A stretch of 44,108 bases of DNA, taken from a virus. Its lineage: Duplodnaviria; Caudoviricetes. Each line of letters starts with the position of its first letter. Position 1 is the stretch's first letter. The DNA lies in the IMG/VR virus record IMGVR_UViG_3300032143_000004, positions 1 to 44,108 of that record; one strand, written 5' to 3'. The position numbers and the translations under genes are program-made. Positions 1-44,108 of the stretch are shown piece by piece. The notes beneath the pieces were generated by a model, which did not search any database, was not told the DNA's origin, and worked only from the letters and a program-made list of their open reading frames with translations.

Positions 1-153
1 TTTGAAATGACTCATAGAGAATGTGAGGCGGCTAAAACCGCATTAGATGGTGTTTTTCTTCCTGAACAATTAAAAGTAATTGTTGATATGAGAAAATATA
101 AATCAATCACTAAAGAAGAAAGAGAAGAACTTATTAATTTACTAAAAAAATAA
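1..153 (+). CDS. 3' end of a hypothetical protein (partial, runs in from window start)
   Basis: Frame 1 open from base 1 to TAA at 151-153: FEMTHRECEAAKTALDGVFLPEQLKVIVDMRKYKSITKEEREELINLLKK. Confidence 0.6.
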   Translation, partial: FEMTHRECEAAKTALDGVFLPEQLKVIVDMRKYKSITKEEREELINLLKK

Positions 154-307
154 AACTATGAGAATCTGTATATTATGTGAAGAATCTAAAGTTTAACAAA
201 ATATTTTCAAAAACTTAGTTGATATAAAACAAAACAAAAACTATATTTATTTACGAAGGTAAATGCCGACCTAATTCGGTAGCTAATAGACCAAAAGTAA
301 AAAATAT

Positions 308-3103
308 ATGACATCACAAGAAGAAATTAAAAGTTTCCTAGAAGGAAATGATCCTGAAAAATACATAGTGGCGGTAGAGTACGACTATGTCTCAGACAAA
401 ATTTTTAAAATAAAAGAAATACCTGGCAAAGGTAAAGAAATCCAACGAGATACTTTAATCTCATTCGCATGGGTTGGTGACCTTCGTGGTCAAAATTTCT
501 ATTCATCATCAAAGGCATTGCAAAAAGAAGCAATGGGAAAACACGGAATTATTATTGAGAAATTAAGAACCGATAATAATGAAAGATTGGAGGACGGATT
601 AACATTTTTGGTTAAATGTATGAAAGGATATAGAAACCTTATTCAGTTTTTTAGAGAAGGTGGTGTTGATCCTTGGGGTGAAAAAACAAAAGATCTTATT
701 ACATTGTTATCCCCGGTGGAACAATACTTAATTTCAAAAGAAAAAAGATTATTCAAAGGATTTGAGGAATATAATGATATCACAAGGTTTGTATTTGACC
801 TTGAGACGACCGCATTAGAACCAAAAGACGGTCGTATCTTCATGATTGGAATGAAAACAAATAAAGGTTTCATGAAAGTAATTGAGTGTAAAGACGCTGA
901 CGAGGAACGAAGAGGGCTTGTTGAATTCTTTAGAACCATAGACGATATTAAACCATCAATCATTTCAGGGTATAACTCCGCAAACTTTGACTGGTTTTGG
1001 ATATTTGAAAGATGTAAGGCGTTAAACTTGGACATTAAAAAGATTGCAATCTCAATGAACGCACAGAAAACAATCTCACAAAAAGAATCAATGTTAAAGT
1101 TAGCAAATGAGGTCGAGAGATTTAATCAAGTTCAAATGTGGGGGTATAATGTAATTGATATTATCCATTCAGTTCGTAGAGCTCAAGCCATTAACTCAAG
1201 TATTAAAGAAGCCGGATTAAAGTATATTACCAAATATATTGATGCTGAGGCTAAAGATCGTATATATATTGACCACACAAAGATTGGATCTATGTATGCC
1301 AATAAAGAAGAATATTGGTTGAACACAGATAATGGTAACTACAAGAAAGTAGGTATTGACCCAAAGGTGGATGAGATATGTGTAAGACGAGGAGATGTAT
1401 ATGTTAAAACAACTGGAGATGACATAGTTGAGCGTTATCTTGACGATGACCTTGACGAAACTTTGATTGTTGACGACGAGTTCAATCAAGCAACTTTTCT
1501 ATTGGCATCTTTAGTACCAACAACATATGAGAGAGCATCAACAATGGGAACCGCAACATTATGGAAAATGGTAATGTTAGCTTGGTCTTATAAGCACGGA
1601 CTTGCTATTCCAATAAAAAAAGAAAAAAGAAACTTTGTTGGTGGTCTATCGCGATTACTTAAAGTGGGTTATTCTAAGGATGTATTAAAACTTGACTACT
1701 CTTCACTATACCCATCCATTCAGTTGGTTCATAATGTGTTTCCCGAATGTGATATCACAGGGGCGATGAAAGGATTGTTAACCTACTTCCGCAACTCTCG
1801 TATTATGTATAAGAACTTGGCGGCAGAGTATAAGACTATCGATAAAAAGAAATCAACATCTTTTGACCGTAAACAATTACCAATCAAAATCTTTATCAAT
1901 GCGTTCTTCGGATCGTTATCGGCACCACATGTATTTCCTTGGGGAGATATTGACATGGGAGAACAGATCACCTGTACAGGTAGACAATACCTCAGACAGA
2001 TGTTAAAGTTCTTTGAGAAGAGAGGATACAGTCCTTTAGTGTGTGATACAGATGGTATGAACTTCTCCTTACCACCTGAAGGTGTTGACGATAGGGTTTA
2101 TATTGGTAAAGGATTAAACTGGTTGGTTAAGGAAGGTAAAGAGTATCGTGGTTATGACGCTGATGTCGCAGAGTTTAACGACATCTTTATGAAAGGTGAG
2201 ATGGGACTTGATTGTGATGGGACTTGGGATTCGTGTATTAACTTGGCTCGTAAGAATTACGCAACGATGGAACACAACGGTAAAATAAAATTAACCGGTA
2301 ATAGTATTAAATCTAAAAAGATGCCAAAGTATATTGAGAAATTCTTAGATAAAGGGGTTAACCAATTACTTAATGGTGAAGGTAAAGAATTTATTGAGTG
2401 GTATTATGAATACATCCAAAAGATATTTGACCAAAGAGTTCCGTTGGCTGAGATCGCATCTAAAGCAAGAGTTAAGTTAAGTGTTGATGATTACATTAAA
2501 CGAAGTAAACTAACAACTAAGGCAGGTAATCTTAACTCAAGAATGGCACACATGGAACTCCTTATTAGAGATGGTATACAAGGAAACCTTGGCGATATGA
2601 TTCTTTATGTTAATAATGGAAACAAAGCGTCACACGGAGATGTTCAAAAAGTTAACAAACCAAAAAAAGGGTGGAGTGATGATCAATTAGGTCTTTATTT
2701 TACTAACACAAAAGGAGATCCAAACACAACTGATTCGGTTATTCAGATTAATTGTTATCGTATTGAACCATCTGATTTAGAGAACAATCCAGAAATGTTA
2801 GGCGAATATAACATACAAAGAGCAATTACAACATTTAATAAGCGCGTGGAACCTTTATTGATTGTATTTGATGATGAGGTTAGAGATACTTTATTAATTA
2901 AGAACCCTGAAGATAGAAGTTTCTATACAACAGACCAATGTAAATTAATTAACGGTAAACCATTTAACGATGGAGACCAAGATGACATTTATGAGAACTT
3001 AATTAAAATGGAACAAGGTGAAGTAGAATTTTGGGAGTCAGTTGGTATTGACCCTAATTATATGTATGAATTGGCAGAAGAGGGTTGGGAGAAACACATT
3101 TAA
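308..3103 (+). CDS. Family B DNA polymerase with 3'-5' exonuclease domain
   Basis: ExoI FVFDLETT, ExoII GYNSANFDW, ExoIII-like RYLDDD; polymerase motifs DYSSLYPS, KQLPIKIFINAFFG, CDTDG. Confidence 0.95.
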   Translation: MTSQEEIKSFLEGNDPEKYIVAVEYDYVSDKIFKIKEIPGKGKEIQRDTLISFAWVGDLRGQNFYSSSKALQKEAMGKHGIIIEKLRTDNNERLEDGLTFLVKCMKGYRNLIQFFREGGVDPWGEKTKDLITLLSPVEQYLISKEKRLFKGFEEYNDITRFVFDLETTALEPKDGRIFMIGMKTNKGFMKVIECKDADEERRGLVEFFRTIDDIKPSIISGYNSANFDWFWIFERCKALNLDIKKIAISMNAQKTISQKESMLKLANEVERFNQVQMWGYNVIDIIHSVRRAQAINSSIKEAGLKYITKYIDAEAKDRIYIDHTKIGSMYANKEEYWLNTDNGNYKKVGIDPKVDEICVRRGDVYVKTTGDDIVERYLDDDLDETLIVDDEFNQATFLLASLVPTTYERASTMGTATLWKMVMLAWSYKHGLAIPIKKEKRNFVGGLSRLLKVGYSKDVLKLDYSSLYPSIQLVHNVFPECDITGAMKGLLTYFRNSRIMYKNLAAEYKTIDKKKSTSFDRKQLPIKIFINAFFGSLSAPHVFPWGDIDMGEQITCTGRQYLRQMLKFFEKRGYSPLVCDTDGMNFSLPPEGVDDRVYIGKGLNWLVKEGKEYRGYDADVAEFNDIFMKGEMGLDCDGTWDSCINLARKNYATMEHNGKIKLTGNSIKSKKMPKYIEKFLDKGVNQLLNGEGKEFIEWYYEYIQKIFDQRVPLAEIASKARVKLSVDDYIKRSKLTTKAGNLNSRMAHMELLIRDGIQGNLGDMILYVNNGNKASHGDVQKVNKPKKGWSDDQLGLYFTNTKGDPNTTDSVIQINCYRIEPSDLENNPEMLGEYNIQRAITTFNKRVEPLLIVFDDEVRDTLLIKNPEDRSFYTTDQCKLINGKPFNDGDQDDIYENLIKMEQGEVEFWESVGIDPNYMYELAEEGWEKHI

Positions 3104-3107
3104 TAAG

Positions 3108-3455
3108 TTAATCCAACTTGATGCCGTCTGAAGATAGTATGTACCAAATACCATTAACAAACTGTAACTCAACGCAAGCCCCTCTACCGATAGAAATTTC
3201 ATCCCAATCTTCATCTATTCTACCTATGTCAGGTATAATAGTACAATTGGTTAAAGTTTTTATTTTAATTTTGTCAGTAGTTGTTGAATCTAATTTCACT
3301 TTAGACTGTGAGACATCCTTTATAATTAAAAGATTCTCACCATTTGTTTTATAGATTTCATCACTTACTATGACAGTTTCAAAAGTGTCAAGGTTTAATG
3401 ATCTTTCTCCTCTGAAAACAGTTTTTCTAACAGGTTTGTTTTTTACAATTGGCAT
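3108..3455 (-). CDS. Hypothetical protein (115 aa, beta-rich), downstream of neck gene
   Basis: ORF packed 4 nt from both neighbours and co-directional with 3460..4587; no family recognised. Confidence 0.75.
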   Translation of the reverse strand: MPIVKNKPVRKTVFRGERSLNLDTFETVIVSDEIYKTNGENLLIIKDVSQSKVKLDSTTTDKIKIKTLTNCTIIPDIGRIDEDWDEISIGRGACVELQFVNGIWYILSSDGIKLD

Positions 3456-3459
3456 AAAA

Positions 3460-4587
3460 TTAAATTACATATATTTGACGAGGCATCGCTCTAAACTTAA
3501 GTTGTTTGTTAAGATTTTCCGCAAGTAATGCTTCTCTCTCCATTATTTTTTCAGGGCGAAGTCTTGTTAATCTTCCGTCGGCACCAATGAGCTCTTCTAT
3601 TAGTTTTGTTTTTTCGTCTTTACCTTCGGTTGCTAATGCAGCGTAATCCATAGTTAGATCACCATCAGGAGTTTTTAAACTACCACTAAATTTACCACGA
3701 ACTCTTGCAAGTGTTTCTTTACAGTAAGCGGTAAACCATCTTCTAACCCAAACTTGTGCGGGATTGTTTAATTTATACCAACTTAATTTATCAAATGGAA
3801 CATCAGATGGTAATAATACTATATCAGGATTGTCCGCTAAACATTTGTCTCTATCACCATCTGTGGTGTCATAATACCAATACCAAACTTGATGGTTTGA
3901 CATTTCTGCGTTACCAAAATCAAATCTACCACCTGGTGTGTTTAATAAGTGTAACCCCTTTTTACCTCCGGGAAGTGCGGTAATATAATAAGTTAACTCC
4001 CCAGCAAACATTCTTCTTTGTATGTTTACTTCTTGCATTCTAAGTAAAGTATCAAACGCTGGAGTTAAATAATAACTTCCCGCCATATTACCAATTTGAG
4101 CAAGTCCTCCTCCTCCACCTAAACCAGTTCCTGCTCCAATACCGGCAAATCCACCGACACCAAACATTGCAGTATTTAAAGTTGATGGTGTAAACCATAA
4201 AATTTCATTTATTTCACGACCTGCTGGAATTTCATATATTTGTTGATTTGGCACTAATTGGACAAAATCCTTTTTAATTACCCAATCACCTCCCGCTTGT
4301 AAACCAACAATTTTAGAATACGCATAAGTGTATCTGGTTTCAAAATCTAAACTTTTACTTACAAATGCTCTAGATAAAGACTGTGTGTCTAAATTTAGAT
4401 TATATAATGAAGTCCATTGGGATTCGGTTAACCAATCTTGTACATATTGGGAATAGTCATCTATTGAGTACTCTAACAGAGTATCCATCATTTCATCCTC
4501 TAACTCTACCGATCTTAAAGGAGCTCCAAGTAAGTGTCTTACTTTTTGATAAAATTCACTTCTTTCGGGTTCATTAATAATTGCCAT
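3460..4587 (-). CDS. Neck/head-tail adaptor protein (T4 gp13-like)
   Basis: N-term LGAPLRSVELEDE; C-term WVRRWFTAYCKETLARVRGKFSG..PDGDLTMD..L..EG..EK..L.EEL pattern typical of gp13-like adaptors. Confidence 0.8.
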   Translation of the reverse strand: MAIINEPERSEFYQKVRHLLGAPLRSVELEDEMMDTLLEYSIDDYSQYVQDWLTESQWTSLYNLNLDTQSLSRAFVSKSLDFETRYTYAYSKIVGLQAGGDWVIKKDFVQLVPNQQIYEIPAGREINEILWFTPSTLNTAMFGVGGFAGIGAGTGLGGGGGLAQIGNMAGSYYLTPAFDTLLRMQEVNIQRRMFAGELTYYITALPGGKKGLHLLNTPGGRFDFGNAEMSNHQVWYWYYDTTDGDRDKCLADNPDIVLLPSDVPFDKLSWYKLNNPAQVWVRRWFTAYCKETLARVRGKFSGSLKTPDGDLTMDYAALATEGKDEKTKLIEELIGADGRLTRLRPEKIMEREALLAENLNKQLKFRAMPRQIYVI

Positions 4588-4621
4588 AAGATTTTTTTTA
4601 TAAATATCTAAACAAAAAGAA

Positions 4622-6838
4622 TTATTTTGTTGGACAATAAACTAACTCTTTTTCATTATTAGGTACCGTTAGTTTAAAACTCTCTAAAGTGTCAGAATCA
4701 ATAAATTTGTATGCATCTATTTGTGAGTATTTTGGGTCTATTCTAAATCTTATTGATACTCTTTTTTCGTCACAACTTCTTTGACCTTTATTGGACCAAT
4801 ATAATTGTATGTATTTTGTGGGAACTATTGTGTCATCTTGGTATATTATACCTGACATAAAACTTTTAACTTTTTCTAAGTAATTTTTTGCACTTTCATT
4901 TTTATTTAACCAAATAAAAATTTTATCAACTAATGTGTTATACAACTCACCAACTATTGGTTTTTTGTCTGAAATAGCACTTTCTTTAAATATTGAAAAG
5001 AATTCTGAAAGGTAGCTATCAATAAATGGGTCCATTTTCTTTGCTTCAAAATGTGATCCTGCGGGATAGATAACATTTCCGTCTTCATCTAAAAAATCCT
5101 CAATAGTCTCTAAATCCGCTTTCAAGTAGTATGATCCCGACTTAAATGAATCTACTAAACATTTGGTTATTCTAAAGAAATGATAGTTTAAAGTTTCTTC
5201 ATTATTATGAATTTTCATTAAAGTATCAATTAACTTTTCTTTAGCGTCATCACTACAACGATAATTTAATTGTAGTTTAGTTTTTTTGTGTTTAAAATAT
5301 TTACCAACAAATCTATTTTCATGTTTTTGGTGTTCTTTATATCTTGCATATGCTAAAAGGTCTGGTAAATTTTCAGGAACTGTAGTTGCGTTTTTTTGTT
5401 TTCTTAGTATTTTTTTTGTCTCTTCATTATCATATTCGTTGTCGTCATCAATAATAAAATCAGAAACTAATTTTAAAAAGTTACCTGTTTGTAGAGGATC
5501 TTTTAAACTTAACTCTACAATCATTGGAAATGTACCAACTGTTTTTTTATTAAAAAATTTATCTAATCTAACCACACTATCTTCAATCTCATTTTTAATG
5601 TATTGATCATTTATTGTGTCTACAAAATTTTCTAATCTACAAAAAGGAGAATTTTCTTTACCTCTAGACAAACTATATTTACAAAGGTACTCAACTTTAG
5701 TTTTTGACTTTTTAAAATTTTCGGTCACTTCTTCCTTTAGTTGTGTTTTTTCTTTTTTTGTTTTAGTTAAAAACAAATCATTAACAAATTCCCAATTAAC
5801 AACATTCCAAAAGTTGTTAATATATTCATCTCTTTTGTTTTGATATTTTAGATAATAAGCGTGCTCCCAAACATCTAAACCTAAAAGTGGGAACCCACCT
5901 TTTTTGATTACATTCATTAAGGGGTTATCTTGGTTTGGAAGAGACATTATTTTTAATTTACCTTTGTTGTCCAAATATAACCAAGCCCACCCTGACCCAA
6001 ACCTATCTTTAGCGGCGGCATTAAATTCATCTTTCATTTTTTTAATATTACCAAAGTCTTTTTTAATCTGTTGATAAATCTCGCCTTTTGGGATTTGTTT
6101 TTTTGGTGATAACATTTTCCAAAATAATGCGTGGTTAAATGCTCCTCCCGCATTATTTCTAACCGTATTATCAAACTTACTTATAGATTTAACTATTTCT
6201 TCAAGTTCCATATCACCATCTTTACTTGAGAGAGCTTTGTTAAGTTTTTTAACATAACCTTTATAGTGTTTATTATAATGAACATCCATAGTTTTGGAAT
6301 CTATGAATTTTTTTAAAGAGGAATATGAATATGGTAATTTATCAATACCAATTTTTTTCATTTCATTTATAAAATTTTTTTGTAATTGGTCTTTTTCCGA
6401 AATCAATAACTTTTGTTCAAGTAAAGAAATTTTGTTTGATAAAGTTTTTGTTTCATAAAGTTTTTTTTCTAAATCAGGGTATTGTTTTTCAAACATTTTA
6501 ACCAATCTTCCCGCAAATGCGTTTGCTTCGTCTTCGTTTTTTCCGCCAATATTAGGACCGTGTTCTCTGCCTTGGACCGACATTTGATATTCATGAACCC
6601 ATTCGTGTGCCAATGTTCTCATTATATCTCGATTCAATCGGTTTTTGGCTAAAACCTTTAATTCACCATTATTAGTTCTTGATCCTGTAGACATTGAACC
6701 AAGTTGTTTGCCCAAAAATTTTATTGTTATTGATTTTTTTAGTGGGTATTTTTCTTGTAAAAGATTTATAAACTTATCAATAAGTTCTTTATCTTCTTTT
6801 TGAAATTTAGTGTCATTAAATTTTATTTTGATTTCCAT
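4622..6838 (-). CDS. Three-domain fusion: HExxH zincin-like peptidase (aa ~1-129) + Fe/Mn superoxide dismutase (aa ~163-357) + unknown C-terminal domain
   Basis: TLAHEWVHEYQ...EDEANAFAG; SOD motifs LPYSY, HYNKHYKGY, NNAGGAFNHALFW, FGSGWAWL, PNQDNPL, LDVWEHAYY. Confidence 0.9.
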   Translation of the reverse strand: MEIKIKFNDTKFQKEDKELIDKFINLLQEKYPLKKSITIKFLGKQLGSMSTGSRTNNGELKVLAKNRLNRDIMRTLAHEWVHEYQMSVQGREHGPNIGGKNEDEANAFAGRLVKMFEKQYPDLEKKLYETKTLSNKISLLEQKLLISEKDQLQKNFINEMKKIGIDKLPYSYSSLKKFIDSKTMDVHYNKHYKGYVKKLNKALSSKDGDMELEEIVKSISKFDNTVRNNAGGAFNHALFWKMLSPKKQIPKGEIYQQIKKDFGNIKKMKDEFNAAAKDRFGSGWAWLYLDNKGKLKIMSLPNQDNPLMNVIKKGGFPLLGLDVWEHAYYLKYQNKRDEYINNFWNVVNWEFVNDLFLTKTKKEKTQLKEEVTENFKKSKTKVEYLCKYSLSRGKENSPFCRLENFVDTINDQYIKNEIEDSVVRLDKFFNKKTVGTFPMIVELSLKDPLQTGNFLKLVSDFIIDDDNEYDNEETKKILRKQKNATTVPENLPDLLAYARYKEHQKHENRFVGKYFKHKKTKLQLNYRCSDDAKEKLIDTLMKIHNNEETLNYHFFRITKCLVDSFKSGSYYLKADLETIEDFLDEDGNVIYPAGSHFEAKKMDPFIDSYLSEFFSIFKESAISDKKPIVGELYNTLVDKIFIWLNKNESAKNYLEKVKSFMSGIIYQDDTIVPTKYIQLYWSNKGQRSCDEKRVSIRFRIDPKYSQIDAYKFIDSDTLESFKLTVPNNEKELVYCPTK

Positions 6839-6853
6839 TATAGATAAATATAA

Positions 6854-8623
6854 CTATCGATACTTATTTATCATTTTAAGAATTTCTTCAGCGATATCAC
6901 CAATATTTTCTTGTATTTGATCACCCATTACGGTTCGTATAATTTCTTTCTTCTTATTAAGAATGTCATATATTGCGCCTTCAATTGTGTTATCGTAAAT
7001 TGGATAATAAACTAATACATTTGATTTTTGACCATAACGATAAGCCCTGTCCTCAGCTTGTGAGTGTTCGGCGGGAACAAATGAAAGGTCGTTCATTATA
7101 ACAACCTCAGCGGCGGTTAAGGTTAACCCAACGCCAGCAGCCTTTAAGTTTCCAACAAATACGGTTACTTTTTCATCGTTTTGAAATTTATCGACCGCTT
7201 GTTGACGAACCGAATTAGAACAACTACCATCAAGATAAACAGCATGTTTGCTAAAATGTTGATAAACTGTTTGGAGGGTATCGGTAAAATTTGTAAAGAT
7301 GATTACTTTCTTACCTTGTTCTAAAATGTTTTCCACAAACTCAATTGTTTGTTTTGTTTTTTCATTTGCAATTACCTTTCTAACTTTCATCAATTTGGAA
7401 AACTGAACGGTAAGAGAGGATGATTCGTTAGGGTTTTTATCGTACCAATCAAAATACTCACCCATTAAGTTTTCATATTCTTTAGATTTCAACCTTAAGT
7501 AAACAGGTGCGATAATCTTGTCAGGTAAATCCAAAACTTCTTCTTTAAGTCTTCTTAAAATTTGTTTTGATGTGCGATCCCTTAATTCCTCAAGGTTAGA
7601 TGCTCCCGTTACATTCCAAACTTTTCTTTTACCAGCTGTGAATTGATATCCTTGACAATAACGAATCGCATATGCTTTCCAATTTTGAGCAACAGGACTC
7701 TCAATTAAATTTAATAGATTGTAATAGTTCATTGGTCGAGAAGTCATTGGGGTTCCTGTTAACAACCAAACTCTATTAATTTTTTTGGCAAAGTGGTTAA
7801 TGATTTTAGTTCTTTGTGCTTGAACATTAGAAATCATGTGTGCCTCATCTAAAATAACAATATCAAAGTTTGATTGTAGTAATATTGATTCTTCTTTATT
7901 TTTTGGATCGGTGTCGTGGAAATTTTTTAGAATGTCATAATTAACAATAACAAAATCAGATTCAGTTGAGAATTTTTTACTTTCTGCAATATAAACAGGT
8001 CTATCTGAATAATTTGCAATTTCTCTTTGCCAATTAATTTTTAAAGATGCTGGACAAACAATTAAAATCTTTTTAGCTCCTGTTTCTAATGCAGCAATAA
8101 TGGTAGAAGTAGTTTTCCCTAAACCCATATCGTCGGCCAAAATAAATCTTTTTGATCCTGCCAATTTTTCTATCGCAATTTTCTGATGATCAAGCGGAGG
8201 ACGATGAGAATACTTAGAATAATCAATAGAAACAGATTGTACATTGTGTGTTTTAATTAGGGCGGATTTAGGTACCCAAAATTCCGATAAAGAATCTTTC
8301 TCAAAAAACTTACCCCAAATATGGTAAGATTTTTCTTTTTCTACAAGTAATTTTTCAATATAAATTTGTTCAGGTGTCTGTATCAAATATCTTTCTTCTG
8401 CAAACTTTTTTGCAAAGTATGTGTCAAGGTCAACCCATTTTCTGGCAACCTTTGGTGCGGCGTTATGGTAATTAACTATGTAGTCAGATTGAGCTCTTGT
8501 TGGGTAAAACTTTTTTGAGTTTTTTTTTTTCTGTTTTAAAAAAATTATATAGTTATTTGCGCCACTATATGACTCGAGAATTTCGAGAGCCTGATGCTCA
8601 ACTAAGGAAGATTCGTTTTCCAA
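6854..8623 (-). CDS. SNF2-family helicase/ATPase (HARP/SMARCAL1-like); probable start TTG at 8623 rather than 8668
   Basis: ILADDMGLGKT, VCPASLKINWQRE, DEAH, LTGTP, ILRRLKEEV, GVGLTLTAA, QAEDRAYRYGQ; the extension to 8668 runs through the AT-rich intergenic motif. Confidence 0.9.
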   Translation of the reverse strand: MENESSLVEHQALEILESYSGANNYIIFLKQKKKNSKKFYPTRAQSDYIVNYHNAAPKVARKWVDLDTYFAKKFAEERYLIQTPEQIYIEKLLVEKEKSYHIWGKFFEKDSLSEFWVPKSALIKTHNVQSVSIDYSKYSHRPPLDHQKIAIEKLAGSKRFILADDMGLGKTTSTIIAALETGAKKILIVCPASLKINWQREIANYSDRPVYIAESKKFSTESDFVIVNYDILKNFHDTDPKNKEESILLQSNFDIVILDEAHMISNVQAQRTKIINHFAKKINRVWLLTGTPMTSRPMNYYNLLNLIESPVAQNWKAYAIRYCQGYQFTAGKRKVWNVTGASNLEELRDRTSKQILRRLKEEVLDLPDKIIAPVYLRLKSKEYENLMGEYFDWYDKNPNESSSLTVQFSKLMKVRKVIANEKTKQTIEFVENILEQGKKVIIFTNFTDTLQTVYQHFSKHAVYLDGSCSNSVRQQAVDKFQNDEKVTVFVGNLKAAGVGLTLTAAEVVIMNDLSFVPAEHSQAEDRAYRYGQKSNVLVYYPIYDNTIEGAIYDILNKKKEIIRTVMGDQIQENIGDIAEEILKMINKYR

Positions 8624-8653
8624 ATTTAGTCTTTTAATAAAAATAACAATAAA

Positions 8654-8665
8654 ATAAATATTTAT
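8654..8665. promoter_or_regulatory. Palindrome ATAAATATTTAT carrying the TATTTAT motif on both strands between divergent genes
   Basis: Perfect 12-bp palindrome between the SNF2 (-) and 8681 (+) genes; same motif precedes many genes in the window. Confidence 0.5.
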
Positions 8666-8680
8666 CAATAAAATAACTAA

Positions 8681-9193
8681 ATGAGAAGTAATGTTCCAAT
8701 AACAAGGTTAGGTAAATTCTTTGGAGATAGAGATTTTGAATTAGAAGTTGAGATGGGTCAGGAATGGCTTATTGGTGACATGAACTATACTTGCGTTCTG
8801 TATAAAATTGATAGAAACAAAATTAAAACTGACGATGTTTATGGTGAAGTTACTGAGGACGGAGTTAAATTTTTACCACCTATAGAGTTTAACGCTCAAA
8901 TAACGGTTGCTGCGCCTGAAAACAAATTTATTGGCACTACAAGAATGGATCAGTTTGAGCCAGGTAATATTACAATTTCAGTTTATTTAAAAACTTTAGA
9001 AAACTTAAACATTGATGTTGATTTTGGTGACTACATTGGATACTATGACAGTGAAAATTTTGTTCGTTATTATACTGTTATTAACGATGGTCGTGTAATA
9101 TCTGACACAAAACACACATATAAAGGATTTAAACCTTTTTATAGAACAATAATCGCGGCTCCTGTTGGACCAAATGAATTTAGAGGATTATAA
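8681..9193 (+). CDS. Putative head closure/neck protein (T4 gp14-like)
   Basis: DDVYGEV..., DFGDYIGY pattern; first gene of tail module, upstream of terminator and sheath. Confidence 0.6.
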   Translation: MRSNVPITRLGKFFGDRDFELEVEMGQEWLIGDMNYTCVLYKIDRNKIKTDDVYGEVTEDGVKFLPPIEFNAQITVAAPENKFIGTTRMDQFEPGNITISVYLKTLENLNIDVDFGDYIGYYDSENFVRYYTVINDGRVISDTKHTYKGFKPFYRTIIAAPVGPNEFRGL

Positions 9194-10236
9194 TGGCATT
9201 ACCAAAAAGTCACCCAGTTAAACCAACAATACCTTTGAACTATTCCAAAATTCTTTTACCAAGAAGGGAACAGATAAAAGATATGATTACTAAGGATGGT
9301 ACTTATCTACCTAAGTCCCTTCTTCATGCTGATTTGGATAAAGGGTTTTTAGAATTTGTTAAAGAAAAATTCAATATAGTTTCAGAAGGAAAAAAAATAC
9401 CTGTGGTTGATATTATAATAACCACTCAGAATTGGTCACAATTTGTTGAGACATGGGACTTTCAAAATATAGACAAGAATATAGAACCACCTTTTTTAAC
9501 AATAATTAGGAATCCTGAAGTAAAGTACGGTAACAATCCGGCAGTTATGTATAACATACCTAACAGAAGGATGTATTATTACATGGAAGTACCGACTTGG
9601 GATGGCAATAGAGCGGGGGCAGACATTTACAAAATTCCACAACCAGTCCCTGCAGACTTCAAATATACAGTTGCAATTGTTTGTAATAGAATGAGAGAAG
9701 TTAATACTTTAAACCAAAGGGTTCTTGAAACATTTGCATCAAGACAGGCATACCAAGTAATTAATGGTCACTATATCCCAATTATAAATGACGGGTTTAC
9801 TGACGAATCAGTTTTAGATTTAGAAAAAAGAAAATATTACATACAAAAATATGATTTTACAATGATGGGATTTTTAATTGATTCAGATCAATTTGAGGTA
9901 TCACCAGCGTTATCAAGGACATTCCAAGTATTTGAGGTTGACCAAAGAACATCAAAAAGAAAACAAAAAAGACAAGAACCCGTTAATCCTGAAAAAATTT
10001 ATTTTGACTATCCGAATAGTGCAACAACTAAAGAAATTCATTTTGATTATACATGTAACTTATATTTTGAGGATAGTAGAAATATTGGGTCATATTCGGT
10101 TTACATAAATAACCAATACTATGGAGATGATGTAACATTAATCCAAGTTAATAGTGATGATTTGATAAGAATTGTTATTATAATAGGACAAGTTAGTGAA
10201 GACCCACAATTAGTATTTACTCAAAAACTAATTTAG
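9193..10236 (+). CDS. Putative tail terminator/sheath stabiliser (T4 gp15-like)
   Basis: KIPV, PQPVPADFKYTV, YDFTMMGFL patterns; TAATG overlap with upstream gene; position before sheath. Confidence 0.6.
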   Translation: MALPKSHPVKPTIPLNYSKILLPRREQIKDMITKDGTYLPKSLLHADLDKGFLEFVKEKFNIVSEGKKIPVVDIIITTQNWSQFVETWDFQNIDKNIEPPFLTIIRNPEVKYGNNPAVMYNIPNRRMYYYMEVPTWDGNRAGADIYKIPQPVPADFKYTVAIVCNRMREVNTLNQRVLETFASRQAYQVINGHYIPIINDGFTDESVLDLEKRKYYIQKYDFTMMGFLIDSDQFEVSPALSRTFQVFEVDQRTSKRKQKRQEPVNPEKIYFDYPNSATTKEIHFDYTCNLYFEDSRNIGSYSVYINNQYYGDDVTLIQVNSDDLIRIVIIIGQVSEDPQLVFTQKLI

Positions 10237-10397
10237 TTTTCTCCATAGATATCTTTCTTTTCAGTACATTTTTCTAAAATTAAAGACTCTAAAAATCGAT
10301 ACATTTTAATCCCTCTTTTATCACAATATTTTTTAAGGACCGCATGAACTTCAGGGTCTATTTTTAAATTTTTTATCATCTTGTTATCTTTAGGCAT
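10233..10397 (-). CDS. Small ribbon-helix-helix-like DNA-binding protein (54 aa, absent from ORF track)
   Basis: Translated by hand: MPKDNKMIKNLKIDPEVHAVLKKYCDKRGIKMYRFLESLILEKCTEKKDIYGEN; strand-helix-G-helix pattern; fills the intergenic gap. Confidence 0.7.
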   Translation of the reverse strand: MPKDNKMIKNLKIDPEVHAVLKKYCDKRGIKMYRFLESLILEKCTEKKDIYGEN

Positions 10398-10400
10398 AGG

Positions 10401-10418
10401 GGCAGAAAAAAGGCAGAA
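10401..10418. repeat. Direct repeat GGCAGAA x2, 11-bp period, just upstream of the RHH gene
   Basis: GGCAGAA at 10401-10407 and 10412-10418 in otherwise AT-rich DNA. Confidence 0.6.
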
Positions 10419-10478
10419 TAAAATCTCACCAAAATGTAAATAGTTTTAGTAATATAAAGTTTTTGATGTTTTACCAAG

Positions 10479-10486
10479 TATTTATA
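10479..10486 (+). promoter_or_regulatory. TATTTATA motif upstream of tail sheath (putative phage late promoter)
   Basis: Same motif upstream of most structural genes. Confidence 0.5.
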
Positions 10487-10522
10487 AAAAAAAATAAATA
10501 ACTAAAAAAAGAAATACTTGAT

Positions 10523-13500
10523 ATGGCAACTAATAGTAAAGTTTTTGTTTCTCCTGGTGTTTATACCTCAGAGGTTGATTTAAGTTTTGTAGCTCAAAGT
10601 GTTGGAGTTACTACTTTGGGAATTGTAGGCGAAACACTAATAGGACCGGCTTTTGAACCAATATTCATCACAAGTTTTGATGAGTATCAAACTGTGTTCG
10701 GTGGAACATCACCAGAAAAATATATAAACACACAAATTCCAAAATATGAAGCGTCTTATATTGCTAAGGCGTACTTACAACAATCTAACCAATTGTTTGT
10801 TACAAGAATTCTTGGATTATCGGGTTATGACGCAGGACCATCTTGGTCTGTAGCAACAGTTGCGAATGTTGATGTAAATACTGTGGGTATCTACTGTCTT
10901 AGTGGTACTCAAAGTGTTAACACTTGTGACTTTATTTGTGTAGACCCAAAAGAGATCGAATTCTTTGTTGATTTCTCAGGATGTTCAAATGATACTGCAA
11001 CTATCGCATATAATAATGATTTTCCTGATGAGATACAGGCAATACTTTATAACCAATACGAACAATACAACGGAAGTACATCAACATTAGATGAACAAAT
11101 TAAAGATTTAATTTTTAGCGTAATTAGTGCTGACTCACCAACTACCGCAGAAGATGAAGTAATTTCTTACTTTGGTTCTATCCCAACGGTTGATTATGAC
11201 GCACTTTCAGGATATAGTGCATCAACAAATGTATTCGAAGTTCCTTCTGTTTCATTAAACGATACTGATTTGACTTCAGCACTTAACGATTCGTGGTATT
11301 ACGCTTTATTTGAAAATACGGGTAATTATCAGTACTCAGGATATTCCTTCTACGCAAATGTAACTGGATTAACTCAGATTATTTTTACCTCAACAACAAC
11401 TAGTACCTCAACAACGACTACTACAACTAGTCCTTGTCCTACACCAATACCAACAACTACAACAACGACTACAGTACAACCTGTAAATTGTTACAACGGT
11501 ACTATATATGGTAAATTATATTACTATACAGGTACATCTTATAGTGATTACGATAATGTTGTGGTAGGTACATTAAGATCAAGAGGTGTTGCAACTTACA
11601 CAAACGCAACTAACCCAGTATACTCTGTAACTGGAATAACTAATGTGTCTTTAAACATGGCAGGTCAATATTCGGGAGTACTTAAAAATCCTTATTTGAC
11701 CTTTGGTGTAAATGTAACAGATAAGTTTGGGACAAATTATAGTTTTGAAACATCTTTTTCTCAAAACGATCCCGAATATTGGTCAAAAGTATTTGGTATT
11801 ACTAACTTCCAAAAACCAAGAATAGAAGTTCCTGTTTTTGCTGAGGAGAACTTCCAATCGTGGTTGAACTATTCATGGAAAAAAGGTTATATCAGAGGAT
11901 TAAACCCTGACTTAATTTCATTAGACTCTGCACAATCAGGGGATTTTGATTCAATTGGTTGGTATTTAGATAGATGGCAAACACCAAACTCTCCTTTTGT
12001 TGTGTCAGAATTAAGAGGTAATAAAGTATATGATTTATTTAGATTCTATACAATTTCTGATGGTGATGCGGCAAATACATTACTAAAGATTTCAATTATT
12101 AACCAATCTTGGTCAAATCTAACATTTGATATTTTAATTAGAGATTATTTCGATACAGATGCAAATCCTGTAGTACTTGAGAAGTTTACTAACTGTACAA
12201 TGGATCCAGGACAAAATAGTTTTGTTGGAAATAAAGTTGGTACATTAGATGGTGAATACATGTTGAATTCAAAATATGTAATGGTTGAAATGTCTGAAGA
12301 TGCGCCAATAGACGCTCTTCCTTGTGGATTTAACGGATTTAACTTCCGTCTTTATTCAGGAGCACAATCACCATTCCCAATTATTAAAGGTAAATATGAT
12401 TTCCCTGGTGAAACTGTATGGAACCCACCTTTTGCACTTTCTTCAGGAGCGGTTAATTCAACATTAAGTCAAGGTGATAATGTAAGAAGAACTTATTTAG
12501 GTATATCTAACAGTTACGGATGGGATCCTGCATACTTCGAATATGTTGGTAAGACGGAACCAAATAGTACTTGTGATATTGATTCAGTTCCGTGGAACTA
12601 TATATCAGCAGGTTTCCACATGGATGCAAATGCAAGTGCATTAACAATAAACGATTTATATTCAACATCTGGAGATACAAGATTTATTTGTGGTAATTCA
12701 CCATTCATTACAGAACCAGAATTACCAACAAATGTGTACTTTAGGTTGTTTGCTCGTAAATTCACATTCTTAGTACAAGGTGGGTTTGACGGATGGGATA
12801 TCTATAGAGAATGGAGAACCAATGAAGACAGATTCCAAATTGGTAGATCAGGATTCCTTAACGGAGCTTGTCCAACATCAAGGTATCCAAATGCAGTTGG
12901 TTGGGGAGCGTTCAAAGAGATTTCTATTGGTGATGGTACCATGGACTTTGGAAACACAGACTACTACGCATACTTATTAGGTCAACAAACATTTGCAAAT
13001 CCTGAAGCAACAAACATTAATGTATTTGTAAGTCCAGGTATTGATTATGTTAATAATAGTAATCTTGTTGAAGACGCAATTACTATGATAGAGTTCAATA
13101 GGGCTGACTCACTTTATGTTTGTACAACCCCTGATGTTGATTTGTTTAGTCCTACATTAACAGGTGGTCAAGATATATTTATATATCCAACTGAAACGGT
13201 TGATAACTTATTTAACACAGGAATTGACTCTAACTATACGGCAACTTACTACCCTTGGGTATTAACAAGAGATAGTGTAAACAATACTCAAATCTATATC
13301 CCACCAACAGCTGAGGTAACAAGAAATTTAGCGTTAACAGATAACATCGCATTCCCTTGGTTCGCAGCGGCGGGTTACACTCGTGGTATTGTTAACTGTA
13401 TTAAAGCTCGTAAGAAGTTAACTCAAGAAGATAGAGACATTCTTTACAACGGTAGAGTTAACCCAATCGCAACCTTCTCTGATGTTGGTACTGTAATTTG

Positions 13501-13849
13501 GGGTAACAAAACTCTACAAGTAAGGGAATCGGCTCTTGATAGAATCAATGTGAGAAGATTGTTATTACAAGCTCGTAAATTGATTTCAGCCGTATCTGTA
13601 AGGTTATTGTTTGAACAAAACGACGCACAAGTAAGACAAGACTTCTTAAACGCTGTTAACCCAATATTAGACTCAATAAGAAGAGACCGTGGTTTGTATG
13701 ACTTCCGAGTAACAGTTTCATCAAATCCTGAGGATTTAGATAGAAACCAAATGACAGGTAAGATCTATATTAAACCCACAAGATCTCTTGAATTTATAGA
13801 CATAACATTCTACATCACTCCAACAGGAGCATCGTTTGAGAATATTTAA
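10523..13849 (+). CDS. Contractile tail sheath protein (T4 gp18-like)
   Basis: N-term FVSPGVYTSEVDLS; C-term YYPWV, PWFAAAGYTRG, VNPI, IWGNKTLQ, RINVRRLLL, IYIKPTRSLEFIDITF. Confidence 0.95.
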   Translation: MATNSKVFVSPGVYTSEVDLSFVAQSVGVTTLGIVGETLIGPAFEPIFITSFDEYQTVFGGTSPEKYINTQIPKYEASYIAKAYLQQSNQLFVTRILGLSGYDAGPSWSVATVANVDVNTVGIYCLSGTQSVNTCDFICVDPKEIEFFVDFSGCSNDTATIAYNNDFPDEIQAILYNQYEQYNGSTSTLDEQIKDLIFSVISADSPTTAEDEVISYFGSIPTVDYDALSGYSASTNVFEVPSVSLNDTDLTSALNDSWYYALFENTGNYQYSGYSFYANVTGLTQIIFTSTTTSTSTTTTTTSPCPTPIPTTTTTTTVQPVNCYNGTIYGKLYYYTGTSYSDYDNVVVGTLRSRGVATYTNATNPVYSVTGITNVSLNMAGQYSGVLKNPYLTFGVNVTDKFGTNYSFETSFSQNDPEYWSKVFGITNFQKPRIEVPVFAEENFQSWLNYSWKKGYIRGLNPDLISLDSAQSGDFDSIGWYLDRWQTPNSPFVVSELRGNKVYDLFRFYTISDGDAANTLLKISIINQSWSNLTFDILIRDYFDTDANPVVLEKFTNCTMDPGQNSFVGNKVGTLDGEYMLNSKYVMVEMSEDAPIDALPCGFNGFNFRLYSGAQSPFPIIKGKYDFPGETVWNPPFALSSGAVNSTLSQGDNVRRTYLGISNSYGWDPAYFEYVGKTEPNSTCDIDSVPWNYISAGFHMDANASALTINDLYSTSGDTRFICGNSPFITEPELPTNVYFRLFARKFTFLVQGGFDGWDIYREWRTNEDRFQIGRSGFLNGACPTSRYPNAVGWGAFKEISIGDGTMDFGNTDYYAYLLGQQTFANPEATNINVFVSPGIDYVNNSNLVEDAITMIEFNRADSLYVCTTPDVDLFSPTLTGGQDIFIYPTETVDNLFNTGIDSNYTATYYPWVLTRDSVNNTQIYIPPTAEVTRNLALTDNIAFPWFAAAGYTRGIVNCIKARKKLTQEDRDILYNGRVNPIATFSDVGTVIWGNKTLQVRESALDRINVRRLLLQARKLISAVSVRLLFEQNDAQVRQDFLNAVNPILDSIRRDRGLYDFRVTVSSNPEDLDRNQMTGKIYIKPTRSLEFIDITFYITPTGASFENI
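11387..11482 (+). repeat. Thr/Pro-rich low-complexity insert in the sheath gene
   Basis: Encodes TSTTTSTSTTTTTTSPCPTPIPTTTTTTTVQP; ACN runs with ACCTCAACAAC duplicated. Confidence 0.85.
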
Positions 13850-13867
13850 TGTGGTAAATAAAAAAGA

Positions 13868-13896
13868 AGAGGGGGATCGAAAGTTCCCCTTTTTTT
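13868..13896 (+). terminator. Intrinsic terminator after sheath gene
   Basis: AGGGGGA...TTCCCCT hairpin followed by T-run. Confidence 0.75.
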
Positions 13897-13917
13897 ATTT
13901 ATATGATATTTATTAGT

Positions 13918-14745
13918 ATGCGTTATAAAAAAGTTGTTAAAGAAATAATTTCTGAAATTATACAAGATCAGTTAACACCAACAATGAAATATTATGCTTT
14001 TGATTGGGATGATAATCTTATGTATATGCCAACTAAAATTTATTTAAAAGATAAAGACGGTAATAGTGTTGGCATGTCAACAGAAGATTTTGCCGAATAT
14101 AGGTCTGAAGTTGGAAAAGAACCTTTCGAATATGAAGGACATACAATAGTTGATTTTGATGATGAACCATTTAGAAATTTTAGAGTTACAGGTGATAAAC
14201 AATTTTTAAATGATGCAATGAAAGCCCCAACAGGTCCTGCGTGGGACGACTTTGTGGAGGCGGTTAATAACGGGTCTATTTTTGCAATAGTTACTGCAAG
14301 AGGTCACACACCAAGTGTTTTAAAAAATGCCACTTATAATTTAATTAAAAAAAACAAACATGGTTTAAATCAACAAGAGTTGGTTAAAAATTTAAGAAAG
14401 TATAGAGATATTACAGATGAGGAGGATATGACTGATGACGAACTTATAAAGACTTATTTAGAAATGTGTAAATGGCATCCTGTTAGTTTTGGGGAAGGTT
14501 CGGCTGCGAATCCAGAAGAACTTAAAGTAAGTGCCATGAAACAATTTATGGAATATGTTAGAACTTTATCACAAAAACTTCAAGAAAAGGCATATATTAA
14601 AAACAAAATTAGTAATTATTTTACACCATATATTGGTTTTTCAGATGATGACCTAAAGAATGTTCAATCAATGAAGAAACATTTTGATAATGAAAGTGGA
14701 TTAGATATTTATCATACAGGAGGAGGAAAAAAAACTAAATTTTAA
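13918..14745 (+). CDS. HAD-superfamily phosphatase-like protein (probable start ATG 13918)
   Basis: Motif I YAFDWDDNL, motif II IVTARGH, Lys in ELKV, motif IV GFSDDD; TATTTAT at 13907-13913 precedes ATG 13918. Confidence 0.75.
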   Translation: MRYKKVVKEIISEIIQDQLTPTMKYYAFDWDDNLMYMPTKIYLKDKDGNSVGMSTEDFAEYRSEVGKEPFEYEGHTIVDFDDEPFRNFRVTGDKQFLNDAMKAPTGPAWDDFVEAVNNGSIFAIVTARGHTPSVLKNATYNLIKKNKHGLNQQELVKNLRKYRDITDEEDMTDDELIKTYLEMCKWHPVSFGEGSAANPEELKVSAMKQFMEYVRTLSQKLQEKAYIKNKISNYFTPYIGFSDDDLKNVQSMKKHFDNESGLDIYHTGGGKKTKF

Positions 14746-14816
14746 CTAGTTATAGTTCTAGTTAAGATATAATTTGAAAAATAATTGAAGTAAATAGAAA
14801 AATTTTTATTTCGCAG

Positions 14817-14824
14817 TATTTATA
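14817..14824 (+). promoter_or_regulatory. TATTTATA motif upstream of tail tube gene
   Basis: Recurrent upstream motif. Confidence 0.5.
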
Positions 14825-14864
14825 ATAAAAAATAAAACAAAACAAAAATTAAAAAAAATAAGAT

Positions 14865-15353
14865 ATGGCTGATTTATTAATGAAAATGCCGATCCCTTAC
14901 GAACCGAAAAGGGAGAACAGGTGGATTTTGAGGTTTCCATCATCACTTGGTATTAATGAGTGGTATGTTGAGACGACATCAAGACCAAAACTTACAATTG
15001 CCGCAACTGAAATTCAGTTCTTAAATACTTCAACATATGTTGCAGGTAGATTTAACTGGGGTGAATTACCCGTTACTTTCCGTGACCCAATCGGACCTTC
15101 TGCGTCTCAAGCGGTTATGGAATGGATTCGTCTATGTGCTGAGTCAGTTACAGGTCGTATGGGTTACGCAGCAGGTTACAAAAAAAATGTTGACCTTGAG
15201 ATGTTGGACCCAACAGGAGTTGTTGTTGAGAAATGGATTTTAGAAGGAACTTTCTTAACAGGATATGATGGGGGTTCCTTAACATATTCCACAGATGGTC
15301 TCGCTAAGATTACTTGCAACATGAGAATGGACCGTTGTATATTAGTTTATTGA
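14865..15353 (+). CDS. Tail tube protein (T4 gp19-like)
   Basis: EPKRENRW, YVAGRFNWGELPVTFRDPI, VMEW, LEMLDPTGVVVEKWILEG; 162 aa; follows sheath. Confidence 0.9.
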   Translation: MADLLMKMPIPYEPKRENRWILRFPSSLGINEWYVETTSRPKLTIAATEIQFLNTSTYVAGRFNWGELPVTFRDPIGPSASQAVMEWIRLCAESVTGRMGYAAGYKKNVDLEMLDPTGVVVEKWILEGTFLTGYDGGSLTYSTDGLAKITCNMRMDRCILVY

Positions 15354-15395
15354 TTTTTTATCAAAAACTTACTAAAAAAAATAAAACATAACATT

Positions 15396-15431
15396 AAGAC
15401 CTATTTACTTTACTAGTGATAGGTCTTTTTT
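15396..15431 (+). terminator. Intrinsic terminator after tail tube gene
   Basis: AAGACCTAT...ATAGGTCTT stem followed by T-run. Confidence 0.7.
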
Positions 15432-15458
15432 ATGTTTATAAAAAAAGAACTTTATATT

Positions 15459-16229
15459 ATGGAACAAGACGCATATCAAGCTGGTCAAGCAGAATTTAAT
15501 TTACCACACGATGTAATACAATTACCTAGTCAAGGTGTGTTTTACAAATCAAAAAAGAAATCGATAAAAGTTGGTTATTTAACCGCCGCTGACGAAAACA
15601 TTATTGCAAATGTTGACTCAAGAAAGAGTATTCAAGAAAGTATTATTATTCCCCTTTTAAGAACTAAAGTTTATGAAAGAGATTTAAGACCTGAAGAAAT
15701 GCTTGATGGCGATATTGAGGCAATTTTAATTTTTTTAAGAAACACTTCATTTGGTCCTGAGTATACAATTAACGCTGTAGACCCTAAAACTGACGATAGA
15801 TTTAAAACAACGATTGTTTTAGACGAATTAAATTACAAAAAAACAAAGTCTGCCCCTAATGAAGATGGTTTATTTGAAACCACACTTCCTGTATCAGGAA
15901 AAAAAGTCCTATTAAAACTTCTTAGTTTAAAAGACAAACTTGATATTGAACAATTAATAAATTCTTATCCTTCAGAAAGAACCGCACCAACTATCACCTC
16001 AAGACTTAACAAACACATTGTCTCAATTGAGGGAGATTCTGACAATTTAAAAATTGCAACATTTGTTGAAACTTTACCTATTGCGGACTCTAAATATATT
16101 AGAAGATTTATTTTAGATAATGAACCAAGATTAGACCTATCAAAAGAAGTTATCGCCCCGTCAGGAGAAAGAGTAATGGTCGACATTACTTTTGGGGTGG
16201 AATTTTTTCGGCCTTTCATATCAATATAA
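15459..16229 (+). CDS. Baseplate hub/tail assembly chaperone (T4 gp26-like); probable start ATG 15459
   Basis: LPSQGVFY, YLTAADENI, GDIEAILIFLRNTSFGPEY, LPVSGKKV, C-term FGVEFFRP; lies between tube and tape measure. Confidence 0.75.
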   Translation: MEQDAYQAGQAEFNLPHDVIQLPSQGVFYKSKKKSIKVGYLTAADENIIANVDSRKSIQESIIIPLLRTKVYERDLRPEEMLDGDIEAILIFLRNTSFGPEYTINAVDPKTDDRFKTTIVLDELNYKKTKSAPNEDGLFETTLPVSGKKVLLKLLSLKDKLDIEQLINSYPSERTAPTITSRLNKHIVSIEGDSDNLKIATFVETLPIADSKYIRRFILDNEPRLDLSKEVIAPSGERVMVDITFGVEFFRPFISI

Positions 16230-16362
16230 AACAAGTTTATTAGACGAATTTTATTATTTCTCTAGAATTTTTAGAACACAATATTCTGAGTTTATGTGTA
16301 TGCCAACTTATGTTAGAAGGTATTTGATTGGTAAATATGTTGAAGAAACAAAAAAAACTTAA
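16207..16362 (+). CDS. gp51-like chaperone extension in the +1 frame, probably reached by frameshift from the gp26-like gene
   Basis: +1 frame open 16177-16362: FGLSYQYKTSLLDEFYYFSRIFRTQYSEFMCMPTYVRRYLIGKYVEETKKT; no ATG until 16294. Confidence 0.65.
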   Translation, partial: FGLSYQYKTSLLDEFYYFSRIFRTQYSEFMCMPTYVRRYLIGKYVEETKKT

Positions 16363-16367
16363 TCAAA

Positions 16368-16379
16368 TATTTATAAATA
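16368..16379 (+). promoter_or_regulatory. TATTTATAAATA palindromic motif upstream of tape measure gene
   Basis: TATTTATA 16368-16375 overlapping TATAAATA 16372-16379. Confidence 0.5.
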
Positions 16380-16387
16380 AAAGTTAA

Positions 16388-18250
16388 ATGCCAGGTGTAG
16401 ATCCAATTTCATTAACCAAGAAGGATAAAGATGAACTTATTGAGATGATCAATGCCCAAAAAACTGAAATCGATCAATTAAAAAAAGGCAAGACCCGCGG
16501 CAAAACTGAATCGGCTGAAACAATTGAGGGTAGTAATAATATTGTAAACGCCTTTGACCCTACATCTTTAGCAAACATTACAGGTGTAATGACAAGTATG
16601 AAGGATGCAATGCTTGGCGTAATTAACCTTACAGACTTTGCGACATTTAAAGAATTAGACGAACTAAGTAATACAATACAACAAAATTTTGGTTTAGCTA
16701 GAGGAAGGGTTAGTGAATTTAAAACAGCAATTGCCGACGCAGCTCCTGAGTTGGCAAAAATGGGGTATACTCAACAGGAATCCGCCGATTTAATTGCCGA
16801 CTCAATGGACGGGTTAAAAAGCTCAGCTCTGTTAAGTACCCAAACATTAATTGAAATGGGAGCGGTTTCAAAAGTCACAGGTTTAGATGTTAACGAGTTA
16901 GCTGAGGGGTTTAGAAGTGTCGGGATCTCAATGCAAAAGGTTGGTGAAGAAATGAAAGGGGTTACTGACTACGCAAGAAGTGTTGGAATGTCAGTTAAAA
17001 CAATTTCAACAGGAGTTGAACAAAATATTGAAAAAATCAATTTGTATAATTTTGACAATGGTGTTCAAGGTTTAGCTAAGATGGCGGCTACTTCAGAAAG
17101 ATTCGGGCTTTCAATGACTAATACATTCAGAATTGCCGAAGAGTTATTTTCACCTGAAAACGCAATTAATATGGCGGCAGGACTCCAAAGGCTGGGAGTT
17201 GCGTCAAGTGCATTATTAGACCCACTAAGAGCTATGGATTTAGCCCAAAACGACCCTGAAGCGTTACAAAAAGAAATTGTTAACTTAAGTAAGGAATTTA
17301 CAACATTTAATGAGAAAACAGGTAAAATGGAAATTCTACCTGGAGCTCAAAGAAGACTAAGAGAGGTTGCTAAAGAGTTGAACATAGACGCTTCTGAGTT
17401 TGCAAAAATGTCAATTCAGGCAGGAGACTTTGATAGAAAGTTAAAACAAATTAGAATGCCTTCATTGGCGGAAGGTGATGATGCAACCAAAGAATTAATA
17501 GCTTCTATGGCTCAACTTGATTCTAGTGGTGTTGCAACAATCCAAGTCAAGGATATGGAGACGGGTAATTTAATAGAGAAAAATGTTGAAGAATTAACGC
17601 CTGAAGACATTGCTGATCTAAAAAAGGCAAACGAAGAATCTTCTCAATCTATTGAACAAATTGCAATTGACCAATTAGATATTACAAAACAAATTAATGC
17701 AACACTCCAAAGCGGAGAATTAATGGGGAAATTAGCTAGAGCGACATCCCCAACTATGGAAAAACTAACCAACTTTGTTTCTCGTAGTTATAAAGATGTT
17801 GCAACAAAATATAGAGATGAGTTAGGAACAACTCAAGGTTTAAGAGGTAAGTTTGAAGGGGTTGCGGGGCCCACGGAAGATTTCTTAGTTGCTGCGATTG
17901 ATGGAAATACTGCCAACCAAACAAAGGCAATTGCGGATTTTACTAAAGGTGCAATTGAAATAAAAGATAGTTTTTTAAGTGCATCTGAAAGTTTTGTACA
18001 AAATATAATAGAAAGCAGAAAAGATGATTTGAAACAAACTTATGGTAGTAATAATAAACCGGTTAACGAAACAAAAACAGTAAATGTGAATGTTAAAGTG
18101 GAAGGAGATGCTAACACCGCAAAAATGGATAAAGATCAAATAACGAATGTAGTACTAAAAGGGTTCCAAGACCCAAATTTATCAAATGAACTGTCTTATA
18201 CCCTAGATGGAGGTTCTGCCCCATCGGCAGCAACAGGTAAGAAAAATTAA
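16388..18250 (+). CDS. Putative tape measure protein
   Basis: 620 aa, Ala/Glu/Lys-rich helical composition; directly after tube and chaperone genes. Confidence 0.65.
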   Translation: MPGVDPISLTKKDKDELIEMINAQKTEIDQLKKGKTRGKTESAETIEGSNNIVNAFDPTSLANITGVMTSMKDAMLGVINLTDFATFKELDELSNTIQQNFGLARGRVSEFKTAIADAAPELAKMGYTQQESADLIADSMDGLKSSALLSTQTLIEMGAVSKVTGLDVNELAEGFRSVGISMQKVGEEMKGVTDYARSVGMSVKTISTGVEQNIEKINLYNFDNGVQGLAKMAATSERFGLSMTNTFRIAEELFSPENAINMAAGLQRLGVASSALLDPLRAMDLAQNDPEALQKEIVNLSKEFTTFNEKTGKMEILPGAQRRLREVAKELNIDASEFAKMSIQAGDFDRKLKQIRMPSLAEGDDATKELIASMAQLDSSGVATIQVKDMETGNLIEKNVEELTPEDIADLKKANEESSQSIEQIAIDQLDITKQINATLQSGELMGKLARATSPTMEKLTNFVSRSYKDVATKYRDELGTTQGLRGKFEGVAGPTEDFLVAAIDGNTANQTKAIADFTKGAIEIKDSFLSASESFVQNIIESRKDDLKQTYGSNNKPVNETKTVNVNVKVEGDANTAKMDKDQITNVVLKGFQDPNLSNELSYTLDGGSAPSAATGKKN

Positions 18251-18305
18251 TGGATGTACACTCTTCAAAAAAAACGCATAATATCTATTTATAGAATAAA
18301 GTAGT

Positions 18306-21300
18306 ATGTCCGAAAGTTTTTTATCGTTTGGTAATTCAGAAACATTCCGAAAACAGTTATTGGTAAGAAATTTATCGCCATACAATGTGCCAGGAAGTTA
18401 CAACTCTCCTGGTAACCCAATTAATTATGAAACTAATCTAACCGTTAGTAATGTTACGGACTCACCAAACAACTATGTCTCAACAAATTTATTTGCGTCT
18501 GATTTATATCCTTTAAATGAATTTGGACCCGAAGGCGGATTTGGAGTCCCTATTGGTGTAAATTTAACACCTGTTTTAGAACCAAACCAAGGACCTTATT
18601 ATCCTTTGACTTCTGGTCAAATGGAGGGACTACCATTAATCAACGAATTTTATATTGAGTCTGCATATGTAACAAACAAATGGGGACCTTCAGGTGGTTA
18701 TAAAGATTTAGTTATAATTACCGATACTTTCCTAACAAACCCAATATATCAACCTTTTTGGAATCCAGGGTATTATAACTATTCATCATATTCGTTATAT
18801 AATGTTATTTTCCAAGACGACCCAATTGGTTCAAACGGGTCTTTATCTTCGGATAGTTACTTAGCAAAGATAGGAGCAACCCAACTTAAGTTTGCATTTG
18901 AAGAAAGGGTCGCACAAGAAATTAATCAGGCAACACTTGGTGTAATTAATTTAGACACCATAACGGATCCATTTACCGCTAGCTTATTAGCCACAGGACA
19001 ACAACCATTCTTTATAAGAGATTGGAGGATTACGGTACCTGAAAATCCATTAGCAAATGCCGTTAATTTAATAAACAGAATTACAGGTACATACTTTCCT
19101 GTATCATTTATACCGGGTGATTACTTTAATGAGAATTCGCCTTATGTAAATCCACAACAACAAAATGGTGCTTTAAATACCATTAATAATTTAACGGGTG
19201 GTTTATTATCTCCAATATTAAATAAAACTAGAAATCCATCAGAAATTTTTGTTGCAAATTCAGGTAATGGTACAAGATCAACATTATTTGCTGCGTTAAA
19301 TTATAACCTATATAGACCGTCTTATAACATTGGGTTAATACAAGGTCTTTCGGCATTGGCAAACGCCCTTGTTGGTCAAGATAGTCCTGAGACTGGAACA
19401 TATTATGTTGGTAGCCCAAATTCAGAACCAAGTTTAATTGATTCGCCACCAAACCAAGTACCTGTTAATCAGTTTGGAGAACAACAAGCAACAATTGTTT
19501 ATGGACCACAAGAACTTGGAATATTATATGAAGGCAATGAAAGTCAATTAAAATTTGGTCTTAAAGGTAAATCATATACTGACGGTGGTGGTATTACAGG
19601 GCAATTAGTTTGGACTTCACCAAAATACAAAGGTAACGCAGGTTTTAGAGCAACACAAGGTGGTGGGGCGGGAAGTCTTGATGACGACTTTAATCAAATA
19701 TCTGCGGATTACTTACAATACCAATCTGTTGACATCCCATTCAAACCTGGATCAATTTTATATAACACACAAAGATTAATTGAATCCGCAGATCAATTAC
19801 AAGGTCAGGCTAGATTAAAACATGTTGGAACCGCAATTAATCAGGTCTCAAAAGTATTCAATGATGGGTACAAAGAATTAACAAAAGGATCACAAGTTTT
19901 ATCATATGTTAATCAGGCGGATGGAACACAAGCAGGATTAGAATACTGTAGAGTTTTCCAAAAAGACACCCCTTATTATACTTACGCTGACTTACAAAAA
20001 TCTGACGGTATTACCAAAACAGGTCGTCAGTTTGATTATTCAGTGTTAGATAACACTTATAACTTGAACATTGCTCCTTTAAGAAACCCTGGATCAACAA
20101 ATATAGTTGACAATAAAGTAAAAAAATATATGTTCTCCCTTGAGAACTTAGCTTGGAGAACTTCAGATAGACCTGGATTTACTTACGATGAATTACCAAC
20201 ATGTGAGAAAGGGCCTAATGGAGGAAGAATTATGTGGTTCCCACCTTATAACTTAACATTCTCTGATGATTCACGACCTGAATTTAACCCAACAACATTC
20301 TTAGGTAGACCTGAACCAATATATACCTACAAAAACACCGCTAGAAGTGGACAATTAAGTTGGACAATTATTGTTGATAATCCAGCCATGATGAATACAA
20401 TCATTGAAAAACAAATGAAGGGAGCTAATAAAGATAGAGTACAAAGTATTATTGATTCGTTTTTTGCAGGTTGTATGAAGTATGATTTATATGAATTGGC
20501 GGCAAAGTTTAACACAATACCCTCTAAAGATTTATATACTTACCAACAAATTTTAAATAACCCACGATTAACTTCCGAAGAACAAATACAAGTTTTACAA
20601 AGTATTCCTGTCAATAATGAAGGCGGTAATGTAGGTAAGGTTTCAAACGCCGACGATATCCCAAATTCTACCGCAAATGGAAATCAAGAAGCCCAAAACC
20701 CACAATTTGAAACTGTTGATTTGACATCAAAATATGAGGGATATGGTTTTTATTTCCATAATGACATTCCAAAATCAAAGCTAACAACTGGTCCATATAA
20801 TGATTATTATAATGCATACTTGGGTTTACAAAATGGTGTTTACACAACACAAGCACCACAAAAAGTTATATCAGGTACTGATGTATTTTTAGGATCAGGA
20901 GTTCAAAATTTCTTTAATGAAGTTGTTATTGGTAATTTTAATTTTATTTCAACAGAATTATTAAAACAGATAGAAGAGATTTTGGTAAATCAAAATGGTA
21001 AAATTGATATTGAAATGATAGGTTCGGCCTCAGCAGTTGCGGCAGTGTCGTATAATCAATCCCTCTCTGAAAGAAGAAATAATTCAGTACTCCAATGGTT
21101 TTTACAACAACCACTTTCAGGAGGTACAACAATTAAAAAATATTATGACGATAAAAAGTTTAATCTTGTATTAAACCCTAATGGTGAAGAAATTGTAATT
21201 GCTAAAACAAGAGCAGAGGCGGCAGCTACGGAAACACCTACCGATGTAAGTGTTAATAATGCTCAAGGAGGAAATATTTTAACTTCGAGTGTTGATTGTA

Positions 21301-23354
21301 GAAATAATGTTAAAGATGCATTTTATAATCCACCTAAAGTGACCTCACAGGCCGAATGGTATAGTGTTCCTGCAATGGCATGTAGAAGGGTTGCCATAAA
21401 TAAAATTGTTGCAACAGTACAAAAGAAACCTGAAGTACCCGTTATTCCACCACCTGTGGTAATTGAAACAACTAGTAACAACCCACAAAATATTCTAACA
21501 GGGATTACTCAAAGTATTAAACCTGAACCTAAAATTACTATTGAACAAAAATTAAAAGAAGGAATTTCTAAAAAAATATTAAGAAATTTATTTACGGAAT
21601 GTGATTATTTTGAGGTTATTAAAGAAACAAATCCGATGATCTACGACACCATTAAAGATAGAGTTAAATTCTTTAGCCCATCATTCCACTCAATGACACC
21701 TGAAGGTTTAAATGCTAGATTAACATTTTTACATCAGTGTACAAGACCTGGACAAACAATTCCTATTATTGGACCTGACGGTAGACCAAAATATAACGAC
21801 GCATTAAATACTTCATTTGGGGCACCACCGGTTTTAGTGTTAAGAATTGGTGACTTTTTTAATACTAAAATTATACCAACATCATTGGGTCTTACATTTG
21901 AAGGTTTAGATTTAAACCCTGAAGGTATTGGAATACAACCAATGTTGGCAAAAATAACATTGGCATTCAATATTATTGGAGGTATGGGACTTAAAGAACC
22001 TGTACAACAATTACAAAACGCACTTTCATTTAATTTTTATGCGAATACAGAAATTTATGATGAAAGAGCGACCGCAACTGAAGACACAAGTAAGTTAGAC
22101 AAATATGTTGTAAATAAAATAACAGGAGGAGTTCCACCTGTTAGTCAACAACAAGTCAATCAAATTAATAGTGTACAACCACAAAAAGGTGGAGATACAG
22201 TTGGTACAGTGGTCGATGGGACTACTATGGACTACGCAGGGATATATACAGAGTTAGAAGGAAAATTACAAGAGTATTTTAAAGCCTATAGCGATATGTT
22301 GAGTAAAACAACATTGGATTATTCATATGGAGCAACTTTAATTGCTATGAAAAATAACAACTATACTAAAGGTGAACTTTGTGGATACATAAATGAAGCG
22401 GTTGATACCGTTATTTACGGTAAGTCTAATGAGTATCAAAATTTTGTTGATGATTTATATGGTGAGGTAGTAAAAGACATTAATCAAGGAGATAACCCAA
22501 TTTTATTTGCGGCAATAAATAGATCGGGCGGTATAACCGGAAAACAAAAAAGAGAATTAGAAGAAAAATTAAAAATACAAGTCTCTACAGGTAAAGGGGA
22601 GATATTAAACTCAATAACTAACAACACGACTAACATAGTTTCTGTAGAAAATGAATTGAACTATATTTTTAGACGGTTAGATGTGGTATCATCAAAATTA
22701 GATGGAAGGTTACAAGGGACAAACGAACCATTATTATATGACTTAAGTGGTGATACATTCTTCAGTGTAAACGAAAATAGCGGATCTATTATAGATGTAC
22801 TCACATTTAAAGTTAAAAATATTATTGAAAGTTTTAATGGTTTAATTTATGCTCGAGGATTTACAGGTGATTACTTTAAGAAAAGTAACTCTACTATTGA
22901 TAGTGGAAGTGGTTGTTCGTCTGTTGTTGTTGGGTTAAACCAATCTTTCTTTGTTGATTGTCCTACTAATAGATATTATAGTCTTATGTCGCCATTCTTC
23001 TTAACTGAAAATAAATACCAAACAATGGTTAATGAGTTGACAAGCGGTAATGAAGTTAAAGGTGATACTAATTTGGTTGATCTTATTAAAAGTACATGTG
23101 AAAATTTAAAAAACACACAATTCGCACCTTTTAAAACTTATTGGGAGGGAGAATTGAAAAAGTTAGTTGACGACCCAATTTATATACAAGCCTCAACTTG
23201 GAAGATACCAGATAACACAGTAAAAACTTGTGGTTACAAAACTCCGGCTGAAGGCAACTTAAACACAAAAACTAAAAGAATTAAAGACTTATATTCAAAA
23301 AATAACTTGAATGAACAAAAATCAACATTCAACGGGAAAGTAACATTTAATTAA
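18306..23354 (+). CDS. Large baseplate protein: tube-initiator-like segments with an internal OmpA-like domain
   Basis: FPPYNLTFSD..FLGRPEPIYTYKNTARSGQL and PPVLVLRIGDF..QPMLAKITLAF segments; OmpA-like FYFHND..IEMIGSAS..YNQSLSERR..RRV; follows TMP. Confidence 0.6.
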   Translation: MSESFLSFGNSETFRKQLLVRNLSPYNVPGSYNSPGNPINYETNLTVSNVTDSPNNYVSTNLFASDLYPLNEFGPEGGFGVPIGVNLTPVLEPNQGPYYPLTSGQMEGLPLINEFYIESAYVTNKWGPSGGYKDLVIITDTFLTNPIYQPFWNPGYYNYSSYSLYNVIFQDDPIGSNGSLSSDSYLAKIGATQLKFAFEERVAQEINQATLGVINLDTITDPFTASLLATGQQPFFIRDWRITVPENPLANAVNLINRITGTYFPVSFIPGDYFNENSPYVNPQQQNGALNTINNLTGGLLSPILNKTRNPSEIFVANSGNGTRSTLFAALNYNLYRPSYNIGLIQGLSALANALVGQDSPETGTYYVGSPNSEPSLIDSPPNQVPVNQFGEQQATIVYGPQELGILYEGNESQLKFGLKGKSYTDGGGITGQLVWTSPKYKGNAGFRATQGGGAGSLDDDFNQISADYLQYQSVDIPFKPGSILYNTQRLIESADQLQGQARLKHVGTAINQVSKVFNDGYKELTKGSQVLSYVNQADGTQAGLEYCRVFQKDTPYYTYADLQKSDGITKTGRQFDYSVLDNTYNLNIAPLRNPGSTNIVDNKVKKYMFSLENLAWRTSDRPGFTYDELPTCEKGPNGGRIMWFPPYNLTFSDDSRPEFNPTTFLGRPEPIYTYKNTARSGQLSWTIIVDNPAMMNTIIEKQMKGANKDRVQSIIDSFFAGCMKYDLYELAAKFNTIPSKDLYTYQQILNNPRLTSEEQIQVLQSIPVNNEGGNVGKVSNADDIPNSTANGNQEAQNPQFETVDLTSKYEGYGFYFHNDIPKSKLTTGPYNDYYNAYLGLQNGVYTTQAPQKVISGTDVFLGSGVQNFFNEVVIGNFNFISTELLKQIEEILVNQNGKIDIEMIGSASAVAAVSYNQSLSERRNNSVLQWFLQQPLSGGTTIKKYYDDKKFNLVLNPNGEEIVIAKTRAEAAATETPTDVSVNNAQGGNILTSSVDCRNNVKDAFYNPPKVTSQAEWYSVPAMACRRVAINKIVATVQKKPEVPVIPPPVVIETTSNNPQNILTGITQSIKPEPKITIEQKLKEGISKKILRNLFTECDYFEVIKETNPMIYDTIKDRVKFFSPSFHSMTPEGLNARLTFLHQCTRPGQTIPIIGPDGRPKYNDALNTSFGAPPVLVLRIGDFFNTKIIPTSLGLTFEGLDLNPEGIGIQPMLAKITLAFNIIGGMGLKEPVQQLQNALSFNFYANTEIYDERATATEDTSKLDKYVVNKITGGVPPVSQQQVNQINSVQPQKGGDTVGTVVDGTTMDYAGIYTELEGKLQEYFKAYSDMLSKTTLDYSYGATLIAMKNNNYTKGELCGYINEAVDTVIYGKSNEYQNFVDDLYGEVVKDINQGDNPILFAAINRSGGITGKQKRELEEKLKIQVSTGKGEILNSITNNTTNIVSVENELNYIFRRLDVVSSKLDGRLQGTNEPLLYDLSGDTFFSVNENSGSIIDVLTFKVKNIIESFNGLIYARGFTGDYFKKSNSTIDSGSGCSSVVVGLNQSFFVDCPTNRYYSLMSPFFLTENKYQTMVNELTSGNEVKGDTNLVDLIKSTCENLKNTQFAPFKTYWEGELKKLVDDPIYIQASTWKIPDNTVKTCGYKTPAEGNLNTKTKRIKDLYSKNNLNEQKSTFNGKVTFN

Positions 23355-23356
23355 TT

Positions 23357-23680
23357 ATGGCATATCAATATTGGAATAGGTATTCGGATTTTTTGCTCAA
23401 TGGTGAACAAACTGTTGTACCGTATGTGCAATTACCCTCAAAATCATCTGATAAAAATTACATCTATATTGTTGGACAATCTAGATTGGATAAAGTATCG
23501 CAACTTTATTATAACACACCATACTTTGGGTGGTTAATACAAGCGGCAAACCCCCAATATTCAGGAGATGAATACTCAATCCCTGATGGAGCAGTTTTAA
23601 CAATTCCATTTCCTTTGGTTGCTTCACTACAAGACTATAAAAATACATACGAAAACTATTTCTTCTATTATGGTAGGTGA
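23357..23680 (+). CDS. LysM-like baseplate protein (T4 gp53/P2 gpX-like)
   Basis: SRLDKVSQLYYNTPYFGWLIQAANP..IPDGAVLTIP. Confidence 0.75.
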   Translation: MAYQYWNRYSDFLLNGEQTVVPYVQLPSKSSDKNYIYIVGQSRLDKVSQLYYNTPYFGWLIQAANPQYSGDEYSIPDGAVLTIPFPLVASLQDYKNTYENYFFYYGR

Positions 23681-26600
23681 TCAAGAAAATATTTTAGTTG
23701 AACTTGATTATGATAACATTAGTTTAATTGACCCAAATAAAACTGTTGATGAACTTGGTAATGTTAGCGATAGATTGGTTAAACAAGAAAACTTAGTTTA
23801 TTATGCTAATTTAGAATGCAATGTTTTACCAAGAACAAAGTTAGCGGTTGGTACCGCAATGAACGACTCATCAAGAACTATATCAGTTAGTAAAATTAAT
23901 TTTTTAAATCCCGGAAATAAAACATTCATGGATACCAATTGGGCGGATGAAGTAACGGGCAAGGATACTCTTTCAGGTCAGGGTGTAAATCAACCAAAAC
24001 AAAACTCGGTAAAAAACCCAAATAAATCTGACGATTATTATATGACACAAAACCTTTGGTCTAATGGTACTCCAGGTGCGGTAGACAATGGTTTGTTAGG
24101 TATGAAAGCCATTAGGGTATCAATTGGTACAGATTTTTTACCTGTAATTGATGTTGATTTAGAGGATGTTAAAGGTAGAGCGTTATTTGAAGGTGGAAAC
24201 AACTCACCATATGCTGCGTTTTTCCAATTACCATACCCACAATTCACATTAACCTTAAAAGGATACTATGGGAAAGCAATTAAGTTTCCTATAATGTTAC
24301 AGTCTTTTACATCAACATTTGACCCATCAACGCACAACTTTCAAATTAAATTAAAGTTTTATGGGTACAAATATACTTTGTTGTCTTATGTAAATTTTGG
24401 AGCTTTAATGGCGGTTCCTCAAATGTATAAAAGTACAATTACCACAACACCTGTAGTTAAACAACAAGGTAATACCACATCTGGTTCTGACTCTGTTACC
24501 GCACCACAAACTGTGAGTAGAGGATATCAAAAAATGAAAGAGATTTATTCTGATTATAAATCTAAAGGACTTATTCCTGATAACTTTCCTGAGATAACAT
24601 TACTACAATTAAAATATAGATTACAAAACTTTATAACAGATGTTTTAGCTCAATTTGAAAAGGAAAACATGGGTCTTCTTACAGACATGACGCTCTTTAC
24701 AAACAATCTTTTAACCTACCAACAAATTATATTCCTATATGGGAATGGATCATGGTTTTCAACTAACATGGATAGAGAAAATCCTATTGTGTTAAAAACA
24801 AAAGAAAATACATTTGTTTTTAAGGAAGTATTAGACTTAGAAAAAAGAGGTATTGCGGTCGCAAAACTTGAAGGAGACATACAACAATATAATGACATCT
24901 TAGGTCAAAATAGTATTTTTGGGATTAATGGTAGTTACACAATTGGTGGTATAAAAACTAAGTCAGACATACCATCAAATGTTTCGGTAGGAAAACTAAA
25001 AAAACAAGTTGATATAAATCAAATTGATTTGGTTACAACCTATGTTTCACAAAAAAATGCACCTAAAGGAGATTATAAAGAAAGTGATGCTGTTATTATT
25101 AACTTTAAACAAACTTTAGAGGGAATTTTAAAGAAAAATAATAACACCGTTTGGTTTTTTGAGGGTTCAAATTCGTTTATGTCAATAACAGATTCTATGG
25201 CAAAAAAGGTATCTGAATTTAGAAAAAAAATTGAATATGAAATAAGTGCCTCTTTAGCTACAAAATTTAACGCACAAGGTAATGGTGGTTTGGGATTCGT
25301 ACCATCAATTAGAAATATACTTGCAGTCTTTTATTGTCAAGGAGAAGCGTTTCTTAGATTGTTAGATGAGGTTCATAAAAAAGCTTGGGACCAAAGAGAA
25401 AATCAATTTAGAAGAGCGGCAATATTTGGTAATATTTCCGCAGCACCTAGCGTTGATGTAAAAACATCATCACAAAACAACGAACCAATTTATCCATGGC
25501 CACAAGTAATTAAAGAAAGTATTGGTGAGGATAATAAAGAAAAATTTGAAGTTATTTATCCTGGTGATCAAACCGTAGCAAGTACTTATAGGGCGTATAG
25601 CCCTGAAGTTTGGCCTGAAGTTGAATTTGTTGAACAATTTATTAAAGGGTATACGGAAAGGTTGGCCGATAAGGATATTGATTTCCAAGTATTCGATAGT
25701 AACACCCAACCATTAAGAGAATCTTTAAATTCGATTGATTTCCCCATCTCAAATGAGGTCTTTCAAAATAAAGAAGAATCTAAATACTTTTATGAGATTT
25801 ACGAAAGACTTATTGTTAATTCTTATTATAGTAGATTCAATAGAAAGAGTGGATATAATTTAAGTATATATGAAGTTGAGTCTGATAGTGAAGCGGTAAA
25901 TATCCTACAAAGTTTAGGCAATGACAATCCATTCTTATCTAAAAAATTAAAAGAATATCTTTTAGATTCAAACAACTATGTCCCATTTTTAATGCATATA
26001 TCAAATCAAGGTCAAGGTGAGAGTTGGCAAACATTCTCTAGAGGTGAATTTGTAACCCCATACCTAAAAAATGATGCGGCTAACCCAAATGTTATTTACA
26101 ATGGGTCTATTTTTTCATCTCTTAAATCTCAACCATCCGTATCGTTATCAAACGCTAATAATATTACAAACATAAATAAGTACTTAAGTAATTCATCAGT
26201 ATCTAACGAATTTGATTTTGTGGATACATACCCATTTACAAATTTTTCTTGGGTTAAAACAAATATGGCTAATGGGAAAAGTTTAAATAATGTTACAGAT
26301 GTAATAGACACTAAATTAGTTATAGGTTATAATGAAGTCCATAAAACCGTAACAAACTTTACGCTCTCAGATACTAATAACGACAAAAGACCATTTACAC
26401 ATTTTAATTTTATAAATTTAAATGTCACAATCGACACATCAAACCTTAAGACTTTTTATGAAACAAGAGGGTTTGCAAGTCAGTTGATTACTGAAGGTAA
26501 TTTAAATTATGAAAACTATACCAACTACTTAACAGATTCTCAAACGACATCAATGTTGAATACCCCATATTTTATTAATGCGATACAACAGGGGGTATTT

Positions 26601-29600
26601 AATTTCAGATACAAACAAAATGATTTATATCCTTACAAAAATGCTGCTTATCTTTTCTTAAACAGTTTGCCTTTAGCGACTTTAAAAGAAAAATATAAGA
26701 CATATGCCAATGAAACTGAAACTGATTTAGATTACATTGTTGCAACACTAAAAAAGTTTGGGGCTGTACATAAGTTACCATATGCATGGATATTAAAATA
26801 CGGATCAATTTGGCACCGATATAAAATTTATAGAGATACAGGAGTCGACATATTAGATGATGTGTGGAAAGACTTTAATTATTTAGAAAATTGGGATCCT
26901 GCGACTTCCGCCGCAACATATAACTATAATCTTGTTGTTGATGGGACACAAAAAAATTTAGTTTTGGATACCACAACAGGATCTCCATCATTTACGGATA
27001 TTAATACAGGATTCTACCCACAATTGATGGATGACTTTAATGTGTTTATACAAGGTCTTAAATTGTTTAGTGGTCAAACACAAGTTTCGGGAACATGTAT
27101 TGTACAAACAATTACGGGAGCAAGTAATGTTATACAAGTTACGGGAACATGTTCCACAAATGGTACTGGTATTACAATTAATAGTATATCAAATAACTTT
27201 ATTACTTTACCACATACAATTTTTATTCCTTCACTAAATGCTAATATACAATTAGTGACACAAGTAACTGGTACAACAGGAGGTATTGGATACTATACCA
27301 CACCATTAAACTTTAGCGCCGCATTTACAACCTTACCGTTTGTGTTGGGGTCATATGGTTACTTAACAAATACAACACCATACCCAATACAACCAGGACA
27401 AATTATTGGTGGTAGCCCATCTACATCTGCGGTTACAGTTTTAAATATATACAGTGCAACTACAGGAGTCACTCAAATTTATGAACTAACAAGCACATCG
27501 GCAGAAACATATAATTATACTGTGTTGAATCCACCAATACAAGTGATTGCAATTTCAAATAATGTGGTTACAAATGGATCAATATTAAACGGACAGAACC
27601 TTAATGGTAATGTTGTTATTACATCACAAGTTTCAGGTTCAACAGGAGGAATAGGATTATACCAAACCTCAACAATACAAACGGCAAACACATCAAACTT
27701 TGTTGTTCAAAATGCTTATGTTCAGGGAATTGGGTCACAACAAATACAAAATTATCTTAACGACAATAAGTTAATGATGTTTAACACACAAAACTCAACA
27801 ATTTTTGAAACATCAGGATTTGACCCAAATAGTAATCAAAGATCTATGAGAGTTAGTCCTTGGTCTGTTGTTGTTAGAAGTACATTACTTCCTGATTCAT
27901 ATTATGTTTTGCCTTCATTTGGTTCTAATATTAATCAAGCAAAAGTTGAAGCGTTTAAGAATCAAAAAATGAAAGTTGAGTTATCTAATAATCCAGCAAT
28001 GTTTAATGGTAGTGTTAGGTTATTTTGGAACGCACCACAATACGGATGGTTTGATAATTCAAAAATTGTAAAAAATAGTCCCGATACCTACCTTAAAAAA
28101 ATATTGTTTAACCAATCTAGCCAACAAAACTTTTCATTATATGGTGATATAACACAATACAGTAACTTTGAAGAGTTGTTCACAACATTTGAACTTGAAT
28201 TAATGGATAAGTTTGAGTCGGAATTTTTAAACTTCAGCAGATCTGTTTACGATTATAACGACACATTACCCAACTATCTTGTACAAGAGGAAAGTTTTCC
28301 TGGATCAAAACGATTGCTTAATGGCGTAAGTGAAGAAGAAAAAAGTTATAAAAATTTTCAATACTTAATGAGGTCTTTATTAATAATAAATAAACCAACA
28401 GGAACCTCACCAGAAACAAAATTAGAAAATGTAATTACACAACAAAACCAAAGATTCCAATTTGTATTGGGAGAATTTGTTAATTACAATGTCGCATTTA
28501 AATTTGGAAATCCAAGTAATTTTAATAAAAGATTATACTATACATTTTCAACAAGATATATTGAGGAACCAATTATTTATGGTCCATACGAACAAGGAAA
28601 TTTACCACCACAAGTAAGTTTATCACAATCTAAACAACAAAATCCAAAAACTTGGTTGGCTTTAGAAAAATATGTTGGGACATCAACAATACCTCAGTTA
28701 GAATATAAAAATAGTGGTTCTTATATTACGGACTTTTTTATTAATATGAATGTTGCGTTTAATGAAAAAAATGTTCAAGATTTTTCACCAATCATTAAAA
28801 TATTTGCAACTCAAAAATTATTAAACAGTAACTTAAATGTTACAAGTTTTTATAACTTGATGGACAATTATTTAATAGATTCTGAAACTTATATTGGAAC
28901 AGTTTTAAACACTATGTTACCTGTAGTAAGAAATGGTTTACCTAATGTTTTCATAAATAATGATGATAGCGCTAATAGAGCTGGATTGGAGGCAGGCTTT
29001 ACAGAACAAACAAGAACGGAACTTTGGGAAACATTTAAAGCGTTAAATGACACATGGATTGCAGGATTTGATTTTCAAAATAAAACACTTTTTGAAGATG
29101 TTATGTTGGTTGATAGAGCTAGTAGAAATGTTGGAGATAAAATATTAGTGGACATTTTTGGTATTATTAATTTATTAGAAGATGGTGCAACAGAAAAACA
29201 CTCAGGGTCAAACTCATATAAGAACACATTACTTGACATGGTTACAACTATTTTAGTACAGAATAACTTCCAACACTTTATGTTACCGTCTTATGTTAAT
29301 TTTTATAATGTGCAAGACGCACAAAAAAACGCAACACCTAGACCTGATGGAACACTCGAAGTTGGTAATATGATGTTTGGTACTTATTTAAATGTGGATT
29401 ATAGACAAAGTTCTCCTAAATTCCTTTGTTATTATGTAAACAAACCAAGTGAACATCTTAACTTGAATGACAATATTGATTATAGATTTAGAGATGATGC
29501 TTTTGATTTAAGAAGGGCAAGCGACAATCCATTAGTTGAAAACTTGGCAAATAAAAATGATTGGGATAAATCTAATAAGATTGTAGGTTTTAATGTTGAT

Positions 29601-30716
29601 ATCACACGAGAGAATCAACAAATATTTACATCGTTCAGTGTTGCTCAGGATCCTGGTAAACCAACATCAGAATCATTGGAAGTTTTAAACCAAATGGCTA
29701 ACTTAGGTAAAAACAGAAGATCAACAACTCAAAATGTTTCCTTGTATAACTTATACAAAAATAGAAGTTACTCATGTTCTGTTGATATGATGGGGTGTGC
29801 GTTAATCCAACCAATGATGTATTTTAATATTAGAAATATACCAATGTTTTCAGGACCATATATGATCACTAAAGTTACTCATGATGTTTCTGAAAACGGA
29901 TTCAAAACACAATTTGAAGGAATTAGACAACCATTCTATAGTTTACCAACAGTTGACAATTTTTTACAGACATTAAATGAAAAATTAGTTTCTCAATTAC
30001 AAACTAAAGTTAGAGAAAATGAAGAATTAAACAAAGCTAAATCAGAGAATGTACAAATACAAGCGTCTAATACTATTGCTAATTTAAGTAGTGAAGATAC
30101 ATTAACAAAAAATCAAGATTGTGCGGCACAAATAAAGTCAAGATATCAAGGATTTGTTGCAACCGATGAACCAACACCGACTTCGTTTTCTACAAAAGAT
30201 TTATATAATACAATTGTACAAGTTCTTTTAGATAATAAATATTCTCAAACCGGAAGTACTTTTGGTTATTTAGTATCTTTAATGTTCACATTTGTATTTG
30301 TCGATTCAGGAACTGGTAATGGGTCAGAAATAAAAGCATATGAGAATAATTTTAGCACTATTGATCTAACTCAAGTTTATGCTGATAAATTTTTTGAGTA
30401 TATAAACAGAAGATACTATTGTGTTTCTAGAGGGTCTAACCCTAACCTTCCGGTGGTTTCGTTCAGAAGTTTATATGATTTTCTAAACTTTGTTCATTAT
30501 TCAGTAAGAAATTTACCAACAAATATTAAAGCGGAATTACAAAACTTTGGGGATAATGAATTACCTTTTATATATGCAAAACTTTATGTTTTGTATTATC
30601 CTGTAAACCAAAACTCTAATGTTTATACTCAAATTGAAAAGGACAAAAATCAAATAGATAAATTAAGACAGGAGTTTATAAGCGCGGCAAATGTATTAAC
30701 GGCAATTTTACAATAA
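23670..30716 (+). CDS. Very large baseplate hub-like virion protein (~2348 aa; probable start ATG 23670)
   Basis: C-terminal YSCSVDMMGCALIQPMMYF..FSGPYMITKVTH..FKTQFEG resembles gp27/GpD hub ends; ATG overlaps upstream gene's 3' end. Confidence 0.6.
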   Translation: MVGDQENILVELDYDNISLIDPNKTVDELGNVSDRLVKQENLVYYANLECNVLPRTKLAVGTAMNDSSRTISVSKINFLNPGNKTFMDTNWADEVTGKDTLSGQGVNQPKQNSVKNPNKSDDYYMTQNLWSNGTPGAVDNGLLGMKAIRVSIGTDFLPVIDVDLEDVKGRALFEGGNNSPYAAFFQLPYPQFTLTLKGYYGKAIKFPIMLQSFTSTFDPSTHNFQIKLKFYGYKYTLLSYVNFGALMAVPQMYKSTITTTPVVKQQGNTTSGSDSVTAPQTVSRGYQKMKEIYSDYKSKGLIPDNFPEITLLQLKYRLQNFITDVLAQFEKENMGLLTDMTLFTNNLLTYQQIIFLYGNGSWFSTNMDRENPIVLKTKENTFVFKEVLDLEKRGIAVAKLEGDIQQYNDILGQNSIFGINGSYTIGGIKTKSDIPSNVSVGKLKKQVDINQIDLVTTYVSQKNAPKGDYKESDAVIINFKQTLEGILKKNNNTVWFFEGSNSFMSITDSMAKKVSEFRKKIEYEISASLATKFNAQGNGGLGFVPSIRNILAVFYCQGEAFLRLLDEVHKKAWDQRENQFRRAAIFGNISAAPSVDVKTSSQNNEPIYPWPQVIKESIGEDNKEKFEVIYPGDQTVASTYRAYSPEVWPEVEFVEQFIKGYTERLADKDIDFQVFDSNTQPLRESLNSIDFPISNEVFQNKEESKYFYEIYERLIVNSYYSRFNRKSGYNLSIYEVESDSEAVNILQSLGNDNPFLSKKLKEYLLDSNNYVPFLMHISNQGQGESWQTFSRGEFVTPYLKNDAANPNVIYNGSIFSSLKSQPSVSLSNANNITNINKYLSNSSVSNEFDFVDTYPFTNFSWVKTNMANGKSLNNVTDVIDTKLVIGYNEVHKTVTNFTLSDTNNDKRPFTHFNFINLNVTIDTSNLKTFYETRGFASQLITEGNLNYENYTNYLTDSQTTSMLNTPYFINAIQQGVFNFRYKQNDLYPYKNAAYLFLNSLPLATLKEKYKTYANETETDLDYIVATLKKFGAVHKLPYAWILKYGSIWHRYKIYRDTGVDILDDVWKDFNYLENWDPATSAATYNYNLVVDGTQKNLVLDTTTGSPSFTDINTGFYPQLMDDFNVFIQGLKLFSGQTQVSGTCIVQTITGASNVIQVTGTCSTNGTGITINSISNNFITLPHTIFIPSLNANIQLVTQVTGTTGGIGYYTTPLNFSAAFTTLPFVLGSYGYLTNTTPYPIQPGQIIGGSPSTSAVTVLNIYSATTGVTQIYELTSTSAETYNYTVLNPPIQVIAISNNVVTNGSILNGQNLNGNVVITSQVSGSTGGIGLYQTSTIQTANTSNFVVQNAYVQGIGSQQIQNYLNDNKLMMFNTQNSTIFETSGFDPNSNQRSMRVSPWSVVVRSTLLPDSYYVLPSFGSNINQAKVEAFKNQKMKVELSNNPAMFNGSVRLFWNAPQYGWFDNSKIVKNSPDTYLKKILFNQSSQQNFSLYGDITQYSNFEELFTTFELELMDKFESEFLNFSRSVYDYNDTLPNYLVQEESFPGSKRLLNGVSEEEKSYKNFQYLMRSLLIINKPTGTSPETKLENVITQQNQRFQFVLGEFVNYNVAFKFGNPSNFNKRLYYTFSTRYIEEPIIYGPYEQGNLPPQVSLSQSKQQNPKTWLALEKYVGTSTIPQLEYKNSGSYITDFFINMNVAFNEKNVQDFSPIIKIFATQKLLNSNLNVTSFYNLMDNYLIDSETYIGTVLNTMLPVVRNGLPNVFINNDDSANRAGLEAGFTEQTRTELWETFKALNDTWIAGFDFQNKTLFEDVMLVDRASRNVGDKILVDIFGIINLLEDGATEKHSGSNSYKNTLLDMVTTILVQNNFQHFMLPSYVNFYNVQDAQKNATPRPDGTLEVGNMMFGTYLNVDYRQSSPKFLCYYVNKPSEHLNLNDNIDYRFRDDAFDLRRASDNPLVENLANKNDWDKSNKIVGFNVDITRENQQIFTSFSVAQDPGKPTSESLEVLNQMANLGKNRRSTTQNVSLYNLYKNRSYSCSVDMMGCALIQPMMYFNIRNIPMFSGPYMITKVTHDVSENGFKTQFEGIRQPFYSLPTVDNFLQTLNEKLVSQLQTKVRENEELNKAKSENVQIQASNTIANLSSEDTLTKNQDCAAQIKSRYQGFVATDEPTPTSFSTKDLYNTIVQVLLDNKYSQTGSTFGYLVSLMFTFVFVDSGTGNGSEIKAYENNFSTIDLTQVYADKFFEYINRRYYCVSRGSNPNLPVVSFRSLYDFLNFVHYSVRNLPTNIKAELQNFGDNELPFIYAKLYVLYYPVNQNSNVYTQIEKDKNQIDKLRQEFISAANVLTAILQ

Positions 30717-30743
30717 ACATGATATTTATAAATAAAAACATAT

Positions 30744-30968
30744 ATGAACACTAAATTAATATTAGATAACTACTTGGGTAAAAATACAAGAGTTTCAGAA
30801 AAAGATATGGGTGATGGTACTAAACAAGTTTGTGATTTAGACACAGGAGATTGTTATACTGTAAGAATAAAAGACGGATTGATTGAAAGAGTTGACAATA
30901 CAATGAAGACATTCAAAAAAATTCAAGTAGAAACCAAAAATGGTATAAAAACTTTATTGAATGGATAA
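30744..30968 (+). CDS. Hypothetical protein (74 aa)
   Basis: ORF preceded by TATTTATA (30723-30730); contains VCDLDTGDCY; overlaps next gene. Confidence 0.75.
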   Translation: MNTKLILDNYLGKNTRVSEKDMGDGTKQVCDLDTGDCYTVRIKDGLIERVDNTMKTFKKIQVETKNGIKTLLNG

Positions 30969-31656
30969 GATGAAAATTGACGAAAAAATATTAAATGAGA
31001 TTGCAAGATATCAATCAATAAATAAGTATATCATGGAACAAGATGTTCCACCACCGGTTGAGGATCCAGCATTAACGGGAGCAGGAGCACCACCACCACC
31101 AACTGATGCCGCAGGAGCACCACCAGCGGCAGGAGCGACTCCACCACCCGCACCACCCGCAGGAGAACCTATTGATTTATCTAAAGATCCTGATGTTGAA
31201 GAATTACCTGGTGATGATGAAGAAGGAACAGAGGGTGAAGGTGAAACTGAAGAACTAGATATAACGGACTTAGTTGATTCACAAAAAACTATGGCAGATA
31301 AACAAGAAGAATATTTTGAAAACTTGTTTAATCAAATTAAAACAATGGAAGAAAAATTGGCCGAAATGGACAATATAGTTCAAAAAATTGATATATTGGA
31401 CGCTAAAGTTGAGAGATATAGACCTAAGACACCACAAGAAAAACTTGAACTAAGAAGTTTAGATTCCGGACCATACAAACAAAACTTAGCAGACTTCTTC
31501 AAAGACAAAGAAGAAGAAATGGAAAAAACAGGTAAAAACGAATATGTTTTAACCCAAGATGAAGTTGAAAACTTTAGCCCTTCCGACATTGAAAAAACAT
31601 TTAATGAACCAATGGAAGACGAAGACGATATTTTATTAAACAGATATAATTCATAA
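30961..31656 (+). CDS. Acidic, Pro-rich coiled-coil protein (possible prohead/scaffold-associated)
   Basis: ILNE..IMEQ N-terminus, Pro/Ala tract, acidic tract, heptad-like segment; function inferred only. Confidence 0.7.
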   Translation: MDKMKIDEKILNEIARYQSINKYIMEQDVPPPVEDPALTGAGAPPPPTDAAGAPPAAGATPPPAPPAGEPIDLSKDPDVEELPGDDEEGTEGEGETEELDITDLVDSQKTMADKQEEYFENLFNQIKTMEEKLAEMDNIVQKIDILDAKVERYRPKTPQEKLELRSLDSGPYKQNLADFFKDKEEEMEKTGKNEYVLTQDEVENFSPSDIEKTFNEPMEDEDDILLNRYNS

Positions 31657-31693
31657 GTTTTAAGGTCGAAAATATAGACCTTAAACTTTTTTT
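31657..31693 (+). terminator. Intrinsic terminator ending the structural block
   Basis: TTTAAGGTC (31659-31667)/GACCTTAAA (31677-31685) stem then T7. Confidence 0.75.
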
Positions 31694-31703
31694 ACAATAC
31701 TAT

Positions 31704-31732
31704 TTGACTATACCTTTTTATATACCTATAAT
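31704..31732 (+). promoter_or_regulatory. Sigma70-type promoter upstream of SSB
   Basis: TTGACT (31704-31709), 17-bp spacer, TATAAT (31727-31732). Confidence 0.7.
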
Positions 31733-31766
31733 TCTACAATAAACCTTTAATTTAAATTTAACTAAA

Positions 31767-32627
31767 ATGGCGACAAATTCATTAGACGCAGTACTTTCAC
31801 AGTACGAAAAATCACAAAGTAGCTCAAACGCTACATCAAAAATGTCTTCAGAAGACCGTATGAAAAAATATTTCGCGGCAATATTGAAAGACAACGAAAA
31901 ACAAGGTCAACGGACAATCCGTATTTTACCTACAACAGACGGATCTTCACCATTCAAAGAAGTATGGTTTCACGAAGTTCAAGTAGACGGTAAATGGCAA
32001 AAATTTTACGATCCAGCAAAGAATGACAATGAGCGTTCACCTTTGAATGAAGTTTATGAAGAACTTATGTCAACAGGAAAAGAATCTGACAAACAATTAG
32101 CAACACAATATAGATCTCGTAAGTTTTATATTGTAAAAGTTGTTGATCGTGATAACGAACAGGATGGCGTAAAATTTTGGAGATTTAAACACAACTACAA
32201 ACAAGAAGGTATCCTTGACAAAATCATTCCTATTTGGAAGGCTAAAGGAGATATTACAGATCCTGATAATGGTCGTGATTTAATTCTTGAGTTAACAAAA
32301 GCTAAAACACCAAAAGGCGCGACTTACACGGTTATCCAAACTGTTATGTATGACGACCCAACCCCAATTTCTAAGGATACGGATCAAATGGCTGATTGGG
32401 TTGGTAATGAAATGACTTGGGAGGATGTTTATTCAAAAAAACCTGTAGAATACCTTGAGGCACTTGCAAGAGGAGAAACCCCAAGATGGGATTCTGAAAA
32501 GGGCGGATACGCTTATTCAAACAATGAAACATCTGAAGTTTCTATTGGAGGCACAAAATCAGTTTCAATTACTGAGGTTGCGGACCCACAAAAAAATGAT
32601 GAAGTAGACGAAGACTTACCATTCTAA
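31767..32627 (+). CDS. Single-stranded DNA-binding protein (T4 gp32-like)
   Basis: IRILP..SPF..WFH, FYIVKVVDRD, DITDPDNGRDLIL, acidic tail DEVDEDLPF. Confidence 0.8.
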   Translation: MATNSLDAVLSQYEKSQSSSNATSKMSSEDRMKKYFAAILKDNEKQGQRTIRILPTTDGSSPFKEVWFHEVQVDGKWQKFYDPAKNDNERSPLNEVYEELMSTGKESDKQLATQYRSRKFYIVKVVDRDNEQDGVKFWRFKHNYKQEGILDKIIPIWKAKGDITDPDNGRDLILELTKAKTPKGATYTVIQTVMYDDPTPISKDTDQMADWVGNEMTWEDVYSKKPVEYLEALARGETPRWDSEKGGYAYSNNETSEVSIGGTKSVSITEVADPQKNDEVDEDLPF

Positions 32628-32645
32628 TTTAATTAAAAAAACTAT

Positions 32646-32676
32646 AACGGGAGCAGTTTATTGTTCCCGTTTTTTT
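32646..32676 (+). terminator. Intrinsic terminator after SSB
   Basis: AACGGGAGCAG-TTTA-TTGTTCCCGTT stem-loop then T-run. Confidence 0.8.
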
Positions 32677-32708
32677 ATGTATATTTTATATAACAATTAT
32701 TAATTATT

Positions 32709-33692
32709 ATGGCATTGAAAAAGAAAGAATTTAGTTTAGACGCAATAAAAAGTAAGTTTTCCACCAAAACAAAATATAAACCCGAAAGTTTTTATAATTG
32801 CGGGGAAGCGTTTATGAACTCTTGTGGATTACCCGGACCTGTAATGGGGGGTGTTAACATGTTTTTAGGGCACTCAAATACTTCAAAAACAACGGCAATG
32901 ATTCTTGCTGCGGCTGACGCACAAAAGAAAGGTCATTTACCTGTTCTTATTATTACTGAGAAAAAATGGTCTTGGGAACATGCAATTGAATTAGGATTGC
33001 AAGCGGAGAAAAACGAACTTGGTGAGTATGATGGTATGTTTATTTTTAACGATTCATTTGATGTGATTGAACAAGCAACTGAGTTTATTAATGAAATACT
33101 TGATTCTCAAGAAAAGGGAGATATACCTTATAATTTATTGTTTTTATGGGATAGTATTGGTAGTGTACCTTGTCAGATGACTTTTGATGGAAAAGGCGGT
33201 GGAATGCACAACGCTAAGGTACTTGCAGATAAGATTGGTATGGGGATTCATTCAAGAATCTCAAAATCTAAAAAAGAAGAATATCCTTATTATAACACTT
33301 TGGTGATTTTAAATCAGCCTTGGGTGTTACTTCCTGATAATCCATTTGGACAACCTGAAATCAAGGCTAAAGGTGGTGAAGCGGTATGGTTGGCATCATC
33401 ATTAGTGTTTTTATTTGGTAATCAGAAAAAAGCGGGTATTAGTCACATTGACGCCACTAAGAATGGTAGAAAAGTGTCGTTTGCAATTAGAACAAAAATT
33501 TCTATATTAAAAAACCATGTTAATGGTCTTGGATATAAAGATGGTAAGATCATTGCAGTACCACAAGGTTATATTACAGACACAAAAGAGTCTTTGGATA
33601 ACTATAAGAAAGAATATTCAGATTATTGGGAAACAAAATTAGGATATTCAGATTATTCTTTAGACGAATCTGATGATGACTCTGACGAGTAA
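32709..33692 (+). CDS. RecA/UvsX-like recombinase
   Basis: Walker A GHSNTSKTT, ITE, Walker B FLWDSIG, LNQ, KGGEA, KNHV. Confidence 0.85.
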   Translation: MALKKKEFSLDAIKSKFSTKTKYKPESFYNCGEAFMNSCGLPGPVMGGVNMFLGHSNTSKTTAMILAAADAQKKGHLPVLIITEKKWSWEHAIELGLQAEKNELGEYDGMFIFNDSFDVIEQATEFINEILDSQEKGDIPYNLLFLWDSIGSVPCQMTFDGKGGGMHNAKVLADKIGMGIHSRISKSKKEEYPYYNTLVILNQPWVLLPDNPFGQPEIKAKGGEAVWLASSLVFLFGNQKKAGISHIDATKNGRKVSFAIRTKISILKNHVNGLGYKDGKIIAVPQGYITDTKESLDNYKKEYSDYWETKLGYSDYSLDESDDDSDE

Positions 33693-33724
33693 AAAAGTAT
33701 TTTCAAACAACTTAAAAAATTTAA

Positions 33725-34735
33725 ATGATTAAAACTCTTGTTATTGACGGCAACAATCTACTAAAGATTGGGGTTTGTGGGGTCAAAGATTTTTATAATA
33801 ACGGAGAACATGTTGGTGGGATTTGGCATTTCTTAAACACAACCAAAAGATTTTTAGATGAAGGAAACTACAATAAAGTTGTGGTTTGTTGGGATAACGA
33901 AAGTAATTCAACGCAGAGAAGATTATTTTACCCCAATTATAAACTTAACCGAAGACAAGCAAATACCGAAGAACAACTCCATTCATTCTCATATCAAAAA
34001 ACAAGAGTAAAACAATATCTTGAAGAGATGTTTATAAGACATATTGAAATTGATGATTGTGAGGCTGATGATATTATTGCGTACTATTGTAAAATATCTA
34101 AAGACGAACACAAAACTATATTCTCAAGCGATAGAGACCTTACACAGCTTATCTCTGAAGATGTGAGTATCTATTCCCCAATTACTAAAAAACATTATAA
34201 GAATGGGGATATGATTAAAATGTGCGATGTTGAAATACCTCATTATAACATTAAAACTTGGAAAATATTATCTGGTGATAAGTCAGACAACATTAATGGA
34301 ATTTATTATTTGGGAGAAAAAACATTAGTTAAGTTATTTCCTGAGTTACTTGACAAAGAAGTAAATATCTCCGATATTTTAACAAAAGGGGAATTACTTT
34401 TAAAAGAAGATAAAGACAATCCCGCATTAAAAAACCTGTTAAGTGGTAGAACAAAAGATGGTATTTTTGGTGATGAGTATTACGAGATAAATAAAAAACT
34501 TGTGGACTTATCGGAACCACTAATAAGTGAAGAAGGAAAAGAATTAGTTGAATCTTATTATTCCGAGTCGATGGATCCCGACGGAAGAGGACATAAGAAT
34601 TTAATTAGAATGATGATGGAAGACGGACTCTTCAAATACCTACCTAAGAGGGACGATGCTTGGGTTAGTTTTTTGACACCTTTTCTAAAATTAACAAGAA
34701 AAGAAAAAAACAAATTTAAAAACAAAAAAAATTAA
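33725..34735 (+). CDS. 5'-3' exonuclease/flap endonuclease (T4 RNase H/Pol I N-terminal-like)
   Basis: LVIDGNN, YKLNR, EADDIIA, SSDRDLTQL, GDKSDNI.G..LGEKT. Confidence 0.9.
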   Translation: MIKTLVIDGNNLLKIGVCGVKDFYNNGEHVGGIWHFLNTTKRFLDEGNYNKVVVCWDNESNSTQRRLFYPNYKLNRRQANTEEQLHSFSYQKTRVKQYLEEMFIRHIEIDDCEADDIIAYYCKISKDEHKTIFSSDRDLTQLISEDVSIYSPITKKHYKNGDMIKMCDVEIPHYNIKTWKILSGDKSDNINGIYYLGEKTLVKLFPELLDKEVNISDILTKGELLLKEDKDNPALKNLLSGRTKDGIFGDEYYEINKKLVDLSEPLISEEGKELVESYYSESMDPDGRGHKNLIRMMMEDGLFKYLPKRDDAWVSFLTPFLKLTRKEKNKFKNKKN

Positions 34736-34744
34736 AAAAACAAA

Positions 34745-35194
34745 ATGAAAGAACAGGATATTACAAAGACAGAATTTTTGTTAATGTGCAACGACAACAT
34801 CGTAGTTCAAAGATTCTTTAATGTTAGAGGGTTTAACAAAAACGCTCATAAATCGGAAGAATTTTATAATCATGTTGACTATCTTTGCCGCGATCTCAAA
34901 AATGATTTAAAAATGAGATCAATAGTTTATATGTTGGACCACCAATACGATATTTTAGAGAATCCGGAATTACTTAATACATCAATTACTGATGGTCCAG
35001 AAAATTTTAATTTAATTATTAAGGTAGGAGATATGACAATTTGTCATAGACGGTTTGACGCAAAACCATACCCCCCAAAGGTCAGATATACCGTAGACCT
35101 ACGCCCAAAGTTAAAATCTATCATGGCGGAGTTAACTGACATTTTTTCAGGTCAAAAATTTAATTATTTTTATCCCGAATTTATTAAAAACTAG
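34745..35194 (+). CDS. Hypothetical protein in replication block
   Basis: 149 aa ORF tightly packed between exonuclease and helicase. Confidence 0.75.
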   Translation: MKEQDITKTEFLLMCNDNIVVQRFFNVRGFNKNAHKSEEFYNHVDYLCRDLKNDLKMRSIVYMLDHQYDILENPELLNTSITDGPENFNLIIKVGDMTICHRRFDAKPYPPKVRYTVDLRPKLKSIMAELTDIFSGQKFNYFYPEFIKN

Positions 35195-35226
35195 GACTAT
35201 TTATCTTTACTAAAGTAAAAAAAAAT

Positions 35227-36609
35227 ATGGCGACTATCAAAAATTTTGAGTATTTAGGTAATACATTTCAGTTACAATTGTTAAATCAAATTATTATAGA
35301 TAAAGACTTTTCACACTCAATTCTTGATGTTATTGAAAATAATTATTTTGAAAATAAGTACTTTAAAATAATTATTCAAATGGTTAAAGAGTATTATATT
35401 AAATACGATCACACACCATCCTTTGAAACATTAGAACAGATTACAAAATCTGAACTACAACAAGAGATTGCATCCAAAATAGTTTTGGATACAATTAAGA
35501 AAATTAAGGACTCACCTATAGATGGTGTAACTTTTGTTCAGGAAAAGGCGTTAAAATTTTGTAAACAACAAGAGTTACAAAAAGTGATGGGTAAGGCTCA
35601 AAAAATCATCGATGGTGGTGAATTTGAAAATTATGACACTCTTGAAGAATTGGTTAGAGGAGCGTTACAAGTTGGGGCAAAAGACACAAGTATATTAAAT
35701 GTATTTTCTAATATTGATCAAGTGTTAGAAGATGATTATAGACACCCAATCCCAATGGGAATACCAGGTATTGACAGACTATTAAAAGGTGGTTTAGCAA
35801 GAGGTGAAATTGGGGTTATTTTAGCACCAACAGGTGTAGGTAAGTCTACTATTTTAACTAAGATTGCAAATCACGCATTTAATATGGGAAATAATGTATT
35901 ACAAATATTTTTTGAGGATAACCAAAAGGTAATTCAAAGAAAACACTACACATTATGGACAAAAATACATCCTGATGATTTATCAGAAAAAAGAGAAGAA
36001 GTTATCTTAAAAGTTAAAGAAGTTGAGGAAACAATGACAAACAAATTAATTTTAAAAAAATTACCATCAGATACTGTAACTATGTTACAAATTAAGAACC
36101 AAATTAGAAAAATGGTTGCGGATGGTACTAAGATTGATATGGTATTATTGGATTATATTGATTGTGTAGTACCTGACAAACATTTAGGGGATGAATGGAA
36201 AAGTGAAGGTTCGGTAATGAGAGCATTTGAAGCTATGTGTCACGAAATGAATCTTGTAGGTTGGACTGCAACACAAGGTAACAGAGCTTCAATATCGTCC
36301 GAAGTAGTGACAACAGATCAAATGGGTGGATCAATTAAGAAGGCACAAGTGGGACATGTTATTATAACTGTAGCCAAGACTCTACAACAAAAAGAGTTAA
36401 AGTTGGCAACAATAGCAATTACAAAATCAAGAATCGGAGACGATGGCGTTGTGTTTGAAAACTGTAAGTTTGATAATGCAATGATTGATATTGATACTGA
36501 AAGCTCAATGACCTTTCTTGGTATTGAGGAACAGAAAGAAGAAAGACAAAGACTAAGAGTTAAAGAACTTTTAGAAAAAAGAAAAGAAAGACAAACACAA
36601 AACAATTAA
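35227..36609 (+). CDS. dnaB: Replicative DnaB/T4 gp41-like helicase
   Basis: IDRLLKGGL, APTGVGKS, FFED, LLDYID, WTATQGNR, KSR. Confidence 0.9.
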   Translation: MATIKNFEYLGNTFQLQLLNQIIIDKDFSHSILDVIENNYFENKYFKIIIQMVKEYYIKYDHTPSFETLEQITKSELQQEIASKIVLDTIKKIKDSPIDGVTFVQEKALKFCKQQELQKVMGKAQKIIDGGEFENYDTLEELVRGALQVGAKDTSILNVFSNIDQVLEDDYRHPIPMGIPGIDRLLKGGLARGEIGVILAPTGVGKSTILTKIANHAFNMGNNVLQIFFEDNQKVIQRKHYTLWTKIHPDDLSEKREEVILKVKEVEETMTNKLILKKLPSDTVTMLQIKNQIRKMVADGTKIDMVLLDYIDCVVPDKHLGDEWKSEGSVMRAFEAMCHEMNLVGWTATQGNRASISSEVVTTDQMGGSIKKAQVGHVIITVAKTLQQKELKLATIAITKSRIGDDGVVFENCKFDNAMIDIDTESSMTFLGIEEQKEERQRLRVKELLEKRKERQTQNN

Positions 36610-36627
36610 CAAATAAATTTAAATAAA

Positions 36628-38487
36628 ATGAATATTTCGCAAAAAATATTAAGTGACATTACTGTCTTTATGAAGTATGCCAAGTTCCAACCCCAAAAAA
36701 ATAGGAGAGAAACTTGGGAAGAGTTGGTTACTCGTAACAAAGAAATGCACCAAAAAAAATACCCTAAAATTACAAGTGAAATCGAAGAGGTATATAAAAT
36801 GGTATATGATAAAAAAGTATTACCGTCAATGAGATCTTTACAGTTTGGTGGTAAATCAATTGAAATTTCACCAAACAGGGTTTACAACTGTGCTTATATG
36901 CCAATTGACCATGTTGACTCTTTTTCTGAAACAATGTTTTTACTTTTAGGAGGAACAGGAGTTGGGTATTCAGTTCAAAAACATCATGTTGAAAAATTAC
37001 CCGACCTTAAAAAACCAAACAAAGAAAGAACAAGACGATACCTAATTGGTGACTCTATTGAAGGATGGGCAGATGCTATTAAAGTATTAATGGAATCGTA
37101 TTTGGGTTACAAATCGTCAACACCTATATTTGATTTTTCAGATATTAGACAAAAGGGGGCAATGCTTGTTACATCGGGAGGAAAGGCGCCAGGACCACAA
37201 CCATTGAAAGATTGTATTCATAATATTACAAAAGTTTTGGATAACAAAAAAGATGGTGAAAAATTAACACCAATTGAAACTCACGATATTGTATGTCATA
37301 TTGCAGATGCGGTATTGGCAGGAGGTATTAGAAGAGCGGCACTTATCTCATTATTCTCGGCTGACGATGAAGAAATGATTTCTTGTAAATCTGGTAGTTG
37401 GTGGGAACAAAACGCACAAAGAGGTAGAGCTAATAACTCGGCAGTACTTCTTCGTCACAAAATTACTAAAGAATTCTTTACAGGTCTTTGGAAAAGAATT
37501 GAATTATCAGGGGCAGGAGAACCGGGTATCTATTTGTCAAACGACAAAGATTGGGGAACAAACCCTTGTTGTGAAATTGCACTTAGACCATTCCAATTTT
37601 GTAACCTGTGTGAGGTTAATGCTTCAGATATTGAATCACAAGAAGATTTTGATGCAAGAGTTAAAGCGGCGTCATTCATTGGTACATTACAAGCGGGATA
37701 CACCGATTTCCATTATCTAAGAGACATTTGGAAACGAACAACTGAAAAAGACGCACTTATTGGTGTTGGAATGACAGGTATTGGTTCGGGTGTTGTTTTG
37801 GGTTATGATATGAAAAGAGCGGCTAAGATGGTTAAAGAAGAAAATGAAAGAGTTGCTCAGATGATTGGAATTAATAAATCAGCAAGAACAACAACGGTTA
37901 AACCATCAGGTACCTCATCGTTAGTGTTGGGAACATCATCAGGAATTCATGCTTGGCATAATGATTATTATCTAAGAAGAATCCGTGTAGGTAAGAATGA
38001 ATCAATCTATTCTTACTTATCGAATAATCACCCTGAGTTGATTGAAGATGAGTTTTTCCGTCCTCACGACACTGCGGTTATTGGTATACCACAAAAAGCA
38101 CCAGAAGGTGCAATCATAAGACATGAGTCTGTATTTCAAATGTTAGAAAGAGTTAAAAAAGTGTCTCAAGAGTGGATTAAACCTGGACATAGAAACGGAC
38201 AAAACTCTCACAACGTATCTGCAACGGTTTCAATTAAAGAAGATGAGTGGGACTTGGTGGGTGAATGGATGTGGAATAATAGAGATTTCTACAATGGATT
38301 GTCAGTCCTACCCTATTCTAATCATACCTATAAGCAGGCACCTTATGAAGATTGTACTAAAGAAGAATATGAAAGATTACTAACGACATTAAAAAATGTT
38401 AATCTTACAAAAGTAATTGAATTACAAGACAATACTGACCTACGAGGAGAGGCTGCTTGTTCTGGAAATCAATGCGAGATAGCTTAA
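36628..38487 (+). CDS. nrdJ: Class II (adenosylcobalamin-dependent) ribonucleotide reductase, monomeric RTPR type
   Basis: NCAY, GGTGVGYS, GGIRRAALI, TNPCCEI, FCNLCE, TTVKPSGT, C-terminal CSGNQC; no NrdB adjacent. Confidence 0.88.
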   Translation: MNISQKILSDITVFMKYAKFQPQKNRRETWEELVTRNKEMHQKKYPKITSEIEEVYKMVYDKKVLPSMRSLQFGGKSIEISPNRVYNCAYMPIDHVDSFSETMFLLLGGTGVGYSVQKHHVEKLPDLKKPNKERTRRYLIGDSIEGWADAIKVLMESYLGYKSSTPIFDFSDIRQKGAMLVTSGGKAPGPQPLKDCIHNITKVLDNKKDGEKLTPIETHDIVCHIADAVLAGGIRRAALISLFSADDEEMISCKSGSWWEQNAQRGRANNSAVLLRHKITKEFFTGLWKRIELSGAGEPGIYLSNDKDWGTNPCCEIALRPFQFCNLCEVNASDIESQEDFDARVKAASFIGTLQAGYTDFHYLRDIWKRTTEKDALIGVGMTGIGSGVVLGYDMKRAAKMVKEENERVAQMIGINKSARTTTVKPSGTSSLVLGTSSGIHAWHNDYYLRRIRVGKNESIYSYLSNNHPELIEDEFFRPHDTAVIGIPQKAPEGAIIRHESVFQMLERVKKVSQEWIKPGHRNGQNSHNVSATVSIKEDEWDLVGEWMWNNRDFYNGLSVLPYSNHTYKQAPYEDCTKEEYERLLTTLKNVNLTKVIELQDNTDLRGEAACSGNQCEIA

Positions 38488-38499
38488 AATAAAAAGTAT

Positions 38500-38540
38500 T
38501 ACCAAATAGTGAGTTATTTATATTTTCTCGCTATTTGGTA
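38500..38540. repeat. 14-bp inverted repeat (hairpin) between nrdJ and HNH gene
   Basis: TACCAAATAGTGAG (38500-38513) / CTCGCTATTTGGTA (38527-38540), one G-T pair. Confidence 0.8.
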
Positions 38541-38551
38541 TATTTATATGT

Positions 38552-39106
38552 ATGGGAAAAAAAGGTATAACAAAATATTTTGGTTTATTTGAAAAAAAAC
38601 AAAGATTCGGTAAATATGAAGTAATTGATGGTAATGTCACTATGGATGGTGAAGCTAAAGTTTTTTGTGTTTGCGATTGTGGAGATATACATAATGTCGC
38701 TTGTTATACACTACTAAAAGGTACTAGTAAGGGATGTAAATTATGTACACAGTCAAGACCTAAAGAATTGAATCCCGCTTGGAGAGGATACGGAAATGTG
38801 CCGGGGAGAAAACTATCAAGAATCACCAAGGGTGCGAAAAATAGAAACATAGAAATTAATATAGATATAAAATTTTTGTCAGAATTATATGAAAAACAAA
38901 ATGGTAAATGTTATTATACTGGTTTACTAATAAATTTTGATGACGGATCGGCATCCTTAGAAAGAATAGACAGTAAGATTGGTTATGAAGAATCTAATGT
39001 TGTTTGGGTTCATAAAAATGTTAACATTATGAAGAGAGATTTATCTTATGAAGAATTTTATAATGTGTGTAAATTAGTTTTTGAAAATAAAAAAGAAAAT
39101 ATTTAA
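38552..39106 (+). CDS. HNH-like free-standing (homing-type) endonuclease
   Basis: N-term RFGKY..CVCDCG..GC..C..NPAWRG; C-term QNGKCYYTG..SLERIDSKIGY..SNVVWVHKNVNIMK. Confidence 0.75.
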   Translation: MGKKGITKYFGLFEKKQRFGKYEVIDGNVTMDGEAKVFCVCDCGDIHNVACYTLLKGTSKGCKLCTQSRPKELNPAWRGYGNVPGRKLSRITKGAKNRNIEINIDIKFLSELYEKQNGKCYYTGLLINFDDGSASLERIDSKIGYEESNVVWVHKNVNIMKRDLSYEEFYNVCKLVFENKKENI

Positions 39107-39111
39107 TACAA

Positions 39112-39333
39112 ATGACTGTAAACGCATCAAAAGACTGGGTTCAACAATTATATATTAGAGAATTTGGATCTAAACTACAACCAAATCATTTTTACTATAA
39201 TAGTGAAGGTAAAATGGTTATGACTGAAGAATATCATAAACTTAGAGGAAGTTGTTGTGGTAGTGGATGTTTACATTGTGCTTTTTATCCACCAAAAATT
39301 AAAGGTAATAAAGTATTAAAATCTCAACATTAA
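39112..39333 (+). CDS. Small Cys-rich protein (DUF5522-like)
   Basis: YYNSEGKMVMTEEYH.LRGSCCGSGCLHCAF. Confidence 0.7.
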   Translation: MTVNASKDWVQQLYIREFGSKLQPNHFYYNSEGKMVMTEEYHKLRGSCCGSGCLHCAFYPPKIKGNKVLKSQH

Positions 39334-39349
39334 GTTGGGATTTTTTTTT
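39318..39349 (+). terminator. Intrinsic terminator overlapping stop of the Cys-rich gene
   Basis: AAAATCTCAAC / GTTGGGATTTT stem followed by T-run. Confidence 0.7.
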
Positions 39350-39402
39350 GACATATTTTTATAGTTTTTACTTAAAAAAACGATAACATATATTTATGTC
39401 AT

Positions 39403-39861
39403 ATGGCAAATGGTATAACTTATGGGATTTCTTTTCCTTTTGTAGATTCTTTTACGGGGAGGTATCTTGATGTTACTGAAACAACAGAAGGTGAGACTAG
39501 AACAAACTTGGTTCATTTATTGTTAACAAGAAAGGGAAGTCGATATTTTCTACCTGATTTTGGGACAAGATTATATGAATATATATTTGAACCATTAGAT
39601 GGTCCGACATTTTCAGATATTGAATCAGAAATTAGAGATACCGTTAAAACATATATGCCAAATTTACAAGTTACAAATGTGACAGTTGAACCGGCATCAG
39701 CAGGATTGGAAGATAAAGGATTTACCGTAAACGAATACGGTGAAAGAGAATTTAAAGTTACAAATATTGCAACTTTAGAACACACGGCAAGAATAAAAAT
39801 AGACTATAGAATTACCGACTCAGCTTTTGAATCTCAAGATTTTATAATTCTAAATATTTAA
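39403..39861 (+). CDS. Baseplate wedge protein (T4 gp25-like)
   Basis: NLVHLLLTRKGSRYFLPDFGTRLYEYIFEP. Confidence 0.9.
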   Translation: MANGITYGISFPFVDSFTGRYLDVTETTEGETRTNLVHLLLTRKGSRYFLPDFGTRLYEYIFEPLDGPTFSDIESEIRDTVKTYMPNLQVTNVTVEPASAGLEDKGFTVNEYGEREFKVTNIATLEHTARIKIDYRITDSAFESQDFIILNI

Positions 39862-39867
39862 TTTTAT

Positions 39868-41709
39868 ATGGCAGAAAAAAAGATTTCATATACCGCAAGG
39901 GATTTTCAAGGCGTTAGGACAGAACTTATAAATTTTACTAGAACTTATTATCCCGATTTAGTGCAAAATTTTAACGATGCGGGTATTTTTTCCGTAATGT
40001 TAGATTTGAACGCTGCCGTAACTGATAACTTAAATTATCAGATAGATAGAAGTATTCAAGAAACAGTTTTACAATTTGCACAACAAAAAAATTCAATTTA
40101 CAATATTGCAAGAACCTATGGTTTAAAAGTACCGGGGCAAAGACCTTCAGTTGCGTTAGTTGATTTTTCAATAACAGTTCCCGCTTTTGGAGACAGAGAA
40201 GATTTAAGATATTGTGGTATATTAAGAAGAGGATCCCAAGTTAGTGGAGCGGGACAACCTTTTGAAACTGTTTATGACATAGATTTCCAATCGCCAGTAA
40301 ATGCTGAAGGATCACCAAATAGGGTTAAAATACCAAATTTTGATTCAAGTGGAAAACTTATAAATTATACGATCCTAAAAAGAGAAGTTGTTGTAAACGG
40401 GATTACAAAAGTTTACAAAAGAGTAATAACCCCTAATGATGTAAAACCATATTTAGAGTTATTCCTTCCTGAAAAAAATGTTTTAGGTATTTCAAGTGTT
40501 TTATTAAAACAAGGTACTCAGTATTCAACAATACCAAATCCACAAGATTTTTTAGTTATAGGCCCTGAAAGATTCTTTGAAGTTGATGCTCTTGTAGAAG
40601 ATAGAGTGTTTGTTGAAGACCCTACAAAAGTTTCTGATCAACCAGGTGTTAAAGTTGGTTTGTATATTACAACTTCTAACAAGTTTATTTCAGAATATAC
40701 TCCACAAGGTTATTGTAAAATGACTTTTGGTGGTGGAAATATTTCTGCGGATGAACAATTACGACAATTTGCAATTGACGGTAAAGGTTTTGATTTGAGT
40801 AGATATACAAACAACTATTCATTGGGAGCCGCACTTACAGCAAACAGTACTTTATTTGTACAATATAGAATTGGCGGCGGTTTATCTAGCAATGTTGGTA
40901 TTAATACAATCAATCAAATTGGTACCGTATCATTTTCGGTAAATGGACCATCTGAAAGTGCTAATAGAAATGTTATCAATAGTTTACAATGTAATAATGT
41001 AACGGCAGCAATTGGAGGAGCTAACCCACCGACAACTGAAGATGTTAGAAACATGGTTTCGTTTAATTTTGCGGCACAAAATAGAGCGGTAACCGTAAAT
41101 GACTACAATTCAATATTAAGAACAATGCCGGCACAATATGGGGCACCAGCAAAAGTGGCTATTACTGAAGAAAACAATAAGATTAGAATTAAAATGTTGT
41201 CTTACGATTCTAGTGGGACTTTAACTAATGTTGTTTCAAATACATTAAAACAAAATGTTGCAAACTATCTATCAAATTATAGAATGATAAATGACTACAT
41301 CTCAATAGAGGCGGCCGAAACAATAGATTTAGCGGTTACAGTTGATGTTGTTTTAGATAATAGTCAAAATCAAGGATCAGTTATTGCTAAAACAATACAA
41401 ATTGTTACTGACTTCTTTAATCCCCTTGTTAGAAATTTAGGACAAAATGTTAACATATCTGAATTACGAAGATTAATACAATCTGAAAATGGAATTGTTA
41501 GTATAAACGATGTTTTATTTTACAACCAAGTAGGTGGTCAATATTCGTCAAGTCAAACCTCAATGCCTTACGCTGACACAGTAACAAGACAAATCCAACC
41601 TTCCGCAGATACAATATTTGCAACACCAACACAAATCTATCAAGTAAGATACCCAAATAAAGATATTAATATTAGAGTATTAAACTTAAAATCTGTTAAT
41701 TTCTCTTAG
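39868..41709 (+). CDS. Baseplate wedge protein (T4 gp6/baseplate J-like)
   Basis: YTARDF, AQQKNSIYNIARTYG, YRIGGG..SNVG, AAIGG, AQNRAVTVNDY. Confidence 0.88.
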   Translation: MAEKKISYTARDFQGVRTELINFTRTYYPDLVQNFNDAGIFSVMLDLNAAVTDNLNYQIDRSIQETVLQFAQQKNSIYNIARTYGLKVPGQRPSVALVDFSITVPAFGDREDLRYCGILRRGSQVSGAGQPFETVYDIDFQSPVNAEGSPNRVKIPNFDSSGKLINYTILKREVVVNGITKVYKRVITPNDVKPYLELFLPEKNVLGISSVLLKQGTQYSTIPNPQDFLVIGPERFFEVDALVEDRVFVEDPTKVSDQPGVKVGLYITTSNKFISEYTPQGYCKMTFGGGNISADEQLRQFAIDGKGFDLSRYTNNYSLGAALTANSTLFVQYRIGGGLSSNVGINTINQIGTVSFSVNGPSESANRNVINSLQCNNVTAAIGGANPPTTEDVRNMVSFNFAAQNRAVTVNDYNSILRTMPAQYGAPAKVAITEENNKIRIKMLSYDSSGTLTNVVSNTLKQNVANYLSNYRMINDYISIEAAETIDLAVTVDVVLDNSQNQGSVIAKTIQIVTDFFNPLVRNLGQNVNISELRRLIQSENGIVSINDVLFYNQVGGQYSSSQTSMPYADTVTRQIQPSADTIFATPTQIYQVRYPNKDINIRVLNLKSVNFS

Positions 41710-41785
41710 TGGTTTATTTTTTTCAGAACAGGTGTATTTTTTATGAAAATAGGAAATAAACTATTTATGAAAAAACGAATTTTTA

Positions 41786-44108
41786 ATGTCTAAATCATAT
41801 AGAATAAGAACCGAAGTCGGTGTTGATAAATATATAAATGTCAATTTAGAACAAGATTGGGAATCTTTGGAGATACTTTCCTTAAAGATCCTTGCGAACA
41901 ATGTATACAGTAGATTTTGTTCAACATATGGAGTTGTAACGGGAAGAGTGTTTGTTAATGGTGGGTATGGTTTGCCAAATGCAAAGGTATCCGTTTTTAT
42001 TCCACTTGACGATACTGACGAATTAGACCCAGTTATTTCTGAATTATATCCTTTTAAAACAATTGGAGATACAAATGAAGATGGTTATAGATATAACCTA
42101 CTTCCAAAATTACCATCATACAAAGGACATGCCTCAACAGGAACATTCCCAAATAAAGGTGATGTTCTTATGGACGAATCATATATTGAAGTATATGACA
42201 AATATTATAGATTTACCGTAACAACAAATGAGAGTGGTGACTTTATGATTTTTGGTGTTCCTGTTGGAGAACAAACCATAGTTATGGATGTTGATCTTTC
42301 AGATATAGGGTGTTTCTCAATGTCTCCGCAAGATTTAATCCAACAAGGATTAGCGACAGAAAGTCAAGTTAATGGGGCAAGATTTAAGTCCTCAACAAAT
42401 TTAAGAGAATTACCACAAATTAAAAATCTGATATATAACATTGATGTTAGACCATTTTGGGGGGCTGAAGATTTTTGTCAAGTTGGAATAACAAGGGCAG
42501 ACTTTGACCTTACTAAATTGGCAAATATTACAATCCAACCAAGCTCAGTGTTCATGGGTTCAATCATTTCTAACACAAATGACGACGCCCTTAAAATAAG
42601 TTGTAAACCAAAAAACAACACAGGAAATTTATGTGAGTTGGTTGCGGGGCCTGGTGAAATACAAGGCATTAGACAAACAATATATTCCGATTCTATGGGT
42701 CTACCAATATTGGAAAGATGGGATATAGAACAAGCGGGTAAAGTAATTGATGGGGATGGTACCTTTTTAGTAAATGTACCAATGAACTTGGATTATATAT
42801 ACACAAATGAATTTGGAGAAGAAATAATTTCAAATGACCCTAAAAAAGGAATACCAACAAAAGGTAAATACAGATTTAAATTTAAATGGCAAACACAACA
42901 AGGGTTACAAGGAACTTCTTTAAGAGCCGATTTTTTGGTTCCAAATGTTAAAGAACATGGATGGTCAGATTACGAACAAGACCCTTTTCTGATATATAGT
43001 GAGTCAATATACAATTACCCAACAATTCCTGCTGGAGTTAATTCAGGGGCCACAATCACAGCTTCAAGTTCTTTTGGGTTAATAAATCCCGTTTTTTATA
43101 ACCTTGAAAGTTATACGATATTCATTAATGGAATTAATTACTTTGGGTCAACAGAATCAATTCAGATCACTAACGGTGATACATTCCAAATTGTTGCAAC
43201 TCCAATTGACCCAACACAAGCAATTAACATTAGTTTTACAAGTGTCCCTCAATCTTTATTTGATGTTTATAAATCATACGCTTTTTCAACAGATTGGGAT
43301 GATTATGCAGATAGTCAAGATGCCATAGATTGTGAAGATAGTTTCTATGAATTCTATTATAACAAAGTTTATACTACCGCAATGTTTTTGGATAGATATA
43401 AAAATGGGATTGGTAGGGCTAAACACTTGGGAATAAAAGAAATTGACGATAGATCTTGTAGGTCAAATGTTAATACTTTCCCAGTAAACGATATTATAAG
43501 AAACTTTGACGCAATATTTTTTATTTTTAACATTCTTATAAATATTTTAACATTCCCAATTCTAACTCTGTTATTTGTTGCTCACGCGTTTGCATTTATG
43601 TGGCCAATATTAAAATATGTTTTAATCGCAGTTGGCATAATGTTAACTATAGGGGCTGCTCGGTCATCCGCGTATCTATTTCAATTAGGAATAATGGCAA
43701 TTAACTCGGCGCTCATGTACATCAGTGTTGGTACTGTATTGGAAACAGCTCGACTAATATTGCAAGGTATTTCTTTCATTGCAATTGCGGCGTTTGATAT
43801 AGTATATGCTTTGGCGTATACGGCATTTGCCATATACGCAGCGATAAGAATAAAAGGTTTTCCAAGGATAGGATTACCCATGATTTCATATCCTGATTGT
43901 ACAAGTTGTGACTGTGATTGTAAAGACGCACCCTTAGATGATGATTTTGACACAAACTCCATAACCAATCAATTAAATCAAGCCGCGGCAGCATATCAAT
44001 CAGAACAAGAAAATGGGTCTGATTTAATTTTATCAACACCAAATTCTTTAATTGCCCCTGTAAACTACTCTGGGTCATTTAACTTAGATCACCCAAATTT
44101 ACAAGAAA
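41786..44108 (+). CDS. Large putative virion/baseplate-associated protein (partial, runs off window end; absent from ORF track)
   Basis: ATG 41786 MSKSYRIRTEVGVDKYINVNLEQD..YGVVTGRVFVNGGYGLPNAKVSVFIP..TNESGDFMIFGVPVG; no stop found in the frame segments read; TATTTAT at 41762-41768. Confidence 0.8.
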   Translation, partial: MSKSYRIRTEVGVDKYINVNLEQDWESLEILSLKILANNVYSRFCSTYGVVTGRVFVNGGYGLPNAKVSVFIPLDDTDELDPVISELYPFKTIGDTNEDGYRYNLLPKLPSYKGHASTGTFPNKGDVLMDESYIEVYDKYYRFTVTTNESGDFMIFGVPVGEQTIVMDVDLSDIGCFSMSPQDLIQQGLATESQVNGARFKSSTNLRELPQIKNLIYNIDVRPFWGAEDFCQVGITRADFDLTKLANITIQPSSVFMGSIISNTNDDALKISCKPKNNTGNLCELVAGPGEIQGIRQTIYSDSMGLPILERWDIEQAGKVIDGDGTFLVNVPMNLDYIYTNEFGEEIISNDPKKGIPTKGKYRFKFKWQTQQGLQGTSLRADFLVPNVKEHGWSDYEQDPFLIYSESIYNYPTIPAGVNSGATITASSSFGLINPVFYNLESYTIFINGINYFGSTESIQITNGDTFQIVATPIDPTQAINISFTSVPQSLFDVYKSYAFSTDWDDYADSQDAIDCEDSFYEFYYNKVYTTAMFLDRYKNGIGRAKHLGIKEIDDRSCRSNVNTFPVNDIIRNFDAIFFIFNILINILTFPILTLLFVAHAFAFMWPILKYVLIAVGIMLTIGAARSSAYLFQLGIMAINSALMYISVGTVLETARLILQGISFIAIAAFDIVYALAYTAFAIYAAIRIKGFPRIGLPMISYPDCTSCDCDCKDAPLDDDFDTNSITNQLNQAAAAYQSEQENGSDLILSTPNSLIAPVNYSGSFNLDHPNLQE

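Follow-up and report, generated by a model that had tools for sequence, protein, structure and literature searches.

How, if at all, is a reading frame translated that remains open across and beyond the end of a phage chaperone gene and offers no ATG until well past that end? The question is raised by the tail module of a large myophage, an uncultured freshwater phage, of which a stretch of 44,108 nucleotides, here termed the window, was analyzed. Near-identical DNA is found in sediment metagenomes, and partial matches occur in lake metatranscriptomes. The chaperone gene begins at ATG 15459 and encodes 256 residues, ending at the zero-frame stop TAA 16227-16229. The +1 frame is open from 16177 to 16362 and has its first ATG at 16294; the -1 frame closes at TAG 16241. 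Shortly before the zero-frame stop, GAA (16200-16202) is followed by TTT TTT CGG (16203-16211). An earlier note on this DNA had proposed that a programmed +1 frameshift at these codons joins the two frames, and its coordinates for the site, the stops, the span of the +1 frame and the first ATG were all confirmed by direct reading of the letters. The features of the region are as follows.

10523-13849: sheath gene of the tail module
14865..15353, + strand: tail tube gene (phrog_4542, E 4.4e-20)
15459..16229, + strand: tail assembly chaperone, short form (TAC-N / G-like, T4 gp26-type), 256 aa (PF12322, phrog_150)
16154..16199, + strand: conserved 5' RNA hairpin (folding z, kept pairs, compensatory changes)
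16203..16211, + strand: predicted shift site UUU UUU CGG (codon conservation)
16210..16362, + strand: +1-frame extension (TAC-C / T-like domain; open frame, conservation)
16388..18250, + strand: tape-measure-like gene, 620 aa, so named from its position

Between the sheath and tube genes, a 280-aa gene at 13903-14745 carries a DWDDN motif and appears HAD-like by eye, with no family match. A 1682-aa protein is encoded immediately after the tape-measure-like gene (18306-23354), and its residues 884-940 give a weak match to the OmpA family (peptidoglycan-binding; E 0.015).

The locus was compared with 240 others, gathered in three scans as the best 80 of 81, the best 80 of 538, and the best 80 of 493 matches. 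The two larger scans (538 and 493 matches) used an alignment that stopped upstream of the site and therefore involved no selection for the motif, and of the six patterns used in the scan with 81 matches, one lies just upstream of it, at the protein level. Together with the window and three annotated records this gave 244 loci, of which 11 with truncated genes were dropped. The remaining 233 genes collapsed to 162 distinct 3' regions; 160 of these were anchored on Gly-x-x-Phe-Phe, and the other 2 were read by hand. At 80% identity the 160 loci fall into 80 clusters, and at 60% into 17.

Gene order is conserved. A homologue of the tube gene lies upstream of the chaperone in 135 of the 137 loci with room for one, and of the 141 loci with room downstream, 140 carry a homologue of the 620-aa gene there. 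Neither PHROGs nor Pfam gives the 620-aa gene a family match as a tape measure; the label is given because of its position and because the gene in the same place is annotated as the tape measure in the cultured phages immuto, HSE3, SP-15, and LIS04. With that reservation, that the tape measure is identified by position and by the annotation of relatives, the chaperone gene lies between the tube and tape-measure genes, and the logic of the G and GT proteins of phage λ that had been suggested for this locus is supported, the second ORF having no conserved start.

The short form scores 26.9 bits against PF12322, the T4 gp26/gp51 family, where the cut-off is 24.5, and it matches phrog_150 with an E-value of 1.7e-11. 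Direct comparison of the chaperone profile with T4 gp26 by hhalign gave no match. An AlphaFold2 model of the short form has a pLDDT of 90.9, and among PDB structures it is matched best by 2ob9, a tail assembly chaperone from HK97, at a probability of 0.96 but with a weak E-value of 0.098 over 89 columns (rmsd 4.4). More distant homologues were also collected (P0147-P0274): many are 350-500 aa long, often with two matched stretches, and lack the FF[RW]P motif, having 'SLGGGS..F....F' at their end instead. These may constitute a second paralogous chaperone family with another shift site or none.

The earlier note had suggested looking for a conserved TTT-TTT-(C/T)GG, and the codons of the site, which lies close to where the first ORF ends, are very nearly invariant. 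All 160 distinct loci have TTT as the second Phe codon, and 157 have it as the first, with only 2 changes on the tree at the first. The codon that follows is CGG in 83, CGC in 42, CGT in 34, and TGG in 1; it is never AGA, AGG, or CGA, such that a zero-frame UUU is followed by CG(G/C/T) in 159 of 160 loci, as UUU is by CGN in HSE3 and GXN1. Elsewhere in these genes, 78% of Arg codons are AGA, 0.5% are CGG, and 0.3% are CGC, and the conserved Arg94 is AGA in 140 of 160 loci. The same preference is apparent across 18 long ORFs of the window, in which 286 of 381 Arg codons are AGA and 3 are CGG, in agreement with the earlier impression that CGG is rare here; among their 10,995 codons, TTT-CG occurs in frame just once, at the slip site. 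A point against the proposed slip is that in many bacteria CGU, found in 34 of the 160 loci, is not read by a rare tRNA. On a tree from which the last 20 codons were excluded, the wobble position of the second Phe codon shows no change, compared with 15-27 changes at seven other conserved Phe codons. The slip-site codons are thus under nucleotide-level selection against strong synonymous turnover.

A miscounted T run that concealed a single continuous ORF would have offered a trivial explanation, and none was found. One DNA contig spanning 16040-16460 and one RNA-library contig spanning 16139-16390, which may itself derive from DNA, are both identical to the window. No mapped contig has an indel in the T run at 16203-16208, although a rare slipped transcript would not show up in contigs. 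Faulty assembly does not explain the T count.

The second frame is conserved as well. It is open for 46-72 codons in 160 of 160 loci, where a loss of conservation would have spoken against the proposed shift, whereas the -1 frame reaches 40 codons in just 1 of the 160, such that the canonical -1 tandem slip (X XXY YYZ) is not what is found here. Just upstream of the site the +1 frame varies freely, with five outcomes (L, W, R, S, or stop) at codon -2 and S, N, or T at codon -1. At codon +4, its Ser is invariant in 80 of 80 clusters, and the overlapping zero-frame Phe is therefore forced to TTC, in 159 of 160 loci against a background of 18%. Coding constraint on the +1 frame begins at the site, and there is none just upstream. 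In 7 of the 160 loci, a +1-frame TAG stands two codons upstream of the site, with seven separate origins on the tree, and these stops rule out a start of the +1 ORF's own just upstream.

Following the codon for the landing Phe, the extension comprises 50 aa, modeled as three helices (pLDDT 90.8), with residues F1, S4, P33, and R37 invariant in the 57 sequences aligned. Calculated from the window sequence, the two forms would have 256 aa (29.0 kDa) and 300 aa (34.5 kDa), much as had been predicted (256 and about 300); a -2 slip would give 301 aa. Scans of the 57 extensions against PHROGs and Pfam yielded no consistent family, and a Foldseek search of the extension model against viral structures returned nothing at E <= 0.001; the second-ranked match, a 48-aa 'tail assembly chaperone' at E 1.4, is not counted as evidence. 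No natural in-frame fusion was found when 270 proteins (the best 120 of 4528 plus the best 150 of 2616) were compared with three extension profiles. In the database record of phage QdP_Psa3 (PV055685.1, L243 3644-3841; site TTC TTT CCC TAA) the extension is annotated nowhere, and the same is true of LIS04 (OQ999172.1, L263 after 1429); it is likewise unannotated after the hub gene in RsoM2USA, RaK2, and PA5oct (L250, L258, and L260).

An element absent from the earlier note, and a new observation here, lies immediately upstream of the site. Away from the site itself, the strongest synonymous constraints fall on a Gly GGG codon three codons upstream, on Ala GCC and Pro CCR codons 15-16 codons upstream, and on a Gly GGA codon, and these codons together fold into a hairpin at 16154-16199. 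It consists of an outer stem (16155-16160/16193-16198), a 9-nt 5' bulge (16161-16169), and an inner stem (16170-16178/16184-16192); 3-4 nt separate the end of the stem from the E-site codon. The hairpin of the window has a folding energy of -19.3 kcal/mol (z -3.5), with 0 of 200 shuffles as stable. Across the clade, synonymous resampling gave a mean z of -2.71 for the 51 nt before the site, and of the 40 clusters tested, taken as alternate ones from 79, 30 were below -2; this compares with means between +0.03 and -0.46 for 11 other segments of the chaperone gene.

The pairing is conserved as well as stable. The probability of the core stem exceeds 0.5 in 77 of 79 cases, and its four core pairs are kept in 159 of 159 loci (Mel-JY01 was left out). 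Departures from CCCC/GGGG number six, of which five affect the two strands together and one yields a G-U pair; the double-strand changes, A-U in L107, L116, and L231 and G-C and U-A in L122 and L211, represent two origins. Pairing holds in 87.8% of the cells of a 79-row alignment; shuffles give 80.3% (0 of 500 as high), and sliding lowers the share to 38-58%. The pair 16172/16190, which joins two wobble positions, changed jointly 20 times and comes first among the 265 column pairs that vary well. Remaining stem pairs rank between 10 and 661 of 842, with no standout signal on the tree, and compensation in the outer stem has only two origins. An Rfam scan returned one chance-level match. The comparisons show selection at three levels: the codons of the site, the +1 frame, and the stem.

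The hairpin is specific to this clade rather than general. Among nine distant phages with +1 extensions, SP-15 and LR756508 alone reach z < -2, as do 2 of 8 phages with -1 extensions, and single control segments sometimes do so too. A different hairpin, spanning the slip site, was considered and rejected: it keeps all four pairs in only 2 or 56 of 159 loci, and it is the upstream stem that keeps its pairs in all 159. As a separate observation, in four runs the RNA contigs stop at 16136-16166, close to the 5' side of the hairpin; these ends were not used as evidence, because an assembly break at a stretch common to many relatives could give the same result.

Taken together, the conserved site, the hairpin, and the conserved second frame make it likely that some ribosomes slip forward by one base. 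The programmed shift into the +1 frame that had been proposed is, on this evidence, highly likely to be correct, and re-pairing in the P site would very likely be the means of the +1 slip. A pause may occur when the P site holds the second UUU and the A site a CGN codon of low usage. The peptidyl-tRNA-Phe, paired with UUU at 16206-16208 and with UUU 16203-16205 in the E site, could then re-pair on UUC at 16207-16209, after which translation would continue in the +1 frame to give the long form. The hairpin would be opened as the ribosome passes and would form again in its wake, with 3-4 nt between stem and E-site codon; it would then drive the shift, taking the part that an internal Shine-Dalgarno sequence has in prfB. 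With a conserved UUU-UUU-CGN site and a hairpin upstream of it, there is thus a strong probability that a minority of ribosomes slip +1, giving a 300-residue form besides that of 256. By analogy with λ gpG/gpGT, the short form may coat the tape measure and the extension may recruit the tail tube. What we infer here is the slip and its efficiency, the role of the hairpin, and the binding partners.

As to the hairpin itself, the case for a stimulator of the +1 shift is evenly balanced, and it is made by analogy. An engineered upstream hairpin is reported to give about 60% of the +1 stimulation of an internal Shine-Dalgarno sequence with E. coli 70S ribosomes in vitro (PMC6321510), and a hairpin is reported to have stimulated +1 shifting in yeast and a spacing of 2-5 nt, measured for -1 attenuation, to have mattered (PMC3639245). 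The foremost alternative, which we consider rather unlikely, accepts the +1 shift and holds either that the G run is an internal Shine-Dalgarno sequence, as in prfB, or that the hairpin serves RNA stability or is a protein-binding operator with a conserved bulge. The Gly codon is indeed GGG in 154 of 160 loci and pairs with the anti-Shine-Dalgarno core at -6.0 kcal/mol. All five clade loci without GGG, however, have a matching change in the upstream strand, and the distance from the last base of the G run to the P codon is 8 nt, as opposed to the 3 nt stated for +1 stimulation in PMC5009743. Furthermore, the phage barely uses such sequences at its genes: a Shine-Dalgarno-like motif is present at 1 of 25 gene starts in the window and at 2 of 78 tape-measure starts in relatives. 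Another duty for the hairpin is suggested by the bulge, whose conserved GGA (77 of 80 clusters, against a background of 38% for this Gly codon) is explained by no model considered here.

The bulge, 16161-16169, also has a Ser codon that is always TCN. No pairing partner for it was found, and possible pairing with bases around the zero-frame stop showed no covariation beyond independence; the conserved bulge could be a protein-binding site. The 25 gene starts of the window have A/T-rich leaders, several of them (for example, at 8681, 16388, 18306, and 30744) preceded by a TATTTAT-like motif that is possibly a late promoter. Ribosomes of the Bacteroidia are reported not to read Shine-Dalgarno motifs (PMC10798248), and the near-absence of such motifs in the phage resembles this, which is a hint about the host rather than a determination.

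To return to the +1 slip, the earlier note had left its direction as +1 or possibly -2. In a Mu-like -2 shift, the P-site Phe-tRNA would move two bases back within the U run and one extra Phe would be inserted, giving the 301-aa product. Three of the 160 loci (L087, L152, and L169; two origins) read TTC TTT CGC, and the cultured phages HSE3, GXN1, and QdP_Psa3 read TTC TTT C. These variants favor +1, because tRNA-Phe would there be forced to re-pair with UCU at -2, whereas UUC remains intact at +1. The C after the U run, present in 159 of 160 loci, is needed for +1 only, and upstream hairpins reportedly oppose backward shifts (PMC6321510, PMC3639245). A -2 shift, which phage Mu is stated to use (PMC5009743), is accordingly very improbable, and the direction, judged from natural variants, is most probably +1. 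Two observations remain contrary. The first UUU, with its 157 of 160 loci and 2 tree changes, is not required by a pure +1 model and could reflect either a preference in the E site or a share of -2 slips. In addition, the +1 extension of the Listeria innocua phage LIS04 follows TTT TTT AGT (L263 1400-1429), where no pyrimidine follows the U run and +1 slippage from the second UUU would be poor, making it a candidate for a -2 slip or for a slip at the first UUU. SP-15 reads TTT TTT CAC.

Transcriptional slippage, in which RNA polymerase would drop one U with the aid of the nascent hairpin, or in which the hairpin and U run would form a weak terminator, is more improbable still. A GC-based stem followed by a U run does resemble the arrangement described for Roseiflexus IS630 (PMC5009743), but the run has just six T residues and is broken by the TTC-TTT variants, and a 9-bp hybrid presumably could not re-pair with the four bases before the run varying. 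The selection of CGN over AGR is a codon-level signal, a promoter and terminator scan called nothing at the slip site, and no contig has an indel at 16203-16208, with the proviso that contigs drop rare variants and that the RNA-library contig may be DNA. Equally remote is the reading of the second ORF as an independent small gene, begun at TTG 16192, at an ATG further on, or by re-initiation once the stop is passed. In its favor, the equivalent TTG is present in 134 of 160 loci, and the downstream piece is a CDS of its own in the database records of several cultured phages. The TTG, which the earlier note had named as a possible start, is nevertheless absent from 26 loci, is cut off by the +1-frame stop in 7, and arises from the stem GGGG next to Phe TTT; the first ATG is at 13 different positions or missing (7 loci); and codon +4, where the +1 frame is already constrained, comes ahead of both the zero-frame stop and every later start.

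The programmed +1 shift also has a wider setting. Among 17 distant records picked by hand from the match lists, the extension is in the +1 frame in nine, cultured or distant (Mel-JY01, LR756508, QdP_Psa3, immuto, HSE3, RM378, SP-15, GXN1, and LIS04), which extend from a Phe-rich end, and in the -1 frame in eight (RsoM2USA, LR756511, XacN1, RaK2, 121Q, PA5oct, Atu_ph07, and S-PM2). The extension profile of the window clade matches the +1 set at 97.6% and the -1 set, which includes S-PM2 gp51, at 94.6%; the -1 set in turn matches the C termini of T4-type gp51 at 84%. Direct comparison of the extension with T4 gp51 by hhalign was not significant (probability 0.2-0.7%), and by language-model features in the Atlas it is nearest to clusters with PF28602 Gp51_C (0.92, on 10% of members). 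That the extension is gp51-like, as first suggested, is consistent with these transitive and language-model links, the direct comparisons being negative. In T4, genes 26 and 51 are separate and on opposite strands. The T4 record (L244 3803-4090, minus strand) has an internal in-frame start annotated within gene 26 (gp26').

The link from gp26/gp51 to the G/GT scheme that the earlier note drew is not new and is already in print for T4-like phages. Vladimirov, Gautam, and Davidson (2022; Virology 566:9, PMID 34826709) dealt with T4-like tail chaperones, reportedly gp26/gp51 specifically. Poly-T -1 signals are described in the TAC-N genes of T4-like phages (Vladimirov 2022, via PMC12846349), some of which have separate short and fused long genes (Vladimirov 2022, via PMC10885494). 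Gp26 and gp51 are described as hub assembly chaperones (Leiman 2010, PMC3004832). Conservation of the tail-chaperone frameshift goes back to Levin 1993 and Xu, Hendrix, and Duda 2004, as reviewed in PMC5009743, according to which the G-T shift is conserved 'except T4' and is -1, -2, or +1 in different tailed phages, with HSTV-2 very likely using +1. Among annotations from SEA-PHAGES, PRFect lists 350 forward cases in 2718 positive sites (PMC10885494). Thus, the G/GT principle, its reach into T4-like phages with a -1 shift, the T4 two-gene solution, and +1 tail-chaperone shifts in other phages are all already known. A literature search, mainly of openly available papers, turned up neither an account of +1 shifting for this clade nor one of a natural hairpin on the 5' side that drives such a shift in bacteria.

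What may be new is the combination, and we propose it tentatively: a natural bacterial +1 cassette made up of a 5' hairpin that refolds co-translationally and a PA-X-type UUU-CGN site, with which a large freshwater phage clade lacking Shine-Dalgarno sequences would set the ratio of its two chaperones by a hairpin in place of the prfB-type element, in a chaperone family that would have switched among -1, +1, and two genes. If the hairpin is the stimulator, a mechanism that the papers found demonstrate for +1 shifting only with hairpins that were designed or transplanted would gain a natural bacterial example, and the hosts of the phages concerned perhaps do not read Shine-Dalgarno sequences. 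Sites of +1 shifting on sense codons are difficult to detect, and only a few bacterial examples are known. Here, 160 natural variants already serve as a mutagenesis series, and cultured carriers of +1 extensions exist in Bacillus subtilis phage SP-15, Flavobacterium phage immuto, and Microcystis phage Mel-JY01. Annotation would also be corrected, the downstream piece being a separate hypothetical gene or missed altogether in several RefSeq and GenBank phages.

Set beside known systems, the locus would work like λ G/GT and departs from both the canonical -1 and the prfB types. As with λ gpG/gpGT, the gene lies between those for the tube and the tape measure, the shift falls near the end of the first ORF, and the best structural match of the short form, albeit with a weak E-value, is to the chaperone of HK97; in contrast to λ, there is no X XXY YYZ tandem slip, but a predicted single P-site re-pairing on a sense codon, in a chaperone of 256 aa with an upstream stem. 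With the T4-like chaperones it shares the family PF12322, short and (here predicted) long forms, and a poly-T signal at the end of TAC-N, the T4 pair itself coming from two genes; the T4-like signal is described as -1 by the citing paper, whereas here it would be +1, with UUU-CGN and a 5' hairpin, and the 2022 paper may list +1 cases of its own. With prfB and its engineered hairpin mimics (PMC6321510, PMC3639245) it would have in common a +1 slip of peptidyl-tRNA and a slow A site, along with a 5' duplex by the E site. The A-site codon, however, is UGA in prfB and a sense Arg codon, CGN, here, and the duplex is a natural covarying hairpin rather than a Shine-Dalgarno:anti-Shine-Dalgarno pairing or a designed stem; the 8-nt distance of the G run from the P codon and the co-variation of the non-GGG loci with the upstream strand likewise set it apart from a Shine-Dalgarno-stimulated site. 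In the site itself there is a likeness to PA-X of influenza A virus, whose site is given as UCC_UUU_CGU (PMC5009743), and to chronic bee paralysis virus and the amalgaviruses, all of which have an internal sense-codon +1 site of UUU followed by CGN. PA-X is made by eukaryotic ribosomes with, as described in PMC5009743, no stimulatory signal evident, and here there is a UUU in the E site and a stem upstream; no homology is implied by the likeness.
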